This document shows, one piece after another, positions 1-64,000 of a stretch of 64,000 nt of DNA. The position numbers and the translations under genes were made by a program. The stretch is from Candidatus Latescibacterota bacterium (GTDB lineage Bacteria > Latescibacterota > UBA2968 > UBA8231), in assembly GCA_965204725.1 (NCBI GenBank), contig OZ242005.1, positions 288,001-352,000 on the forward strand, written 5' to 3'. Each line of letters begins with the position of its first letter. Position 1 is the first letter of the stretch. The notes under the pieces are model-generated. The model ran no database searches and was not told the DNA's origin. It worked only from the letters and a program-made list of their open reading frames with translations.

Positions 1-828
1 GATTTCCTTGCGCACATTGCCGTACACTTTGTCGAGTATCAGCGGCACGGTGAGAAAGCCCTCCGGCTCGGAGAGGCGAATGTCGCTGAGGACGCGGGCG
101 GGCGAGCGCGCCAAGTCCAACGTCCACCCCTTGGCCAAGGGATAGTAGATATTGAGAATTCCCATGGAGTGGTAGTCGGGCGCAGACTTGAACATGCGGA
201 GCGGCTCGCGCTTGCTAATCACGTCCCAGACCTCTTCGACGTTGGCGACGATGTTGGCGTGGGTCTGGATCACGCCCTTGGGCAGGCCGGACGAACCCGA
301 GGTATAGAGAATTTTCGCTTCGTCTTCCGGCTGCACCTCGACCTCGGGCACGGCCGCGCTGCACTCCGCCAACTCTGCCCAAGGGATCGCGCCCTCGGCC
401 TCGCCCTCGGTCAGCGCAATCCGCGGCGGCTGGTCTAGCTGGCCCCGGACGGCACTAAACCGCTCATAGCCCTTGCGATCTACGACCAACAGCTCAACCG
501 CCGAGTGGGCGATGCTGTGGGCGAGCACCTCGTCGGGCGACTCAATGCACAGCGGCACCGAGCTGACCCCGAGGCAATCGGTCGCCAAAAAGATCAACAG
601 CGGCTCGCTGCCGCCATCGGTGAGAATGCCCACGCGCTGGCCCTTGGCTAAGCCTTGGGCCGCCAAGCCCGCTGCGAGCTGGTCGCGGCGGCTTTTGAGT
701 TCGGTATATGTCACGGGCTGGTAGCTCAATGCGCGGCTGCCCTCCACGGGCTTGAGCTCCCGAATGGCCGTCTGTTCGGCGTAGGTTGCGAAGCTATGGT
801 TGAGCAGATCCCTCAGCGTTTGTCCCAT
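1..828 (-). CDS. Long-chain fatty acid--CoA ligase / AMP-binding enzyme (3' end runs off the window)
   Basis: Not in the ORF track. Manual translation from ATG at 828 gives MGQTLRDLLNHSF...ILYTSGSSGLPKGVIQTHANI, the adenylate-forming P-loop motif. AAGGGG RBS upstream; frame open to position 1. Confidence 0.88.
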   Translation of the reverse strand, partial: MGQTLRDLLNHSFATYAEQTAIRELKPVEGSRALSYQPVTYTELKSRRDQLAAGLAAQGLAKGQRVGILTDGGSEPLLIFLATDCLGVSSVPLCIESPDEVLAHSIAHSAVELLVVDRKGYERFSAVRGQLDQPPRIALTEGEAEGAIPWAELAECSAAVPEVEVQPEDEAKILYTSGSSGLPKGVIQTHANIVANVEEVWDVISKREPLRMFKSAPDYHSMGILNIYYPLAKGWTLDLARSPARVLSDIRLSEPEGFLTVPLILDKVYGNVRKEI

Positions 829-925
829 TGCAAGCCCCTTTCTGGTGATTGGTATTGTTGTTGTTGCGGCGGCCAAAGGACCGCCTAGCATTGCACCCGC
901 GGCCCGGCGACCGCATCTTCCCTAT

Positions 926-2560
926 ATGAGTATGAGCTCTCGCTGCAATCGCGCCTTGGTTGTACTGGTCTTGGCCGGCCCGGTCGCCTCTTTGGCTCAG
1001 CCCTCGGTGTCCATGTTCGGCTACTCGCTCAGCATGGGCAGCGTCTCCGTTGACCAAGAGCAGCTGTATCGCCTCAGCTTCCGGCCCGACTTTCCCATGG
1101 GCCGCTTGGGCATTGGCCTCGACTTGGAGCTTTTTGTCGAGCGGAATGGCGACCTCGGCTCGCGCGGCTGGGAGGCCGGTTCGTCCACCCAAACCTTTGA
1201 CTCGATCTTGCGCAAAATCTACTACGTGCGCTATGGCCGCCCCAACGACGCGGTGTACGTCAAAATCGGCGCGCTCGACGACGTGACGCTGGGGTACGGC
1301 CTAATCATGGACAGTTACCGCAATACCCTGCACTATCCGGGCATCAAAAAAACCGGACTCCAGTTTCGCATCGCCAATTTTGTCGGCACTAATATCGGAC
1401 TCGAAGGGGCGATCAACAACCTGCAAGACTTCCAAGAGGGCGGTGCGCTCATCGGGCTGCGGGCCTTTGGCCATGTCGCCAACATCGAGTTGGGCGTGAC
1501 CTTGGCGGCCGATCTAGACCAGTACAGCGGCCTGCGCGACAGCGATTCCGACGGCGTCCCAGACCCCATCGACGCCTTCCCAGCAGACGGCACCATCGCC
1601 CTCGACAACGACGACGACGGCGTCCCCGATCACCTCGACAACGACGACGACAACGACGGCATCATCGACGCCGACGCCGGCAGTGGCCTCCCCGCTGATG
1701 TAGCCTCTGCCTTGTTGGGGATCAACGCCCAGTACGGCAACGCCTTCCCGGTGGACCAAGACGTGGACCGCCACAAGCCCTTCAACAGAAACCGCGTGGA
1801 CCGCGACTTCTTTTCGATCTGGGGCGTGGATGCGAGTTATCCGCTCATCCACGACTTGGGCGTCCACCTCAAGCTCTACGGCCAAGTTGCCCTGCTGCTC
1901 GACGACGACGACGCCCTCTCCAACGCCGAGGCGCAACAGCAGGGCGTCACCCCCGGCAATCGCCAAGCGACCGGGTTTGGGGTCGCCGCCCCGGGCCTGT
2001 GGCTGGCGGTCGGCCCGCTCAACGGCCAACTCGACTTCCGCCACTTCCGCGGCGGTTTCGACGCTCGCTACTTCGACGAGCTATACGAGCTCGACCGCGC
2101 CCACCTCGACCTTGCCACCGGACAGGCCCAGTCCAAGGACGCCCGGCTCAGCCCCAGCGACGAGCTCTCCGGCTTCTTCGGTCACTTGGGCACGGAATTT
2201 GGCTCGTACGCGTACGCCTCGGTCTCCTATCAGTACCTGACGGGGACCAGCGACCCCAAACAGCAACTCATCGCCAGCGCGGCCCTGTCGCGCAAACTGC
2301 TCAAATACTTCCCTCGCCTCAAGCGCGCGTACGCTTATTTTCACAAGAACAACATCGGCCGACGTCTCAACGAGGCTGGCACCGGCCGGGACGCCTTCTT
2401 CGAGCCGACCAAGGACACCTTCTATGGCTTTGACATCGGGCTGAACATGAAAGAAGGGGCCTCCGTGCGCTGGGACACTCGCTTCGTCTTTGAGCGCACC
2501 GCCAATCGACGCTTACAGCGCCACAAAATCATGACCCTCGAAACCGTATTCGACTTTTGA
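926..2560 (+). CDS. Secreted/outer-membrane beta-strand-rich protein with acidic TSP3-like Ca-binding repeats
   Basis: Signal peptide (RCNRALVVLVLAGPVASLA), amphipathic beta strands, C-terminal Phe (TVFDF), DSDSDGVPD / DNDDDGVPD / DDDNDGIID repeats. Start moved from 800 to ATG 926 (or 932). Confidence 0.65.
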   Translation: MSMSSRCNRALVVLVLAGPVASLAQPSVSMFGYSLSMGSVSVDQEQLYRLSFRPDFPMGRLGIGLDLELFVERNGDLGSRGWEAGSSTQTFDSILRKIYYVRYGRPNDAVYVKIGALDDVTLGYGLIMDSYRNTLHYPGIKKTGLQFRIANFVGTNIGLEGAINNLQDFQEGGALIGLRAFGHVANIELGVTLAADLDQYSGLRDSDSDGVPDPIDAFPADGTIALDNDDDGVPDHLDNDDDNDGIIDADAGSGLPADVASALLGINAQYGNAFPVDQDVDRHKPFNRNRVDRDFFSIWGVDASYPLIHDLGVHLKLYGQVALLLDDDDALSNAEAQQQGVTPGNRQATGFGVAAPGLWLAVGPLNGQLDFRHFRGGFDARYFDELYELDRAHLDLATGQAQSKDARLSPSDELSGFFGHLGTEFGSYAYASVSYQYLTGTSDPKQQLIASAALSRKLLKYFPRLKRAYAYFHKNNIGRRLNEAGTGRDAFFEPTKDTFYGFDIGLNMKEGASVRWDTRFVFERTANRRLQRHKIMTLETVFDF

Positions 2561-2561
2561 C

Positions 2562-3674
2562 ATGAAAATCACGCGCGTATCCGCTCACTATCTGCGTCTG
2601 CCTGCCGTCACGGCCCGCTGCGACGGCACCCAAGACACCTGCCTGATCAAAGTAGAAACCAACGCTGGCATCACCGGCTGGGGCGAAGTCGATTCGGCCC
2701 CCACTGTGGTCAAGGCCATCGTCGAAGCCCCGCTTTCCCACCAAATTAGCAACGGCCTCGCCAACGCCCTCGTGGGCCTCGACCCGCTGGCCATCGACGT
2801 ATGCGGGGAGCGCATGCTCAAAGCGGCCAATTACTACGGCCGCGTCGGCGTGGGCACTCACGCCATGGCCGGGGTCAATCTCGCGCTGTGGGACATTGCG
2901 GGTAAGGCGCACAACTGCCCGGCCTACGAGCTGCTCGGTGGCCCCCATCAAACCAAATTCCGCGCCTATTGCTCCATCCTCTTCGGTGATACGCCGCAAG
3001 AGACCGGCGAGCTGGCCCGCCGCTTTGCCGACGAGGGGTTCACGGCCATCAAGTTCGGGTGGGGACCGATGGGCCAGAGCGAGGCCAACGACATCGCCTT
3101 GGTGCGCGAAGCGAGGAAGGGGGCCGGGCCGGATGTGGACATCTTGGTCGATGCGGGGCAGGTGTGGGACTGGAAAACCGGCCTCAAGCGCGCCGAGCAA
3201 TTCGCCGAGTACGGCATATTCTGGCTCGAAGAACCCTTGCACCCCGAGGATGTCGAGGGCTATGCGCGCCTGTGCGAGCGCAGCCCAGTCCCCATCGCCA
3301 CCGGCGAGGCCGAGTCGCGCTATCAGGACTTTGAGCGGCTGCTCGTCGAGGGCCGCATTGACTGGGTCCAGCCGGACCCGGGCCGCTGCGGGCTTTCGAC
3401 CATGGTCGAGGTCGGCCGCCTCGCTCACCGCCTGCATCGCAAGGTCGTCAATCACTCGTTCAAAAGCGGCATCACCATCGCCGCCTCCCTGCACGGGCTG
3501 GCGGCGGTTCCCCACGGCCAAATTTTTGAATACTGCATGGCCGACTCGCCCTTGCGTCACGACTTGACGCACGAAAAATTCGCGGTCGTCGATGGGTGCG
3601 TTCACGTGCCAGAGGGGCCGGGATTGGGCGTGACGGTAAACGAGGAAGTGGTAGAAGCGCATCTAGTACCCTAG
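2562..3674 (+). CDS. Mandelate racemase/muconate lactonizing enzyme family protein (enolase superfamily)
   Basis: GITGWGE, ALWDIAGK, metal ligands D(AG), E(EP), GE, QPD and C-terminal GPGLGV. Confidence 0.88.
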   Translation: MKITRVSAHYLRLPAVTARCDGTQDTCLIKVETNAGITGWGEVDSAPTVVKAIVEAPLSHQISNGLANALVGLDPLAIDVCGERMLKAANYYGRVGVGTHAMAGVNLALWDIAGKAHNCPAYELLGGPHQTKFRAYCSILFGDTPQETGELARRFADEGFTAIKFGWGPMGQSEANDIALVREARKGAGPDVDILVDAGQVWDWKTGLKRAEQFAEYGIFWLEEPLHPEDVEGYARLCERSPVPIATGEAESRYQDFERLLVEGRIDWVQPDPGRCGLSTMVEVGRLAHRLHRKVVNHSFKSGITIAASLHGLAAVPHGQIFEYCMADSPLRHDLTHEKFAVVDGCVHVPEGPGLGVTVNEEVVEAHLVP

Positions 3675-3778
3675 AGTGTGGAGTTGCTCTTAGAACCTGA
3701 CGGTCCTGAGTTCGCGCAAGGGCTGGTCTTGCGTTCTCTTCTTTCTCAGTACAAATCGTTCAATTTTCCCTCGTCTCC

Positions 3779-3807
3779 TTGTCATTATCGCCATTTTTTC
3801 CTATACT
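3779..3807 (+). promoter_or_regulatory. Sigma70-type promoter of ilvBN
   Basis: TTGTCA-17 bp-TATACT in an AT-rich intergenic region; GGAGG RBS before ATG 3865. Confidence 0.6.
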
Positions 3808-3864
3808 TTGCTCAAGTTAGTTACATAATAATTCTCAAGCTATTCACTCTAGGGAGGAATTGAC

Positions 3865-5583
3865 ATGGCGAGAGGGGCAGACAAAGTCATCGAAGCACTC
3901 GACCGCTTCGGCGTCGAGTACGTCTTCGGTCATCCGGGCGGCGCGGCCATGCCCATCTTCGACGCGCTGCTCAACTCCGAGCAGATCCGCTTCGTCCTCA
4001 CTCGGCACGAGCAAGGCGCGACCCACATGGCCGACGGCTACGCCCGCGCCACCGGCAAGCCCGGCGTCGTCCTCGTAACCTCCGGCCCGGGCGCAACCAA
4101 CACCATCACCGGCTTGCTCACCGCGCTGATGGATTCTTCGCCGGTCATTGCCCTCACCGGCCAGACCGTCACGCCCATGCTCGGCAAAGACGCCTTTCAG
4201 GAGGCCGATGTCTTTGGCATCTCCATGCCCGTCGTCAAGCACTCCTATCTAGTCAGAGACCCCAACGACATCCCCCGCGTGATGACCGAGGCATTCCACA
4301 TCGCCACCACCGGCCGCCAAGGGCCTGTGCTCGTCGATCTGCCCAAGGACGTCACCCAAGGAGCCCCCTTTCCCGAATGCACCACCAGTTTTCCCGAGAA
4401 GGTGTACTTGCCCGGTTACACTTGGCAGACCAAGCCCGCGCCCGAGCTGCTCGATGCCGCCGCCACCCTCCTGCGCCGCAGCAAGCGTCCCCTGCTCTAC
4501 TTGGGCGGCGGCTGCATCGCCTCGGGGGGCCACGAGGCGGCCAAGTCCTTTGCCGAAAAGACGCGGATGCCGGTGACCAACACCCTGCTCGGCAAAGGGG
4601 CGTTTCCCGAGCAACACGCGCTCTCAGTGGGTATGCTCGGCATGCACGGCACGGCCTACGCCAACAAAGCCGTCGTCGGCTGCGACCTAATTATGTCGGT
4701 GGGTGGGCGTTGGGACGACCGGATCACCGGCAAGCTGGCGGAATTTTGCCCAGATGCGAAAAAGATCCACATCGACATCGACCCGGCCGAATACGGCAAA
4801 GTGGTCCTGCCCGACGTTTTTATTGAGGGCGATGCGCGCCAAGTGCTCGAAGAGCTAATCAACTACGTCGAGCCGCTCGACACGGCTGCTTGGCTGGCCC
4901 AAATCGACGAGTGGAAGGCAAAATACCCGCTCAAATACGGCAAGCGCGGCGGTCTCAAAATGCAGGCGGTCATCGATCGCCTATACGAGCTGACGGCCGG
5001 CCGCGCCGTAGTATCCACCGATGTCGGCCAGCACCAGATGTGGGCGGCCCAGTTCTACAAAACGGCCCACCACCGCCAATGGCTTTCCTCTGGCGGCGCG
5101 GGCACCATGGGCTTTGGCTTTCCCGCGGCCATTGGGGCCCAGTTTGGTCGCCCCGAAGAGATCGTCGTCGCCATCTGCGGCGACGGCGGCTTCCAGATGA
5201 CCTTGTGCGAGCTGGCCACCGCCGTCATCCATCGGCTGCCGATCAAAATTCTAGTCCTCGACAACAAATACCTAGGGATGGTCCGCCAGTGGCAGAACCT
5301 CTTCTTCGACAATCGCCTCTCCGGCGTTGACCTAGAGGGCAACCCCGACTTCTTCAAGCTCGCTGAAGCCTACGGGGCCAAGGGCTTCCGCATCCGGCGC
5401 ACCGCCGACATCGACAAAGCCCTCAAGCAGGCCCTCGCCTACGACGAAGGCCCCTGCGTCATCCACGCCGAGTGCGAAAAAGAAGACAACGTCTTCCCCA
5501 TGATCCCGGCCGGCGCCGCGCTCACCGACATGCTAGTCGAGGCCCCCAAGCAAAAACTGGCCCAACCCAAAGGGAGCACCTAA
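3865..5583 (+). CDS. ilvB: Acetolactate synthase large subunit
   Basis: [29 protein letters not shown] and the ThDP motif GDGGFQM...[10 protein letters not shown]. Confidence 0.96.
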
Positions 5584-6161
5584 TGCCTACAACCGCCATC
5601 GACTTTGCCGCGGCCGACCTCAACGCCCGCCAAGAGGCTGTAGATGCGCCTCAGCTCAGGCAGGCCGAACCCCAGCACAAGGCGACCATCGGCCTGTTGG
5701 TCAACGATCGCCCTGGGGTGTTGGTGCGAATCGCCCAGTGTTTTGCCCGCCGCGGCTACAACATCGAAAACTTAGTCGTCTCGCCGGCCCACATCCCCCA
5801 GTGCTCGCGCATGACCATGACCAGCATTGGCCCGGCTGCCGAGTTGCACCAGATCATTCTCCAGCTCAACAAGTTGGTCGATGTCATCCACGCCAAGGAT
5901 CACTCGGCCGCCAACGCCATTACCCGCGAGTTGGCGCTCTTCAAGGTCGGCTGCTCGGTCGAAGAGCGCACTGAGGTCTTGCAGATCGCCGAGGTTTTCC
6001 GCGGCAAGACGGTCGATATATCCGAGGAAACGATCACCATCGAAGCCACCGGCACCACCGAGAAGATGGACGCGCTCAAGTCGCTGTTGAGCAAATTCGA
6101 CCTCAAGGAAATGGTCCGCACCGGCAAGGTCGTCATGGCCCGCGGCAACGAGCCGACATAA
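5583..6161 (+). CDS. ilvN: Acetolactate synthase small regulatory subunit
   Basis: ACT domain NDRPGVLVRIAQCFARRGYNI, QLNKLVDV, RELAL, EMVRTG; TAATG overlap with ilvB. Confidence 0.93.
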   Translation: MPTTAIDFAAADLNARQEAVDAPQLRQAEPQHKATIGLLVNDRPGVLVRIAQCFARRGYNIENLVVSPAHIPQCSRMTMTSIGPAAELHQIILQLNKLVDVIHAKDHSAANAITRELALFKVGCSVEERTEVLQIAEVFRGKTVDISEETITIEATGTTEKMDALKSLLSKFDLKEMVRTGKVVMARGNEPT

Positions 6162-6198
6162 AAAAGGGGGGATGAGCCATGCCCATCCCCCCCTCTTT
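6161..6198. terminator. Bidirectional intrinsic terminator
   Basis: A-run, GGGGGGATG / CATCCCCCC stem, then CTCTTT, between convergent ilvN and the TonB receptor. Confidence 0.75.
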
Positions 6199-6215
6199 AC
6201 CTGCTGTACCTTCCC

Positions 6216-9089
6216 TCAAAACGCCACGCCCAATTGCCCAAAGACCAAGCGGCCGATCTCCGGTGCTCCAATAAAGGTCCGGTGCTTGGTGTCGAGCGCG
6301 TTGGAAACATCAACCCCGATCCGCATCGGCCCGAACGGCAGCCGATAACTGGCGTTCAAGTCGAGCAGCGAATACGAATCTACATCCCCGACGAACACCC
6401 CCGACTCTTGGCGAAACGCCCCCACGTAGCGCCACTGCGCCCCTAGGGTTAGTTGCGGTTGGTCAAAGGTGTACGACGTGCCGATTTTGAACTTGTTGCC
6501 CGGCGCGTTGAGCGCGATGTCGGCGATGTCATCGACTTTCTCAAACAAGGTTTTATCGACCCAAGAGTAGTTGCCTGTTAGCACCCATTGGTCGCTCGGG
6601 AAATAGGCCAAGTTCACGTCCAGCCCGTTGAGGGTGATCTCGCCGAAATTGCGATAGGTCAACATCACGGCCGTTGGGTCGAAGGCTTGTTCCGGCGTAA
6701 CCGTGCCAAATGGGATGCTCGCGGCCCCACCGGCAAACAAGGTGACAATCTCATCCACGGGCGAGCCATTGCCGTTGCCAGACAGGGTGCCCGGGACCTG
6801 CATATTGTCGAGCGGAGCGACGGCCGCGGCCATCTCTGGATTGTCGGTCAGCGTCTCGCCGAGGCTAGCCCCTAGTGCCGCGCCGAGGCTGGCCGGGTCG
6901 AGAAAGACATTGGGCGTCTGCACCTGAATCGGGGAGACGAAATCCTCGATTCGGGTGTGATACAGGTCGGCCGCTACGACCAGCTTCGCGCCGACCACGC
7001 CCTTGTAGCCCAGCTCAAAGGTCTCGGTGGTCGTCGAGCGAGTGAGCGGCACATCGAGAACATCCTCTACCGGATCAAAGGGGGCCGGATCGCCAGCCGC
7101 CACCTTCTCTAGGTTGAGCATGCGCAGGGTGTTGTCCAACCCCGTCAGTTGTTCGGGCACCAAGGCCGCCAACTCGCCCAATAGCTGCGCGGCAGCCTCC
7201 TCGGCCGCTGCTTGGTCCAGCCCTTGCAGGACCCCGATCTGGGTCGCGGCGAGTCCCTCAAAGAGCGGCGTATTGAGCCGGCTCAACACCCCCCGGCGCC
7301 CCAGCCCCCACATCACATTGGTAAAAAGCGGATCCCCCAAGTCGATGTAGGAGGCCGCCTCCTTTTCTGCCAACGGCGCGAAGGGCGAGCGAAACTGCGG
7401 TCGGCCATTGCCCGAGCGAGTAAAGGTCCAGCCGGAGGCAAAACCCTCTCGATAGGTCCCCTGCGCCCGCACGTCTATGGCCGGTCTAAAGCCCAGCGAC
7501 GGCTCAAAGGCCGCGCCAATGCCGAAGGCGTCTTCACTGGAGCTAATGTCCAAGTAGAGATTATTGCTCGACGGCGTCGCAAAGGCGCGATTGTACGTCA
7601 GCCGCAGGATCTGGGTCTCCCTCGGCTTAAAGACCAGCCCGGCGCGCGGCGAGATTTCGCCTTCGGGAATGCGGTTGTGGTCGTCGTAGCGCAGGGCCAC
7701 CACCAAGTCGAGCATCTCGCTCAGGGCCGTCTCGCTCTGTACATAGGCCCCGAATTCGTTGGTCTGATCGTAGTCTTCGTTGCCGCCGTTGATCGTTCCC
7801 TCGGTATCGGGCCGCGTCAGCAACACATCCACACCGTAGGTAAAGCGCTGCCGACCTCCTAGCGCGGCCGAGTGCTGGAGCTGGAAGGCGGTCAACGTAG
7901 AGTTATCGACGATCGGATTCCCATCGCGCAGGGTAAAGGTGTCGCCGGCGTTGCTCCCATTTTGGAAGACTTGGGCGAACCAATTTTTGTACAACAGGCG
8001 CAACTGGACATAGTTGTTCTCCCAGTCTTGGGCTTGGCCGGCTCCAAGGCCGGTCAACTCGATCTGATCGGCCTTGTTGTATCCGGCCGCCAAAATAGCC
8101 GTTAAGTCGTCCGAGGCCCGGTAGTCTAGGCGCACTTCGGCACTCTGGCGTTCAATGTCAAAACTGCGTGGTTGGATGGCTGGATTGGCGGCCCTAGCCC
8201 GCACCTCCTCTGGATCTTCGTACTCCCAGTCCATCCCCTCGTAGTACTGGGCCGACACCTTGTAGCCGAGGCGCTCGCCCGCCGTCCCGGCGTGGCGCAT
8301 CCCGACCTTGTACACACTGCGCTCGCCCACGCCCACGTTCACGTTGGTCCCCGCTGACGTGAACGGCGAGTGGGTGATGATGTGCATCACGCCGTTGGCG
8401 CTATTCGGCCCGTAGAGCGCGGCCCCCGGCCCCAACACCACCTCAATGCGCTCGATATCGTCGTTGGTCACCGGAATGAAGTTGTAGGCATTCAAGCGCA
8501 GGGAGGGGACGCGGGCGATGCGGTTGTCGGTCAGGGTCAGTAGCGCACCCGAAAAGACATTGTTGAAGCCCCGCACGACCACGTTGCTCTGGGCCAAGCC
8601 GGTCTGGGAAAAGTCAACGGCCGGCAGGTCGCGGATGTGCTCGGCCACGCTGAGTGCCGGCCGGTTGCGGATGTCCTTGGCTTCGACCACGGCCACCGAG
8701 GCCGGGGCTTCGAGGACCTTTTCCTGCCGCCGCGAGGCCGAGACTACGTTCTGGTCGAGGAAGATGAGCCCCGTCTCCAGCCTCAGCCTCAACTCCTGCT
8801 CTCCGCCGACGATACCAACCCCTTCTCTTAATAGGGACCGATAGCCGATATGCGTGACGCTGAGCTGGTACTCGCCGGTGGGCAGCCCCGCTAGGCGGAA
8901 GCGACCGGCTTCGTCGGTGACCGTGCCGATCTTGCCACCCGGCAGCAGGTCGCCGACGAGGACGACATTGGCCCCGGGAATGGCTTCGCCTTCCGGCCCC
9001 ATCACGACGCCGGAAAGCGTCCCCTCTGCGCCGAAGGCCGCGCCCGCCCACAGCACGAAAGCATATAACAGCAACTTGTACTTCATCAT
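6216..9089 (-). CDS. TonB-dependent receptor with N-terminal carboxypeptidase-regulatory-like domain
   Basis: Signal peptide, GEAIPGANV prealbumin-like domain, plug motifs VVSASRR and IERIEVVLGPGAALYG...GV, C-terminal F. AAGGAG RBS favours ATG 9089. Confidence 0.92.
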   Translation of the reverse strand: MMKYKLLLYAFVLWAGAAFGAEGTLSGVVMGPEGEAIPGANVVLVGDLLPGGKIGTVTDEAGRFRLAGLPTGEYQLSVTHIGYRSLLREGVGIVGGEQELRLRLETGLIFLDQNVVSASRRQEKVLEAPASVAVVEAKDIRNRPALSVAEHIRDLPAVDFSQTGLAQSNVVVRGFNNVFSGALLTLTDNRIARVPSLRLNAYNFIPVTNDDIERIEVVLGPGAALYGPNSANGVMHIITHSPFTSAGTNVNVGVGERSVYKVGMRHAGTAGERLGYKVSAQYYEGMDWEYEDPEEVRARAANPAIQPRSFDIERQSAEVRLDYRASDDLTAILAAGYNKADQIELTGLGAGQAQDWENNYVQLRLLYKNWFAQVFQNGSNAGDTFTLRDGNPIVDNSTLTAFQLQHSAALGGRQRFTYGVDVLLTRPDTEGTINGGNEDYDQTNEFGAYVQSETALSEMLDLVVALRYDDHNRIPEGEISPRAGLVFKPRETQILRLTYNRAFATPSSNNLYLDISSSEDAFGIGAAFEPSLGFRPAIDVRAQGTYREGFASGWTFTRSGNGRPQFRSPFAPLAEKEAASYIDLGDPLFTNVMWGLGRRGVLSRLNTPLFEGLAATQIGVLQGLDQAAAEEAAAQLLGELAALVPEQLTGLDNTLRMLNLEKVAAGDPAPFDPVEDVLDVPLTRSTTTETFELGYKGVVGAKLVVAADLYHTRIEDFVSPIQVQTPNVFLDPASLGAALGASLGETLTDNPEMAAAVAPLDNMQVPGTLSGNGNGSPVDEIVTLFAGGAASIPFGTVTPEQAFDPTAVMLTYRNFGEITLNGLDVNLAYFPSDQWVLTGNYSWVDKTLFEKVDDIADIALNAPGNKFKIGTSYTFDQPQLTLGAQWRYVGAFRQESGVFVGDVDSYSLLDLNASYRLPFGPMRIGVDVSNALDTKHRTFIGAPEIGRLVFGQLGVAF

Positions 9090-9285
9090 TAGCATTCGCT
9101 CCTTGTTTTGGTTTTGTAATGTACCCCCATGCACCCGGTTCCGCTACCCAATAAGTAATCTCGCAACGCATTCCCAAGCAAAGGCATAATGATCTTTCAA
9201 AACAGATCTCGCCCGCTCAGTTGATTCCCCGCGCCTCCATTGCGTATTTTTTTCGCCTTAACTCACCTACCATCGGAGACTTTTC

Positions 9286-10305
9286 ATGTCGGACCAACTC
9301 AAGCTAGCCTTTATTGGCTGTGGGGCCATCGCTCGCTTTCACCTCGACGGCATCAAGGGGCACGCCCCCCGCATCGACGTCACCGCGTTAGTCGATCTCG
9401 ACGAGGCCAAAGCCCAAGCCTACGCCGCTGAAACCGGCGGGCAAGCCTTCACCTCGCTCGACTCAGCGCTCGAAAAGGGCGACTTCGACGCCGTCGATAT
9501 CATGCTACCCCACGACCTGCACGAACCCATCGCCCTCAAGTGCCTCGCCGCCGGCAAGCACGTGCTCTTGGAAAAACCCATGGCCCCCACCCTCGACGCC
9601 TGCGACCGCATTCTCGCCGCGGCCCGCACGGCCCCAGGCGTCTTTATGGTCGCGGAAAACAGCCAGTACTGGCCCGAAATTGTCGAGGCCCAAAAGCTCC
9701 TTACGGCCGGGGCCATCGGCGAGATCATCACCGCCCGCGCCGCCTTTGTCTATCCCTTTGACGACTACTGGTTCAAAGAACAGCGGCCTTGGCGCTACGA
9801 AAAGGGGCGCACCGGCGGCGGCATCGCAATCGACGGCGGCTCGCACTGGATTCGGCCCCTGCGAATGTGGATGGGCGAAATCAAAGAGGTGGTCGGCGTA
9901 CTGGGGCACCCGCTCGCGCAAATGGAGGGCGAGTCCCTCGCCCGCGCGCTCTTCCGCTTTGATTCGGGCAAGACCGCCGTCTTCGATGCCATGATGATCG
10001 ACACGGTCTTGGCCCCAGACCCTTGGTGGCGGATTACGGGCACCCAAGGCGAGCTCACCATCAACGCCGGTCTCGACGGGGCCGAGCTGTGGCTGTGGGA
10101 CGCCGACCATCCCGAGGGCGAGCGGCTTTTTGCCAGCGCGGGTTACACCGAGTCCTTTGGGCCGGAGCTCGCGGATTTCGCCGCGGCCATCCTCGACGGC
10201 AAGGCCCCAGACGCGCCGGCCGAACACTCCCTCGGCGAGTTGCGCACGGCCTTGGCACTCTATCGCTCGGCCACCAGTCAGCGGTGGGAAAAGGTGTGGG
10301 CGTAG
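9286..10305 (+). CDS. Gfo/Idh/MocA family oxidoreductase
   Basis: IGCGAIA Rossmann motif, GKHVLLEKPMA, GGGIAIDGGSHW. Confidence 0.92.
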   Translation: MSDQLKLAFIGCGAIARFHLDGIKGHAPRIDVTALVDLDEAKAQAYAAETGGQAFTSLDSALEKGDFDAVDIMLPHDLHEPIALKCLAAGKHVLLEKPMAPTLDACDRILAAARTAPGVFMVAENSQYWPEIVEAQKLLTAGAIGEIITARAAFVYPFDDYWFKEQRPWRYEKGRTGGGIAIDGGSHWIRPLRMWMGEIKEVVGVLGHPLAQMEGESLARALFRFDSGKTAVFDAMMIDTVLAPDPWWRITGTQGELTINAGLDGAELWLWDADHPEGERLFASAGYTESFGPELADFAAAILDGKAPDAPAEHSLGELRTALALYRSATSQRWEKVWA

Positions 10306-10308
10306 TGC

Positions 10309-10337
10309 TTGCACGAAAAGTTCCTTTGGGATATATT
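10309..10337 (+). promoter_or_regulatory. Sigma70-type promoter of ppdK(-parAB)
   Basis: TTGCAC-17 bp-TATATT. Confidence 0.5.
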
Positions 10338-10493
10338 CAGCCCTCCGAGGCCGTTCCTCAAAGCACCGCGCATGTTCTCTTTCCAACACCCCAATTCGCC
10401 CCTCTTTCCATCGCAGCGGCAAAGGCTGTCAAGGCCGCGATGCCCTCTCGATCCAAACCCATCCCATTAACTATACTATAGAATAGGAAAGCA

Positions 10494-13124
10494 ATGACGG
10501 AAAAGTACGTATATCTGTTTGGCACCTCCCAATCCGAAGGCGACAAGGAAATGCGCAACCTGCTCGGCGGCAAAGGCGCCAACCTCGCCGAAATGGCCCA
10601 GCTCGGCCTGCCCGTCCCAGCCGGTTTTACCATTACCACCGAAGTTTGCACCCACTACTACCACCACGACAAAACGTACCCCAGCGCACTCAAAGGCCAA
10701 GTAGAGCGCGCCGTTGCAGCCATCGAAGAAACCATGAGTATGCGCTTTGGCGACGCGGCCAACCCGCTCTTGCTATCCGTGCGTTCCGGGGCCAGAGTGT
10801 CCATGCCCGGCATGATGGAGACCGTGCTCAACCTCGGCCTCAACGACGAGATCGTGCAGGGGCTTATCGAACAATCGGGCGACCCGCGCTTTTGCTACGA
10901 CGTGTACCGCCGCTTTGTGCAAATGTACGGCGACGTGGTCATGGGCTTGCGGCCGGAGGACGAAACTGAAACCGACCCTTTCGAGGCCCTGCTCGAAGCG
11001 AAAAAGCACGCCCGGGGGGTCGCGCTCGACAGCGAACTAAGCGCCGAAGACCTGCGCGCATTGGTCGCCGAGTTTAAGGCCGAGATCGCCAAGCGGCTCA
11101 ACCGCACATTCCCCGAAGACCCCCACGAGCAGTTGTGGCAGGCCATCGGCGCGGTCTTTGGCTCTTGGCAGGGCCAGCGCGCCATCCGCTACCGAGAAAT
11201 CGAAGGCATCCCCCACGACTGGGGCACGGCCGTCAACGTCCAGTCCATGGTGTACGGCAATATGGGCGCCGATTGCGCCACGGGCGTGGCCTTCACCCGC
11301 AATCCCTCGACCGGGGAGAAACACCTGTACGGCGAGTTCCTCACCAACGCCCAAGGTGAAGACGTAGTCGCTGGCATCCGCACTCCTCAGCCCCTGTCCG
11401 AACTCAGCGGCCAAATGCCGCAAGTGTACGAGCAGTTTGAACGGATCTGCGCCCAGCTAGAGCCGCACTACCGCGACATGCAGGACGTGGAGTTCACCGT
11501 CCAAAAGGGCAAGCTGTGGATGCTGCAAACCCGCAACGGCAAGCGCACCGGGGCTGCGGCCGTGCAAATCGCCGTGGACATGGTCGCCGAAGGGCTGATC
11601 GCACGAGAGGAAGCCCTCCAGCGCGTCACCCCGGCTCAGATCGACCAGCTCCTCCATCCCACGTTTGCCGACTCCAGCCCCCGACACGTCATTGCCGAGG
11701 GCTTGCCGGCCTCCCCGGGGGCCGCGGTCGGCCAAGTCGTCTTCAACGCCAACGAGGCCGAAGCCCAAGCGGCCGCAGGCCAGCAGGTCATCTTGGTGCG
11801 CCAAGAGACGTCGCCCGAAGACATCGGCGGCATGGACGCGGCCCAAGGCATCCTCACCGCGCGCGGGGGCGCGTCCTCTCATGCCGCCCTAGTCGCGCGC
11901 GGCATGGGCAAGTGCTGCGTGGCCGGCTGCGAGGCCATAGCCATCAACTACCGCGAGGAGTTGTTTACCGCCGGCGACCAGACCGTCAAAAAGGGCGATT
12001 GGATCTCCATCGACGGCTCGTCCGGCCAAGTCATGCTGGGCCAAGTGCCCACTGTGGAGCCCAGTTTTTCAGCGGCGTTTGCGACCGTGATGAGCTGGGC
12101 CGACGACAAGCGCCGGCTGGCCGTCCGCACCAACGCCGATACGCCCCACGACTCTCAGGTGGCCCGCAAGTTCGGCGCGGAGGGCATCGGCTTGTGCCGC
12201 ACGGAGCACATGTTCTTCGAGGCCGACCGCATCGTGGCGGTGCGCGAGATGATCCTCGCTGGCGACGAGGCCGGCCGCCGCCGGGCGCTAGCCAAGCTCA
12301 AGCCCATACAGCGGCGCGATTTCGAGGGCATTTTCACCGCCATGGACGGCCTGCCCGTAACCATCCGCCTGCTAGACCCGCCGCTGCACGAGTTCTTGCC
12401 CCACGAGCCGGCCCAGCAAGCGCAAATGGCCGCGGAAATGGGCGTCCCCTTGAGCCAGATCGAGGCCAAAATCGCCTCCCTGCACGAGTTCAACCCCATG
12501 TTGGGGCACCGCGGCTGTCGCTTGGGGATCACGTACCCAGAAATCTACGAGATGCAGGTCGAGGCCATTTTCGAGGCCGCCGTCAACGTGCGGGCCACAG
12601 GCGTCAAGCCCCTGCCCGAAATTATGATCCCCCTCGTGGGAGCCGAGCGCGAGTTTAGCGACCTAAAGGCCATGGTCGACCGCGTCGCCATTGCCAGCGG
12701 CGGCACTATCGAGTATCTAGTAGGAACCATGATCGAAATTCCCCGCGCCGCCCTCCTCGCCGACCAAATCGCCGCGGAAGCCGAGTTTTTCAGCTTTGGG
12801 ACCAACGACCTGACCCAGCTCACCTTTGGCTATAGCCGCGACGACGCCGGCAAGTTCCTTCCCGAATACGTAGCCCAAGGCATTCTCGCCGACGATCCAT
12901 TCCAAAGCCTCGACCAAGAGGGCACCGGCCAGCTCGTGCGCCTCGGCACCGAGCGGGGCCGCAGCGCTCGTCCCCAGCTCAAGGTGGGCATCTGCGGCGA
13001 GCACGGCGGCGACCCAAGTTCGGTGACCTTTTGCCACGAAGTGGGGCTCGACTACGTGTCCTGTTCCCCCTACCGAGTGCCCATCGCCCGCTTGGCGGCC
13101 GCCCAAGCCGCCCTTGCCGAGTGA
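10494..13124 (+). CDS. ppdK: Pyruvate, phosphate dikinase
   Basis: [18 protein letters not shown], phospho-His [35 protein letters not shown]. Confidence 0.98.
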
Positions 13125-13132
13125 GCTTTGAC

Positions 13133-13900
13133 ATGGGTCGGGTCATCGCCATATCCAATCAAAAAGGAGGGGTCGGCAAGACGACTACGGCCGTCAACTT
13201 GGCGGCTAGCCTCGCCGTGGCCGAGCAAAATACTTTGCTCATCGACATGGACCCGCAGGCCAACGCCTCTTCTGGCTGTGGCTTTCAGACCGGCGCGGAG
13301 ATCGAAACGGCCAATATCTACCACGCGCTGATCGGGCAAAAGACGCCCGCCGAGGTCATCTACGAGACCAAGATACCCTTTCTGTCCTTAATTCCCTCGC
13401 ACATCAACCTGACGGGCGCCGAGGTCGAAATGGTCAACATGATCGCCCGCGAGCAAAAGTTAGACGGGCTGCTCGACCAAGTCCGCGACCAATACGCTTA
13501 TATCATTCTCGACTGTCCGCCCTCTTTGGGCCTGTTGACCATCAACGCCCTGACGGCCGCCGACTCCGTGATGATACCCATTCAGTGCGAGTACTACGCG
13601 CTAGAGGGCCTCGGCCGGCTGCTCAACACCGTGCGCCAGATCCAACGCCACCTCAATCCCAAGCTCCAGATCGCCGGCGTCCTGCTCACCATGTTCGACG
13701 GGCGCTTGAACCTATCGCGCCAAGTGTCTTCCGAGGTCAAGTCCTATTTCGGCAACAAGGTTTACAAGACCTCCATCAGCCGCAACGTGCGGTTGGCCGA
13801 GGCCCCTAGCCACGGTCAACCCATCGTACTCTACGACATTCTGTCGCAGGGATCTCAAGATTATATGAGCCTTGCAGGAGAAGTGATCAACCATGGGTAA
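13133..13900 (+). CDS. parA: ParA/Soj chromosome partitioning ATPase
   Basis: [43 protein letters not shown]. Confidence 0.96.
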
Positions 13901-14762
13901 GAAGCCGGTTCTCGGCAAAGGCATCAGCGCCCTCATCCCGGAATATGCCGAACCTAGCGGCCAAGGCGACGCTACGCGCCAAGTCGTCCATCTCAACGTC
14001 GATGAGATTGAACCCAACCCCCATCAAGCCCGCACCGAGTTCGACGAGGAGCGCATTGACGAGCTGATGTACTCAATTCAAGAAAAAGGCGTCATCCAGC
14101 CCATCGCCGTCAACCGCATCGGCCAGACCTACCAAATCATCGCCGGCGAGCGCCGCTGGCGGGCCGTCAAGAAGGCGGGGATTCAACAAATACCGGCCAT
14201 CGTCCACGAAATCGAGTCCCAGCAAGACTTGATGGAGCTGTCGCTAATCGAGAACATCCAGCGCGAAAACCTGACCCCCATCGAAGAGGCCGAAGGCTAC
14301 CGCTCGCTCACCGACAAGTGCTTTCTCACCCAAGAGGAAGTCGCCCGCAAAGTGGGGAAAAATCGCTCGACCGTCACCAATCTTCTCCGGCTGCTGCAAC
14401 TGCCGCACGAAGTCCAAGACTTCTTGCGCCGCGGCCAATTGCAAATGGGGCACGCCCGCGCCCTGCTCGGCCTCGAAGAAGACGAAGACCGGCTCGCGCT
14501 GGCTCGCCGGGCCGTCGAGGAGAAAATGGCCGTCCGCGAGGTCGAAAAGGCGGTCGCAAATCAGCGCATTGGTCGCAAAAAAAAGAAAACGCCCAAAGAA
14601 ATCTCCACCGATCCCCACATCCGCGACTATGAGGAGCGGTTGCAGCACCGCTTCGGCACGGCCGTCAACATCCGCCGCAAGGCAAACAAGGGGTGGATTC
14701 AGGTCGAATTTTACAACGACGGCGATCTAGAGCGCCTGCTCGACCTGCTCGACAGCGAATGA
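13893..14762 (+). CDS. parB: ParB/Spo0J partitioning protein
   Basis: [35 protein letters not shown]; overlaps the parA stop. Confidence 0.96.
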
Positions 14763-16138
14763 ACCTCGGTTGGTGCCGCTTGGCCCCACTGCTCGCCCTC
14801 GGCGCCTGTAGCTTGCTCCACGACGAGCTTCCCAACGATCCCCCGACCGTGCATTTGGCGCGGATGACCTGCCAGCCGCCAAATCAAGCCTCCCTCGACA
14901 CCCTAATAAACAGCGCGGGCGCGGTCTGCCGGGTCCAGCGCGGCGGCGAGATTCGCTTTGAAATCCGCGCAGCCGACGAAGACGACGATCCCGTGTTCTA
15001 CGAGTGGAAAGCCCCGGCCGGAGGCCGCTTCCGCGATTCGCAGGCCCAAGAGACCAACGCTTGGTTCGCCCCCCAAACCATTGACGGCTCCAGCGAGCAA
15101 TTCGTCGTGCAGGTCCTCATAACCGACCGCAACTGCAAGGTCGTACCCGATCCAGCCGACCGCCAGCGCTGCGACGAAGACGCACGAGTGCTGGTCGAAA
15201 ACTTTATCGTGGAGGTCGTGCAGCGCGCCCCGGTGTTGGAAGTACGGGCCGACGCGACCGGCGCGTTTGCCGCCCCGCACCTATTTATCGACGCGCTTGG
15301 AACCGACCCAGACGGCGATCCGCTCGAATACCACTGGGAGCCGGTCGATGGGGACCGCCTCGGCGTATGGCCGGAGGCCCTCCGCGACGAGGAAACCGGT
15401 CGGCCCATCGGCTCGCGTGCCATGGTCGTCGCCTTCTTTCCCGGCCCCCACACGCTGCGCGTTGCCGCCAGCGACGGCGCGGCACGCACGGAGCGCGAAA
15501 TCACCCTCCAAGTAACTGAGCCACCGCTACCGGCTGGCGGCATGGTGCGCCTGAGCCTGCCAACCACCGGCCAAGCCTACGAAATGGACGCGTACGAGTA
15601 TCCCAACGCCCGCGGCGAGCGGCCCCAGTCCGCTTCGTTTTTCCACGCGGCTCGCCAGTGCGCAGCCGTTGGCAAACGCCTGTGCCAGCCGAGCGAGTGG
15701 CGCGCAGCGTGTCGAGCCGGCCAAATGCGGAGTTTTTCTTCGACCGACGATTTGGCCGCCTACGACAGCCGCGACCACTTTGGCGTACGCTTTTGCAACG
15801 TGCCGGGTTCGGCCTTTTCTCAACTCGGCAGCGACCCAACCGACCAAATCGCGCCCTCCGGCTCGTTTCCCAACTGCGGCGGCGCGACCGGCATCTTCGA
15901 CCTGACCGGCAACATGGACGAGTGGGTCGCCGCGATTGACGACGCCGGCGATCTAGCGGTGTACGTCGCAGCAAGCAGCGTATTTGCCAGCGGTGCTTGC
16001 GACAGCGCGACCCTTGTGGGCACCCTGTCCATCAAGGGCCGCGACCCGTACGATCTAGAGGCCCTCGCGGAAATCGTCGCCGACTCGCCCCTGCAAAACT
16101 ACGAGCAGCCCCTCCTTGGCTTCCGCTGCTGCCGTTGA
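14759..16138 (+). CDS. Lipoprotein with Ig/PKD-like repeats and C-terminal SUMF1/FGE-like (C-type lectin fold) domain
   Basis: Lipobox LALGAC; two DxDxDP-x-x-Y-x-W units; MDAYEYPN, KRLC..EW..AC, GIFDLTGNMDEW, GFRCCR. ATGA overlap with parB. Confidence 0.75.
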   Translation: MNLGWCRLAPLLALGACSLLHDELPNDPPTVHLARMTCQPPNQASLDTLINSAGAVCRVQRGGEIRFEIRAADEDDDPVFYEWKAPAGGRFRDSQAQETNAWFAPQTIDGSSEQFVVQVLITDRNCKVVPDPADRQRCDEDARVLVENFIVEVVQRAPVLEVRADATGAFAAPHLFIDALGTDPDGDPLEYHWEPVDGDRLGVWPEALRDEETGRPIGSRAMVVAFFPGPHTLRVAASDGAARTEREITLQVTEPPLPAGGMVRLSLPTTGQAYEMDAYEYPNARGERPQSASFFHAARQCAAVGKRLCQPSEWRAACRAGQMRSFSSTDDLAAYDSRDHFGVRFCNVPGSAFSQLGSDPTDQIAPSGSFPNCGGATGIFDLTGNMDEWVAAIDDAGDLAVYVAASSVFASGACDSATLVGTLSIKGRDPYDLEALAEIVADSPLQNYEQPLLGFRCCR

Positions 16139-16153
16139 CCCCGCTTCCAAGTC

Positions 16154-16918
16154 ATGGATCCAGCACAACTCCGCCATCTGCTAGACCAAGTAGCCACCGG
16201 CGCTCTCGAGCCGAGCCAAGCCTTAGAGCGGCTTAGGAACCTGCCTTTTGAGAACCTCGGATTTGCCCACGTCGATCATCACCGCGCCCTGCGCACCGGG
16301 TTCCCAGAAGTCATTTTCGGCCAAGGCAAGACCTGCGAGCAGGTGCTGGCCATTGCCGAGCGCGTCATCGCCCACGGCGCTCAGGTGCTGGCCACCCGCG
16401 TCGAAGCGGCCACGGCCCAAGCACTCGTCGAGTGCTTCGACCGCGCCGAGCACGACCCCCTCGCCCGCACGGTCCTAGTGCCGACAGCCAAACGCCCCGC
16501 GCCCGAGGGCCTAGTAGCCGTAGTCGCGGCTGGCACCTCGGACTTACCCGTAGCCCGCGAAGCCATCGTCACGGCCCGGGCGATGGGAGCGCATGTCGAG
16601 GAGGTCTGCGATGTCGGCGTCGCTGGCCTGCACCGGCTCTTGGCCTATCGCACGCTCTTGCAGCGGGCGCGAGCCATCGTCGTCGTCGCTGGGATGGAGG
16701 GCGCACTCGCCAGCGTCGTCGGCGGGCTGGTGGATGTTCCGGTCGTGGCCGTGCCGACTAGCGTGGGCTACGGCGCGAGTTTCCACGGCCTCGCCGCGCT
16801 CTTGGCCATGCTCAACTCCTGTGCCGCCGGCGTGGTTGTCGTCAACATCGACAACGGCTTTGGCGCGGGGTACGCAGCCGCCCAGATCAACCGCCGCCCC
16901 CACCAGCCCCCCGAATGA
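16154..16918 (+). CDS. larB: Nickel pincer cofactor biosynthesis protein LarB (AIR carboxylase-like)
   Basis: DHHRALRTGFPEV, AGTSDLPVA, DVGVAGLHRL, AGMEGAL, PTSVGYG, VVNIDNGFGA. Confidence 0.92.
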   Translation: MDPAQLRHLLDQVATGALEPSQALERLRNLPFENLGFAHVDHHRALRTGFPEVIFGQGKTCEQVLAIAERVIAHGAQVLATRVEAATAQALVECFDRAEHDPLARTVLVPTAKRPAPEGLVAVVAAGTSDLPVAREAIVTARAMGAHVEEVCDVGVAGLHRLLAYRTLLQRARAIVVVAGMEGALASVVGGLVDVPVVAVPTSVGYGASFHGLAALLAMLNSCAAGVVVVNIDNGFGAGYAAAQINRRPHQPPE

Positions 16919-17499
16919 TTCACGTCGCCGTGCTGGCCGGCGGGCAGAGCCGCCGCATGGGCCGCGACAAAGCCCTCCTGCCGCTAGGCGGCCAGACCCT
17001 AATTGAGCGCGTCCTCGCCGCGGCTCGTCCCCTCGCCTATCCCGGCCTCATCGTCGGCGATCCGGTCGCCTATGGCCATCTCGGATGGCCCGTCCATCCC
17101 GACTGCCACCCCGGGCGCGGGCCGCTGGGCGGTCTGTACACCGCGCTCCGCACAACCGCCGCGCCCGTGCTCCTCCTCGCCTGCGACCTGCCCTTCCTCA
17201 CCCCGGCCTTCCTCCGCTACCTCGTCAGTCGGCGCGGGCCGCAGCAAGCGGTCGTGCCCCACACGACCACCGGGCTACAGCCGCTCTGCGCGCTCTACGA
17301 GCCATCCTGCATGGCGGCCGTAGAAGCAGCCATGCAGGCCGATCAACTCGGCATGCGCCGCCTGCTGGACAATCTGAGTTTGGATTTGGTACGGGAAAGG
17401 GACTGGCGACCCTACGACGAGCGCGGCCTACTTTTTGCCAACCTCAACGCACCCGCAGAGTACCAGCGGGCGCAAGCCGCACTTCTAAGAAGCTGTTGA
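16915..17499 (+). CDS. mobA: Molybdenum cofactor guanylyltransferase (MobA-like)
   Basis: LAGGQSRRMGRDKA, GPLGGL, ACDLP, QPLCALY, NLN.P. Confidence 0.85.
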   Translation: MIHVAVLAGGQSRRMGRDKALLPLGGQTLIERVLAAARPLAYPGLIVGDPVAYGHLGWPVHPDCHPGRGPLGGLYTALRTTAAPVLLLACDLPFLTPAFLRYLVSRRGPQQAVVPHTTTGLQPLCALYEPSCMAAVEAAMQADQLGMRRLLDNLSLDLVRERDWRPYDERGLLFANLNAPAEYQRAQAALLRSC

Positions 17500-17602
17500 G
17501 TAAAACGAAGCGTCGGTGTCGTCCGGCGATTTTACGGTGATTTCAGATGGTGCGGCGGTGCAATAGGTGCGCCGCAAAAGCGGCAGCGGCGAGTCGTAAG
17601 CG

Positions 17603-17884
17603 GGGACGCGGGTTGTGGGTATTAAGGTAGTTTGCTGAGGAGGCCAAACAGCAGGCTGCCAATGGCGATCAGGGTTGTTAGCTGAATACCGACTAGCCAG
17701 CGGAATTGCTTCCGCATTTCAGAACGCACCTCGGCAAACCCGGCCGCCATAGTACGCTCCATCGAATCCAAGCGGTGGTCTAACTGCTCGGCAATGCCTT
17801 CTAATCGTCCAATGCGGCGGTCGTGGTCTTGCGCTTGAGTTAAGGGTTGTTCTGTCATTTTGCGCTTCTTTCGGTTGGGTGCGC
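17603..17884 (-). repeat. Direct repeat unit 1 (small gene plus flanks)
   Basis: Shares GGGACGCGGGTTGTGGGyATTAAGGTAGTTTG and most of the gene and upstream leader with 18859-19183. Confidence 0.8.
17622..17858 (-). CDS. Small coiled-coil protein with C-terminal membrane anchor (DUF1640/CCDC90-like architecture), copy 1, 78 aa
   Basis: MTEQPLTQAQDHDRRIGRLEG...QFRWLVGIQLTTLIAIGSLL; start inferred from the paralog at 18878-19156. Confidence 0.75.
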   Translation of the reverse strand: MTEQPLTQAQDHDRRIGRLEGIAEQLDHRLDSMERTMAAGFAEVRSEMRKQFRWLVGIQLTTLIAIGSLLFGLLSKLP

Positions 17885-17935
17885 CGCCCCTGCCGATAGC
17901 GCGGGCAGCGGCGGAACGGAAATTTTGCACGCTTT

Positions 17936-18805
17936 CTAAAAACCGGCATCCACCACGCTCAACACTAACAATAGCGGCAGGTAGAGCACCGAAGCCTTGA
18001 GCAGTCGCCGCGCACTGGTCGCAGAACGCGAGAAGCTAAGCGCGAGCCCGGAGGCGAAAAACAGCATCCCCAACACCAACGCCCCGACTAGATAAAGCGG
18101 CCCAGTAAGGCCCATGAACGAAGGCAACACCGAAAAAATCAGCAGCAGCACCAAGTAGCCCACGACCTGCCAACAGGTGCTGTTCCCATCCGGCTCGACA
18201 ACGGGCAACATCTTAAAACCGCCGCGCCGATAGTCGTCGCGGAAAATCCAAGCAATGGCGTAGAAGTGCGGGTGCTGCCAAGCAAAGAGAATGAGAAACA
18301 GGACCACGGCCCCCGGATCAATCGCGTCGGTCGCCGCCGTCCAGCCCCCTACGGGCGGCAGGGCACCGGGCACGGCCCCCAGCGAGGTATTGAGCCAACT
18401 TTGCCGCTTGATCGGGGTGTACACCACCACGTAGAGAAATGCGGAGAGGAGCGCCAGAAACGCCGTCAACAACCCCGTGGTAAAAAGCAGGAAAAACACC
18501 CCGCTCAGCACGAGCACAAACCCCATCAGCAGAGCCGTCCCCGGCTTGACGCGCCCGGCCGGCAAGGGCCGATGGCGCGTACGCTCCATCAAACCATCGA
18601 CATCGCGCTCCAGATATTGGTTGAGCACCGACGAGCCGCACGTAGTCAAGCCCGTGCCGACGAGCAGGCAGCAAAAAAGCAGCGGCGCGTGGATTCCCTG
18701 CCCCCCTAAGAAAAAGCCCAAGGCGGCCGTAACCAGCACCAAAAAAGCAATTCTCGGTTTAGTCAGCGTCCAATAGTCGCGCCAAGTAGCGGTCGTGTTC
18801 GGCAT
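17936..18805 (-). CDS. cyoE: Protoheme IX farnesyltransferase (heme o synthase)
   Basis: LTKPRI, NQYLERDVDGLMERTRHRPLP, YTPIKR, GALPP..GW, WQHPHF.A, DYRRGGFKMLP. Confidence 0.95.
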   Translation of the reverse strand: MPNTTATWRDYWTLTKPRIAFLVLVTAALGFFLGGQGIHAPLLFCCLLVGTGLTTCGSSVLNQYLERDVDGLMERTRHRPLPAGRVKPGTALLMGFVLVLSGVFFLLFTTGLLTAFLALLSAFLYVVVYTPIKRQSWLNTSLGAVPGALPPVGGWTAATDAIDPGAVVLFLILFAWQHPHFYAIAWIFRDDYRRGGFKMLPVVEPDGNSTCWQVVGYLVLLLIFSVLPSFMGLTGPLYLVGALVLGMLFFASGLALSFSRSATSARRLLKASVLYLPLLLVLSVVDAGF

Positions 18806-18858
18806 TTCATCCACTGCTATAAAATAAGGGAATCCCAAGCCAGTCGAGGAACCAGTCC

Positions 18859-19183
18859 GGGACGCGGGTTGTGGGCATTAAGGTAGTTTGATGAGGATGC
18901 CTAACAGTAGGCTGCCAATGGCGATCAGGGTGGTGATCTGTATGCCCACAATCCAACGGAATTGTGCATCGAGGCGGCGATGGATGGTGGCAATCTCGTT
19001 CCGCACTTCGCCGCGCAACTCGGCAATCGCCCGTTCAAGGGCGTCGATACGCTTTTCAATGGAGTCCAAGCGGTGGTCTAACTGCTCGACAATGCCTTCT
19101 AGCCGTCCAATGCGGCGGTCATGATCTTGCGCTTGAGTTAGGGGTTGCTCTGTCATTTTGCGTTCTTTTCGGTTAGGTGTGCC
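18859..19183 (-). repeat. Direct repeat unit 2 (small gene plus flanks)
   Basis: Matches 17603-17884 at both ends; diverges in the middle. Confidence 0.8.
18878..19156 (-). CDS. Small coiled-coil protein with C-terminal membrane anchor, copy 2, 92 aa
   Basis: Head nearly identical to copy 1, stalk 14 aa longer, similar TM anchor ending KLP. Confidence 0.75.
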   Translation of the reverse strand: MTEQPLTQAQDHDRRIGRLEGIVEQLDHRLDSIEKRIDALERAIAELRGEVRNEIATIHRRLDAQFRWIVGIQITTLIAIGSLLLGILIKLP

Positions 19184-19596
19184 ATTTGACGAGGGCCACC
19201 CGCAGCCTAGCCGTGCAGACCTAACTAAGTAAGCCCAACACGCACCGCCGAGCAAGCGGCGAAACGCTGGCTGAGCAGGTGGCTGAGCATCTCTTTTTTG
19301 AACACAATGCCGATCATGGCGCGGCTCCTGTAGGTTCGAGGAGTGGATTACTGCCTTAATGACCGCATCTCCATATCGACGCATGGGCTATAAGGCTGGG
19401 TTATAGGGCCTTGAATACAAACAGAACCGGCGCGTCATGAGGTGCGAAAATTTCTACGAGTCGCCACATACTCTTCTTGGGGCTCCAGACGAGTCGGACG
19501 AACAACGGGAAGCGCACTGGCCCTTTTTCAAAGTCGGCGCACTCGTCCGGCCCTTCGGCGGTTGCGTTGGCCAATGCAGCGTTAAAACAGATTGGC

Positions 19597-19623
19597 CACA
19601 AAAGGCACAAAAGGCACAAAAGG
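19597..19623 (+). repeat. Tandem 9-bp repeat (CACAAAAGG)x3
   Basis: Three perfect units directly upstream of the ligA -35 box. Confidence 0.85.
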
Positions 19624-19629
19624 GGCGGG

Positions 19630-21679
<2,050 letters not shown>

Positions 21680-21736
21680 GCAGCTATCTGAAAAATCCAC
21701 CTTGGGGCGTGTTGAACCAGCCATAGAGACGGTCTT

Positions 21737-21764
21737 CGTCATTCCCGCGCAAGCGGGAATCCAG
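21737..21764 (+). repeat. CGTC-type REP / dRS3-like palindrome
   Basis: CGTC-ATTCCC-GCGCAAGC-GGGAAT-CCAG, i.e. ATTCCC-N8-GGGAAT, between convergent genes. Confidence 0.75.
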
Positions 21765-21822
21765 CGGGGGGCCGGGGGCCTCCTGCACACAAGCGACAAC
21801 ACCCAACGTTTGCCGACAGCTT

Positions 21823-22122
21823 CTAATTCCCTAGCTCCTGCTTAGCTTGCTCAAAAATCTCGCCGGCCCTTTCCAGCAGTTCCTCGCCCCACATCACGAC
21901 CTCGCTCTCCACCGCTTCAACCCGTTTCCACCAGTCTGGGTCGTCGCGATGAGTAAAGTACAGGCCGACCAGCAAGACCAGCGCACACACGACCGCGATT
22001 TTGAAAACCTTGCGCAGCAAGCTGCCTAGCAAGACCACCGCCGCGACCAACAACAAGAGGGCAATGAGCGGATGCGCCTCCGCATATTCGATGATCGCTT
22101 CTAGGGAAAAATCGTCCAGCAT
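21823..22122 (-). CDS. Small membrane protein (2 TM helices), hypothetical
   Basis: AGGAG RBS; two hydrophobic segments separated by RKVFK; acidic helical tail. Confidence 0.7.
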   Translation of the reverse strand: MLDDFSLEAIIEYAEAHPLIALLLLVAAVVLLGSLLRKVFKIAVVCALVLLVGLYFTHRDDPDWWKRVEAVESEVVMWGEELLERAGEIFEQAKQELGN

Positions 22123-22136
22123 AGCCAGCTCCTAAA

Positions 22137-23573
22137 TCAGGCCAACGACGCAAATTCCCATTCCTCCAACTCCACCATCTCCTCCACCGCCACCGGCATC
22201 CCCACGCCCAAACCCGCCACTTGCAGCGACCCCACCGCAATTTTTCCTCCCCGCACATCGAGGGCCACCAACCCGCTTTCTACCTCCCGATAGAGCGGCC
22301 CGTGCGCGGCCAAGCAGGTCGCCTGCTCGTCTGCGGTCAGGTGATCCAACCCGCGCACGTAGTGATGCCCGTTGCGTTCGACGTGCCCGATTCCCAGCGC
22401 GGCTACATGCGCCAAATCTTGATGCAGGGGCACCACCGGCAGGTTCATCAGGTCCTCGCCGGAGAGAAAACAACCCTTCCGCCGCCGCGCCAACGCCTGA
22501 TTCGCCAGTGCCTTGACCAGCCCTTTGCACGCCTTCGACGAAACGCCTTCGTACCCCAGCACCAAGGCTTGGCCAAAGGTGTCCAGCACGTCGTCCGACT
22601 CGTCGATGAGCAAGGGACGACGCGCAGCAGCGGCGCGGATGCCCGCTTCTAGGGCCGCATCCAAAGCCACGCTCCGCTCTAGGGGCTGCTCAACGTAGAG
22701 GACGCGCTCGTACAACCGCGGCTGTTCGGCTGCAAGGGCATCCATCAAGCCAATGAGCGAATCCATTTCCCGGTATTGCTCGTTGCCGTCGAGCGTGATC
22801 TGATACTCGGCATCGCGACCGTCCAACAACTCGGCAATCGCGGCCAACCGCGCCAAGTCGGTCGCCAAATCGCCGTTCACCTTGACCTTGAAGTACGTCA
22901 GCCCTTGGCGCTCAACGCAATCGGCCAGCGACTGGGGCAACCCGTCGTCCAGCCGCTCTTCGGGCGCAATATCGCTTGGGACAATCGGATCGGCCAAGCC
23001 CACCGTGTGCCGCACGTGCAGTTGCCTAAGCGGTGCCGCCCCGATCACTTGGCCGGGCTCCACCCCTTGCAGCTCGGGGTGAATCGTCCCTAGCTCCAAG
23101 CCGAGGAGATTGGCCTTGAGCAACTCGAAATAGCTCGCGCCCACCCCGCATCCCACCGCGTCGATCAGGGCGCGCTCCATGAGCGTACTGCCATGAACAG
23201 CCGTCAGCCTGTTCAGGCCGTGCGCGTCGCCCGCCGATACCGTCTGCGCGTGACCGGCTTGCCAGATGGCAAAGAATGGCTTGGCCGACCGCGCCGCATC
23301 CAAATACGCCGACCGCGCCGACCGCGCCGACCACAGCAAGTCGGCGACATTGTCTTCGTAGCTTTTGGCTGGGTCTTTGTCGAACCACTTAGGCGGGAGG
23401 ATGTCGGCCGCAACCCCTTGGACCGGCGGGCCGTTTTTTAGCACCCCCTGAGCCACCACGTGGAGAATCGGCACGGCGGTCAGCACGGCTGCGCCGTATT
23501 TGAAGGGCATGCGGGTACGCACATTCCGCATGTAGAACCGCACATCGTCAAGCCTTATTTCTACGGCACTCAT
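22137..23573 (-). CDS. Enolase-superfamily protein (MLE/OSBS-like motif set), paralog B
   Basis: RMPFKYG, PKWFDK, YFKVK, LDGNEQY, VEQP, IDESD, SSKACKG, ERNGHHY. Confidence 0.78.
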   Translation of the reverse strand: MSAVEIRLDDVRFYMRNVRTRMPFKYGAAVLTAVPILHVVAQGVLKNGPPVQGVAADILPPKWFDKDPAKSYEDNVADLLWSARSARSAYLDAARSAKPFFAIWQAGHAQTVSAGDAHGLNRLTAVHGSTLMERALIDAVGCGVGASYFELLKANLLGLELGTIHPELQGVEPGQVIGAAPLRQLHVRHTVGLADPIVPSDIAPEERLDDGLPQSLADCVERQGLTYFKVKVNGDLATDLARLAAIAELLDGRDAEYQITLDGNEQYREMDSLIGLMDALAAEQPRLYERVLYVEQPLERSVALDAALEAGIRAAAARRPLLIDESDDVLDTFGQALVLGYEGVSSKACKGLVKALANQALARRRKGCFLSGEDLMNLPVVPLHQDLAHVAALGIGHVERNGHHYVRGLDHLTADEQATCLAAHGPLYREVESGLVALDVRGGKIAVGSLQVAGLGVGMPVAVEEMVELEEWEFASLA

Positions 23574-24997
23574 GCCAATCGCGCCTCCGCCAGCGGCTGC
23601 ATAGCCGCAATATCGACCGCGCCATCTACCCCAAGGCCGGGCCGTTGCAGGGAGCCGACCGCAATTTGGCCGGCGCGAATGTCGAGAAAGCCGCTTTGGC
23701 CCTCAAAGCGGTACAGATCGCCGTGCCGCTCAAAGCACCACGCCCGCTCGGCAGCCGACAAGTGGTCCAGCCCCCGCACGTAGTGGTGCCCATTGCGCTC
23801 GACGTGCCTGATCCCCAGCGCGACCACGTGCGCCAAATCTTGGTGCAGCGACACCACCGGCACGGCGGTCAAATCTTCAGCCGAGACAAAACAGGGATGG
23901 CCTGCGACCGTGCGCTGCCAAGCGAGTGCGCTGTTGGCCAGCGCCTTGACCAGCCCTTTGCAAGACTTGGACGAGACGCCGCTGTACCCCAAGTTCAATG
24001 CGCAGCGGAAGGACTCCAAGTACCCGTCTGACTCGTCGATCAGCAGGGGGCGTTTCCTCGCCAAAAGCTCAATGTCTCTCGTAAACGCGGGATCGAGGGA
24101 AAGGGCGCGGTCCATGGGTTGCTCAACGTAGAGAATGCGATGGTAAAACTGTCCCAAGCCCTTTTCAATCCGCTGCAACAAGGTCATCAAATCGACCGCG
24201 TCGCTGTACTGTTCATTGCCGTCGAGCGTGATGTGGTACTTCGCGCCGCTTTCGTTCAAGAGCGCGGCGATCTCCGCTAAGCGCTCGAAATCGGCCATCG
24301 GATCGCCGCCGATCTTGATCTTGAAATAGCGCAGGCCATCGCGCTGAATACATTCCTCCAAGGACTGCGGCAACCCGTCGTTCAACCGCTCCTCGGGCGC
24401 AATCGCAGCCGTGCGGATGGGATCGACCAAGCCGACCGTATGGCGGACGTACAACGAGCGCACCGGTGCCGGCGGCAGCACGGTCGCCAGTTCCACCCCC
24501 TCTAACTCCAGGTAAATCCTCCCCAGATCCAACCCGAGGACATTGTCCTGCAACAGCGCGAAGTAAGGCTGCCCCAGCGCGACCCCCAAGCCGTCGATGA
24601 GCGCCCGCTCCATCAGGGCCGCGCCGTTGGACGCCAGCAAGGCATTCGTGCCCCGCGCCCGGCCCCACGCCCGACTGGCCTCGTAGCCCTCCTCCCATAT
24701 TGCGAATGGAGTCGCGCCAACGCGACCTGCCTGCTGATAAGCGGCCGCGGCCGCACGCGCTCCATCCACCAAGTCGCGGATGCCCTCGGCCATCGCCTTG
24801 CTCGGGTCTTTGTCGAACCATCTAGGCGACAGCATGTCGGCAGCCCAGCCCCGCGCCCGGCGACCATTGCCCAGCTCTAGGTCCATGGCCACGTGCAGCG
24901 CGGTCAGGCTATCGGCGACCACGTTGCCGAACTTAAACGGCATCCGCATCCGCATCGCCCGCACGTAAAACTCAATGTCCTTAATTGCCACTAGCAT
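23570..24997 (-). CDS. Enolase-superfamily protein (MLE/OSBS-like motif set), paralog A
   Basis: Start ATG 24997 overlaps the argH end; RMPFKFG, YFKIK, LDGNEQY, VEQP, IDESD, SSKSCKG, ERNGHHY. Confidence 0.78.
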   Translation of the reverse strand: MLVAIKDIEFYVRAMRMRMPFKFGNVVADSLTALHVAMDLELGNGRRARGWAADMLSPRWFDKDPSKAMAEGIRDLVDGARAAAAAYQQAGRVGATPFAIWEEGYEASRAWGRARGTNALLASNGAALMERALIDGLGVALGQPYFALLQDNVLGLDLGRIYLELEGVELATVLPPAPVRSLYVRHTVGLVDPIRTAAIAPEERLNDGLPQSLEECIQRDGLRYFKIKIGGDPMADFERLAEIAALLNESGAKYHITLDGNEQYSDAVDLMTLLQRIEKGLGQFYHRILYVEQPMDRALSLDPAFTRDIELLARKRPLLIDESDGYLESFRCALNLGYSGVSSKSCKGLVKALANSALAWQRTVAGHPCFVSAEDLTAVPVVSLHQDLAHVVALGIRHVERNGHHYVRGLDHLSAAERAWCFERHGDLYRFEGQSGFLDIRAGQIAVGSLQRPGLGVDGAVDIAAMQPLAEARLA

Positions 24998-26388
24998 TTG
25001 GCTTCGCGTGCGGCCCAGGCCCGCCGCGCCTTCTCCATCTGTTCGGCCACGGCCTGGGGGCCGGTGCCGCCCTCTATATTGCGGCGTTCCAGACTGTGCC
25101 GCACGTTGAGCAGGCCGAGGGCGTCCGCGCCAAAGTCCGCGCTGTGGGCGCGCAGATCTTCCAAGCGGAGGTCGGTCAGGGCTTGGCCTTGCGCTAGCGA
25201 GGCCCGCACCAAGCGGCCTACGACGCGATGCGCCTCGCGGAAAGGCATTCCTCGGCCCACCAAATAGTCGGCCAAATCGGTTGCCAAGGCCGTGGAATCC
25301 ACTGCGGACTCCATCCGCTCGACGCGCAATTCCATGCTCTCCCAAACCCCGGCGAACACCTCTAGGCAAATGGCCGACGTTTCCAGCGCGTCGAAGAGCG
25401 GCTCTTTGTCCTCTTGCAGGTCCTTGGCGTACGTCAACGGCACGGCCTTCATCGTCGTCAGCAACGCCATCAGGCTGCCGTACACCCGGCCGGTCTTGCC
25501 GCGCACCAATTCTAGCGCGTCGGGATTTTTCTTTTGCGGCATCATGCTAGATCCCGTAGCAAAGTGATCGTCGAGCTCGACAAAGCCAAACTCCACCGAC
25601 GACCAGAGGATCAAATCCTCGCAAAAGCGGCTCAAGTGCATCATGAGAATTGCCAGCGCGGATAGGGTCTCTAGCAAGAAATCGCGGTCGCTGATCGCGT
25701 CGAGGCTGTTGGGGGTCACCTGCGAAAACCCGAGTTCGCGGGCGAGGAACGCCCGGTCGAGCGGAAACGCGCTGCCGGCCAACGCCCCGGAGCCCAACGG
25801 CAGCACGTCGGCTCGCCGCCAAGCATCCTCCAGCCGCCCGAGATCGCGTTCCAACATCCAAAACAGGGACAGCGCGTAGTGGGAAAAGAGAATCGGTTGG
25901 GCCTGCTGGACATGCGTGTAGCCGGGCAGCACCACGCGGCTGTGCTGCTCGCCCGACGCCAACAACACGCCTTGCAGGTGGCGAATGTGCCCTTGGAGCG
26001 ACGCAATCGCGCCCCGCAGGTAAAGCCGCTCATCTAAGTTGACTTGGTCGTTGCGGCTGCGCCCGGTGTGCAGCTTGCCCCCGACCGGCCCGATGAGCTC
26101 GGTCAGCCGCTTCTCCACCGCCATGTGGATGTCTTCCAGCGCGTCGGGGAGCGTGCAGTCCGGGGCTGAAAACTCTTCCTGCACCTGCTTTAGGCCCGCT
26201 TCGGTTTGCTCCAGCTCCTCAGCGGTGAGGACGCCGGCTCGCTGCAAGGCGCGGGCGTAGGCCACGCTGCCGGCAACATCGGCCTCCAACAGCTTGCGGT
26301 CGAAGCCAATAGAGGCGTTGAAACGCTCCATTAGCTCGGCCGGCGCCCCCTGAAACCGCCCGCCCCAAGGCGTTTGCACCTCGGCCAT
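24991..26388 (-). CDS. argH: Argininosuccinate lyase
   Basis: WGGRF, HTGRSRNDQV, PGYTH.Q.AQP, GSSMMPQKKNPD, DLQEDKE. Confidence 0.97.
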   Translation of the reverse strand: MAEVQTPWGGRFQGAPAELMERFNASIGFDRKLLEADVAGSVAYARALQRAGVLTAEELEQTEAGLKQVQEEFSAPDCTLPDALEDIHMAVEKRLTELIGPVGGKLHTGRSRNDQVNLDERLYLRGAIASLQGHIRHLQGVLLASGEQHSRVVLPGYTHVQQAQPILFSHYALSLFWMLERDLGRLEDAWRRADVLPLGSGALAGSAFPLDRAFLARELGFSQVTPNSLDAISDRDFLLETLSALAILMMHLSRFCEDLILWSSVEFGFVELDDHFATGSSMMPQKKNPDALELVRGKTGRVYGSLMALLTTMKAVPLTYAKDLQEDKEPLFDALETSAICLEVFAGVWESMELRVERMESAVDSTALATDLADYLVGRGMPFREAHRVVGRLVRASLAQGQALTDLRLEDLRAHSADFGADALGLLNVRHSLERRNIEGGTGPQAVAEQMEKARRAWAAREAKC

Positions 26389-27584
26389 CAGACCCCTTGG
26401 CGCAAGATCTCGTCGAATACATCGACTGCTTCGTCGAGGCGATCGCGCTCGACGATCAAAGGCGGCAAAAAGCGCACCACATCGGCCCCGGCCGTGGCGA
26501 CCAAGATGTCGCGCTGGCGGAAGGCGGCCAGATAGTCGGCGGCTGGCTGGCTGGTGACCGCACCGGCGATCAGCCCTCTGCCGCGAATTTCGGTAATGTG
26601 CTCGGGCCAGCGTTGTTGCAGCTTTTGCAGGCGGCCGATTAGGTGCTCGCCTTTTTCGCGCACCCCGTCGATAAAACCCGGTTCGAGCAGCTTGCCCAAG
26701 ACGGTGGTCGCCGCGGCACAGGCCACGGGATTGGCGCCAAAGGTCGCGGCGTGGTCCCCGGCCTCGATGGCGTCGGCAACCTGCTGCCGCAAAAGCACTA
26801 CGCCAATTGGCAAGCCGCCGCCGAGGGCCTTGGCCAAGGTCATAATATCCGGCTCAACCTCGTATTGCTGATAGGCCCACAGCGAGCCTAAGCGCCCGCA
26901 GCCCACTTGGATCTCGTCGAAAACTAGCAGCATCTCCCGCTCGTCGCACAGACGCCGCAGCCCGGCGAGAAATTCCTGCGTTGCGGCGTGGATTCCGCCC
27001 TCGGCCTGCAACGGCTCGACCAAAATCGCGCAGGTCTGATCTGTTACCAGCGACTCCACAGAGGCCAAATCGTTGAATTGGGCGAAGGCAATGCCCGGCA
27101 GCAGCGGCTCGAATCCCCGGTGGTACTTAGGCTGGCCGGTCGTCGAGATGGAGCCATAGGTCCGTCCGTGAAAGGAGTTTTCAAAGGCGATGAGGCGGTT
27201 TTTGGGCGGGTCGTGGGTGGTGTTGCCCCACTTGCGGCAGAACTTGAGCGCAGCCTCCCAAGCCTCGGTGCCGCTGTTGCAGAAAAACACTCGGTCGGCA
27301 AACGAGTGCTCGACCAACTGCCGCGCCACTGTTACCGAAGGGATGGTGTGGTAGAGGTTGGACACGTGCATCAGCTTGGCGGCTTGGGTCTCAATGGCCT
27401 TGAGTACCTCGTAGTCGCCGTAGCCCAACGCATTGACCGCCAAGCCGCTGACAAAATCGAGATAGCGGTTGCCGTCCATGTCGAAGAGATAGACCCCATT
27501 GCCCCGCTCTAGTACGAACTCGGGCCGGCCGTAGGTCTGCAAAATGTATCGAGCTTCGTCCTTGATGATGTCTTGGGTTTTCAT
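26388..27584 (-). CDS. argD: Acetylornithine aminotransferase
   Basis: Class III PLP aminotransferase: NSGTEA, FHGRT, EPLQAEGG, FDEIQ.G.GR, AKALGGG, TFGANP. GGAGG RBS before ATG 27584. Confidence 0.93.
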   Translation of the reverse strand: MKTQDIIKDEARYILQTYGRPEFVLERGNGVYLFDMDGNRYLDFVSGLAVNALGYGDYEVLKAIETQAAKLMHVSNLYHTIPSVTVARQLVEHSFADRVFFCNSGTEAWEAALKFCRKWGNTTHDPPKNRLIAFENSFHGRTYGSISTTGQPKYHRGFEPLLPGIAFAQFNDLASVESLVTDQTCAILVEPLQAEGGIHAATQEFLAGLRRLCDEREMLLVFDEIQVGCGRLGSLWAYQQYEVEPDIMTLAKALGGGLPIGVVLLRQQVADAIEAGDHAATFGANPVACAAATTVLGKLLEPGFIDGVREKGEHLIGRLQKLQQRWPEHITEIRGRGLIAGAVTSQPAADYLAAFRQRDILVATAGADVVRFLPPLIVERDRLDEAVDVFDEILRQGV

Positions 27585-27600
27585 GGTTTCCTCCGTCGTC

Positions 27601-28488
27601 CTATTGGACAATTTGGGTGCCAATACCCTGCCGGGTGTAAAACTCGAGCAACATCGCATGCGGTACGCGCCCATCGACGACATGGGTTTTGCGCACCCCG
27701 GCTTTGACGGACTTGACACAGGCTTCGACCTTGGGAATCATGCCGCCGTAAATCGCGCCTTGGTCAATCAGCTCGCCCACCTCAGCGACGCGCACGGTGG
27801 ACAGCAGGGACTCATCGTCTTTGAGATCGCCCATAATGCCCTGCACATCCGTCAAAAAAACCAATTTCTCTGCGTGCAAGGCCGCGGCGATTTCCCCAGC
27901 CGCGGTATCGGCATTCACGTTGAAGCTCTCGCCGCCCGGGCCGCGGCCAATCGGCGCGACCACCGGGATCATGCCCTTGTCTATCAGGTCCAACAAAGGC
28001 GCGGTATTCACGTGCTCAACATTGCCGACATAACCAATGTCCATGGCGCCGCCAGCGGTCTGCGCCCAGTGCTTGCATACCTGCATGATTCCGGCGTCCT
28101 TGGCCGAGACGCCCACGGCCCGCCCGTCCAACGCGCCGATCGCGCGGACGATTCGGGCGTTGACCTCGCCAAAGAGCACATCCTCAACCACCCGCATCGT
28201 CGCCGCGTCCGTTACCCGCAGCCCATCGACGCGCTGGCTTTCAATGCCCAATTCTCGCAACCGGCGCGTGATGGCCGGGCCGCCGCCGTGGACCACGACT
28301 GGGCAGATGCCGACCGCCTGCATGAAGACGATGTCCTTGTGTACGGTGTCCCCGCCGCCCATCGCGCTGCCGCCGTATTTGACAACCATCACTTTGCCGC
28401 GGAATTCCTGTAGGTACGGCAGGGCCTCGATCAGGGTCTCGGCTTTGTCACTCTGGCCCTGCAAGCCCAGCAAGACCTCGGCGTCCAT
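27601..28488 (-). CDS. argB: Acetylglutamate kinase
   Basis: EALPY, VVKYGGSAM, VHGGGP, GLRVTD, NVNAD, LTDV.G, GGMIPKV. Confidence 0.96.
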   Translation of the reverse strand: MDAEVLLGLQGQSDKAETLIEALPYLQEFRGKVMVVKYGGSAMGGGDTVHKDIVFMQAVGICPVVVHGGGPAITRRLRELGIESQRVDGLRVTDAATMRVVEDVLFGEVNARIVRAIGALDGRAVGVSAKDAGIMQVCKHWAQTAGGAMDIGYVGNVEHVNTAPLLDLIDKGMIPVVAPIGRGPGGESFNVNADTAAGEIAAALHAEKLVFLTDVQGIMGDLKDDESLLSTVRVAEVGELIDQGAIYGGMIPKVEACVKSVKAGVRKTHVVDGRVPHAMLLEFYTRQGIGTQIVQ

Positions 28489-28955
28489 CACTCCTCCTCG
28501 CCGCATATCGCGTCGATCTTATCGACCAATACAGCCGCATCTCGCTCGGAACGAGCGACGATGAAGATCGTGTTTTCGCCGGCCAGCGTACCCGCGACCT
28601 CAACCCAACCAATGCGATCAATGGCTTCGCAGACGCTCTGGGCGTGTCCCGACGCAGTCCGCACCAAGACCATGTTGATCACCTGTTCGGTCTGGACCAA
28701 GAAGTCCTGCAACTCGCGCTCTAGAATGTGCAGGTCGTGCAGCGTAGCCCCGGCTTCGGGCAGCGTATAGCGAAACCCCCCATTGGCCTGTGGCACCCGG
28801 ACCACGCCTATTTCGCGCAAGTCTTTCGACAAGGTCGACTGGCTGACCTCAATGCCCTGTTGCTCGAGGACCGCGGCCAATTTCTCGTGCGTATCAATGG
28901 CTCGGCTGTAGAGCAATTCCCGTATGCGGGTCTGCCGCATCTGTTTATTACGCAT
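28488..28955 (-). CDS. argR: Arginine repressor
   Basis: Winged HTH SQSTLSKDLREIG; C-terminal GTLAGENTIF. Confidence 0.92.
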   Translation of the reverse strand: MRNKQMRQTRIRELLYSRAIDTHEKLAAVLEQQGIEVSQSTLSKDLREIGVVRVPQANGGFRYTLPEAGATLHDLHILERELQDFLVQTEQVINMVLVRTASGHAQSVCEAIDRIGWVEVAGTLAGENTIFIVARSERDAAVLVDKIDAICGEEE

Positions 28956-29000
28956 AATTTTTATTGTTTAATTGAAATAAAAATTTGAAAATTAGAGTAT
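28950..29000 (-). promoter_or_regulatory. Very AT-rich promoter/operator region of the arg operon (possible degenerate ARG boxes)
   Basis: GCATAATTTTTATTGTTTAATTGAAATAAAAATTTGAAAATT in an otherwise GC-rich window; only partial match to the TGMAT-www-ATKCA box. Confidence 0.45.
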
Positions 29001-29021
29001 GGCCGGGCCGGTGTCAACCGC

Positions 29022-29804
29022 CTACGCCCGGCCCGAGGCCATCTGCTCTTGCAGGCGCAACTTGAGTTGCCGGCCGTCCAGCCCCCGCCAGAAAACCCCG
29101 CCAATGGCCAGCGAAATGGTGCTGTTCTCCTCGGAGACGACGATGATTACCGCGTCCGATTCCTGCGATAGCCCCAATGCCGCCCGATGGCGGGTTCCCA
29201 GCCGCTGGTCTTCGACCTCTTCCGCCAGCGGCAAGGTGCAGCGGGCCGCGACCAAGCGCTCGCCTTGGATGACGACAGCTCGGTCGTGCAGCGGGGTGCG
29301 CGGGCTGAAGATCGTGGCGAGCAAATCGCCCGACACCTCTGAGTTCAGGGGCACTCCGGTATCGATGACCGGCCTGATCTGGACTTGGCGCACCAGCACG
29401 ATGAGCGCCCCGTACCCCAACTCGGCCAAGCGGCCGACTCCGCCTACTACTTCGTCGATGACCCGCGACGTCTCGGCCTTGTAAAACCAGCGGAACGCCG
29501 GGGTCTGCCCCAAGGCTTGGAGGAGCCGTCGCAGTTCGGGCTGGAAGAGGATGACCAGCAGGATCAGCAGAATGGAGCGCATCTGCTCCAACAGCCAAGA
29601 CAGGGCGTTCATATTGAGCCAAGGCGCGGCCAAGGCCACGATCACCATGAGCAGCAGCCCGGCGACCATGTGCGCGGCTCGGGTTTCCTTGATGAGGGAA
29701 AGCAAGCGGAAAAAGATAAAGGCCACCAGCAGGATATCTACCACGGAGGTCAGGGAGACGGGCAGAAAGCCAAACAGGGTAAATAGGACCGGGTCTTTTA
29801 GCAC
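29022..29804 (-). CDS. cdaA: Diadenylate cyclase CdaA (DisA_N domain, 3 TM); DGA motif reads DRA
   Basis: FQPELRR, GALIV, IF.P.TPLHD(R)AV, GTRHRAA, VSEE; downstream of folP. Confidence 0.92.
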   Translation of the reverse strand: MLKDPVLFTLFGFLPVSLTSVVDILLVAFIFFRLLSLIKETRAAHMVAGLLLMVIVALAAPWLNMNALSWLLEQMRSILLILLVILFQPELRRLLQALGQTPAFRWFYKAETSRVIDEVVGGVGRLAELGYGALIVLVRQVQIRPVIDTGVPLNSEVSGDLLATIFSPRTPLHDRAVVIQGERLVAARCTLPLAEEVEDQRLGTRHRAALGLSQESDAVIIVVSEENSTISLAIGGVFWRGLDGRQLKLRLQEQMASGRA

Positions 29805-30646
29805 GGTGCTTGGCCCCGCACGGCCTCGACGAAGCGGACAGCCCGCAGCGTCGCGGCCACGTCGTGGACTCGCAGGATGTGGACGCCGGCCCTAGCGGCT
29901 AAAGCCGCCGCGGCCAAGCTGCCCTCCAAGCTCTCAGCGGCTGAGAGCCCGAGTGTCCTCCATATAAAGGACTTGCGCGAAGCACCCACTACCAACGGGT
30001 GCTCCAAGCGCGAGAAGCACTCTAGCATCCCCAACAAGGCGAGGTTATCCTCAAGCGACTTGCCAAATCCCAAGCCCGGATCCACGGCCACGCGCTCGAC
30101 GCCTTGGGCTTGGGCGACGCGGACGCGCTCTGCTAGAAAGGAGTACACCGCCCCGGGCAAGTCGTCGCAGCGGGTATTGGGCTGCATGGCAGCCGCCGCG
30201 TTCCGGCCGTGCATCAGGACCACCGGGGCTTTGGCTTGGGCGGCGACCTCGACCATGGCCGGATCGCGGCGCAGCGCACTAATGTCGTTGATGATGTCGG
30301 CCCCGGCCTCCAAGGCTCGCTGCGCCACCGCGGCTTTGACCGTGTCAACCGAGATCGGCACATCGCTCTGGCGGCGGAGCCCCTCGACGACCGGGAGAAT
30401 TCGGGCGCATTCCTCGGCGACCGAGACGTCCTCGGCGACCCCGTACAGCGGCGGCCGGGACGATTCTCCGCCTATATCGACAATGACCGCCCCTTCCTCC
30501 ACCATCTCCAAGCCGCGCTCCACCGCGACCTTGGGATCGCAGTAGCGACCGCCATCGTAAAACGAATCGGGCGTCGCATTGAGGACGCCCATGATTTGTA
30601 CTTGGTCGTTAAAGCAAAGAGGGCGACCGCCCAACTCCCAAATCAC
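29798..30646 (-). CDS. folP: Dihydropteroate synthase
   Basis: MGVLNATPDSFYDGG, DIGGESSRP, SVDT, INDIS, DPGLGFGK, SRKS, RVHDV. Confidence 0.96.
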   Translation of the reverse strand: MIWELGGRPLCFNDQVQIMGVLNATPDSFYDGGRYCDPKVAVERGLEMVEEGAVIVDIGGESSRPPLYGVAEDVSVAEECARILPVVEGLRRQSDVPISVDTVKAAVAQRALEAGADIINDISALRRDPAMVEVAAQAKAPVVLMHGRNAAAAMQPNTRCDDLPGAVYSFLAERVRVAQAQGVERVAVDPGLGFGKSLEDNLALLGMLECFSRLEHPLVVGASRKSFIWRTLGLSAAESLEGSLAAAALAARAGVHILRVHDVAATLRAVRFVEAVRGQAPC

Positions 30647-32580
30647 GCCTCATCCTCGGCGCTCAAGGCGCGCACCGGCGCACGGGAAAGCGGCTCTCCG
30701 GCCAAGACTTGGTCGATCTCTGCGTCGTCGAGGACCTCGTACGCGAGGAGGGCGCGGGCCAACGAGTGCAGCTTGCCCTCGCTTTCCCTGAGGAGGCGCA
30801 GCGCGGTCTGCTCGGCCTCGACCACCAGCTTGCGGATCTCGCGATCAACGGCTTGGGCCGTCTCTTCGCTCAGGTGGCGGCTGCGGGTGAATTCCTTGCC
30901 GAGAAAGACCTCGTCGTCGCTGCCGCCCAACGAGAGGGGGCCGAGCCCTTCGTTCATGCCCCACTCGCAAACCATCGAACGGGCCAAGCGCGTCACTTGT
31001 TGGTAGTCGCCTTGGGCACCGGTCGAGCGCTCGGCAAAAATCAACTTCTCGGCCGCGCAACCGCCCAGTGCCGTGGCCAAATGCGCCTTGAGCCGCGTCT
31101 CGGTCAGGGAGCGCCGCTCGTCGGCCAAAAAGGAAACCATGCCCATGGTCTGCCCGCGCGGGATGATGGTGGCCTTGCCAATGGCCGGGCCGCCTTTGAG
31201 GCTCTTGGCGACCAAGGCGTGGCCCGCTTCGTGGTAGGCCGAAAGCCGCTGATCCTCCTCGGTCATGACCATGCTGCGGCGCTCGGCCCCGAGCATCACC
31301 TTGTCTTTGGCCGCTTCAAAATCGCCCATGTCCACGGTCTTGCGATCGCGCCGCGAGGCCAGCAAGGCCGCCTCGTTGACCAAGTTCTCCAAGTCGGCCC
31401 CAGAAAGCCCGGGCGTACCCTGCGCCACCTTTTGCAAATCGACGTCCGGGTCCAGCGGCACCTTGCGCACGTGGACCTTGAGGACGCCCTCCCGGCCCCT
31501 GACATCGGGCAGGTCGACCACCACCCGGCGGTCGAAGCGGCCGGGCCGCAACAGCGCGGGGTCGAGTACGTCCGGGCGATTGGTCGCGGCGATGAGAATG
31601 ACGCCGTCGTTGGACTCAAATCCGTCCATTTCTACTAGGAGTTGATTGAGGGTCTGCTCGCGCTCGTCGTGGCCGCCACCAATGCCGGCACCGCGGTGCC
31701 GGCCTACCGCGTCGATCTCATCGACGAAAATTAGGCATGGGGCATTGGCCTTGCCTTGTTCAAAGAGGTCGCGCACGCGAGAGGCTCCGACCCCGACGAA
31801 CATCTCCACGAAGTCCGAGCCGCTAATCGAAAAGAAGGGCACGCCGGCTTCGCCTGCCACTGCGCGCGCCAAGTGCGTCTTGCCCGTGCCGGGCGGACCG
31901 ACCATCAAGACGCCCTTGGGAATCCGCCCGCCGAGGCGCTGGAACCGGTGCGGATCCTTGAGAAATTCGATGATTTCCTCCAACTCCTTCTTGGCCTCGT
32001 CGGCCCCAGCCACGTCGTCAAAGGTCGCCTTGTGCTTGTCTTCCAACAGGAGTTTGGCGCGACTTTTGCCAAAGGAAAACAGCCCGCGCGCACCGCCCTG
32101 CATCTGCCGCAACATGAATATCCAGAAGGCGATAAACAGCAGCCACGGCAAAAAGCTGAGGAGGAAATTGTACCACCGGAAGGGTTCTTCCTCAAAGCGA
32201 AAATCGACCCCTTTTTCCTCCCACTCGCGCTTGGTCGCCGCGTCTATTGGACCCAAGTTGACCACAAAGCGGGTTCGGTCGTGCAAGACGCCTTTGAGCT
32301 CGCGCTCGCCCACGATGACGGCCTCGGCGACGCGCTCCTCCTCCAAGTATTGGCGGTATTGCTTGTACGAGACGAGTTGGGGGTCGGAAGGTTTGCTGCC
32401 AATGAACTTGGCGACGAAGATCATCACTAACACAAAGAAGAGCCAAAACGCTTGGGTCCGCGAAGGGCGACGCCAGCGCCGCGGCTTGTCTTCGCCGTCG
32501 GCCTGCTGGCGGTCTGGCTTGCGGTTGTCCATAAGGCGCTTGGGGCGCTCCTTTGGGGCCTGCTTTTTTCGTCCCTCCAT
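30643..32580 (-). CDS. ftsH: ATP-dependent zinc metalloprotease FtsH
   Basis: 2 TM helices, [38 protein letters not shown]. Confidence 0.97.
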
Positions 32581-32595
32581 GACAGATGCTCTAGG

Positions 32596-33969
32596 TCAAT
32601 CGCCGTCCCAATGCCTCAGCGTACATAAGGCGATGCGGCGCGTAGTGGATTGTATTCTGAAGGCATGACTAGGACGCAGCGGTGCGACCCAAGCTATTTC
32701 CTCGCCTCGGGCCAGCACCAGCACTTCGTCGCGCGCGATTTTCGGCCACTTGGCGTCGATGAGAAAGTCGCTCAACTTCTTGTGGCCTTCCATGCCCAGC
32801 GGCTGAAAGAGATCGCCCGGCCGCAGGCTGCGCACTTGCACCCGCGCACCGAGGCGGTCGGCGTCTAAAGCCACCTGTGCGCCTCCTAACTGGGCCTTGT
32901 CGAAGTGTTCCAGGGAGCAGATTTGGACGCGGATTTGCACGCCGTGCTCTCTCAGCACGAGCGCACCGGGTATATCGAAGCCGTACGCGACCGCCGGGCG
33001 ACGCCCGCGGCGCAGGATATAGCGCGTACCGCAACCCTGCCCGCGCAGCCCAGCCCCCAGTTCCCGCAGGTGCTTGTCGCCGACGCCAATCCAGCCCCGC
33101 ACTTGCTCAATGCGGGCAAAATCAAAAGGGCTTTCTGCGGCGGCGAGGCTCTGGAGCGCGGCGCGCAGTACGCGTCTTTGCATGGCTATATGATAAGCGA
33201 GAAGCCTAGTACTATCAAGGGCTACCTTGTCGTTGCAACGCTCACAACTCACTGTATCTAAAGCATCTTGGGTTAGATCGGCGAGCAAATCATCCTCGGC
33301 TTTAAGAAGCGCGGCCGTGCGATTTAGAACCTCGGCGATGTTGGAATTATAGCTCTTGAGCAAGGGCATTAGTTCCCCGCGCACCCGATTGCGCAAAAAG
33401 CGCGGGTCGCGATTGGAGGGATCCTCTCGGTAGCGCAAGCCCCGCTGCCGCACGTATTTTTCGATCTCAGCGCGCGATATGCGCAACAGCGGCCGCAGGT
33501 AGCGGCCGGCGCGCACAATCTCCATCCCTCCTAAGCCGGTGGCACCGCTGCCGCGCAACAGGCGTAAGATCACGGTCTCGGCTTGGTCGTCGGCGTGGTG
33601 TCCCAAGGCGATGAACTCGGCCCCGGTCCGGTCGGCGATTTGGTCGAGAAAGGCGTAGCGCTGCCGCCGACCCGCTTCTTCCAATGACAGGCCCTCAATT
33701 CGGGCGTATGCCCCCACATCGTGCCGCTCTACCGAGTAGGGCAGCCCCCGCCGCTGCGCCTCGTCGGCGACAAAGCGGCTGTCGGCGGCCGAATTCGGCC
33801 TGAGCGCGTGGTCCAAGTGCGCCACGTGCAACCGGTACTTTAGGCCATCCAAGACATCGAGCAACGCGCTCGAATCGACGCCACCCGACGCGGCGACGAC
33901 TAGGCTGGCACCGCCCTCCACGCCCGCTTCCCGGAGCACTTGCCGCACACTGGAGACTATGGGTTCCAT
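32596..33969 (-). CDS. tilS: tRNA(Ile)-lysidine synthetase
   Basis: SGGVDS PP-loop, [25 protein letters not shown]....[15 protein letters not shown]. Confidence 0.95.
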
Positions 33970-34026
33970 GGAGATCATTACCCTGCACAAAGAATGGGGA
34001 GGGCAAATTAGACGAAGAGGGGTCCC

Positions 34027-34063
34027 TTGACAAATGAACTAATGTGCAGTATATATAAGTTCA
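34027..34063 (+). promoter_or_regulatory. lexA promoter with candidate SOS box
   Basis: TTGACA at 34027; TGAAC-TAAT-GTGCA at 34035-34048; also TGAACT...AGTTCA inverted repeat. Confidence 0.55.
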
Positions 34064-34103
34064 CGTTTGTTTTCACCTTTTCTCCCCATTATAGAGGACA
34101 CTC

Positions 34104-34730
34104 ATGCCCAAGCCCCTAACCAATCGCCAACAAGCAATCTACGATTTCATCGCCGATGCAATTCGCTCCGGGGGTCCCCCCACAATCCGCGAGATCATGG
34201 ATGTCTTTGGCATCAACTCCACCAATGGCGTACGCACGACCTTGGAAACCCTAGAGAAAAAAGGCTACATCCGCCGGCGGGCGCGCCGCTCCCGGGGCAT
34301 CCAGCTCGTCGATTGCGCCAAGCCCGCCTCCCTCTCCACGGACCTGCGCGAAGTACCCCTAATTGGCCGGGTCGCCGCGGGCACCCCCATCCTCGCCACC
34401 CAAAACATCGAAAACACGCTCAACGTCGATACATCGCTCGTTCCCGCTTCGGGCGATGTCTTCGCGCTGCGCATCCACGGCGAGAGCATGTGCAACGCCG
34501 GGATTCTCGACGGCGACATCGTCATAGCCCGCCAGCAAGACCGCGCCGAGCGCGGCGATATCGTCGTCGCGCTGCTCGGCGACGAAGCCACGGTCAAGCG
34601 CTATGCTCCCGCTCCCGACGGCATCCGGCTCCTGCCCGAAAACGAAGCGTTCGACCCCATCGTCGTCCCGCCCGACGCCGACGGGTTCAGCATCGCCGGC
34701 AAAGTTGTGGGCCTTATGCGCCGCTTCTAG
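34104..34730 (+). CDS. lexA: SOS repressor LexA
   Basis: PPTIREI HTH, LEKKGYI, GRVAAG cleavage site, GESM (Ser) and ATVK (Lys). Confidence 0.96.
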   Translation: MPKPLTNRQQAIYDFIADAIRSGGPPTIREIMDVFGINSTNGVRTTLETLEKKGYIRRRARRSRGIQLVDCAKPASLSTDLREVPLIGRVAAGTPILATQNIENTLNVDTSLVPASGDVFALRIHGESMCNAGILDGDIVIARQQDRAERGDIVVALLGDEATVKRYAPAPDGIRLLPENEAFDPIVVPPDADGFSIAGKVVGLMRRF

Positions 34731-34742
34731 GGGTGCGCTTAG

Positions 34743-36071
<1,329 letters not shown>

Positions 36072-36075
36072 AAAT

Positions 36076-36104
36076 TTGACACTCGGCCCCCCTTCCGCTA
36101 GCTT
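36076..36104 (+). promoter_or_regulatory. Sigma70-type promoter (probably leaderless transcript)
   Basis: TTGACA-17 bp-TAGCTT, 8 nt before ATG 36113; no SD sequence. Confidence 0.6.
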
Positions 36105-36112
36105 TTTACTCC

Positions 36113-37042
36113 ATGAGCAAGAAGAGCCTTCTTCCACTTGCACTCGCCCTGCTGCTGACCGGGGCGGCCCACGCGGCCTCGCGCTACGCTGGCGAGTTTC
36201 TCGGCTTGGGCGCGGGTGCCCGCGCTGCGGCCTTGGGCAGTGCATACATGGCCCTAGCCGACGACGCGACGGCCGGCTATTGGAATGCGGCCAGCCTATC
36301 CGCCCTCAGCAGCCGCCAAGTTCACCTGACCCATGCCGAACACTTCTCCGGCCTCATCCAGCGCGATTTTGTCGCCATCGCCCGGCCGGGTCGCCTCTTG
36401 CACGGCATGGCCCTGAGCTTGGTCCGCATGGGCATTGACGGCATCCACTTTACCGAGCTGCCGGATTCCCAGCAGCCCCCCAGCACCGACAACCGCCCGC
36501 TCATCGCCTCGACCGAGCAAAGCGCCGATTACGCCCTGTATCTGTCGGGCAGTCGCCGGCTCGGGGCGCGCCTGTCGCTCGGGCTTAGCACCAAGGCCAT
36601 TTACCGCCACGTCGCCTCCATCAGCGCCTATGGCTTCGGCCTCGACCTAAGCGCACGCTACCAGCTAAGCCACCAGATCGCGCTCGCGGCCAACGTGCGC
36701 GACGCGGCCACCACGCCCATCGTCTGGAATACGGACAGCACCGACCGCATCCAGCCCTCGCTGCTGTTGGGCGTAGCGTACGCCATGTCCGTTGCCGGGG
36801 GCCAGACCACCGCCCTCCTATCTACCCGCTCCGGCGGCAACACGGCGACCGCCGACGTCCCGCTCAACGCCGGCCTAGAATACCGCCACCATTACATCGC
36901 CCTGCGGGCCGGGCTAGAGGAAGGCCGCCAGTCCTTTGGGCTAGGGCTTACCCCTCACCGCAACCTCGACCTCGACCTCGCCTATTTGCAGCACGATGCA
37001 CTCGAAGCAACCTACCAGTTGTCCGCCAGCTTCCGCTTCTGA
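36113..37042 (+). CDS. PorV/PorQ-family (FadL-like) outer-membrane barrel
   Basis: Signal peptide; FLGLGAGARAAALGSAY.ALADDATAGYWNAASL family motif; ends FRF. Confidence 0.8.
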   Translation: MSKKSLLPLALALLLTGAAHAASRYAGEFLGLGAGARAAALGSAYMALADDATAGYWNAASLSALSSRQVHLTHAEHFSGLIQRDFVAIARPGRLLHGMALSLVRMGIDGIHFTELPDSQQPPSTDNRPLIASTEQSADYALYLSGSRRLGARLSLGLSTKAIYRHVASISAYGFGLDLSARYQLSHQIALAANVRDAATTPIVWNTDSTDRIQPSLLLGVAYAMSVAGGQTTALLSTRSGGNTATADVPLNAGLEYRHHYIALRAGLEEGRQSFGLGLTPHRNLDLDLAYLQHDALEATYQLSASFRF

Positions 37043-37922
37043 GCAACCCCGCGTCGGCTACGTAGCCCTAACCGGTCGCCCCAACGCGGGCAAATCCACC
37101 CTGTTCAACGCCTTCTTGGGCCAGCGACTCTCCATCGTCACCGCCAAACCGCAGACGACGCGCAGCCGCATCCTCGGCATCCTCACCCGTCCACAAAGCC
37201 AGATCATTTTTTTGGATACGCCGGGCTTGCTCAACGCCTCCTACAAGCTGCACGAGACCATGATGCACCAGATCGACCAAGCCGCCCGCCAAGCCGACCT
37301 AATTTTGCTGCTGTTCGACGCCTCTCGCCCCAAGGACCGCAGCGCATTGGTCAAGGACTTCCTAGCTCGCACCCGAGCGCCCGTTTTGGCCGCGCTCAAC
37401 AAAATTGACCTAGTACCACCCACCCAGCTAAACGCCCTGCAAAAAAGCCTAGCGGACGAGTTCAGCATCGCAAGCCCGACCCCGGTCTCCGCTCGGCGCG
37501 GCGACGGACTCGGCAAACTGCTGTCGCGCCTAGAGGCCCAGCTACCCTACGGCCCCAAGCTCTACCCAGACGACATGGTCGCCGAACAACCCGAGCGGTT
37601 TTTTGCCGCCGAGCGCATCCGCGAGGTCGCTTTCGAGCATCTCGAAGACGAGCTCCCCTACATGGTCAATATCTACATTGAGGAATTCCGCCAGCGCGTA
37701 GGCCGCAAAACCTACATTCGCGCCATTATCTATGTCGGGCGCGAGAGCCAAAAGGGTATCGTCATCGGCAAGCAGGGAACGCGCCTGCGGTCCATCGGAC
37801 GCCAAGCACGCACCGCCCTAGAGGAGCTACTCGACGCACCCGTCTATATCGACCTATGGGTAAAAGTCCGCCCAGACTGGCGCGACAAAGAGCGCGATCT
37901 GCGGGAATTCGGGTATCGCTAG
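36996..37922 (+). CDS. era: GTPase Era
   Basis: GRPNAGKST, PQTTR, DTPG, NKID, KH domain SQKGIVIGKQG, LWVKV..DW. Start uncertain. Confidence 0.95.
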   Translation: MHSKQPTSCPPASASEQPRVGYVALTGRPNAGKSTLFNAFLGQRLSIVTAKPQTTRSRILGILTRPQSQIIFLDTPGLLNASYKLHETMMHQIDQAARQADLILLLFDASRPKDRSALVKDFLARTRAPVLAALNKIDLVPPTQLNALQKSLADEFSIASPTPVSARRGDGLGKLLSRLEAQLPYGPKLYPDDMVAEQPERFFAAERIREVAFEHLEDELPYMVNIYIEEFRQRVGRKTYIRAIIYVGRESQKGIVIGKQGTRLRSIGRQARTALEELLDAPVYIDLWVKVRPDWRDKERDLREFGYR

Positions 37923-37937
37923 GGCAAGGCGCGGCGA

Positions 37938-38351
37938 TTAGGGCTTGAGCAACGTTACGCTCATCATTGGAAAATGTTGGTCGAAAGCAAACGCTTGATC
38001 GATTCCATACTTACGACAAACAGCAAAACTAGTGCAATCGGTGAACGATAGGTCTGCTGAGTTGTATTGACGAAAAATCTGCTTGGCTTCTCCAAACAGA
38101 GTACTATCAATTTTTTCGACCGTTAGAGTACCTGCACTTTCATAGCGTTCAATATGTTCGAGAAATTTCACGGCTAGTGCGTGATGCGCTTTATATCGAA
38201 TAAACGTTGCGGTCTCACCAATCACGTAATCTGTCGTTAAAAATTGAACGCTCTGCCGTCCTAGGTCGTCGTAAATTTTCAAAGCGTCTTCATGGTGTTG
38301 ATCTTTCCGATCGAAATAGGCAGCCCAAGCCCCTGTATCGACAAAAATCAT
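37938..38351 (-). CDS. PIN-domain (VapC-like) ribonuclease toxin
   Basis: IFVDTGAW, D.HH, TTDYVIGET, LSFTDCTSF, AFAFDQHF: the acidic catalytic set is intact. Low GC. Confidence 0.92.
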   Translation of the reverse strand: MIFVDTGAWAAYFDRKDQHHEDALKIYDDLGRQSVQFLTTDYVIGETATFIRYKAHHALAVKFLEHIERYESAGTLTVEKIDSTLFGEAKQIFRQYNSADLSFTDCTSFAVCRKYGIDQAFAFDQHFPMMSVTLLKP

Positions 38352-41300
38352 GGTTTTGAATCCAGTCCATAAATAATTTCATCGTGGTTGATAGAGCCAT
38401 CGGTTCGGTCCGATTCGTAGGCTCCAGCCAACTCGCGAAAAACTTCATATCCTTCTCTTCTTTTGGTGAAAATGTTGGCCGCTTCCAACTCAGGAAACTT
38501 CTCCACGATCTTCACCGTCTCCACACTCACCGCGATCACTTTCCCGATCAGCTTGGTGATATATTGCGGATCGCCCGACCGATTCGGGTCGTTGACAATG
38601 CCGCTGCGTCTGTCCGTCTTGACGGCGTATTGATCGACGACCCATTCCAACGCCGACCGATTGCCCAGCCGATAGTCAAACGCCGCGGGCGGAATGCCAA
38701 CTAGCGTCAAGAAGTCGTTGTACCGAATCTGGGTCTTGTCTTTGGATAGCCGCATCTTTTCGACTCGCCAGTCGAGCGGTACGTCTGGATTTTCAATGAA
38801 CTCAAGCTGATATTCGGGCACATCTTCATAGCCGACGTGAATTTCGGCCAGCCGTTTTCCCGCTTTCGCATAAGCCCAAAAATCTGGCTCGTAGGGAATG
38901 CGCGGCAATGCGCGCTTGAGATTGGCTTGATACCGAGTGCGGTATTGCCGGTGGTGCAACAAGCCATACACATAGTGAAAAATGTCCCATTTGCCGATAG
39001 CATCGTCTCGGTAGTTCAAGCGGAATCGCGCCAACGCTGTATCTGTTATGTTCTCTCGGCGGTTGGTGCCGTCTTCGTCGTAAGTGTAAAAGGGAAAGCA
39101 TTGGGAACTGTCGAGGGAGGTCAACGCCAAGCAGGGGATCATGTTTGTGCAAAAACACCAATAAGCAGCACGTCCTCCAGCCCCCGGAACCATAATCACC
39201 TGATTTTCCGTTTCGGTCTCTGACGTGGGAAAAATGGCTGGAAATACTCCCACCCTATCGTTCATCATTCTATCAAAGTAAAAATTCGATTTTGTAAAGG
39301 GCCGATAGAGCGAATATCGCATTTTTTGCGGGGCGAATTCTGCGATTTTTCCGCCCTGCAACTTATTTTTTAATGTTGAACTCCACTTAATTTTTGCGTT
39401 ATCATACTCCACAAAATCATCAACTTTTGCCTTTCTATCTGTCCGCTCCCACCGATCGACCTCTGCGTTATACGCTCCAATTATCCGCTGAATATTCTCG
39501 GCGAGCGCATCTCGGTTAAAGCCATACACCCAAGCGTCTCGACCGGTATTGACGCCGCTGCTATACGTCTGAAAAATCACCGCCTCCTTGCTCTTGCCCG
39601 CCTTCGCTTCTTTGCTCCCCAGCGGAAGAAACGCAGCAAATTCCCGGTTTTGCAGCCCCTCGGTAAGCCAAGTATGGTGCTCGTCCGGTGCGATCTCCTT
39701 CCATTCCACATTCCCGCAATGCCCTTTCTCATCGAGATAGCGATACTTCTCCTCCTTGCGCCAGTTCGCATCGGCACAGGAATAGAAAATTTTCACCGCT
39801 GTCGCCGCACGATCGCTCCTTTTTACAAAAAGGTTGATACTCACTCCAACCTGAATCCCAAAGACATTGTGAGTGGTCCCTGAGAGCTTTGGATTCTTGC
39901 GAACATTTCCACCCAAGTCGAGCACGTATATTGCATCGAAATCGTCTGCGAGATGTTTTCTCATCCCGTCAAACGCTATCCCATCGAGAAAACTATTATT
40001 CGTTACGAATGCGACAATCCCTTCCGTGCCGATCCGATCCGCAGCCCACCGAATCGCCTTTGCGTACGGGTCTTGTAGCTGCCTTTTGAGCGTCGCCTTA
40101 GAATCCTTGGCGTACGTAGCACTCACCCGCGCATCCATCGTCTCGTACTGCCGATTCTTGTTGTTGTCATTCTCGTTGACTTGACCGACGTTGTAGGGCG
40201 GATTGCCAATAATCACAAACATCGGCGTCTCCTTCTGCCGTTCAACGCGCACCGTATTCTCCACCGTGAATAGGGCCATTTGCACTTCTTCTGCCAACTC
40301 GAACGTATCCACCAAGCATATTCCCTCAAACGGCTGATAATATCCCATCGCCTCGTAAAATTCGTGCTCGATGTTCATGCTCGCGATGTAATACGGCAGC
40401 AACATCACCTCATTGCAGTGCAACTCGGAAGCATACTTATCTTCGAGCGAGGTCTTGCGAATCGCGCGCATCGTGCGGACGATAAAATTGCCCGTGCCGA
40501 CAAACGGGTCGATGATGTGAACGCCGGCGTCGGAAAGTGATCGGCCAAATTCGGCCTTTAGAAGATGCTCGACACTTCGCACCATAAAATCGACAATCGA
40601 CTGCGGCGTGTACACAATCCCGTGCGTATCGGCGACCTCGACGGAAAAACCCTGAAAAAACTGCTCGTACACCGCGTTGAGGAAATGCTGCTTTTGTGCA
40701 AAGTCGCCGATAGTCCCTCCAGTGCGCTCAATCGCAACGTAGAAGCGGTCGAGGCTTTGCAGGAAATCGGCGCGGTTAAAGGACCGAGACGTCAGGGCGT
40801 CAATGACCTTTTCGATCTCGGCGGCGATAACATTGCGGCGCGTGAAGTCTGGATTGCTGAACACCGTGCGAAAAATCCGCTCGGTCAAAAGGTGCTGAAT
40901 GAGCATCTCCTCGACCGCTGCGGCCGAGAGGTTTGGGTTGATCGACGAGCGACATTTTGCGAGAAAATCGGCAAAGGCTGTGGCGAACCCACGACTGCTT
41001 TGCCGCTCCTGCTGAATTTTCGCCGCCAACCCACGCCCGATCGCCGGCATCTCGCCCTTGAACTCCGCGACCGCCTCTTCCCATTGGGCGATCTCCGGCG
41101 GACGGTGCGAAAAGAAGGCTGTAAGCGTCTCAATCAGCCGTTGTGGATCGGTCAGGTCCGCGTCTAAAACAGACTCGCCGCGTTGCCAAAGAATCGCCCG
41201 GGCAGGCGTCTGAAACAGGATGTTGTCGCTGGGATACCCGGCCGCAAACTTGCGCGCCACCTCGGCTGGCAGGTCATCGTCCATATCCTTGGCTTCCCAA

Positions 41301-41548
41301 ACCCCGTGCAGCAAGTTGAAATCGTCGATCAACGCGCCATCGACGACGATTCGCTTATTGCGACCACAGGCGATGGCATACTCGGGTACGAGCGTCCAGT
41401 TGACCTGCCGCCCACCCCACTCAAGCAGTGCTTGAAATGCCGAGCGCACCGAGGTTTCATTCGTCACCCCAAGCCGCTCAAATTGCTCAAGCGATTCGTA
41501 GTACGCCTTAACGGGCTTATGCGTTGATTTGAGATTGAACGTCGGCAT
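38348..41548 (-). CDS. Single-chain restriction-modification enzyme (nuclease + N6-adenine MTase + Type ISP-like C-terminal TRD, no helicase) with antitoxin-like C-terminal tail
   Basis: N-terminal E...VDG...WEAK nuclease; HGIVYTP, IIDPFVGTGNF, GNPPY; YRPF, FPFY, Y.LG.RSALEWVVDQY; GGAGG RBS. Confidence 0.88.
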   Translation of the reverse strand: MPTFNLKSTHKPVKAYYESLEQFERLGVTNETSVRSAFQALLEWGGRQVNWTLVPEYAIACGRNKRIVVDGALIDDFNLLHGVWEAKDMDDDLPAEVARKFAAGYPSDNILFQTPARAILWQRGESVLDADLTDPQRLIETLTAFFSHRPPEIAQWEEAVAEFKGEMPAIGRGLAAKIQQERQSSRGFATAFADFLAKCRSSINPNLSAAAVEEMLIQHLLTERIFRTVFSNPDFTRRNVIAAEIEKVIDALTSRSFNRADFLQSLDRFYVAIERTGGTIGDFAQKQHFLNAVYEQFFQGFSVEVADTHGIVYTPQSIVDFMVRSVEHLLKAEFGRSLSDAGVHIIDPFVGTGNFIVRTMRAIRKTSLEDKYASELHCNEVMLLPYYIASMNIEHEFYEAMGYYQPFEGICLVDTFELAEEVQMALFTVENTVRVERQKETPMFVIIGNPPYNVGQVNENDNNKNRQYETMDARVSATYAKDSKATLKRQLQDPYAKAIRWAADRIGTEGIVAFVTNNSFLDGIAFDGMRKHLADDFDAIYVLDLGGNVRKNPKLSGTTHNVFGIQVGVSINLFVKRSDRAATAVKIFYSCADANWRKEEKYRYLDEKGHCGNVEWKEIAPDEHHTWLTEGLQNREFAAFLPLGSKEAKAGKSKEAVIFQTYSSGVNTGRDAWVYGFNRDALAENIQRIIGAYNAEVDRWERTDRKAKVDDFVEYDNAKIKWSSTLKNKLQGGKIAEFAPQKMRYSLYRPFTKSNFYFDRMMNDRVGVFPAIFPTSETETENQVIMVPGAGGRAAYWCFCTNMIPCLALTSLDSSQCFPFYTYDEDGTNRRENITDTALARFRLNYRDDAIGKWDIFHYVYGLLHHRQYRTRYQANLKRALPRIPYEPDFWAYAKAGKRLAEIHVGYEDVPEYQLEFIENPDVPLDWRVEKMRLSKDKTQIRYNDFLTLVGIPPAAFDYRLGNRSALEWVVDQYAVKTDRRSGIVNDPNRSGDPQYITKLIGKVIAVSVETVKIVEKFPELEAANIFTKRREGYEVFRELAGAYESDRTDGSINHDEIIYGLDSKP

Positions 41549-41566
41549 AGCAAAACCTCCATTCCA

Positions 41567-42892
41567 TTAAAATTTCAAGTGTGGAAGAATCCGCGTCGGG
41601 ACGAGGCGGCGATATTCATCCCAATACGCGCCATACTTTTGCTGGCAGCGCTTTTCGTCGCGCCGGGCGCGATGCACCAGCAAAATCGTCAGAAAAATCA
41701 CGTAAAAATAAGGCAAGAAGTGCGAAAACAGGGCCGGCACCGTCCAAAAGAAGGCCGCCAAAATTTCCGGCACATAGTGAAAGTGCCGCGCCACGCCCCA
41801 CCAACCGGACGCCAACAAAACGGTCTCTTTTTCCACGCCGTTTTCCGCGCAATAGTTAGCGACAATAAGCCGCGGCTTTTTCCCCCAGATCGTACATTCG
41901 CCGCCCGTTGCTCGAACTACCTGACGTTGCCTATCGGCAAAGTAGTTGATCATCACCGCCCCCACTCCCAAGACCGCGATCCCGACCGACCACGCCATAC
42001 CTAGATGATGCGGGTGATGCACCAAGTACAAAATGGGCGAGGTATAAATCGCCGGCACCCATACCAAACACCCCCAGCAAATCATAAATCCGGCCCGGTC
42101 GTGCATGATGTCAATTGAACAGAGATAACCCGTTTCCCAGACAAAAAATTTGACCAAATAAGTTAGCATGACGATTAGGGCCACCACCATTGAATCGCTC
42201 AAGCCGCCTAGCTCGGCCTGCTTGGCCGCAAACGACAACACAATGATCGGCCACCCCATCAAGCCAAAGCGACAATTGGTAAACATCTTGACGTCCCAGC
42301 CCAATATGCGCGGGTATAGTTCCGTTCCCCAGTAATAATCGAAAATAAAATGGCCGCTCAGCCCTCCATCCGGCCCAGAGGGAAAAAACCGGCCCTTGCA
42401 GTACAGCAGCAAACAAAACGCCAAACTAAAGACATTCAACGCCCCGATAATACCCGCAAAATTATCATAGACGATAGTCGGCTCGAACCAATTGAACACA
42501 AAGCCACCCAAAAAGAACAAGCCCAGCGAAATCAAAAAACACGCCACGCCATTGGCGCGGTACACCGGCACATAGCCCTTCGGCGTGATCGGCCCGCAAA
42601 AGCGCCGCCCCGGCACCAAGCGCATCAGCAACAACTGCACCGCAGCAAAAGTGCCAATGATTTTCCAGCCAGCCGCCGTGCCCCAGACGACCGGCTCCCA
42701 TGCCGACACCAATTCAGCAAAAAAACCAACGGCGAGGACCTGCTCTGCAAAGGATGCCACCGAGCCTTGGTGTTTCACATTGATCTCCCACACCAACAAG
42801 GCTGTCGGGGGGCAGCAAATCAGCAAAAACAGCGGTGCCAATGTATGGTGAAAAAGATGTCGTACCTTATTCTTCTTAGATCGAGTATCCAT
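41567..42892 (-). CDS. Sterol reductase, 7-dehydrocholesterol reductase-like (ERG4/ERG24 family)
   Basis: Multi-TM; GPITPKG.VP.Y.ANG, DYYWGTELYPR, DVKMFTNCRFG, DIMHDRAGF..CWG, LLASGWWGVARHFHY, RARRDE.RC..KYG.YW. Confidence 0.9.
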   Translation of the reverse strand: MDTRSKKNKVRHLFHHTLAPLFLLICCPPTALLVWEINVKHQGSVASFAEQVLAVGFFAELVSAWEPVVWGTAAGWKIIGTFAAVQLLLMRLVPGRRFCGPITPKGYVPVYRANGVACFLISLGLFFLGGFVFNWFEPTIVYDNFAGIIGALNVFSLAFCLLLYCKGRFFPSGPDGGLSGHFIFDYYWGTELYPRILGWDVKMFTNCRFGLMGWPIIVLSFAAKQAELGGLSDSMVVALIVMLTYLVKFFVWETGYLCSIDIMHDRAGFMICWGCLVWVPAIYTSPILYLVHHPHHLGMAWSVGIAVLGVGAVMINYFADRQRQVVRATGGECTIWGKKPRLIVANYCAENGVEKETVLLASGWWGVARHFHYVPEILAAFFWTVPALFSHFLPYFYVIFLTILLVHRARRDEKRCQQKYGAYWDEYRRLVPTRILPHLKF

Positions 42893-42973
42893 CCGTCCGT
42901 CCCGTTTTTCAGCGCACCTGCTCGTTGCTCATGAGCAAAATTAACGTAGATTTTCCCTAGAAAGGAAACCGCC

Positions 42974-44278
42974 ATGAACGTCCTAGTCGTCGGCAAGGGA
43001 GGGCGCGAACACGCCCTCGTGTGGAAGCTGGCCCAGAGCCAGCGCATCGACAAACTTTACGTCGCGCCCGGCAACCCCGGCATGGCCGCTCTCGCCGAAT
43101 GCGTCGATATTCGCGTCGATACCCCGGTGGCCGAGCGCGAAAAACTCGTCGGCGAAATCGAGTGCCTCATCGCCTTTGCCCACGAGCAGCAAATCGGGCT
43201 GACCGTCGTCGGCCCGGACGACGCCCTAGCCGGCGGCATCGTCGATCGCTTCCGCGCCCGCGGCCTTACCATCTTCGGCCCCACCGAAGCCGCCGCCCGC
43301 CTCGAAAGCAGCAAGGTCTTTGCCAAAGAGCTAATGGAGCGCGTCGGCGTCCCCACCGCTCGGCACCAGAACTTCACCGACAGCCAAGCCGCCAGCACCT
43401 ACATCCGCGCCCAAGGTGCCCCGATCGTGGTCAAGGCCAGCGGCCTAGCGGCCGGCAAGGGCGCGGTCGTCTGCCAGAGCGTAGATCAAGCCCTCGCAAC
43501 AGCGCACGACATGCTCGACAAAGACTCCTTAGGCGGGGCCGGGCACCATATCGTCGTCGAGGAATACATGACCGGCGAGGAAGCCTCGCTCTTTGCCATC
43601 TGCGACGGCGAGCATTTTATCACCCTGCCACCCGCTCAAGACCACAAAGCCATCTACGAAGGAGACCAAGGCCCCAATACCGGCGGCATGGGGGCCTACG
43701 CGCCGGCCCCCGCGATGACGCCAGCCTTGGTGCGCGAGGCCGAGGAGCGCGTCATCCGGCCCGTGCTCGCCGCAATGCGCCAGCTAGGCACCCCGTACCA
43801 AGGAGTGTTGTACTGCGGGCTGATGTGTACCGACGCCGGCGTCAAAGTAGTAGAGTTCAACGCCCGCTTCGGCGATCCCGAATGCCAGATCCTCATGCCC
43901 CTGCTCAAAACCGACCTCCTCGACTTGCTCGCAGCCGCCTGCGATGGCCGCCTAGATCAAGTGCAAGTCGAATGCGCGCCCGGGGCGGCCGTCTGCGTGG
44001 TCATGGCCTCAGACGGCTATCCGCGCGCTTATGAGAAAGGCTTGGAGATCCGCGGCTTGGAGGCTTTTGCCAACCGCGACGACCTCCTCGTCTTTCACGC
44101 CGGCACAGCCTTGCGCGACGGACGCTTCTTCACCGATGGCGGCCGGGTGCTCGGGGTGACCGCGACGGACGCCGATATCCGAACCGCGGTTGCCAAAGCC
44201 TACTCAGCCGTCGATCAGATCGCCTTTGACAACGCCTATTGCCGCCGCGACATCGCCTACCGCGCCCTAGCAGACTAA
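42974..44278 (+). CDS. purD: Phosphoribosylamine--glycine ligase
   Basis: GGREHAL, APGNPG, KASGLAAGKG, QDHK, GPNTGGMG, EFNARFGDPE, GGRVL. Confidence 0.97.
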   Translation: MNVLVVGKGGREHALVWKLAQSQRIDKLYVAPGNPGMAALAECVDIRVDTPVAEREKLVGEIECLIAFAHEQQIGLTVVGPDDALAGGIVDRFRARGLTIFGPTEAAARLESSKVFAKELMERVGVPTARHQNFTDSQAASTYIRAQGAPIVVKASGLAAGKGAVVCQSVDQALATAHDMLDKDSLGGAGHHIVVEEYMTGEEASLFAICDGEHFITLPPAQDHKAIYEGDQGPNTGGMGAYAPAPAMTPALVREAEERVIRPVLAAMRQLGTPYQGVLYCGLMCTDAGVKVVEFNARFGDPECQILMPLLKTDLLDLLAAACDGRLDQVQVECAPGAAVCVVMASDGYPRAYEKGLEIRGLEAFANRDDLLVFHAGTALRDGRFFTDGGRVLGVTATDADIRTAVAKAYSAVDQIAFDNAYCRRDIAYRALAD

Positions 44279-44285
44279 CGCTCTC

Positions 44286-44651
44286 ATGCCCAACGACGCA
44301 CTGCGCTTGCGCAATATGCGCTTCTTTGCCTACCACGGGCTTTTCCCCGAAGAGACCGCGCTCGGCCAACGCTACGAAGTCGATGTCGAGCTCTACGGCG
44401 ATTTTCGCCAAGCGGGGCGCAGCGACGACATAGACGCGGCGATCAACTATCCAGAGGTGTACTCGCTAGTGGCCACGGTAGTAACCGGCGAACCCTGCAA
44501 ATTGGTCGAAGCCCTCGCCGAGCGCATCGCCGAGCAGGTGGGCACCCACTGCGCCCCGGTCGCCCTCATCGTCCGCGTCCGCAAGCCCAACCCCCCGGTC
44601 GCCGCACATTTCGACGGCATCGAAGTCGAAATACACCGTTCCTATGCCTGA
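44286..44651 (+). CDS. folB: Dihydroneopterin aldolase
   Basis: FFAYHG...EE..LGQ, INY, LVEALAE, VRKP.PP. Confidence 0.93.
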   Translation: MPNDALRLRNMRFFAYHGLFPEETALGQRYEVDVELYGDFRQAGRSDDIDAAINYPEVYSLVATVVTGEPCKLVEALAERIAEQVGTHCAPVALIVRVRKPNPPVAAHFDGIEVEIHRSYA

Positions 44652-45150
44652 GCGAGCTTATATCGCCATCGGCGGCAACCTCGGTGACCGCCGGGCGTAC
44701 CTCCAAGCCGGCATCAAAGAAGTCGCCGCGCTCCCCAGTACGCGCCTCGCGGCCATCTCCCGCACCTACGAAACCCAAGCGGTGGGGCCGGTCGCACAAC
44801 CCGATTTCCTCAACGCCGTCGTTGCCATAGAAACCGCGCTCGCCCCCGCGCCACTGCTCGCGGCCCTACTCGCCATCGAAAAAAAACACCAGCGGCAACG
44901 CCGTATTCACTGGGGGCCGCGCACCCTCGACCTCGATCTGCTCCTCTACGGCGAGCGCACCATCAACAGCGCGGACCTGACCCTGCCGCATCCGCGCATG
45001 CACGAGCGCCGCTTTGTGCTGCTGCCCCTCTGCGAAATCGCTCCGCGCCTTAGCCATCCTATCACCGGCCGGCCATTTGCCGCGTACCTCGCCGCACTCG
45101 CCGACGATGGGGACACCTGCGCCGTGGCCCCGCTCGCCCTCATCCCATGA
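44644..45150 (+). CDS. folK: 2-amino-4-hydroxy-6-hydroxymethyldihydropteridine diphosphokinase
   Basis: IGGNLGD, QPDFLNAV, WGPRTLDLDLL, PHPRMHERRFVL.P. Confidence 0.95.
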   Translation: MPERAYIAIGGNLGDRRAYLQAGIKEVAALPSTRLAAISRTYETQAVGPVAQPDFLNAVVAIETALAPAPLLAALLAIEKKHQRQRRIHWGPRTLDLDLLLYGERTINSADLTLPHPRMHERRFVLLPLCEIAPRLSHPITGRPFAAYLAALADDGDTCAVAPLALIP

Positions 45151-45995
45151 ACCGCATCCACACGGTCGCGGAAATGCAGGCTCAGGCCGATGCTTGGCGC
45201 AGTGCGGGCCGGTGCATCGGGCTGGTGCCGACGATGGGGTTTTTGCACGAGGGACACCTCAGCTTGGTCGATCACAGCCTCGAAGCCGCGGACCGCACAG
45301 TAGTCAGCCTCTTCGTCAATCCCCTGCAATTCGGGCCGAAAGAAGACTTCGCCATCTATCCACGCGACATGGAGCGCGACCTCGACCTGCTGGCCCGCCA
45401 CGGGGTAGATGCGGTCTTTCATCCCAAAACAGCGGAATTCTACCCCGCCGATTTCTCGACCTTCGTCCAAGTCGAAGTGCTAACCAAAAGCCTGTGCGGC
45501 CCCTTCCGCCCCGGGCACTTCCGCGGCGTCGCTACCGTAGTGACCAAGCTGTTCACCGCCGTCAAACCGCACCTAGCCGTCTTCGGCCAGAAAGACTATC
45601 AGCAAGCGGCCGTCATTGGTCGGTTAGTACGCGATTTGAACCTAGACTTGCGCGTCGAGGTCGCTCCCACCGTGCGCGAAGCAGACGGCTTGGCCATGAG
45701 CTCGCGCAACGTCCTCCTCAGCGCAGAAGAACGGCAACGCGCATCGGCCCTGTACGAAGCCCTCACCATGGGGCGGGAACGGATCGAACAGGGCGAGCGC
45801 GACGCCAGCCGGATTATAGCCGAGATGCGGGCGCACATCGAACGTACGCTTAACCCGCGTATCGACTACATTGCTATCGTCCATCCAGCCACCCTCGAAG
45901 AAGTAGCCCACATCGCCGGCCCGGTCGTCATCGCCCTCGCCGTGCGCCTGTCCAACGTCCGGCTGATCGACAACATCACCGCAGCCCCCAAATAA
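45147..45995 (+). CDS. panC: Pantoate--beta-alanine ligase
   Basis: VPTMGFLHEGH, FVNPLQF, RPGHFRGV, FGQKDYQQ, DGLAMSSRN, RLIDN. Confidence 0.97.
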   Translation: MNRIHTVAEMQAQADAWRSAGRCIGLVPTMGFLHEGHLSLVDHSLEAADRTVVSLFVNPLQFGPKEDFAIYPRDMERDLDLLARHGVDAVFHPKTAEFYPADFSTFVQVEVLTKSLCGPFRPGHFRGVATVVTKLFTAVKPHLAVFGQKDYQQAAVIGRLVRDLNLDLRVEVAPTVREADGLAMSSRNVLLSAEERQRASALYEALTMGRERIEQGERDASRIIAEMRAHIERTLNPRIDYIAIVHPATLEEVAHIAGPVVIALAVRLSNVRLIDNITAAPK

Positions 45996-46111
45996 AAGCC
46001 CTTCTGAAGTGGGGATTTTCAAACTTCAAACTACTTTGGAATTAGGGGGACGACCATTATATTATCGACGGACGGGATCGGCCCGTCCACAAACTCGAAA
46101 GGAGGCCCCAG

Positions 46112-46498
46112 ATGAACGAGTTTGAAACCAAAGTTCACCAACATGACATCACATTAGCCCGATTGGGAACGCTCATTGAGCAGAACGACCGCCGCTTTGA
46201 CACCGTTGAAGACAAAATCGACAATTCCGAAAAAAACACTACCGCACAATTTGAGAGCTCCGAAAAAAGCACCGCCGCACGATTCGAGAGCTCCGAAAAA
46301 AACACTACCGCGCGATTCGACAGTTTAGAGCAAAACACCGCCGCACGATTTGAGAGCTCCGAAAAAAACACCGCCGCACGATTCGACGCGATTGAACGAA
46401 AAATCGATAGCCTCGACCGCCGCATGAATTGGTTTCTCGGCCTATTGTTCACTAGTTGGCTATCGACCATCGGCGTGATTCTGTACAAGCTCCAGTAG
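46112..46498 (+). CDS. Small coiled-coil protein with 11-aa tandem repeats and C-terminal membrane anchor, family member 3
   Basis: AAAGGAGG RBS; head HD...RL...EQ.D.R.D shared with the 17.6 and 18.9 kb genes; TM tail WFLGLLFTSWLSTIGVILYK. Confidence 0.8.
   Translation: MNEFETKVHQHDITLARLGTLIEQNDRRFDTVEDKIDNSEKNTTAQFESSEKSTAARFESSEKNTTARFDSLEQNTAARFESSEKNTAARFDAIERKIDSLDRRMNWFLGLLFTSWLSTIGVILYKLQ
46226..46390 (+). repeat. Five tandem 33-bp coding repeats (SEKNTAARFES)
   Basis: Units start at 46226, 46259, 46292, 46325 and 46358; consensus TCCGAAAAAAACACyrCCGCACGATTyGAGAGC. Confidence 0.92.
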
Positions 46499-46552
46499 CT
46501 GAGTTGAATCGCCGTCGGCACCATTTGGCCGACGGCGATTCGCATTCCCCAT

Positions 46553-48139
46553 TCACCGAACCAGCATCAACCGGCGCGTCCGCGTCTCCCCGCCGACCTT
46601 CAGCACGGCCCAATACGCCCCGCTGGCCACGCGCTCCCCGCGCCAGCGCGCCAAATGCTTCCCGGCCGCGAGCCGCTCCGCCACCAAAAGGGCCATGCGC
46701 TGGCCCAAGGCATTGTAGATCGCCAGCTCGACAGCCGCTTCCCTTGCCACGCGAAAGGGCAGGTTCACCGCGCTGTTGGCCGGGTTCGGATAAGCCGGTG
46801 CCAAGTCGCTGGCCTCGGGCCGCTCCTCTGCCTGTATGGCTGTGACCGTAGGCGTGACATACCGGGCCGCGAGGGCAAAATCTCCGCCTGCCGGCGAGGC
46901 TCGGCCGACGACGACCGCGGCACTATCTGCATCCGCGACCAGCACCTGCCCGGCGTTGGCCGCGCTCAGTTCCATCGCGAGCAACTCGCCACGCTGGTCG
47001 CGCAGGGCATGCACCCACACGGCATAGTGCCCCTCGGGCGCACCGGCGAAATCAACGGCTACATCGCCTTCCGAGCGAATGACCACGTTGACCGCGCCCC
47101 ATTGGTTGCCAACTTCGCCAGCCAGCGCCGCGAAGGGCACCTCGGGCGCAGCCATAGCCATGGCGCGGCGCCCGCGCAGGGCCTCGTATCCAGCCGCGTA
47201 GTTGGCCGCGATCCACAGACGCCAAGCCCCCTCGAAGTTCTCAACCCAATTTTGGCTTTTGAAGGCGTCGTCAATGCCCAAAATGCCGTTGCGCGGCTCG
47301 GCGACGATTTGGCGAATCAGCCGCGGCCCATAGTGCTCGGCCAAAAACGAGGCGAACAGATAGGTCTTGCCGTAGCTCGCGGCCTCAAACGTCCAGTTCG
47401 TCAGATTAACACTGGGACCCGCGAGAAAACTCGGCACCATGCTCGGATCGGCCTCGGGAAAACCCACCAACTCTTCGGCATACCCAGCAAGCCCTTCGTC
47501 AATCCATCGCTCCTCGTCGGCATCGCGGCCCCAGTGGATGAGGTGCTGAAATTCGTGCGCTAAGGTCGCGTAGGCGAGGTAGGCACTGAAGGCCAGCTTG
47601 CGCGCGTCGAGGTACATCGTGTCGCGCCGCAATTCGGGCGGTGCCCGCTCGTATAGCTCGCTGTCGAAATAGCCGGCCACGCGCGCGTCGGGAATGTCCA
47701 AGATCAGGATGAAGATGCGGGGGTCGCCGTCCTCATCGGCTGGCTCGCCAAAGGCATCAACCGCCGTGGCAAATACCCCGCGTTCGGGATCGGCCGGGGT
47801 CGTTGCGTCAAAAAGCGCACCCAGCTTATCCACGTCCGGCTGGGCCGCAATGATGTCCCACTGGCTTTCCTCGACGAAGATGTAGCAGTGCGTCCCCTTG
47901 TAGCGGCAGGTAGCCAACTTGAGCACGGGTTCGGTCGGCACGTAAAAGGCGAGTTGGGTCCCCACCTCAATCGGGCCGCGCTCTTGACTGGCGTTGACGG
48001 CCTTGGCGACTGGCGTGGGAAAAGACGCACGGTGCTGGTCGAGCCAGCGCGTCCCGCATATCCGCTCTTGGGCCGCGACCGCCAGCGGCAGCGAGAGCAG
48101 CCACGCAACGAAGGCCGCTTGCGAGACGAAGAAGGCCAT
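46553..48139 (-). CDS. Secreted zinc metallopeptidase (M30-like) with T9SS type A/FlgD-like C-terminal domain
   Basis: Signal peptide, CGT, DEDGDPRI, TLAHEFQHLI, WIDEGLA; C-terminal AYPNPAN...IYNALGQ...ASGAY. Confidence 0.8.
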   Translation of the reverse strand: MAFFVSQAAFVAWLLSLPLAVAAQERICGTRWLDQHRASFPTPVAKAVNASQERGPIEVGTQLAFYVPTEPVLKLATCRYKGTHCYIFVEESQWDIIAAQPDVDKLGALFDATTPADPERGVFATAVDAFGEPADEDGDPRIFILILDIPDARVAGYFDSELYERAPPELRRDTMYLDARKLAFSAYLAYATLAHEFQHLIHWGRDADEERWIDEGLAGYAEELVGFPEADPSMVPSFLAGPSVNLTNWTFEAASYGKTYLFASFLAEHYGPRLIRQIVAEPRNGILGIDDAFKSQNWVENFEGAWRLWIAANYAAGYEALRGRRAMAMAAPEVPFAALAGEVGNQWGAVNVVIRSEGDVAVDFAGAPEGHYAVWVHALRDQRGELLAMELSAANAGQVLVADADSAAVVVGRASPAGGDFALAARYVTPTVTAIQAEERPEASDLAPAYPNPANSAVNLPFRVAREAAVELAIYNALGQRMALLVAERLAAGKHLARWRGERVASGAYWAVLKVGGETRTRRLMLVR

Positions 48140-48142
48140 CCG

Positions 48143-48277
48143 TTTACTACACGACACCAACTCCAGCTTTCCCGGGATCGAGGGCATCTTGCCCTCGTCG
48201 AGGGCGGGACGCCCTCGCTCCCAGACGCAGCGGCAACACCAGAAAAGGCATGCTCGAAGTAGGGGTCGCGTACTTAG
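48143..48277 (+). mobile_element. MITE/REP-doublet-like element, copy A
   Basis: TTACTACACGACACC...GGATCGAGGGCATCTTGCCCTCGTCGAGGGCGGGACGCCCTCG...AGAAAAGGC...GTCGCGTACTTAG; colinear with copy C. Confidence 0.75.
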
Positions 48278-48282
48278 GGCCA

Positions 48283-48888
48283 TCAGTAGAAATGCCGCAC
48301 CAAGAAGAAAGCCGCGCCCGCCGGCCCCACGGCTACCTTGGGCGCGAAGCCGGTCTGCGCTCGATCCGCGCCGGCTGTGCGCGCCGCATGGATGGCGGCC
48401 ACGAGGTGATTGGCGACCACCAATCCCGTCATGTAAAGCGCCTGCCGCCGCGCTTGCTGGCTCGCATTCCGCAACGCACGGTAGCGCTGGCGCGACTCGT
48501 CGTGATCCCATTCCCAGAAAAAGTCCGCGTTCACCGGATAGAGCGCGGCGTCTGGGCCGTCCTCGTAGCGGGCAAACTGGTTGTGCTCCAGCCGGCTCGC
48601 ATAAAACCCCAAGTCGTCAAAATAGGTGCGCCCCTTGCCCTGGGGCTGTGCGCCCGCATATTCCGCCGCATGCGCCCGGTACTGATCGCGGCGCACTTGA
48701 CCCAGCCATGCAAAACCCCAATAACCGCCCCAAAGCACCAGTTCAGCGGCCAAGAAGCCACCGCCGCCGCCACGAGCGTATTTCTGCCCCCAACCGGGCA
48801 CCAGCAAGGAGCGCCAAAACGCCCCTTGGGCCTGCCCGGCCTCAGCCACGCCGGGCAGCAGCAAAACCAACGCGATCCACCGCCACAT
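48283..48888 (-). CDS. Exported hypothetical protein (SL.VPG.GQ.Y motif, DUF5683-like)
   Basis: Signal peptide; RSLLVPGWGQKY; NHLVAAIHA; C-terminal beta strands. Confidence 0.7.
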   Translation of the reverse strand: MWRWIALVLLLPGVAEAGQAQGAFWRSLLVPGWGQKYARGGGGGFLAAELVLWGGYWGFAWLGQVRRDQYRAHAAEYAGAQPQGKGRTYFDDLGFYASRLEHNQFARYEDGPDAALYPVNADFFWEWDHDESRQRYRALRNASQQARRQALYMTGLVVANHLVAAIHAARTAGADRAQTGFAPKVAVGPAGAAFFLVRHFY

Positions 48889-48892
48889 TAGC

Positions 48893-49771
48893 TCAATCCA
48901 ACGGCTTGTACGCTACGAGCATGGGCACCCGCTGCACGACCAACGCAAAGCGCGTCCGCCGCCGCAGGGCCGCTTCGTCGACACCCGCAGCGCGCGCCCG
49001 CGCCACCCGCGCCGCGTCGATGGCGCTGATGACGTGGTTTATCAGGATAACCCCACTTACTGTGGAGGCGCGCTTGAGAAAGCGATTGCTCTCGTTGCGT
49101 TGGCCTTCGTAGCGCAGCCGTCGCTCGGAACGGAAATTTTCAACGGAATCGACTTCGGTTGGCTCAACGGGATTGCCCGTATTGTCGTCCCATACTACAT
49201 CGCGCCAACCGGCTACAAATTGGTCGTATTTGCCAACCAACTCGTAGTACTGCTGGATCTCGCTCGGCGCACACCCCCCAAAAGACGCCCGCCCCCCTTC
49301 TCTCGTCGCCGGGATGTACACCTCAACGACCTCGCTACTGCAAGGCAGTGCGTGCGTGATCGACGAATTTCTCGAGATCGGCGAGTCGCGCCAAACCAAG
49401 TAGTTGAGTGGATCCCAGTGCTCGTCGGCCACGGCCCGGAACTCTTCCTCTAGGTCGTTGCCCTTGCCCCGCCAAGCCGCCCACAACCCCACTAGCGCGG
49501 CTTCGGCCCCAAAAAACGCCAACCCCCGCTTCGACGACCCTGCGTACCACTCGCCCAACCCCGGCACCAACGCGGAAAGCAAAAACGCCCGCTTCGACGA
49601 CTTGCCCGCACGTCCCTTTGAGCGCGACGCCGGCTCAGGATCAGTGCCGCCTTCCACCGCCCGCAATCCCACCAAGAACGCCTGCCCCTCCTCGCTCAAA
49701 ATACTCGGCAATCCTTCGGCCTGAACGCCGACGGCCGTTAGCACCACCAGCGCGATTCCTGTCCTCGTCAT
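48893..49771 (-). CDS. Exported hypothetical protein (DUF5683-like), distant paralog of the neighbour
   Basis: AGGAG RBS; SALVPGLGEWY, QQYYELVGKYDQFVAGW, NHVISAIDA. Confidence 0.72.
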   Translation of the reverse strand: MTRTGIALVVLTAVGVQAEGLPSILSEEGQAFLVGLRAVEGGTDPEPASRSKGRAGKSSKRAFLLSALVPGLGEWYAGSSKRGLAFFGAEAALVGLWAAWRGKGNDLEEEFRAVADEHWDPLNYLVWRDSPISRNSSITHALPCSSEVVEVYIPATREGGRASFGGCAPSEIQQYYELVGKYDQFVAGWRDVVWDDNTGNPVEPTEVDSVENFRSERRLRYEGQRNESNRFLKRASTVSGVILINHVISAIDAARVARARAAGVDEAALRRRTRFALVVQRVPMLVAYKPLD

Positions 49772-49874
49772 GCTTACTCCTTTCTACTACGGCATTTGCG
49801 TATTCTATGACTTGCAAACCCCGCGCAAACGGGGGGCACATTCCACATGGCTATATCGCGTCGCCGCCTATCGT

Positions 49875-50861
49875 TCACTTTGTGTACGCCTTTTCTGCTG
49901 TTGCGACTGCGCCCGGGGTCGAGGGCGTCCCGCCCTCGACGAGGGCAAGATGCCCTCGATCCTTGGAATGAAGCGGTATTCTATCGCGTCGTCCCTCCTC
50001 GCTCAAACGCTCGACCAAAGCCGGCGAAAGGTACAGCGATTCGACGGTCTCGCACTGGTCGCCGAGGAGCGTAGCTTGGCTCGAGCGGCCAGCGCGAATG
50101 TGCAGGTGCGACAGAGAAAGCGAGCGGGGAAGCGGCTTGCCGTGACTTTTTTCGCCGGTTTTCCCGTCGTAGCTCGCCATGTACGAAAGCCTCCGGTCGT
50201 TCATGGCTTGCAGTGCGTCTGCAAACTCGGCATAGCTCAGCCCGCTCCAATACCTGTGATCTCTCACAAAGGACGTGCCCTGATAGGGCGGGTCCATGTA
50301 GATAACATCCTCTTTCGCGGCCTCCGCGACCACCTTGCGGAAATCGACTGCGGAAAGCGTGGTTTTTCCGGCGAGCAGCGCGTGGACGCCGAGTATCTGG
50401 CGCTGCATGAGTATGGGGCGCATGCCCGCTCGCCGATTGTCCGCGCTTTGATTGAACAGGCCCTCGGCACTGTACCGCACCGAGCCTTTTACTATGCGCG
50501 CCAGCAAATAGAGCAAGTGATGAGGCCGGTGGGCAGCATTGAACTCGTCGCGGATGCCGAGGAAGAAGGCCCTTTTGTCCGGGTGCTGTTCCGTCCACAG
50601 CCGCTCGTAGCTTTTGCTCAGTTCGTTGGGCCGCTGCAAAATCTCTTCCCACAGCGCCATCAAGGGTTCGTTCAAGTCGTTGAGCCAAAATCGCTTTGCG
50701 AGCCGGTGCGCGGCCGCAGCCAGCGAAACGGCACCAGACCCGCAAAAAGGCTCAATGAGGCAATCGACATCGCGCGGAAAATGCGCGAGGATGTGCCGCG
50801 CAAGGCCGCGCTTGCTACCCTGATAGGGGAATGGATGCGGAATGGCCATCGGCTGCAACAT
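49875..50861 (-). CDS. DNA adenine methyltransferase (Dam/D12 class)
   Basis: PFPYQGSKR, EPFCGSGAV, LNDLN, YMDPPY, SYD, ESLY. Confidence 0.92.
   Translation of the reverse strand: MLQPMAIPHPFPYQGSKRGLARHILAHFPRDVDCLIEPFCGSGAVSLAAAAHRLAKRFWLNDLNEPLMALWEEILQRPNELSKSYERLWTEQHPDKRAFFLGIRDEFNAAHRPHHLLYLLARIVKGSVRYSAEGLFNQSADNRRAGMRPILMQRQILGVHALLAGKTTLSAVDFRKVVAEAAKEDVIYMDPPYQGTSFVRDHRYWSGLSYAEFADALQAMNDRRLSYMASYDGKTGEKSHGKPLPRSLSLSHLHIRAGRSSQATLLGDQCETVESLYLSPALVERLSEEGRRDRIPLHSKDRGHLALVEGGTPSTPGAVATAEKAYTK
49884..49968 (-). repeat. MITE/REP-doublet-like element, copy B (inverted, inside the 3' end of the dam-like gene)
   Basis: 49913-49968 is the exact reverse complement of 52205-52260 (56 bp). 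Confidence 0.85.
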
Positions 50862-50863
50862 CG

Positions 50864-52090
50864 CTATCGCCTCTGCATCACGACGATGCGATTTGAATTG
50901 GTGCCGCGCTCGTTGTTGTCAACGCCCCATATATTTGAAGTCTTGGTAAACGTCTGCTCGTTGATTACCACGCAGATCGGTTCCCACGCCGTCTCGCGCG
51001 CAACTTCCGCGACCACGCGATCGAGCAACAGCGATCCCCGCCGGATTTCGCCCACTTCAAATGCAAACACTCCGTCGGGGCGCGTAATCGACGCCACGCT
51101 TTGCAACGCGCCGCGCACCAGCGCCTTCCACTCGGCCAGCTTGCGAGTTTGCGTAATGCGAATTGCAGCGGGATCGACGCCGACGAACCAGCAGCGCATC
51201 CAGTTGTCCTCTTTGTAGTTGACGATGTCCATGAAGGGCGGCGAGGTCACCGCGAGTGCCACCGGCGGGCCGCTGTACTCAAATGGCATATCAACCGCTT
51301 GCTGAAAAAACTCCCGGCTGCGTCCCTTGGGCATTTGCGCCGGAACATCCCGCAAAAGCGCCCGCGTCTTGCGTAGGATCAACTGCGCGACATCGCGGTA
51401 TTCGGGCCGCTGGCCGCGCCGTGCGTTGATCTTGCGCTGGCTCTCAATGGACGCGGCTTGATTGGGCGGCAGCGTATAGACCGAGAAAAACCCCTTGGAA
51501 TGCCCGGTCAGGCGATTGAGGGCCACCATCTGGATCCAGCGATCGACCGCGTCGGCACACCCGTTGGAGCGGCGCTCGGCCAAATAGGCCCGCAACCGAC
51601 AGATCTGATTGAGCGTCCGCTCCTCAAAAAACACCTCAAAGCCAGCGGGCCGCTCAATTGGTTCGTCCAACGCCAAGCATTCGAGCCGCGCAGCAACCTC
51701 GGGCAGAGCCGGCGGCGTCAACCGCGCTTCCACAAGGACGCGAGACAGGGGATTGACGTCGTTGCCCAGCACATCCCGGTTAAGCAAGACCGCTTCGAGC
51801 AGGGTCGTCCCGCGCCCCATAAACGGATCGAACACCACGTCGCCCGGGTCCGTCAGCCGCTCGACGAAAAAGCGCGGCAACTGCGGCTTAAAACACGCCC
51901 GATAGGAAACCTCGTGCAGCGAGTGAGCGGCACGCTGCTTAGACGTCCAAAATTCATTGACAAACACCGGGATGCCGTCGAGCTCCTCAACGACCGTCTC
52001 TCGGCCAAATGCATGCCATTCCGCCAACTCGCGTATGAACTCGTCGAGCGTCAGACGATCACTATTACTGAAAGAGAGCGGGGTCTGCAT
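50864..52090 (-). CDS. Site-specific DNA methyltransferase (N4-cytosine/N6-adenine type)
   Basis: YRACFKPQLP, VFDPFMGRGTT (SAM binding), VTSPPF (catalytic motif IV). Confidence 0.88.
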   Translation of the reverse strand: MQTPLSFSNSDRLTLDEFIRELAEWHAFGRETVVEELDGIPVFVNEFWTSKQRAAHSLHEVSYRACFKPQLPRFFVERLTDPGDVVFDPFMGRGTTLLEAVLLNRDVLGNDVNPLSRVLVEARLTPPALPEVAARLECLALDEPIERPAGFEVFFEERTLNQICRLRAYLAERRSNGCADAVDRWIQMVALNRLTGHSKGFFSVYTLPPNQAASIESQRKINARRGQRPEYRDVAQLILRKTRALLRDVPAQMPKGRSREFFQQAVDMPFEYSGPPVALAVTSPPFMDIVNYKEDNWMRCWFVGVDPAAIRITQTRKLAEWKALVRGALQSVASITRPDGVFAFEVGEIRRGSLLLDRVVAEVARETAWEPICVVINEQTFTKTSNIWGVDNNERGTNSNRIVVMQRR

Positions 52091-52177
52091 TTCACGTTCC
52101 CAGCAATCTGAGTGCTCTAAGTCGAGATACATTCGTTCCAGCACTGAGCATTCTCCCTCATACCAATAGCGGCCAAC

Positions 52178-52313
52178 CTTACTACACGACACCGGCGGCC
52201 AACCTTCCAAGGATCGAGGGCATCTTGCCCTCGTCGAGGGCGGGACGCCCTCGACCCCGGACGCATCGGGAACTGCAGAAAAGGCGTACTCAACGTAAGT
52301 ATCGCGTACTAAG
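52178..52313 (+). mobile_element. MITE/REP-doublet-like element, copy C
   Basis: Imperfect terminal inverted repeats CTTACTACACGACAC / GTATCGCGTACTAAG (12 of 15 match) around two tandem GC hairpins. Confidence 0.78.
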
Positions 52314-52321
52314 GCGACCCC

Positions 52322-55300
52322 CTACAAATACCCCAACAACACCGTAAAATAAGACTTCCACCGCCCCTTATCTCGCACCTCGTCAATCCCATACGCCACA
52401 TCCACTTGCACCCGCGTCGGCACGCTGTAATAAGAAATCAAGTCAAAGCGCAACTGTCCCCCTACATCCCGCAGCGGGCCGGCGCGTCCATACCGTGCAT
52501 TCCACTCGCCGATGTTTCGGTCCCAAGCCTTGCCCATACTGGCGTACACCGCGCCATACACCTTGTCGAAATACAACTGGGCCACGCGCTTGCCCACATC
52601 CGGCAACAGGGGAAAGCGCAGCGTCGCCGTGCCCATCAGCGCCTTGCGCCCCTCAATGCTATAAAAGGTATAGCCCTTCATAAAATTGAGGCCGCCGAGG
52701 CGATAGTCGAAGAAATCGCCGACCCGCATCGTGTCGTTCACCGCGTCGCTGTCGATCCAGCCCCCGTACAGCCGCATGCCCAAGCGGGTATTGCCGGGCA
52801 TGCCGATGTGTTCCTTCCAATCCACGGTGAACTGATTGTAGAACAGCTTGATGTACTCCTCGTCGATAAAGGACGCCTGCTCGTTAAAGCCGTCAATGAA
52901 ATAGTTGAACATCCGGTCATAGCGCAGATAGAGCTGGCGGCCCATGGGGCTTATATCGCGGTCCCGCCGCCGCGCAATCAACTCCATCCGATAGGTCAGC
53001 CCCAGCCCAAAGCCATTGAGGTAGGTATAGCCAAAAGGCCGCTGGGCGGTGCGCTCAAAACCGACCTCGCCATCGCCTCGGCAGACGAGACAGTCGCTCT
53101 CGACGCTGGCATTGTAGCGGTCGTACGTGGCCGAGGCCGTAAGCTCCGCATGCCTACCCAACTTGCCGCGCACCCCCACGCTGAACTGACTCAAGCTGTA
53201 GTTGACCGCGTTGACGACGAGGGCCCGCGCTTCCAAGCTATCGCGGCGGGCATCACGCCGACGCTGGTTGGATACCTCCAAAAAGAAGGTGGGGCGAAAT
53301 CCCTTGAACTCGTACAGGGCAAACAGGTCGCGGTCGGCGTTGGTCGGCGCGATGGCAGCCCCGGCGAATACGCTCTGGCGATTCAGCACATCGCCGGAGG
53401 CCAAGTACGCGCCCGCTTTGAAATACCCCTCATCGACCAACAGCCTCGGCAGGATCCCGGTCTTGAGAAAGTCAATGCCATAGGCTTGGGGCGCGCTCGG
53501 CAACGCGGGCGTCGGCACACCGCGCCCATCCGCGGAAAACCACGCCTCTTCCGTCGCAACCAGCACCCCCTCCTCCTGCAACCGACGGATCTCAAAGCCA
53601 GCCGCAGTATAAGCCGCAAAAACGACTTCGCCCTCCGGGCCGACCGATGGATTGAACGCGCCGCCGATGGTGTTGGTTAGCTGCCGCAGCGCCCGCGTTT
53701 CCAAGTGTAGGGCATAGATATTGAAAATGCCGCTGAAATCCGACGCAAAGACGAGTTCCGTGCCGTCCGCGCTCCACGCGGGGTCGCGGTCCGTACCGGG
53801 CGTAGCAATCCCAATTCGCAGGGGCCACCCTATCGGATCGGTGGAGTCCGCGTCCAGTTCCACCACGGCGATGTCGCGCTGTCCCGCACGCGCAAATGCA
53901 AACGCCAGCCTGCGTCCGTCGGGCGAAAAGCGCGGCGTGTAGAGCTGGGTGCCGTCGGCGAACTGGGTTAGATAGCGTAGCCCGGTGCCGTCGGCCCGCA
54001 TCATCGCCAAGTTGTTGCTCGTGCCTTTGTTTTGCACAAACGCGATCCACTCGCCAGTGGGCGAATAGGTCGGGTACAGGGCGCGCATCCCGCGCGTCAG
54101 CCGCTTGACGCGCGGCGTCTCCGGTGCCGTGCCGCTGACCATGGCCGGGACCAACCACAGCATCCCGCGCCAAAAGCTAGGACCTGCGGCCGCGGAATCC
54201 CACTCGTAGATATCCGCCTGCCGCGAGCCGTATTTGTCGGCTCGGTCAATGCGCGAAAAGAGCAGCTTGCGCCCGTCCGGCGACCAATCCACGGTCGAAG
54301 CTGCGGCTGGGAAGGCCGCGATTTCCTCCTCGCCGGTAGCGAGGTCGCGCACGATTAAGCCGTGGGGGCCGTGGTGCCGCTTGCGCGTCGATAGGTACGC
54401 CAATTTTTCGCCGTTGGGCGCCAGCCGCGGCCGCAGATTGGAAAAGCCCACATCCGCGATCGGTTCGCCCTCGCGCAACGGCCCCAACGCCGCGACCTGC
54501 GCCCAATAGCCCTGCCGCAGGGACTCGATCCACTCGCCGTACAGCGCGTCCGCGCTCTTGCCCAAGACCTTTTTACACGCCGCGTCAATGGCGAGGGTGT
54601 GCCACTCGGACGCGGCTCGGTACAGCGCGGCGATTTTCTCTTCGCCGTATATCTCGGCAATGTAGCGCACCAAGGCAAAGCCGTGATCGTACACGTATTC
54701 ATTGCCAAAGCCCTGCTTGCCAAAGACGCCCATCTGCTCAAAGGACAGCTGCTCGTCGGCGAGCACCAAGGAGCGGAGCACCATGTCGCGATTGGCATCC
54801 CAGCGGTCGTGCCCGGTAGTCGCAGTCCCGTACTGGGCCGCGCCCTCGGCCAGCCACATGGGCACCACCGTACCCATCACTGGATAGGAAGCCACCGCGT
54901 CTGGGTAGCCGATGCGAATGTCCTTGCGGTTTTTCTCTCGCTGGTAGCCAAAGTACTGCAAGTAGAGGGCGGGGACGCGCTGGACGCCTTTGCGCGCCGC
55001 ACCGAGCGAAACGATGTGGGCAAATTCGTGGGTTATTACGTTGCGAAGCCAGTCCGAGCTGCCGCGCAAGTCAAAGTCGTGGTCCAGCGACGTGGTCCAA
55101 ATCTCAATGGTGTCTTGATAGAAAAAAGCCGCGCCATTGGCGTAATCGTCGTGGTCCTTGAGCACAATTCGCACCCGCCCGTCGGGCGCGTACCCATACA
55201 GCTTGGTAAGGGGCGCGTACGCGGCTTCGGCAATGCGCGCTGCCCGCGCTGCGGCCCCGGCCAACCCCTCGTGGTAGAACACTCGGAAGTGCTCGGTCTC

Positions 55301-55387
55301 CACCACTTGCCACGCCAACTCTGGGTGGTTTTGGGCCGAGGACGCGCTCGCCCAGCCGAGCACCAGACACAACGCCAACCCCCTCAC
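52322..55387 (-). CDS. Outer-membrane protein: gluzincin peptidase domain + TolB-like (PD40) propeller + Omp85-like C-terminal barrel
   Basis: GTG start overlaps the upstream TGA; ETEHFRVFYH, VITHEFAH, WLAEG; repeated P.WSPDG; C-terminal strands with YRLGG...KGY.FY. Confidence 0.8.
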   Translation of the reverse strand: MRGLALCLVLGWASASSAQNHPELAWQVVETEHFRVFYHEGLAGAAARAARIAEAAYAPLTKLYGYAPDGRVRIVLKDHDDYANGAAFFYQDTIEIWTTSLDHDFDLRGSSDWLRNVITHEFAHIVSLGAARKGVQRVPALYLQYFGYQREKNRKDIRIGYPDAVASYPVMGTVVPMWLAEGAAQYGTATTGHDRWDANRDMVLRSLVLADEQLSFEQMGVFGKQGFGNEYVYDHGFALVRYIAEIYGEEKIAALYRAASEWHTLAIDAACKKVLGKSADALYGEWIESLRQGYWAQVAALGPLREGEPIADVGFSNLRPRLAPNGEKLAYLSTRKRHHGPHGLIVRDLATGEEEIAAFPAAASTVDWSPDGRKLLFSRIDRADKYGSRQADIYEWDSAAAGPSFWRGMLWLVPAMVSGTAPETPRVKRLTRGMRALYPTYSPTGEWIAFVQNKGTSNNLAMMRADGTGLRYLTQFADGTQLYTPRFSPDGRRLAFAFARAGQRDIAVVELDADSTDPIGWPLRIGIATPGTDRDPAWSADGTELVFASDFSGIFNIYALHLETRALRQLTNTIGGAFNPSVGPEGEVVFAAYTAAGFEIRRLQEEGVLVATEEAWFSADGRGVPTPALPSAPQAYGIDFLKTGILPRLLVDEGYFKAGAYLASGDVLNRQSVFAGAAIAPTNADRDLFALYEFKGFRPTFFLEVSNQRRRDARRDSLEARALVVNAVNYSLSQFSVGVRGKLGRHAELTASATYDRYNASVESDCLVCRGDGEVGFERTAQRPFGYTYLNGFGLGLTYRMELIARRRDRDISPMGRQLYLRYDRMFNYFIDGFNEQASFIDEEYIKLFYNQFTVDWKEHIGMPGNTRLGMRLYGGWIDSDAVNDTMRVGDFFDYRLGGLNFMKGYTFYSIEGRKALMGTATLRFPLLPDVGKRVAQLYFDKVYGAVYASMGKAWDRNIGEWNARYGRAGPLRDVGGQLRFDLISYYSVPTRVQVDVAYGIDEVRDKGRWKSYFTVLLGYL

Positions 55388-58110
55388 TGACTCACCGCCA
55401 TTTTGACCACGGCCTCTCCGCGCCGCCCATCGTCGCCGTGCGCGATCAACCGGCATAGGTACAGGCCGCTGGCATAGCCTGCCACCGACCACGCAATTTC
55501 GCGCTCGCCAGCTTCCAAACCGTCGCTACGGAGCGTACCAACGCGCCGGCCCAGCGCATCAAACACCTCCAATTCAACGCGCCCGGCCGCCCGTAGCTCA
55601 AAGCGCAAATGGGCCTCCTCCCCAGGGCCGACTGGATTGGGATAGCAATAGACCCGGGTTAGCAACGCCCCCTCGGACCGTACGACCGGGCGGCCCGCGA
55701 CCTGCGCGGTCCGCGACCCAGCCGCGTCGGCCCCCGCCTGCGGCCAATGGGCCGGGCCGCCCGCGTACTGGGCCGCCACCCGCTGCAAATCCCACGCATA
55801 CACGGCTTCGCCATCCAAGGAGGCTAGCGCCAAGCGGCCATCGCCATCTAAGCTCCATATCACGGGCGACGCTGTCGGGGGAGCGGCCATCAGCAAGGGG
55901 AAGCCCGGCAAGAGCCGCCCATCGTCCTCTAAGCCGAAAATTCCGCTGTGACCGGCGACGAAGATCTCCTGCTTGCCATCGGCATCCACATCGCCAAGCA
56001 CCGGCTCAAACCCGAGATCGCCGACCTCGGCAAAGCGCGGCAGGGCAGCGGGAAAGTCGGCTTGGCGCAATCCGTCCGCTCGCAGGGCGTGTATCACGCC
56101 GCCGCGCGCCAGCAAAACCACCTCCAACAGGCCATCGCCATCCAAATCGCCCAAGACCGGCGGCGCAACGAGCGAGTCGCCCAACTCGACGACGTGCGAG
56201 CCGATCGCGACCTGCCCGCCGGCTGTGGCGGCAACCAGTTCGGCTTGACCATCGCCGTCCAAATCGCCCATCGCTTGGGGCATCCCCGGCGGCCTTCTCT
56301 CCTTTAGCTCGCCGCTTACGGCATCTATCGTGTAGGTCTGGTCCGCTCCGGCGAGCAGCAGCGCGGCTTCCTCACCCCCGCTAAAACGCATGTCCAACGG
56401 CACCTCGTCTAGCGCGCGCTGCCACCGCGGTTGGTCCGCCCCGGCATCCCACGCGCTAACCTCGGCGTCTCGCCGCAAAAAAATCACGCCATCCCCAGCC
56501 GCCAGCAACCGCGCCCCGGGTACTCGCCACGACGCCACCCCACCTCCGGCCGCATAGCCGACGCCCCCCCCGGCCTCAAAGAGCAACTCATCCACTCCGT
56601 CGCCGTCCAAATCGGCCGCTTGGAGTCGGCCATCGCCCGGCAAATCTCGCGGCCAGCCCGGACGCACGCGCCCAAAGCGTATGGCGACCTGCATGGTATC
56701 GCCGGGCGCGGAAAGCACTTCTATTTCAATGCCGGTAGCCCACTCTCGATTGCTGCGCGAGTCGGGGCGCGTCGCCGGGCCGAACAGGGTTTGTCCGCCG
56801 ATAAAAAACGGGTCGTCGGCCCCCCCCTCGACTTGCCGCTCCCACGCTCGGCGCGGATTGCCAATGTCGCGGTAGCCGTCGGCCTCTTCCAAGGCAATGC
56901 CCGGCCACTGCGGTTGATTGTTCACGGCACTGGGGTCGGCCGCGCGCGCCATCACGCCCTCGTCTAAGTGCCATATCAGCACCCCCGATCCCGGGACGAA
57001 GGCGTCGTATTCCTCCATCGCCACCCACACGCCCTCGTCTATGGAGACTTGCTCCGGGTCGATCCACACCTTCCCTTCGTCCTCTGCGCCGCCGCGCTGC
57101 CCGCGCTGCTGCCTATTCTCCAGCAAGAAGTATTCGCGGGCGTCAATGGGGATGCGCACGGCCTTGGGGAGGTCGCCGCTACGGTCGGTGGCTAGCAGCG
57201 ATAGTACCGTGTCGCGCCGCACCACTACAGGCTCGATCCACCCGAGCTGCATCTTGCTCCAAGCCATGGGATGCGGCGGCGCGAAGCCAACCACCCACGC
57301 GAGGCTGTCGGTTTGCACGTAGCCCGAAGCGTTGGCCCCCACGTCCATCAGGCTCCAGCCGCCCAAGGCCGGCAGGCCGTCGGCAAAATTGGACAACCCG
57401 GGCAACCCCAACTGGTGGCCAAAGAACTTGGCCAGCAAACCATTGAGGCCGGCCCGGCCGTTGAGGCTGGGCGACTCCGGCAAGATCCACGCCTGCGCGA
57501 TCTCCGCATCGCCCACGGTCAGCGGGCCGCCGTTGAAGCGGGCAAAATCGCTCTCAGACAGAAAGACCGAGCGGATGTCGTTTAGTTCGCCGGTCTCGTA
57601 GCCCACTCCGGCGTGGAACACGAGGAAGCTGTTGAACTCGTCCAAGCGCGGGCCATTGGGATCGGCCAGCGCAGCACCCAGGGCGTCGCGCAACAACTCG
57701 ATCCACTTCGCGCCGATCTCCTCGGTCGTGCGTCCGTTGCCGTAGTGAAGCATGGGTTGGGGAAGCGAGTACGCCTGCTGCATGGCGCGGGGAAATACCT
57801 CGGCGGAAATCGCCACCTGACCTTCGGAAACGACCTCGTAGTAGCGGGCCAGCGCGGTCAGATGCCGCTCGAAATAAGCGCGGTCGTGCGGCGGCAGGTC
57901 GTAGGGCAGCGCGTACTCCGCGGCCGCTTCCTCGGCCGAGCGCAAGTCAAAGGCCCCGACGCCTGTCGTCGTCAGCTCGTCGGGACTCTCGCGCACAAAA
58001 TCGACGCGCAAGGCCAAAACGCGCCACTCGTCCTCGGCCGCGGTGGCCGCCGACGACAGCAGGGTGCAGCAGAAGCCCAAGAGGAGAGCTAAATCGACGC
58101 GACGCCGCAT
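55384..58110 (-). CDS. M6 (immune inhibitor A)-like protease domain, apparently inactive, + FG-GAP repeats + T9SS-type C-terminal domain
   Basis: VLALRVDF, VFHAG, GHQLGLP, WSLMD.G, WSK..LGW, EYFLLENRQ, G.LIWH.D; GDLDGDG repeats; YPNP...FD..GR...SGLY. Confidence 0.8.
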   Translation of the reverse strand: MRRRVDLALLLGFCCTLLSSAATAAEDEWRVLALRVDFVRESPDELTTTGVGAFDLRSAEEAAAEYALPYDLPPHDRAYFERHLTALARYYEVVSEGQVAISAEVFPRAMQQAYSLPQPMLHYGNGRTTEEIGAKWIELLRDALGAALADPNGPRLDEFNSFLVFHAGVGYETGELNDIRSVFLSESDFARFNGGPLTVGDAEIAQAWILPESPSLNGRAGLNGLLAKFFGHQLGLPGLSNFADGLPALGGWSLMDVGANASGYVQTDSLAWVVGFAPPHPMAWSKMQLGWIEPVVVRRDTVLSLLATDRSGDLPKAVRIPIDAREYFLLENRQQRGQRGGAEDEGKVWIDPEQVSIDEGVWVAMEEYDAFVPGSGVLIWHLDEGVMARAADPSAVNNQPQWPGIALEEADGYRDIGNPRRAWERQVEGGADDPFFIGGQTLFGPATRPDSRSNREWATGIEIEVLSAPGDTMQVAIRFGRVRPGWPRDLPGDGRLQAADLDGDGVDELLFEAGGGVGYAAGGGVASWRVPGARLLAAGDGVIFLRRDAEVSAWDAGADQPRWQRALDEVPLDMRFSGGEEAALLLAGADQTYTIDAVSGELKERRPPGMPQAMGDLDGDGQAELVAATAGGQVAIGSHVVELGDSLVAPPVLGDLDGDGLLEVVLLARGGVIHALRADGLRQADFPAALPRFAEVGDLGFEPVLGDVDADGKQEIFVAGHSGIFGLEDDGRLLPGFPLLMAAPPTASPVIWSLDGDGRLALASLDGEAVYAWDLQRVAAQYAGGPAHWPQAGADAAGSRTAQVAGRPVVRSEGALLTRVYCYPNPVGPGEEAHLRFELRAAGRVELEVFDALGRRVGTLRSDGLEAGEREIAWSVAGYASGLYLCRLIAHGDDGRRGEAVVKMAVSQ

Positions 58111-58147
58111 GGCACTGCAAAAAAACCAGCGTCTGATTGGGGCACCC

Positions 58148-59200
58148 TCAGAAAACGATGTTCAGGGAAATGGGCGTATTGTCGCCGACCACCGCGCCCT
58201 CGCTGCCGATTATGTACGCCACATCAAACTGGAAGCGATTGTACTTTAGCCCAACGCCAAAGGTCCTCGTATTTACCTCGCCGTCGCTATCGTACGAAAG
58301 ACCGGCGCGCAACGCGATAAACGCCTCGCCTTCGCGGGCGGAAAGCCCGTATTGGTATTCGCCGCCCACGTGCAGGTCGATCTCCTTGAACTCGTTGCTC
58401 AAGCCCTCGTCGGCCCACGCCTTGACCAAGTTGCTGGCGAAAGACCCATCGGCAATCAGCGGCTTGTACAGGTCAAAAGAGAGCATCAGATCGTTGTATT
58501 GGGTATCCATCACGTCGTAGGCTACCCCGACGACGATGTGCTGAGGCAGCGGATCGGCTTGGTCGGCGTCGATGTAGGCGATCTTGGGGCCTAGGTTGCG
58601 CAGGGCCGCGCCAAAGCTGAGGCTGGAGACGGGCTTCCACAAAAACCCCAGATCCGCGGCAAAGCTGTTGCCCACGCCCCGGCCCTGTTCCTTGCCGGCT
58701 CCGGCTCCGGCCAAGTTGCTGCGGATGAACTTTAAGCCGATGCCCGCGGCCGTATGGTCGCCGATAGCTGCTCCGTAGGCCGCCGATATAGCCACGTCAT
58801 AGCTGCGGAAGGTGCCTTGTTGGTTGCCGCGCTCGTCCGTGCGGATTTGCTCGCCTAGGTTGAGCAGCGCGGCGTTGAGGCCGAAGTTCCCCCATCCTTC
58901 AACGGGCATGGAATAGGCCAAAAACTCGTAGGACAAGTCGTCGGCCAGCTTGGGCAACCACGCGGTGTGCGAGAGGTGGAGCTTTTTCTTGCTCTGCCCG
59001 ACGAGCGCGGCTGGGTTGAAGTAGGTGGCCGTGGCGTCATCGGCCACCGCCACGTACGATTCGCCCATGGCAATGGCGCGGGAACCCGGATTGATCAACA
59101 AAAGAAGCGGCGCGCTGCGGCTTTCGGGCGTGGCCCAGCCCCCAACGGGCAATGCGGCCGCGCAAAGGCCGGCCAGCAGCAGGGTCGTCAGTTTCCTCAT
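58148..59200 (-). CDS. porV: T9SS outer-membrane shuttle PorV homolog
   Basis: LLINPGSRAIAMGE..VA..DDA...YFNPA, WLP.L..D, GLKFIRSNL, NLGPKI.Y...ADPLP; directly downstream of porU. Confidence 0.85.
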   Translation of the reverse strand: MRKLTTLLLAGLCAAALPVGGWATPESRSAPLLLLINPGSRAIAMGESYVAVADDATATYFNPAALVGQSKKKLHLSHTAWLPKLADDLSYEFLAYSMPVEGWGNFGLNAALLNLGEQIRTDERGNQQGTFRSYDVAISAAYGAAIGDHTAAGIGLKFIRSNLAGAGAGKEQGRGVGNSFAADLGFLWKPVSSLSFGAALRNLGPKIAYIDADQADPLPQHIVVGVAYDVMDTQYNDLMLSFDLYKPLIADGSFASNLVKAWADEGLSNEFKEIDLHVGGEYQYGLSAREGEAFIALRAGLSYDSDGEVNTRTFGVGLKYNRFQFDVAYIIGSEGAVVGDNTPISLNIVF

Positions 59201-59296
59201 AGCGGAGTCCTCCTCAGCTAAGAATAAAGTATGAAAACGATGCCTCCGAAGTACTAAGGCGATCTCACTGCTGCAAAGGCATTCCTCTCGCGACGC

Positions 59297-62200
59297 TCAC
59301 TTGGCAACCTGTAAGACGGCGCGACGCGCGACCGCAACGCCGCTTTCCCGCTCGGCTTCTATCCGGCAAATATACGCGCCATTGGCCAATCCCGCCGGTG
59401 GCGTCCAAGGCACCTGGTTGTACCCGGCGCGCGTCGGTCCGTCTAGCTGTTCTATTAGCCTACCAGCCAGCGAAAAGACCTCTATCTGCACGGAGCGCAT
59501 GTCGTCTGCTAGCTGATAGGTGAAGTAGCCCCTGTCGCGCATGGGATTTGGGTAAAATAGGACGTGGGCAAGGCCCGCGTCTGCTTCGTCGTCCCCGACC
59601 GACACCGACACCGTCGCCCGCGACGAGTTGTTGAAGTTGTCCCAGGCCTTCAGGCGGATTTCGTGGGGGCCGGTTTCCAGCTCGGGCAGGGGAAATTCAA
59701 CCACTCCCTGCCGGTAGTCCCCGCCCTGTACGCTGTACAGATCGGTCAAGGTGAAGAGCTCGTCGTCAACGGCCAACTCGATTTCGTGCCCGGTCTCGCC
59801 GGTGATGTTGATGCCGCTGGGATCGGCAATCGAGGCCAACAACACCGTCTGCCGCGGAATGTTGCTGCCTTTGGCCCCCTCAAAGCGCAGGGAAATTTCC
59901 GGCCCTTCGACATCCGCTTCCACGCCTGCGGCCGTGCCCGCTAGCACCAATCCTTCGGTCGCGCCGAGGGCCGCCGGGCTGTCATCGCTCCAGACGTAGG
60001 CGCTGATGCGGCCGTTCTGCCCTCCGTAGGTAATGTCTTTAGGGACCCGAAACGCGGCCCTAAACCGGCCCTCAGCGACCAAAAAGCGGCCGCGAAAGAT
60101 GGGAGCCCCGGTCTGCTGGTAGCTAAAACCCTCCAACTCGCTCTCTTCTCGCGAATCAAATGCCTGCAACCACACTTGGCCTTTATAGGTGGTGGCTGGC
60201 GCACCAGCCGCGTCGAGAACTTGGCCGGTGACGACCACTTCGCCGAGGGCGCGGAGCGAATCGGGCCGCTCGAGCTGCACCTGAAAGCGCGGCATGGCCA
60301 AGCGCGTCGCCGGGTCGCCGAAGAGCGAGTAGCGCTGAATGTTGCGGAATGTTTTGGTGCCGGTGGGGTTGTATATCGGCAGCAGCAATTGCTTGGCCTC
60401 GGTGAGGGCCAGCCCAATCGGCACGTGCTTCCGCTCGGTGTGGTATAGCCGCCGATAGAACTCGTTGGCCAACTGGACGTTGGTGTCGTGGTATCCGAGG
60501 CGGGTCGCGCAAATCATGCCGATCACGCCCCCGTCTTCCTTCAGCAGGAGTCCCTCCGGCATGGAGATGCGCACGGGATCGTCGAACACCCCAACTTGAC
60601 TCGCAGCCGTAAAAAACAAGGGCAGGCGGCCGCCGTTGTTGAGCTTGTCCAAATCGCGGGAAAGCAAGAACAGGCTCTCGTGGGCCAAGCGGTCAAAGCT
60701 GCCGTGCCCCAAATAGGTCAAAATTAGCGCGCCCTTGTTGAAGAGCCGGATGAACTCGTCGCGCGCTCGCGGCTTTTCTCGCCCCTCTAGAGGGAATTGG
60801 GCGGTGTAGAGCTTGGTCAAGTCGAGCACCTCGGGCAGGACGCGCCGGGCCATGTATTCGCTATCGCGGATGAAGAACGACTCGACCCGGTTCGGATGGT
60901 CTCGATTGAGCAAATCGTCTGAGACCAGTAGCACTTGGCTCTGCCAAGGCCCCACTTCGGGGGCGCGGTCGTAGGCGATGATTTTGTCGGCCAGCGCGTC
61001 GGCTGCGGCCGCGGTCTGCACCGGCAGCCGACCGATGGCTAGGTCGGGGAACAAATCGCCGCCCACCACGCGCGTGTACCACTCGTCGTACGTGCTGTCG
61101 CCGTCTTGGTATGCTGGGATCCAATGGCCTTGGCTAATCGACGAATTGTTCTTGTAGTCGTACGAGCCGTCGCCAATCAAGGCCACGAACATGGGCGCGG
61201 GGTCCCAGTGCTCGGCCGCATAGGCGAGAAAATTGCGGATCGCCGCCGGGTCCAACAGCCCGCCGGAAAACTCGTCGTAGATGTCTTGGATGTCGATGGC
61301 CGCCGTTTGCAGGGGCGGGCCTAAGCGGTCGTCGGCAGCCCGCCACTGCGCCAAGCGCTCGGCCGCAGCGCGAAAATCGCGGTGGTAAATCGCCACCCAA
61401 TCGGCCCCCCGCGCCCCGGCTGTCAAATTGCCGGGCGAGTCGAGCTCGATCCGCACCGGGCGCTTCCAAGTCGCCGGGCCGCCGACTGCGTACTGGCGCG
61501 GCACATCCCCGGGCCGATCCTGAAAAATTACCGCCCCGTCTTGCGCTTCGTACGCGAAGTCCACCACCTCGGCCAACCCCGCCGAGACCTCAAAGATGCG
61601 CGGCGGCTCAGCGGCAAAACCAGCGAGGCGAAATTGAGTGACGCCGGTCAGCGGATAGGTGAAGTTCAATTGACCGCGCTCGGCCACAAAGCCGCGGCTG
61701 TACTCCACTTCGTACCAGTCGAAGCGGGCCGGACTACCCGAGTGAAAGACCCCCAAGTGGTTCAGCCCCTCCTGCGCTCCTAGCGCGGCCCACAGCGTAT
61801 CGGAGGCAACATATCTCTCCTCGGTTGTAAAAGCCACCGTGCCGATGGTCTCTTCGTTCCAGCGCACTGAAAATCGCGGCCGCGTCTCGGACCCCCGGAT
61901 AAAACCCAAGCGCACAGCCACCGGCTCGGGGGCGGCCTGCCGCACCACCACCGGGAAATTGCGCGCATTGCCGCGAAAGTCCTCCCAGTACCAAGTGTAG
62001 CCAGACTTGATGCCAGATAGCTGGGTGAGGACGAACTGCTCGGCTTCCTCGTGGATTCGCACCCGATAGCTCGTGGGCTGCTGCGGGTCGGGCGCGGTTA
62101 GGGCGCCGCTCCTCTGCTCGGCCCGTCGCCCTTCGACCCCACCGCCAAAACCGAGCCAGTACGCGTTCTCGTGCGTGTAGAGGTTGTGCCGATATTGGAA

Positions 62201-63001
62201 GGAGCGGCTAGCCGGCGCGTATTCCCAGCGGCTGACCGGCTCGGCCCAAAACAAGACAAAATCGTCCGCGTCCAAGCGGCCATCGCCCCCGTCTTCTACC
62301 GCCAAGCCCACTTCCGCCATGGCTTGGGGCGGGGCCACCTCGCTGAGGGACAAGGCTTGGCCGCCTCCGTAGTACAGGCGCAAACTCGCCGGATCGACAT
62401 CCCCGAGCGACACCCCGGCGGCCTCAAAGTCGGCACCCGATACCCTGTACATGCCCGCTTCCAAGACGAAGACACGCAGCCACGTCCCACCCTGCAACGC
62501 GGCCTTGGCCGCCGGCCGCCGCTTGGGTGGCAATCGCCAGTTCCTCGCTTGCTCATGATTGACGAGCACCCCTCGGTAGAATGCTTCGCCCCAAGGGTCG
62601 GCAACGCGGGTGCCGCCACTACCGGTCACGTGTAGATCAACGACGATGCGATCGTACAGGGTCCGCGTCCCGTCTGCCTCGATGTGCGGCGCAAACGCCA
62701 CCGGAACGACCCGTTGACGCCGCACCAAACCGCTCTCGCCGAGAAAGACCGGGCCGGGCGTGGGCGCGTCGTCTAAAGCAGCGCGATCGGTGCGCACCAC
62801 GTGGGCTTCGACCAGTTCCAAGCGAACCTGTCCATCGCTGGGGACGCCGATCAAGGCACCGCGTCCCCGCTCCAATTCTTGGCCCTCGGGACGCCAAACC
62901 AACCGCACGCGCTGGGGCGTCTGCTCGCTTACGCGCAGTTCCGCCGTGGCCGCACTCCCGCAAAAAAGCGCGAGCACCCAAAAACAGCACTTAAATCGCA
63001 T
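59297..63001 (-). CDS. porU: T9SS sortase PorU homolog (C25 gingipain domain, C-terminal sorting domain); catalytic Cys position reads Ser
   Basis: GMYRV, HNLY...N.YW, IYDEFSGG..DP.AIRNF, GDGSYD, IGRLP, YLGHG, LFGDPA, D..GP.I, D.SGIN.TG..GH, KAWDNFNNS, YPNP. Start 63001 or 63028. Confidence 0.88.
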   Translation of the reverse strand: MRFKCCFWVLALFCGSAATAELRVSEQTPQRVRLVWRPEGQELERGRGALIGVPSDGQVRLELVEAHVVRTDRAALDDAPTPGPVFLGESGLVRRQRVVPVAFAPHIEADGTRTLYDRIVVDLHVTGSGGTRVADPWGEAFYRGVLVNHEQARNWRLPPKRRPAAKAALQGGTWLRVFVLEAGMYRVSGADFEAAGVSLGDVDPASLRLYYGGGQALSLSEVAPPQAMAEVGLAVEDGGDGRLDADDFVLFWAEPVSRWEYAPASRSFQYRHNLYTHENAYWLGFGGGVEGRRAEQRSGALTAPDPQQPTSYRVRIHEEAEQFVLTQLSGIKSGYTWYWEDFRGNARNFPVVVRQAAPEPVAVRLGFIRGSETRPRFSVRWNEETIGTVAFTTEERYVASDTLWAALGAQEGLNHLGVFHSGSPARFDWYEVEYSRGFVAERGQLNFTYPLTGVTQFRLAGFAAEPPRIFEVSAGLAEVVDFAYEAQDGAVIFQDRPGDVPRQYAVGGPATWKRPVRIELDSPGNLTAGARGADWVAIYHRDFRAAAERLAQWRAADDRLGPPLQTAAIDIQDIYDEFSGGLLDPAAIRNFLAYAAEHWDPAPMFVALIGDGSYDYKNNSSISQGHWIPAYQDGDSTYDEWYTRVVGGDLFPDLAIGRLPVQTAAAADALADKIIAYDRAPEVGPWQSQVLLVSDDLLNRDHPNRVESFFIRDSEYMARRVLPEVLDLTKLYTAQFPLEGREKPRARDEFIRLFNKGALILTYLGHGSFDRLAHESLFLLSRDLDKLNNGGRLPLFFTAASQVGVFDDPVRISMPEGLLLKEDGGVIGMICATRLGYHDTNVQLANEFYRRLYHTERKHVPIGLALTEAKQLLLPIYNPTGTKTFRNIQRYSLFGDPATRLAMPRFQVQLERPDSLRALGEVVVTGQVLDAAGAPATTYKGQVWLQAFDSREESELEGFSYQQTGAPIFRGRFLVAEGRFRAAFRVPKDITYGGQNGRISAYVWSDDSPAALGATEGLVLAGTAAGVEADVEGPEISLRFEGAKGSNIPRQTVLLASIADPSGINITGETGHEIELAVDDELFTLTDLYSVQGGDYRQGVVEFPLPELETGPHEIRLKAWDNFNNSSRATVSVSVGDDEADAGLAHVLFYPNPMRDRGYFTYQLADDMRSVQIEVFSLAGRLIEQLDGPTRAGYNQVPWTPPAGLANGAYICRIEAERESGVAVARRAVLQVAK

Positions 63002-63093
63002 GAAAATGGTATAGGTGGGATTGGTCATTTGGTCGTGGTGATTAGCACTTTTAAGGTCATTCCAAGCCCCTTTTTTGTCAAGGGCATCTCGCC

Positions 63094-63122
63094 TTGACTT
63101 ATCGGCTCAGCGCCGCTATGTT
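63094..63122 (+). promoter_or_regulatory. Sigma70-type promoter of rpmB
   Basis: TTGACT-17 bp-TATGTT; GGAGG RBS downstream. Confidence 0.65.
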
Positions 63123-63149
63123 TGATGGTTTCTTAACAGGGAGGCACTC

Positions 63150-63377
63150 ATGGCCAGACAATGCAGCCTGACCAATGTTAAGGGCCTAGTTGGCAACAAC
63201 GTCAGCCACTCGCAGCGCAAAACCAAGCGCGTCCAACAGCCCAACCTCATCAAAAAGCGCATCTTCATTCCCGAGAAAAACCGCACCGTCACCCTCCGCC
63301 TGACCGCCCGCGCCCTGCGTACCTTAAACAAAAAAGGCGCTTATCAGTTCCTGAAAGAAAAAGGGATTGAGGTCTGA
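63150..63377 (+). CDS. rpmB: 50S ribosomal protein L28
   Basis: MARQC...GNNVSHS.RKTKR...PNL. Confidence 0.96.
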   Translation: MARQCSLTNVKGLVGNNVSHSQRKTKRVQQPNLIKKRIFIPEKNRTVTLRLTARALRTLNKKGAYQFLKEKGIEV

Positions 63378-63405
63378 GCGGCCCCAACCCTAGCCCTTCG
63401 CGCCG

Positions 63406-64000
63406 ATGAACCTAGGCGACGACGCAGCCGACGCCATCCAAGAGCGCGTTCGCCACGCCCTAGCCGAAAACGCGGCCTTGAAAATTTTTGCCGGCCGCAC
63501 GAAGTCCTTTCTCGGACGCCAGCACGACGGAATTCCCCTCGATCTCTCCGCCCTAACCGGCATCGTCAGCTACGAGCCAGACGAATTGGTCTTAGTCGCC
63601 CGCCCGGGCACCAAGCTGAGCGAGATAGAAGCCCTGTGCCGGAGCGAAAACCAGTACTTCGCTTTCGAGCCGCCCGCTTGGGGTGCGGCCGCGACCATCG
63701 GCGGCACTGTGGCCTGCAACCTGTCGGGGCCGCGGCGCTTCAAGCTGGGTGCCCTGCGCGATCACTTGCTCGGTGCTGAGTTGATCGACGGCTGCGGCGA
63801 GCGAATTCGCACCGGCGGCAAAGTCGTCAAAAACGTCACGGGGTACGACCTGTCCAAAGTGCTGGCCGGCTCCTTCGGAACGCTCGGAGTGCTTACCGAA
63901 GTCTGCCTCAAGGTCTGGCCCTGCCCGCAAACCCAAGCAACCCTGTTCATTTACGGGGCAACGCCCGCAGGGGCATTGGAGCGGATTCTCGACTGGGCAG
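63406..64000 (+). CDS. glcE: Glycolate oxidase FAD-binding subunit (runs off the window)
   Basis: Not in the ORF track. Manual translation: GIVSYEPDELV, AFEPP, ATIGGTVACNLSGPRR, GGKVVKNVTGYDLSK, GSFGTLGVLTEV. Confidence 0.9.
   Translation, partial: MNLGDDAADAIQERVRHALAENAALKIFAGRTKSFLGRQHDGIPLDLSALTGIVSYEPDELVLVARPGTKLSEIEALCRSENQYFAFEPPAWGAAATIGGTVACNLSGPRRFKLGALRDHLLGAELIDGCGERIRTGGKVVKNVTGYDLSKVLAGSFGTLGVLTEVCLKVWPCPQTQATLFIYGATPAGALERILDWA

Follow-up and report, generated by a model that had tools for sequence, protein, structure and literature searches.

In VapBC toxin–antitoxin systems, the VapB C-termini wrap the dimer of the PIN-domain toxin and block its active site. Restriction-modification (RM) proteins can also act as RNase neutralisers: PrrC, an ABC-ATPase anticodon nuclease encoded beside the RM genes in a Type I hsd operon, is silenced by non-covalent association with the multi-subunit Type I enzyme EcoprrI, and its phage trigger is known, according to the accessible part of a preprint (bioRxiv 10.1101/2024.01.29.577857). 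HEC-03, as described in the accessible text, is a defence pair of an ABC ATPase and a VapC-like PIN protein that is embedded in Hma systems. More generally, the components of toxin–antitoxin systems are frequently reshuffled through gene fusion and joined with defence enzymes (Gerdes 2025, mBio, PMC11980606), and the ptuXYZ operon, in which a RelE-like toxin adjoins a Type IV restriction-like protein, is one case given in the accessible part of that article.

We analysed a locus that joins elements of these systems within a 64,000-nucleotide stretch of a Candidatus Latescibacterota bacterium contig (the window). It features a 1066-aa open reading frame (ORF), here called RM-tail, immediately upstream of a predicted toxin gene, with the following components:

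37923..42973, no strand: low-GC island between era and purD (GC 42-58%, versus 61-71% in the flanks)
37938..38351, minus strand: predicted PIN-domain, VapC-type RNase toxin gene, 137 aa (Pfam PIN, 6.5e-13)
38348..38351, minus strand: ATGA overlap of the RM-tail stop and the PIN start (read from the sequence)
38348..41548, minus strand: RM-tail ORF, 1066 aa, DrdV-like Type IIL RM enzyme plus antitoxin-like tail
38351..38485, minus strand: 45-aa tail, aa 1022-1066, beyond the DrdV fold (tail profile, E 2.9e-25)
38555..39577, minus strand: target-recognition domain (TRD), aa 658-998 (Pfam PF18135 Type_ISP_C, 7.9e-102)
39911..40693, minus strand: N6-adenine methyltransferase domain, aa 286-546 (Pfam N6_Mtase, 1.4e-13; Eco57I, 1.6e-5)
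40721..41032, minus strand: helical connector or coupler, aa 173-276 (Pfam PF22240 ISP_coupler, 4.3e-16)
41039..41548, minus strand: N-terminal PD-ExK endonuclease domain, aa 1-170 (residue-by-residue alignment to PDB 7lo5)

The best explanation, to which we assign a probability of about 0.68, is a hybrid of a Type IIL RM enzyme and a VapBC-type pair in which the sole antitoxin element is the 45-residue peptide that ends the RM chain, and the defence enzyme itself appears, from its sequence, to act as the PIN antidote. As in VapBC, a PIN protein with four acidic residues is preceded immediately by a putative antidote segment with overlapping stop and start codons, and the tail is by homology related to the C-termini of RHH, Phd, AF2212-like or HTH small antitoxins. 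The locus differs from VapBC in having no separate small labile antitoxin or DNA-binding domain, since the predicted toxin-binding segment forms the C-terminal end of the 1066-aa chain, the N-terminal part of which is a 1021-aa RM enzyme. An RM protein that neutralises an RNase encoded beside it would, by analogy, resemble PrrC–EcoprrI, but here the pair comprises a 137-aa VapC-type PIN protein and a Type IIL enzyme with a fused antitoxin peptide, in place of an ABC-ATPase anticodon nuclease in a Type I hsd operon, and the likeness is drawn from the genes alone. HEC-03 likewise combines a VapC-like PIN protein with a large non-VapB partner in a defence context, although in the accessible description that partner is unrelated to VapB, whereas RM-tail carries what is, by homology, a VapB-type toxin-binding segment. 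The cases in the accessible part of PMC11980606 feature a toxin fused to an antitoxin or a toxin beside defence genes, whereas here an antitoxin peptide is appended to an RM enzyme. A full-text literature search, the coverage of which left out most subscription journals, found no published fusion between an antitoxin peptide and an RM enzyme.

From its sequence, the enzyme portion is DrdV-like, of Type IIL and complete, with nuclease, connector, gamma-type N6-adenine methyltransferase and TRD in a single chain of ~1000 aa. Solved DrdV (PDB 7lo5, 1029 aa) aligned to residues 13-1019 of the query (E 3.4e-203), with the PD-ExK nuclease, helical connector, methyltransferase and TRD co-linear between the two proteins (PDB 7lo5/7lvv), and the PADLOC REase_MTase_IIG profile PDLC03621 matched the 1066-aa ORF over 8-1012 of 1024 positions (E 1.3e-244). 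In the alignment to 7lo5, E31, D70, E85, K87 and K100 pair with DrdV E25, D64, E79, K81 and K94, which are catalytic nuclease residues according to the accessible part of bioRxiv 10.1101/2021.01.06.425610, and the methyltransferase motifs DPFVGTGNF and GNPPY are present in the translation and aligned to DrdV. The enzyme had been taken for a Type ISP-like protein in an initial sequence-only reading of the locus, a label that we rejected because Type ISP enzymes combine an N-terminal Mrr-type nuclease with an SF2 helicase-like ATPase motor, which is absent here: a Pfam search of the ORF found no helicase or ATPase domain, and LlaGI and LlaBIII align only to query residues 189-1023 (chain residues 582-1404 and 746-1576, respectively). 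DrdV stops at residue 1029, just past the TRD, as is usual for Type IIL (DrdV/MmeI-like) chains, whereas RM-tail runs on for 45 antitoxin-family residues to a stop codon overlapped by the PIN gene. This addition is a point of variation that provides no ground to exclude the enzyme part from Type IIL. A paralogue in the same genome, 73% identical to the RM enzyme, stops normally at 1029 aa.

The C-terminal end of the ORF reads ...VETVKIVEKFPEL-EAANIFTKRREGYEVFRELAGAYESDRTDGSINHDEIIYGLDSKP. That the protein continues past the usual end of its family was borne out by comparison with homologues of residues 860-1066 (5705 at E<=1e-3): among the best 120, the tail is absent from 112, most of which stop a few residues past a conserved ...ETVEIVEGLPEL, and the tail or a remnant of it is found in eight (P0001-P0007 and P0013). 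The extension is 45 aa long, as first read, but its coordinates are 38351-38485 (residues 1022-1066) and not 38348-38488. A 48-column tail profile found 63 cluster representatives in 1.84 billion proteins (E<=1e-3), of which 55 are no longer than 131 aa and carry the motif C-terminally, and it matches small antitoxins at E values down to 1e-19. The motif L.G...S...D.S..HD..Y, likened in the sequence-only reading to the C-terminal toxin-binding segment of antitoxins, is real. These small proteins feature varied N-domains (AF2212-like, RHH, PhdYeFM, HTH_17 and UPF0150/HicB-like), and PIN homologues are encoded directly downstream of both a stand-alone 76-aa antitoxin with the tail motif (L007) and RHH antitoxins with the tail motif (L034/L035). 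All near-invariant positions of the tail (Y16, G24, T31, D32, S34, N36, H37, D38, I41 and Y42) are kept in the window, and the dN/dS of the tail is 0.20-0.27. Profile similarity thus marks the tail as a homologue of the segment with which small VapB-type antitoxins, those that precede this PIN subfamily, bind their toxin at the C-terminus. No solved structure matching the tail was found, and Pfam found no RHH, AbrB, Phd or HTH domain in the 1066-aa ORF.

The PIN nuclease is intact, as had been proposed: D5, E46, D105 and D124 are all present and are invariant in 15 homologues. Its nearest solved toxin, by profile search against the PDB, is VapC20 (PDB 5wzf, E 1.2e-20), an entry titled '23S rRNA-specific endonuclease'. 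Constraint on the PIN gene is only moderate (dN/dS 0.36-0.54), which counts against the best explanation. The dN/dS of the 1066-aa RM ORF is 0.14-0.23 against two orthologues. The proposed ATGA overlap was also found, with the RM-tail TGA at 38350-38348 and the PIN ATG at 38351-38349, and the same junction occurs in most related loci, including the stand-alone antitoxin of L007 and the loci of a ~600-aa protein designated X. Misassembly at this point had been raised as a concern, but the RM-tail/PIN junction is repeated in independent assemblies (L001, L039 and P0001-P0004) and is therefore no assembly artefact. The claim that there is no separate antitoxin gene holds: RM-tail and PIN have no further plausible small ORF between them or at their sides, and a tail profile search of the genome found no second copy of the tail. 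There is also one PIN gene of this subfamily genome-wide.

A free peptide, made from an internal start (TTG at 38488) or by proteolytic clipping, could instead be the working antitoxin, with the fusion serving solely as its expression route. As had been noted, the window does feature a TTG in frame and a GGAG 12 nt before it, an arrangement that is similar in L001, and the linker EAANIFTKRRE between the TRD and the motif could be exposed for cleavage. However, a free peptide of either origin is very improbable, and the 46-aa antitoxin from the TTG is not supported: the codon is TTG, TTG and CTC in the three intact loci, GGAG is missing from the third (L039), and the GGAG itself stems from codons for Val-Glu that stay conserved even where homologues lack the tail. 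In addition, the window's tail has no internal Met, and no sigma-70-like promoter was found on the minus strand between 37700 and 43100, which is a weak test for this phylum.

Comparative genomics showed that the tail and the PIN gene form a portable cassette in which presence and decay are tightly linked. Besides the RM enzyme, its carriers are protein X (the commonest) and a DUF2806/Abi_alpha-like protein. Across 80 X loci, which are related to one another and so provide a tally and no independent-sample test, 39 have tail and PIN, four have a tail without PIN (one of these at a contig end), 37 have neither and none has PIN without a tail. An intact tail adjoins 44 of 46 distinct intact PINs; one of the others is preceded, at a distance of about 110 nt, by an antitoxin that bears the tail, which brings those with a full upstream tail to 45/46, and in the last an IS element interrupts the tail. 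Tails decay where PIN is lost: all 45 tails beside an intact PIN keep 7-8 of eight invariant residues, while tails without PIN (n = 10) keep a mean of 5.4. This strong tie between tail and PIN fits a role for the tail as the PIN antidote. It also bears on the idea that PIN is no toxin but an accessory nuclease, recruited by the tail to RM, X or DUF2806 proteins to add RNA or DNA cutting. HEC-03, in its accessible description, is a tested defence system in which a PIN protein has such a large non-VapB partner (an ABC ATPase), but we regard this reading as highly improbable: the tail and PIN also occur as conventional small toxin–antitoxin pairs that have DNA-binding antitoxins, and the tail may outlive PIN while an intact PIN never occurs without a tail, an asymmetry predicted by toxicity.

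The search for further RM-tail fusions that the sequence-only reading had proposed revealed recurrence, with at least three independent events that are most simply explained by deletions in RM-X-PIN arrays. Such arrays are present in L002-L005, L046 and 13 of the 43 tail-bearing X loci, and there are also partial forms: an X N-half that carries the tail (278-295 aa), a remnant of 53 aa, and P0006, a fusion of the RM enzyme with the C-terminal ~220 aa of X. The window's fusion most likely arose by loss of an intervening X gene, where an RM-X(tail)-PIN array would have lost X by deletion, leaving the X tail continuous with the end of the RM protein; parsimony favours X over a small antitoxin as the source of the type-A tail. 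The two further fusion events for which DNA or context is available are remnants without PIN, and in the type B fusion the tail is frameshifted and PIN is replaced by a Phd-like gene.

The window's fusion is nevertheless no one-off, as members of a single genus share it by descent at the same chromosomal position. Across 30 loci of this genus, era and purD adjoin in 23, about 25 nt apart, whereas the RM cassette fills the site in four (G000, G145, G136 and G140), and the low-GC island of the window contains PIN, RM-tail and an ERG4/ERG24-family ORF. A fifth genome, G118, features the cassette ~6 kb from era, adjoining a duplicated era 3' fragment. The type-A fusions group in a single RM clade (support 98), with three intact and two decayed, and PIN is broken or gone in both decayed cases: G136 has lost PIN and its tail has degenerated while the RM gene is intact (omega 0.14), and in G140 PIN is truncated, the tail is interrupted by a stop and the RM gene is broken. 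Among the related loci compared, an intact coupled PIN never accompanies a broken carrier, and this order of decay fits toxin–antitoxin logic.

These data also address whether the fusion is a transient deletion scar, in which X was deleted, the cell survived only via the in-frame tail, and the fusion merely keeps a selfish toxin harmless on its way to loss. Recurrent independent fusions, the many partial forms, frequent decay and the rarity of direct RM-tail fusions (2/80 RM loci in the genome collection and 0/5 JGI metagenome loci) all speak for such a scar, and the fusion may not last long in evolutionary terms. This rarity, the decay of two of the five genus loci and the remnant condition of the two further events likewise count against the best explanation. 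In contrast, type A persisted across an RM divergence of dS about 0.8 and 27% PIN amino-acid divergence, and the constrained tail keeps all its motif residues. A deletion origin, which had been raised initially, is retained, but the fusion has persisted under purifying selection in several species. We consider the transient scar unlikely, and in practice it differs from the best explanation only by denying any benefit to the RM gene or host.

Under the best explanation, the tail would wrap the PIN dimer and block the active site, and the ATGA overlap would couple PIN synthesis to the completion of the RM chain. Loss, nonsense mutation, frameshift or shut-off of the 3.2-kb RM gene would end the supply of antidote, so PIN would enforce retention and integrity of the RM gene (addiction); PIN could also fire when a phage stops host translation or destroys the RM protein. 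The predicted binding, toxicity and neutralisation draw on homology and on gene-neighbourhood statistics from related genomes. A large and presumably stable carrier is at odds with the labile-antitoxin paradigm, and RM-tail also lacks a DNA-binding domain through which it could regulate its own operon, so that no way of activating PIN is apparent.

By analogy with known guard systems, and as proposed in the sequence-only reading, the RM enzyme may instead hold PIN inactive until a phage anti-restriction protein, or degradation or inhibition of the enzyme, frees the RNase to kill or arrest the infected cell. The precedents are PrrC/EcoprrI/Stp and PARIS/Ocr, as presented in the accessible part of bioRxiv 10.1101/2024.01.29.577857. 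All large carriers (DrdV-like RM, DUF2806/Abi_alpha-like and X) lie in defence-type neighbourhoods, and the pairing of tail-bearing X with PIN is stable and widespread, for which a sensor–effector pair is a better fit than accident. However, toxin–antitoxin modules and deletions also pile up in defence islands and the carriers may reflect neighbourhood only; 72 of 80 DrdV-like RM loci have no PIN, the G136 RM gene survives well without one, and the sequence indicates no trigger or release mechanism. Abortive infection by this route is rather improbable. We are equally doubtful of its broader form, in which tail and PIN would be a portable plug-in at the 3' end of any defence gene of these carrier types, making each protein the keeper of a suicide RNase freed by phage inhibition, proteolysis or host shut-off. 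RM-tail would then be a covalently wired, single-operon equivalent of PrrC–EcoprrI and the first RM enzyme that is a type II antitoxin.

In the best explanation, a toxin-binding antitoxin peptide is physically part of a restriction enzyme. If the peptide works like its relatives, the RNase would ensure that a 3.2-kb defence gene stays intact and expressed, as a nonsense or frameshift mutation would remove the antidote, and this would provide a simple stabiliser for single-chain RM enzymes. Such enzymes presumably cannot rely on the classic addiction in which the methylase outlives the nuclease. On the same condition, the locus would be a compact model for guard-type immunity with a defence enzyme as the guardee, and the cassette on unrelated carriers would show antitoxin segments moving as independent modules. 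Protein X likewise emerges as worth characterising: it belongs to a widespread uncharacterised family (746 homologues at E<=1e-3), and its neighbours are RM genes or AAA_15 ATPases that resemble AriA or PD-T4-4_A.

The restriction-modification (RM) enzyme carries a C-terminal tail (its last 45 residues, aa 1022-1066; nt 38351-38485, minus strand) that, by profile comparison, is homologous to the toxin-binding segments of antitoxins, and its gene is coupled to an intact VapC-type PIN gene through an ATGA, in which the TGA of the 1066-aa open reading frame (ORF) overlaps the ATG of a 137-aa ORF. This confirms the overall observation of the sequence-only reading, an RM enzyme with an antitoxin-like tail and an ATGA-coupled PIN, and gives the enzyme a DrdV-like body.

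Features of the RM-tail and PIN genes
38348-41548, minus strand: RM-tail ORF, 1066 aa (ORF translation)
RM aa 173-276, minus strand: ISP_coupler (Pfam)
RM aa 286-474, minus strand: N6_Mtase (Pfam)
RM aa 658-998, minus strand: Type_ISP_C (Pfam)
37938-38351, minus strand: PIN ORF, 137 aa (Pfam PIN, 6.5e-13)

The RM part is a complete Type IIL enzyme. Its closest solved relative is DrdV (7lo5, 1029 aa; E 3.4e-203), with query residues 13-1019 aligned to chain residues 6-1025. The DrdV preprint describes a single-chain Type IIL enzyme with an N-terminal endonuclease, a helical connector, a methyltransferase and a C-terminal TRD, and a nuclease site formed by D64/E79/K81 with K94 and E25 (bioRxiv 10.1101/2021.01.06.425610). 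In the alignment to 7lo5 these five residues correspond to D70, E85, K87, K100 and E31 of the window enzyme, which also contains the methyltransferase motifs GNPPY and DPFVGTGNF and has a body dN/dS of 0.14-0.23 relative to two orthologues. [quoted passage not shown] The RM-tail and PIN stretch lies between era and purD and has a GC content of 42-58%, versus 61-71% in the flanks; a search for direct repeats flanking this island gave none that were convincing. Also in the low-GC island, with 18 nt between it and the RM gene downstream, is an ORF for a membrane protein of the ERG4/ERG24 sterol-reductase family (PF01222, 5.9e-74; 41567-42892, minus strand), an unusual cargo next to a defence cassette. 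This ORF is also present in L001, another intact RM-tail locus, and is missing from the island of genomes G136 and G140.

The C-terminal extension is genuine and atypical of the RM family. The DrdV chain ends approximately four residues past its aligned end with the window enzyme, and a search with RM residues 860-1066 returned 5705 homologues at E<=1e-3, among the best 120 of which the tail is absent in 112 and present, intact or as a remnant, in eight. A paralogue in the same genome (1029 aa, 73% identical) also has a normal end, which agrees with the earlier placing of the tail beyond the usual terminus. Misassembly at the RM/tail junction, which the sequence-only reading named among the outcomes that would refute it, is ruled out by the identical junction in independent assemblies. 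The tail-less, DrdV-like paralogue belongs to a second defence-type cluster (L159, G000:C1:1138000-1152000), along with a C5 cytosine methyltransferase, an HATPase_c_3 protein and two ORFs of 854 and 498 aa without a Pfam match; an RM C-terminal fragment lies ~4 kb from this cluster.

A 48-column tail profile (A1), built from the tails of loci with PIN homologues, matched 63 cluster representatives at E<=1e-3 among 1.84 billion proteins. In 55 of these the motif is C-terminal in a protein of at most 131 aa, while two long matches proved to be repeat artefacts. The N-terminal domains in the sampled small proteins (AF2212-like, RHH_1, PhdYeFM, HTH_17 and UPF0150/HicB-like) are usual antitoxin DNA-binding or dimerisation modules. 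The sequence-only reading had proposed an antitoxin-like C-terminal motif, and the matches of A1 to small antitoxin C-termini bear this out. Taken over 121 distinct tails, the motif reads Y-[AS]-x-L-[D]-[EQ]-[ML]-[VI]-G-x(6)-T-D-[GA]-S-V-N-H-D-x-x-I-Y, and the window retains all near-invariant positions. Searching A1 against the PDB gave no meaningful match (best E 0.17), and a resemblance to Pfam DUF2525 (E 0.004-0.15, under the cut-off) was rejected as chance. A co-fold of PIN and tail (alignments A2 and A1, respectively), run without controls, gave a score of 0.30 (mark 0.32) and has no bearing on binding either way. Homology and comparative genomics together make the assignment of the tail as a putative antitoxin segment well supported.

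The PIN protein is most similar among solved proteins to VapC20 (5wzf, 1.2e-20), named in the PDB as a 23S rRNA-specific endonuclease, and its residues D5, E46, D105 and D124 do not vary among 15 homologues. A genome search found one tail and one PIN of this subfamily, which leaves the RM tail as the one antidote that can be recognised, as expected from the earlier remark that no separate antitoxin gene is present. That reading had also proposed that a free 46-aa antitoxin could be translated from an in-frame TTG at 38488. This internal start was rejected as not conserved: the codon is TTG in L001 and CTC in L039, the other intact RM-tail locus, while the upstream GGAG consists of Val-Glu codons and is missing in L039. 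A promoter scan of the minus strand, using a consensus that may not fit this phylum, also found no promoter-like site, and a free product is therefore not supported.

Comparison of eight loci with PIN homologues from public genomes indicated that tail and PIN travel together on different carriers. L001 is a syntenic copy of the window's fusion, L007 encodes a stand-alone 76-aa protein ending ...EYSALDQIVGLCNTGRTDASVNHDQILYG whose gene overlaps PIN by ATGA, and in the other six, from MAGs labelled Poribacteria, an uncharacterised protein of ~600 aa (X) ends in the tail peptide and its gene overlaps PIN. A tail match (E<=0.01) occurs in 27 of the 168 genomes from the window's phylum, and PIN follows the tail in 21 of 27 loci outside the window, usually via ATGA. 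The carriers are X, its N-terminal half (278-295 aa), the RM enzyme, a HicB-like protein, a 405-aa unknown and a DUF2806/Abi_alpha-like protein (1.8e-38).

Tail and PIN behave as a cassette and their decay is linked. Among 80 X loci, 39 have both, 37 have neither, four have the tail without PIN (one at a contig end) and none has PIN without the tail (Fisher p 1e-18, which is overstated because the loci are related). Across all loci compared, 44 of 46 distinct intact PINs adjoin an intact tail, and one has a tail-bearing RHH antitoxin ~110 nt upstream. The sole intact PIN without an uninterrupted tail is that of L024 (G086), where an IS-like element with a transposase ORF (~1620-2700, oriented) lies in the tail codons, between ...NHDEV and IYGERSK, seven residues from the tail end, and separates X from PIN. 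All 45 tails adjoining intact PINs keep 7-8 of the eight invariant residues; ten PIN-less tails, most of them truncated, keep a mean of 5.4. An antidote segment that outlives its toxin, and never the reverse, is the pattern predicted if PIN is toxic and the tail neutralises it. In L014 (G082) and L020 (G088), PIN retains its full length but is interrupted early by an in-frame stop, at codon 15 and codon 9, respectively, and the carrier X of L020 has shrunk to a remnant of 53 aa, its tail still perfect. In L040 (G083) and L028 (G077), a Phd/YefM-like ORF (..IKPKYVVDEKGRKTAVVLSIKDY..) replaces PIN from its first few codons, a sign that toxin-antitoxin modules may have swapped cassettes at this junction.

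Further RM-tail cases were sought, as the sequence-only reading had advised, and a tree of 116 RM bodies, built without the tail columns, placed three fusion types at three separate positions, reflecting at least three independent fusions. Type A, the window's kind (junction ...LP.LEA(A/E)NIF.KR.EGY), comprises six sequences in one clade (support 98). In type B (junction ...LPELRNKIEEGYAILDEMVG) the tail is frameshifted and PIN is replaced by a Phd-like gene, and in homologue P0006 the RM is joined to the C-terminal ~220 aa of X. Direct fusions are rare: the genome collection has two among its 80 RM loci, and a query of RM end plus tail against JGI metagenomes yielded five loci, in all of which the RM ends without a tail. 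RM-X-PIN arrays are common, occurring in L002-L005, in L046 and at 13 of 43 tail-bearing X loci versus 0 of 37 tail-less loci, so a deletion inside such an array is the simplest origin, and we infer this for type A. The era and purD genes lie next to each other at 23 of the 30 loci of the window's genus, and the RM cassette occupies this site in four genomes (G000, the window's own, G145, G136 and G140); in G118 it lies ~6 kb away, adjoining a duplicated era 3' fragment. Tail and PIN are intact in G000, G145 and G118. G136 retains an intact RM (omega 0.14) with PIN deleted and the tail shortened and degenerate, while in G140 PIN is cut to 37 codons, the tail contains a stop and the RM is broken. 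Intact type A copies have dN/dS values, based on small counts, of 0.20-0.27 for the tail and 0.36-0.54 for PIN. Between the window (37938-38660) and L039 (G118:C234), synonymous divergence is ~3-fold higher in the final 55 codons of the RM (20/37 sites) than in tail plus PIN (27/115; Fisher p 0.0009), a hint that recombination took place at, or close to, the point where RM and tail meet.

The tail would be expected to bind and block PIN. The 3.2-kb ORF encodes this antidote in its final 45 codons, so a cell that lost, truncated or silenced the RM gene would release the RNase; in this way PIN would enforce that the RM gene is kept and stays intact. PIN might be activated in infected cells as well, should the RM protein be destroyed or host translation stop. 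Release upon RM inhibition is a possible guard function, by analogy with PrrC-EcoprrI as described in bioRxiv 10.1101/2024.01.29.577857; addiction and guard are both candidate roles. The nearest ideas include fused or multidomain toxin-antitoxin modules (PMC11980606) and HEC-03, an ABC ATPase with a PIN, in which the partner is described as unrelated to VapB. The parts, a DrdV-type RM and VapBC, are already known; what appears new is the wiring, with a type II antitoxin segment placed on a restriction enzyme and on other large defence-island proteins. A full-text literature search, with most subscription journals outside its coverage, found no report of such an RM-antitoxin fusion.

Homologues of protein X, the commonest carrier, number 746 and come from many phyla, one archaeal MAG among them (examples are L046:5563-7389 and L004:2232-4001, both plus strand, and the 80 loci L079-L158). 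X measures ~575-630 aa with the tail and ~530-560 aa without; tail-less forms in many phyla end ~45 residues earlier, just past ...LDYFI..x..SG.I, so X too gained the tail as an add-on. Neither X nor the 76-aa antitoxin belongs to a family in Pfam, NCBIfam, PADLOC or PHROGs, an X profile had no match in the PDB, and the ESM Atlas clusters of homologue P0291 are named only 'hypothetical'. A conserved R-x5-H (LRSxxxAHRKG) close to the C-terminus presumably resembles the HEPN motif (Rx4-6H). Tail-less X is solitary and occurs in variable contexts, some near ORFs that look integrase- or transposase-like from their translations, and X may therefore be a single-gene defence or mobile-element protein. 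At L006/L113, L116, L122 and L128, and at L125, L126, L132, L133, L146 and L153, an AAA_15 ABC-type ATPase (PADLOC PD-T4-4_A 3e-40, AriA 7e-24) and a 167-aa ORF precede X-tail-PIN, and in six loci a DrdV-like RM lies between the ATPase/167-aa ORF and X; the set resembles a variable defence island in which gene order is fixed.
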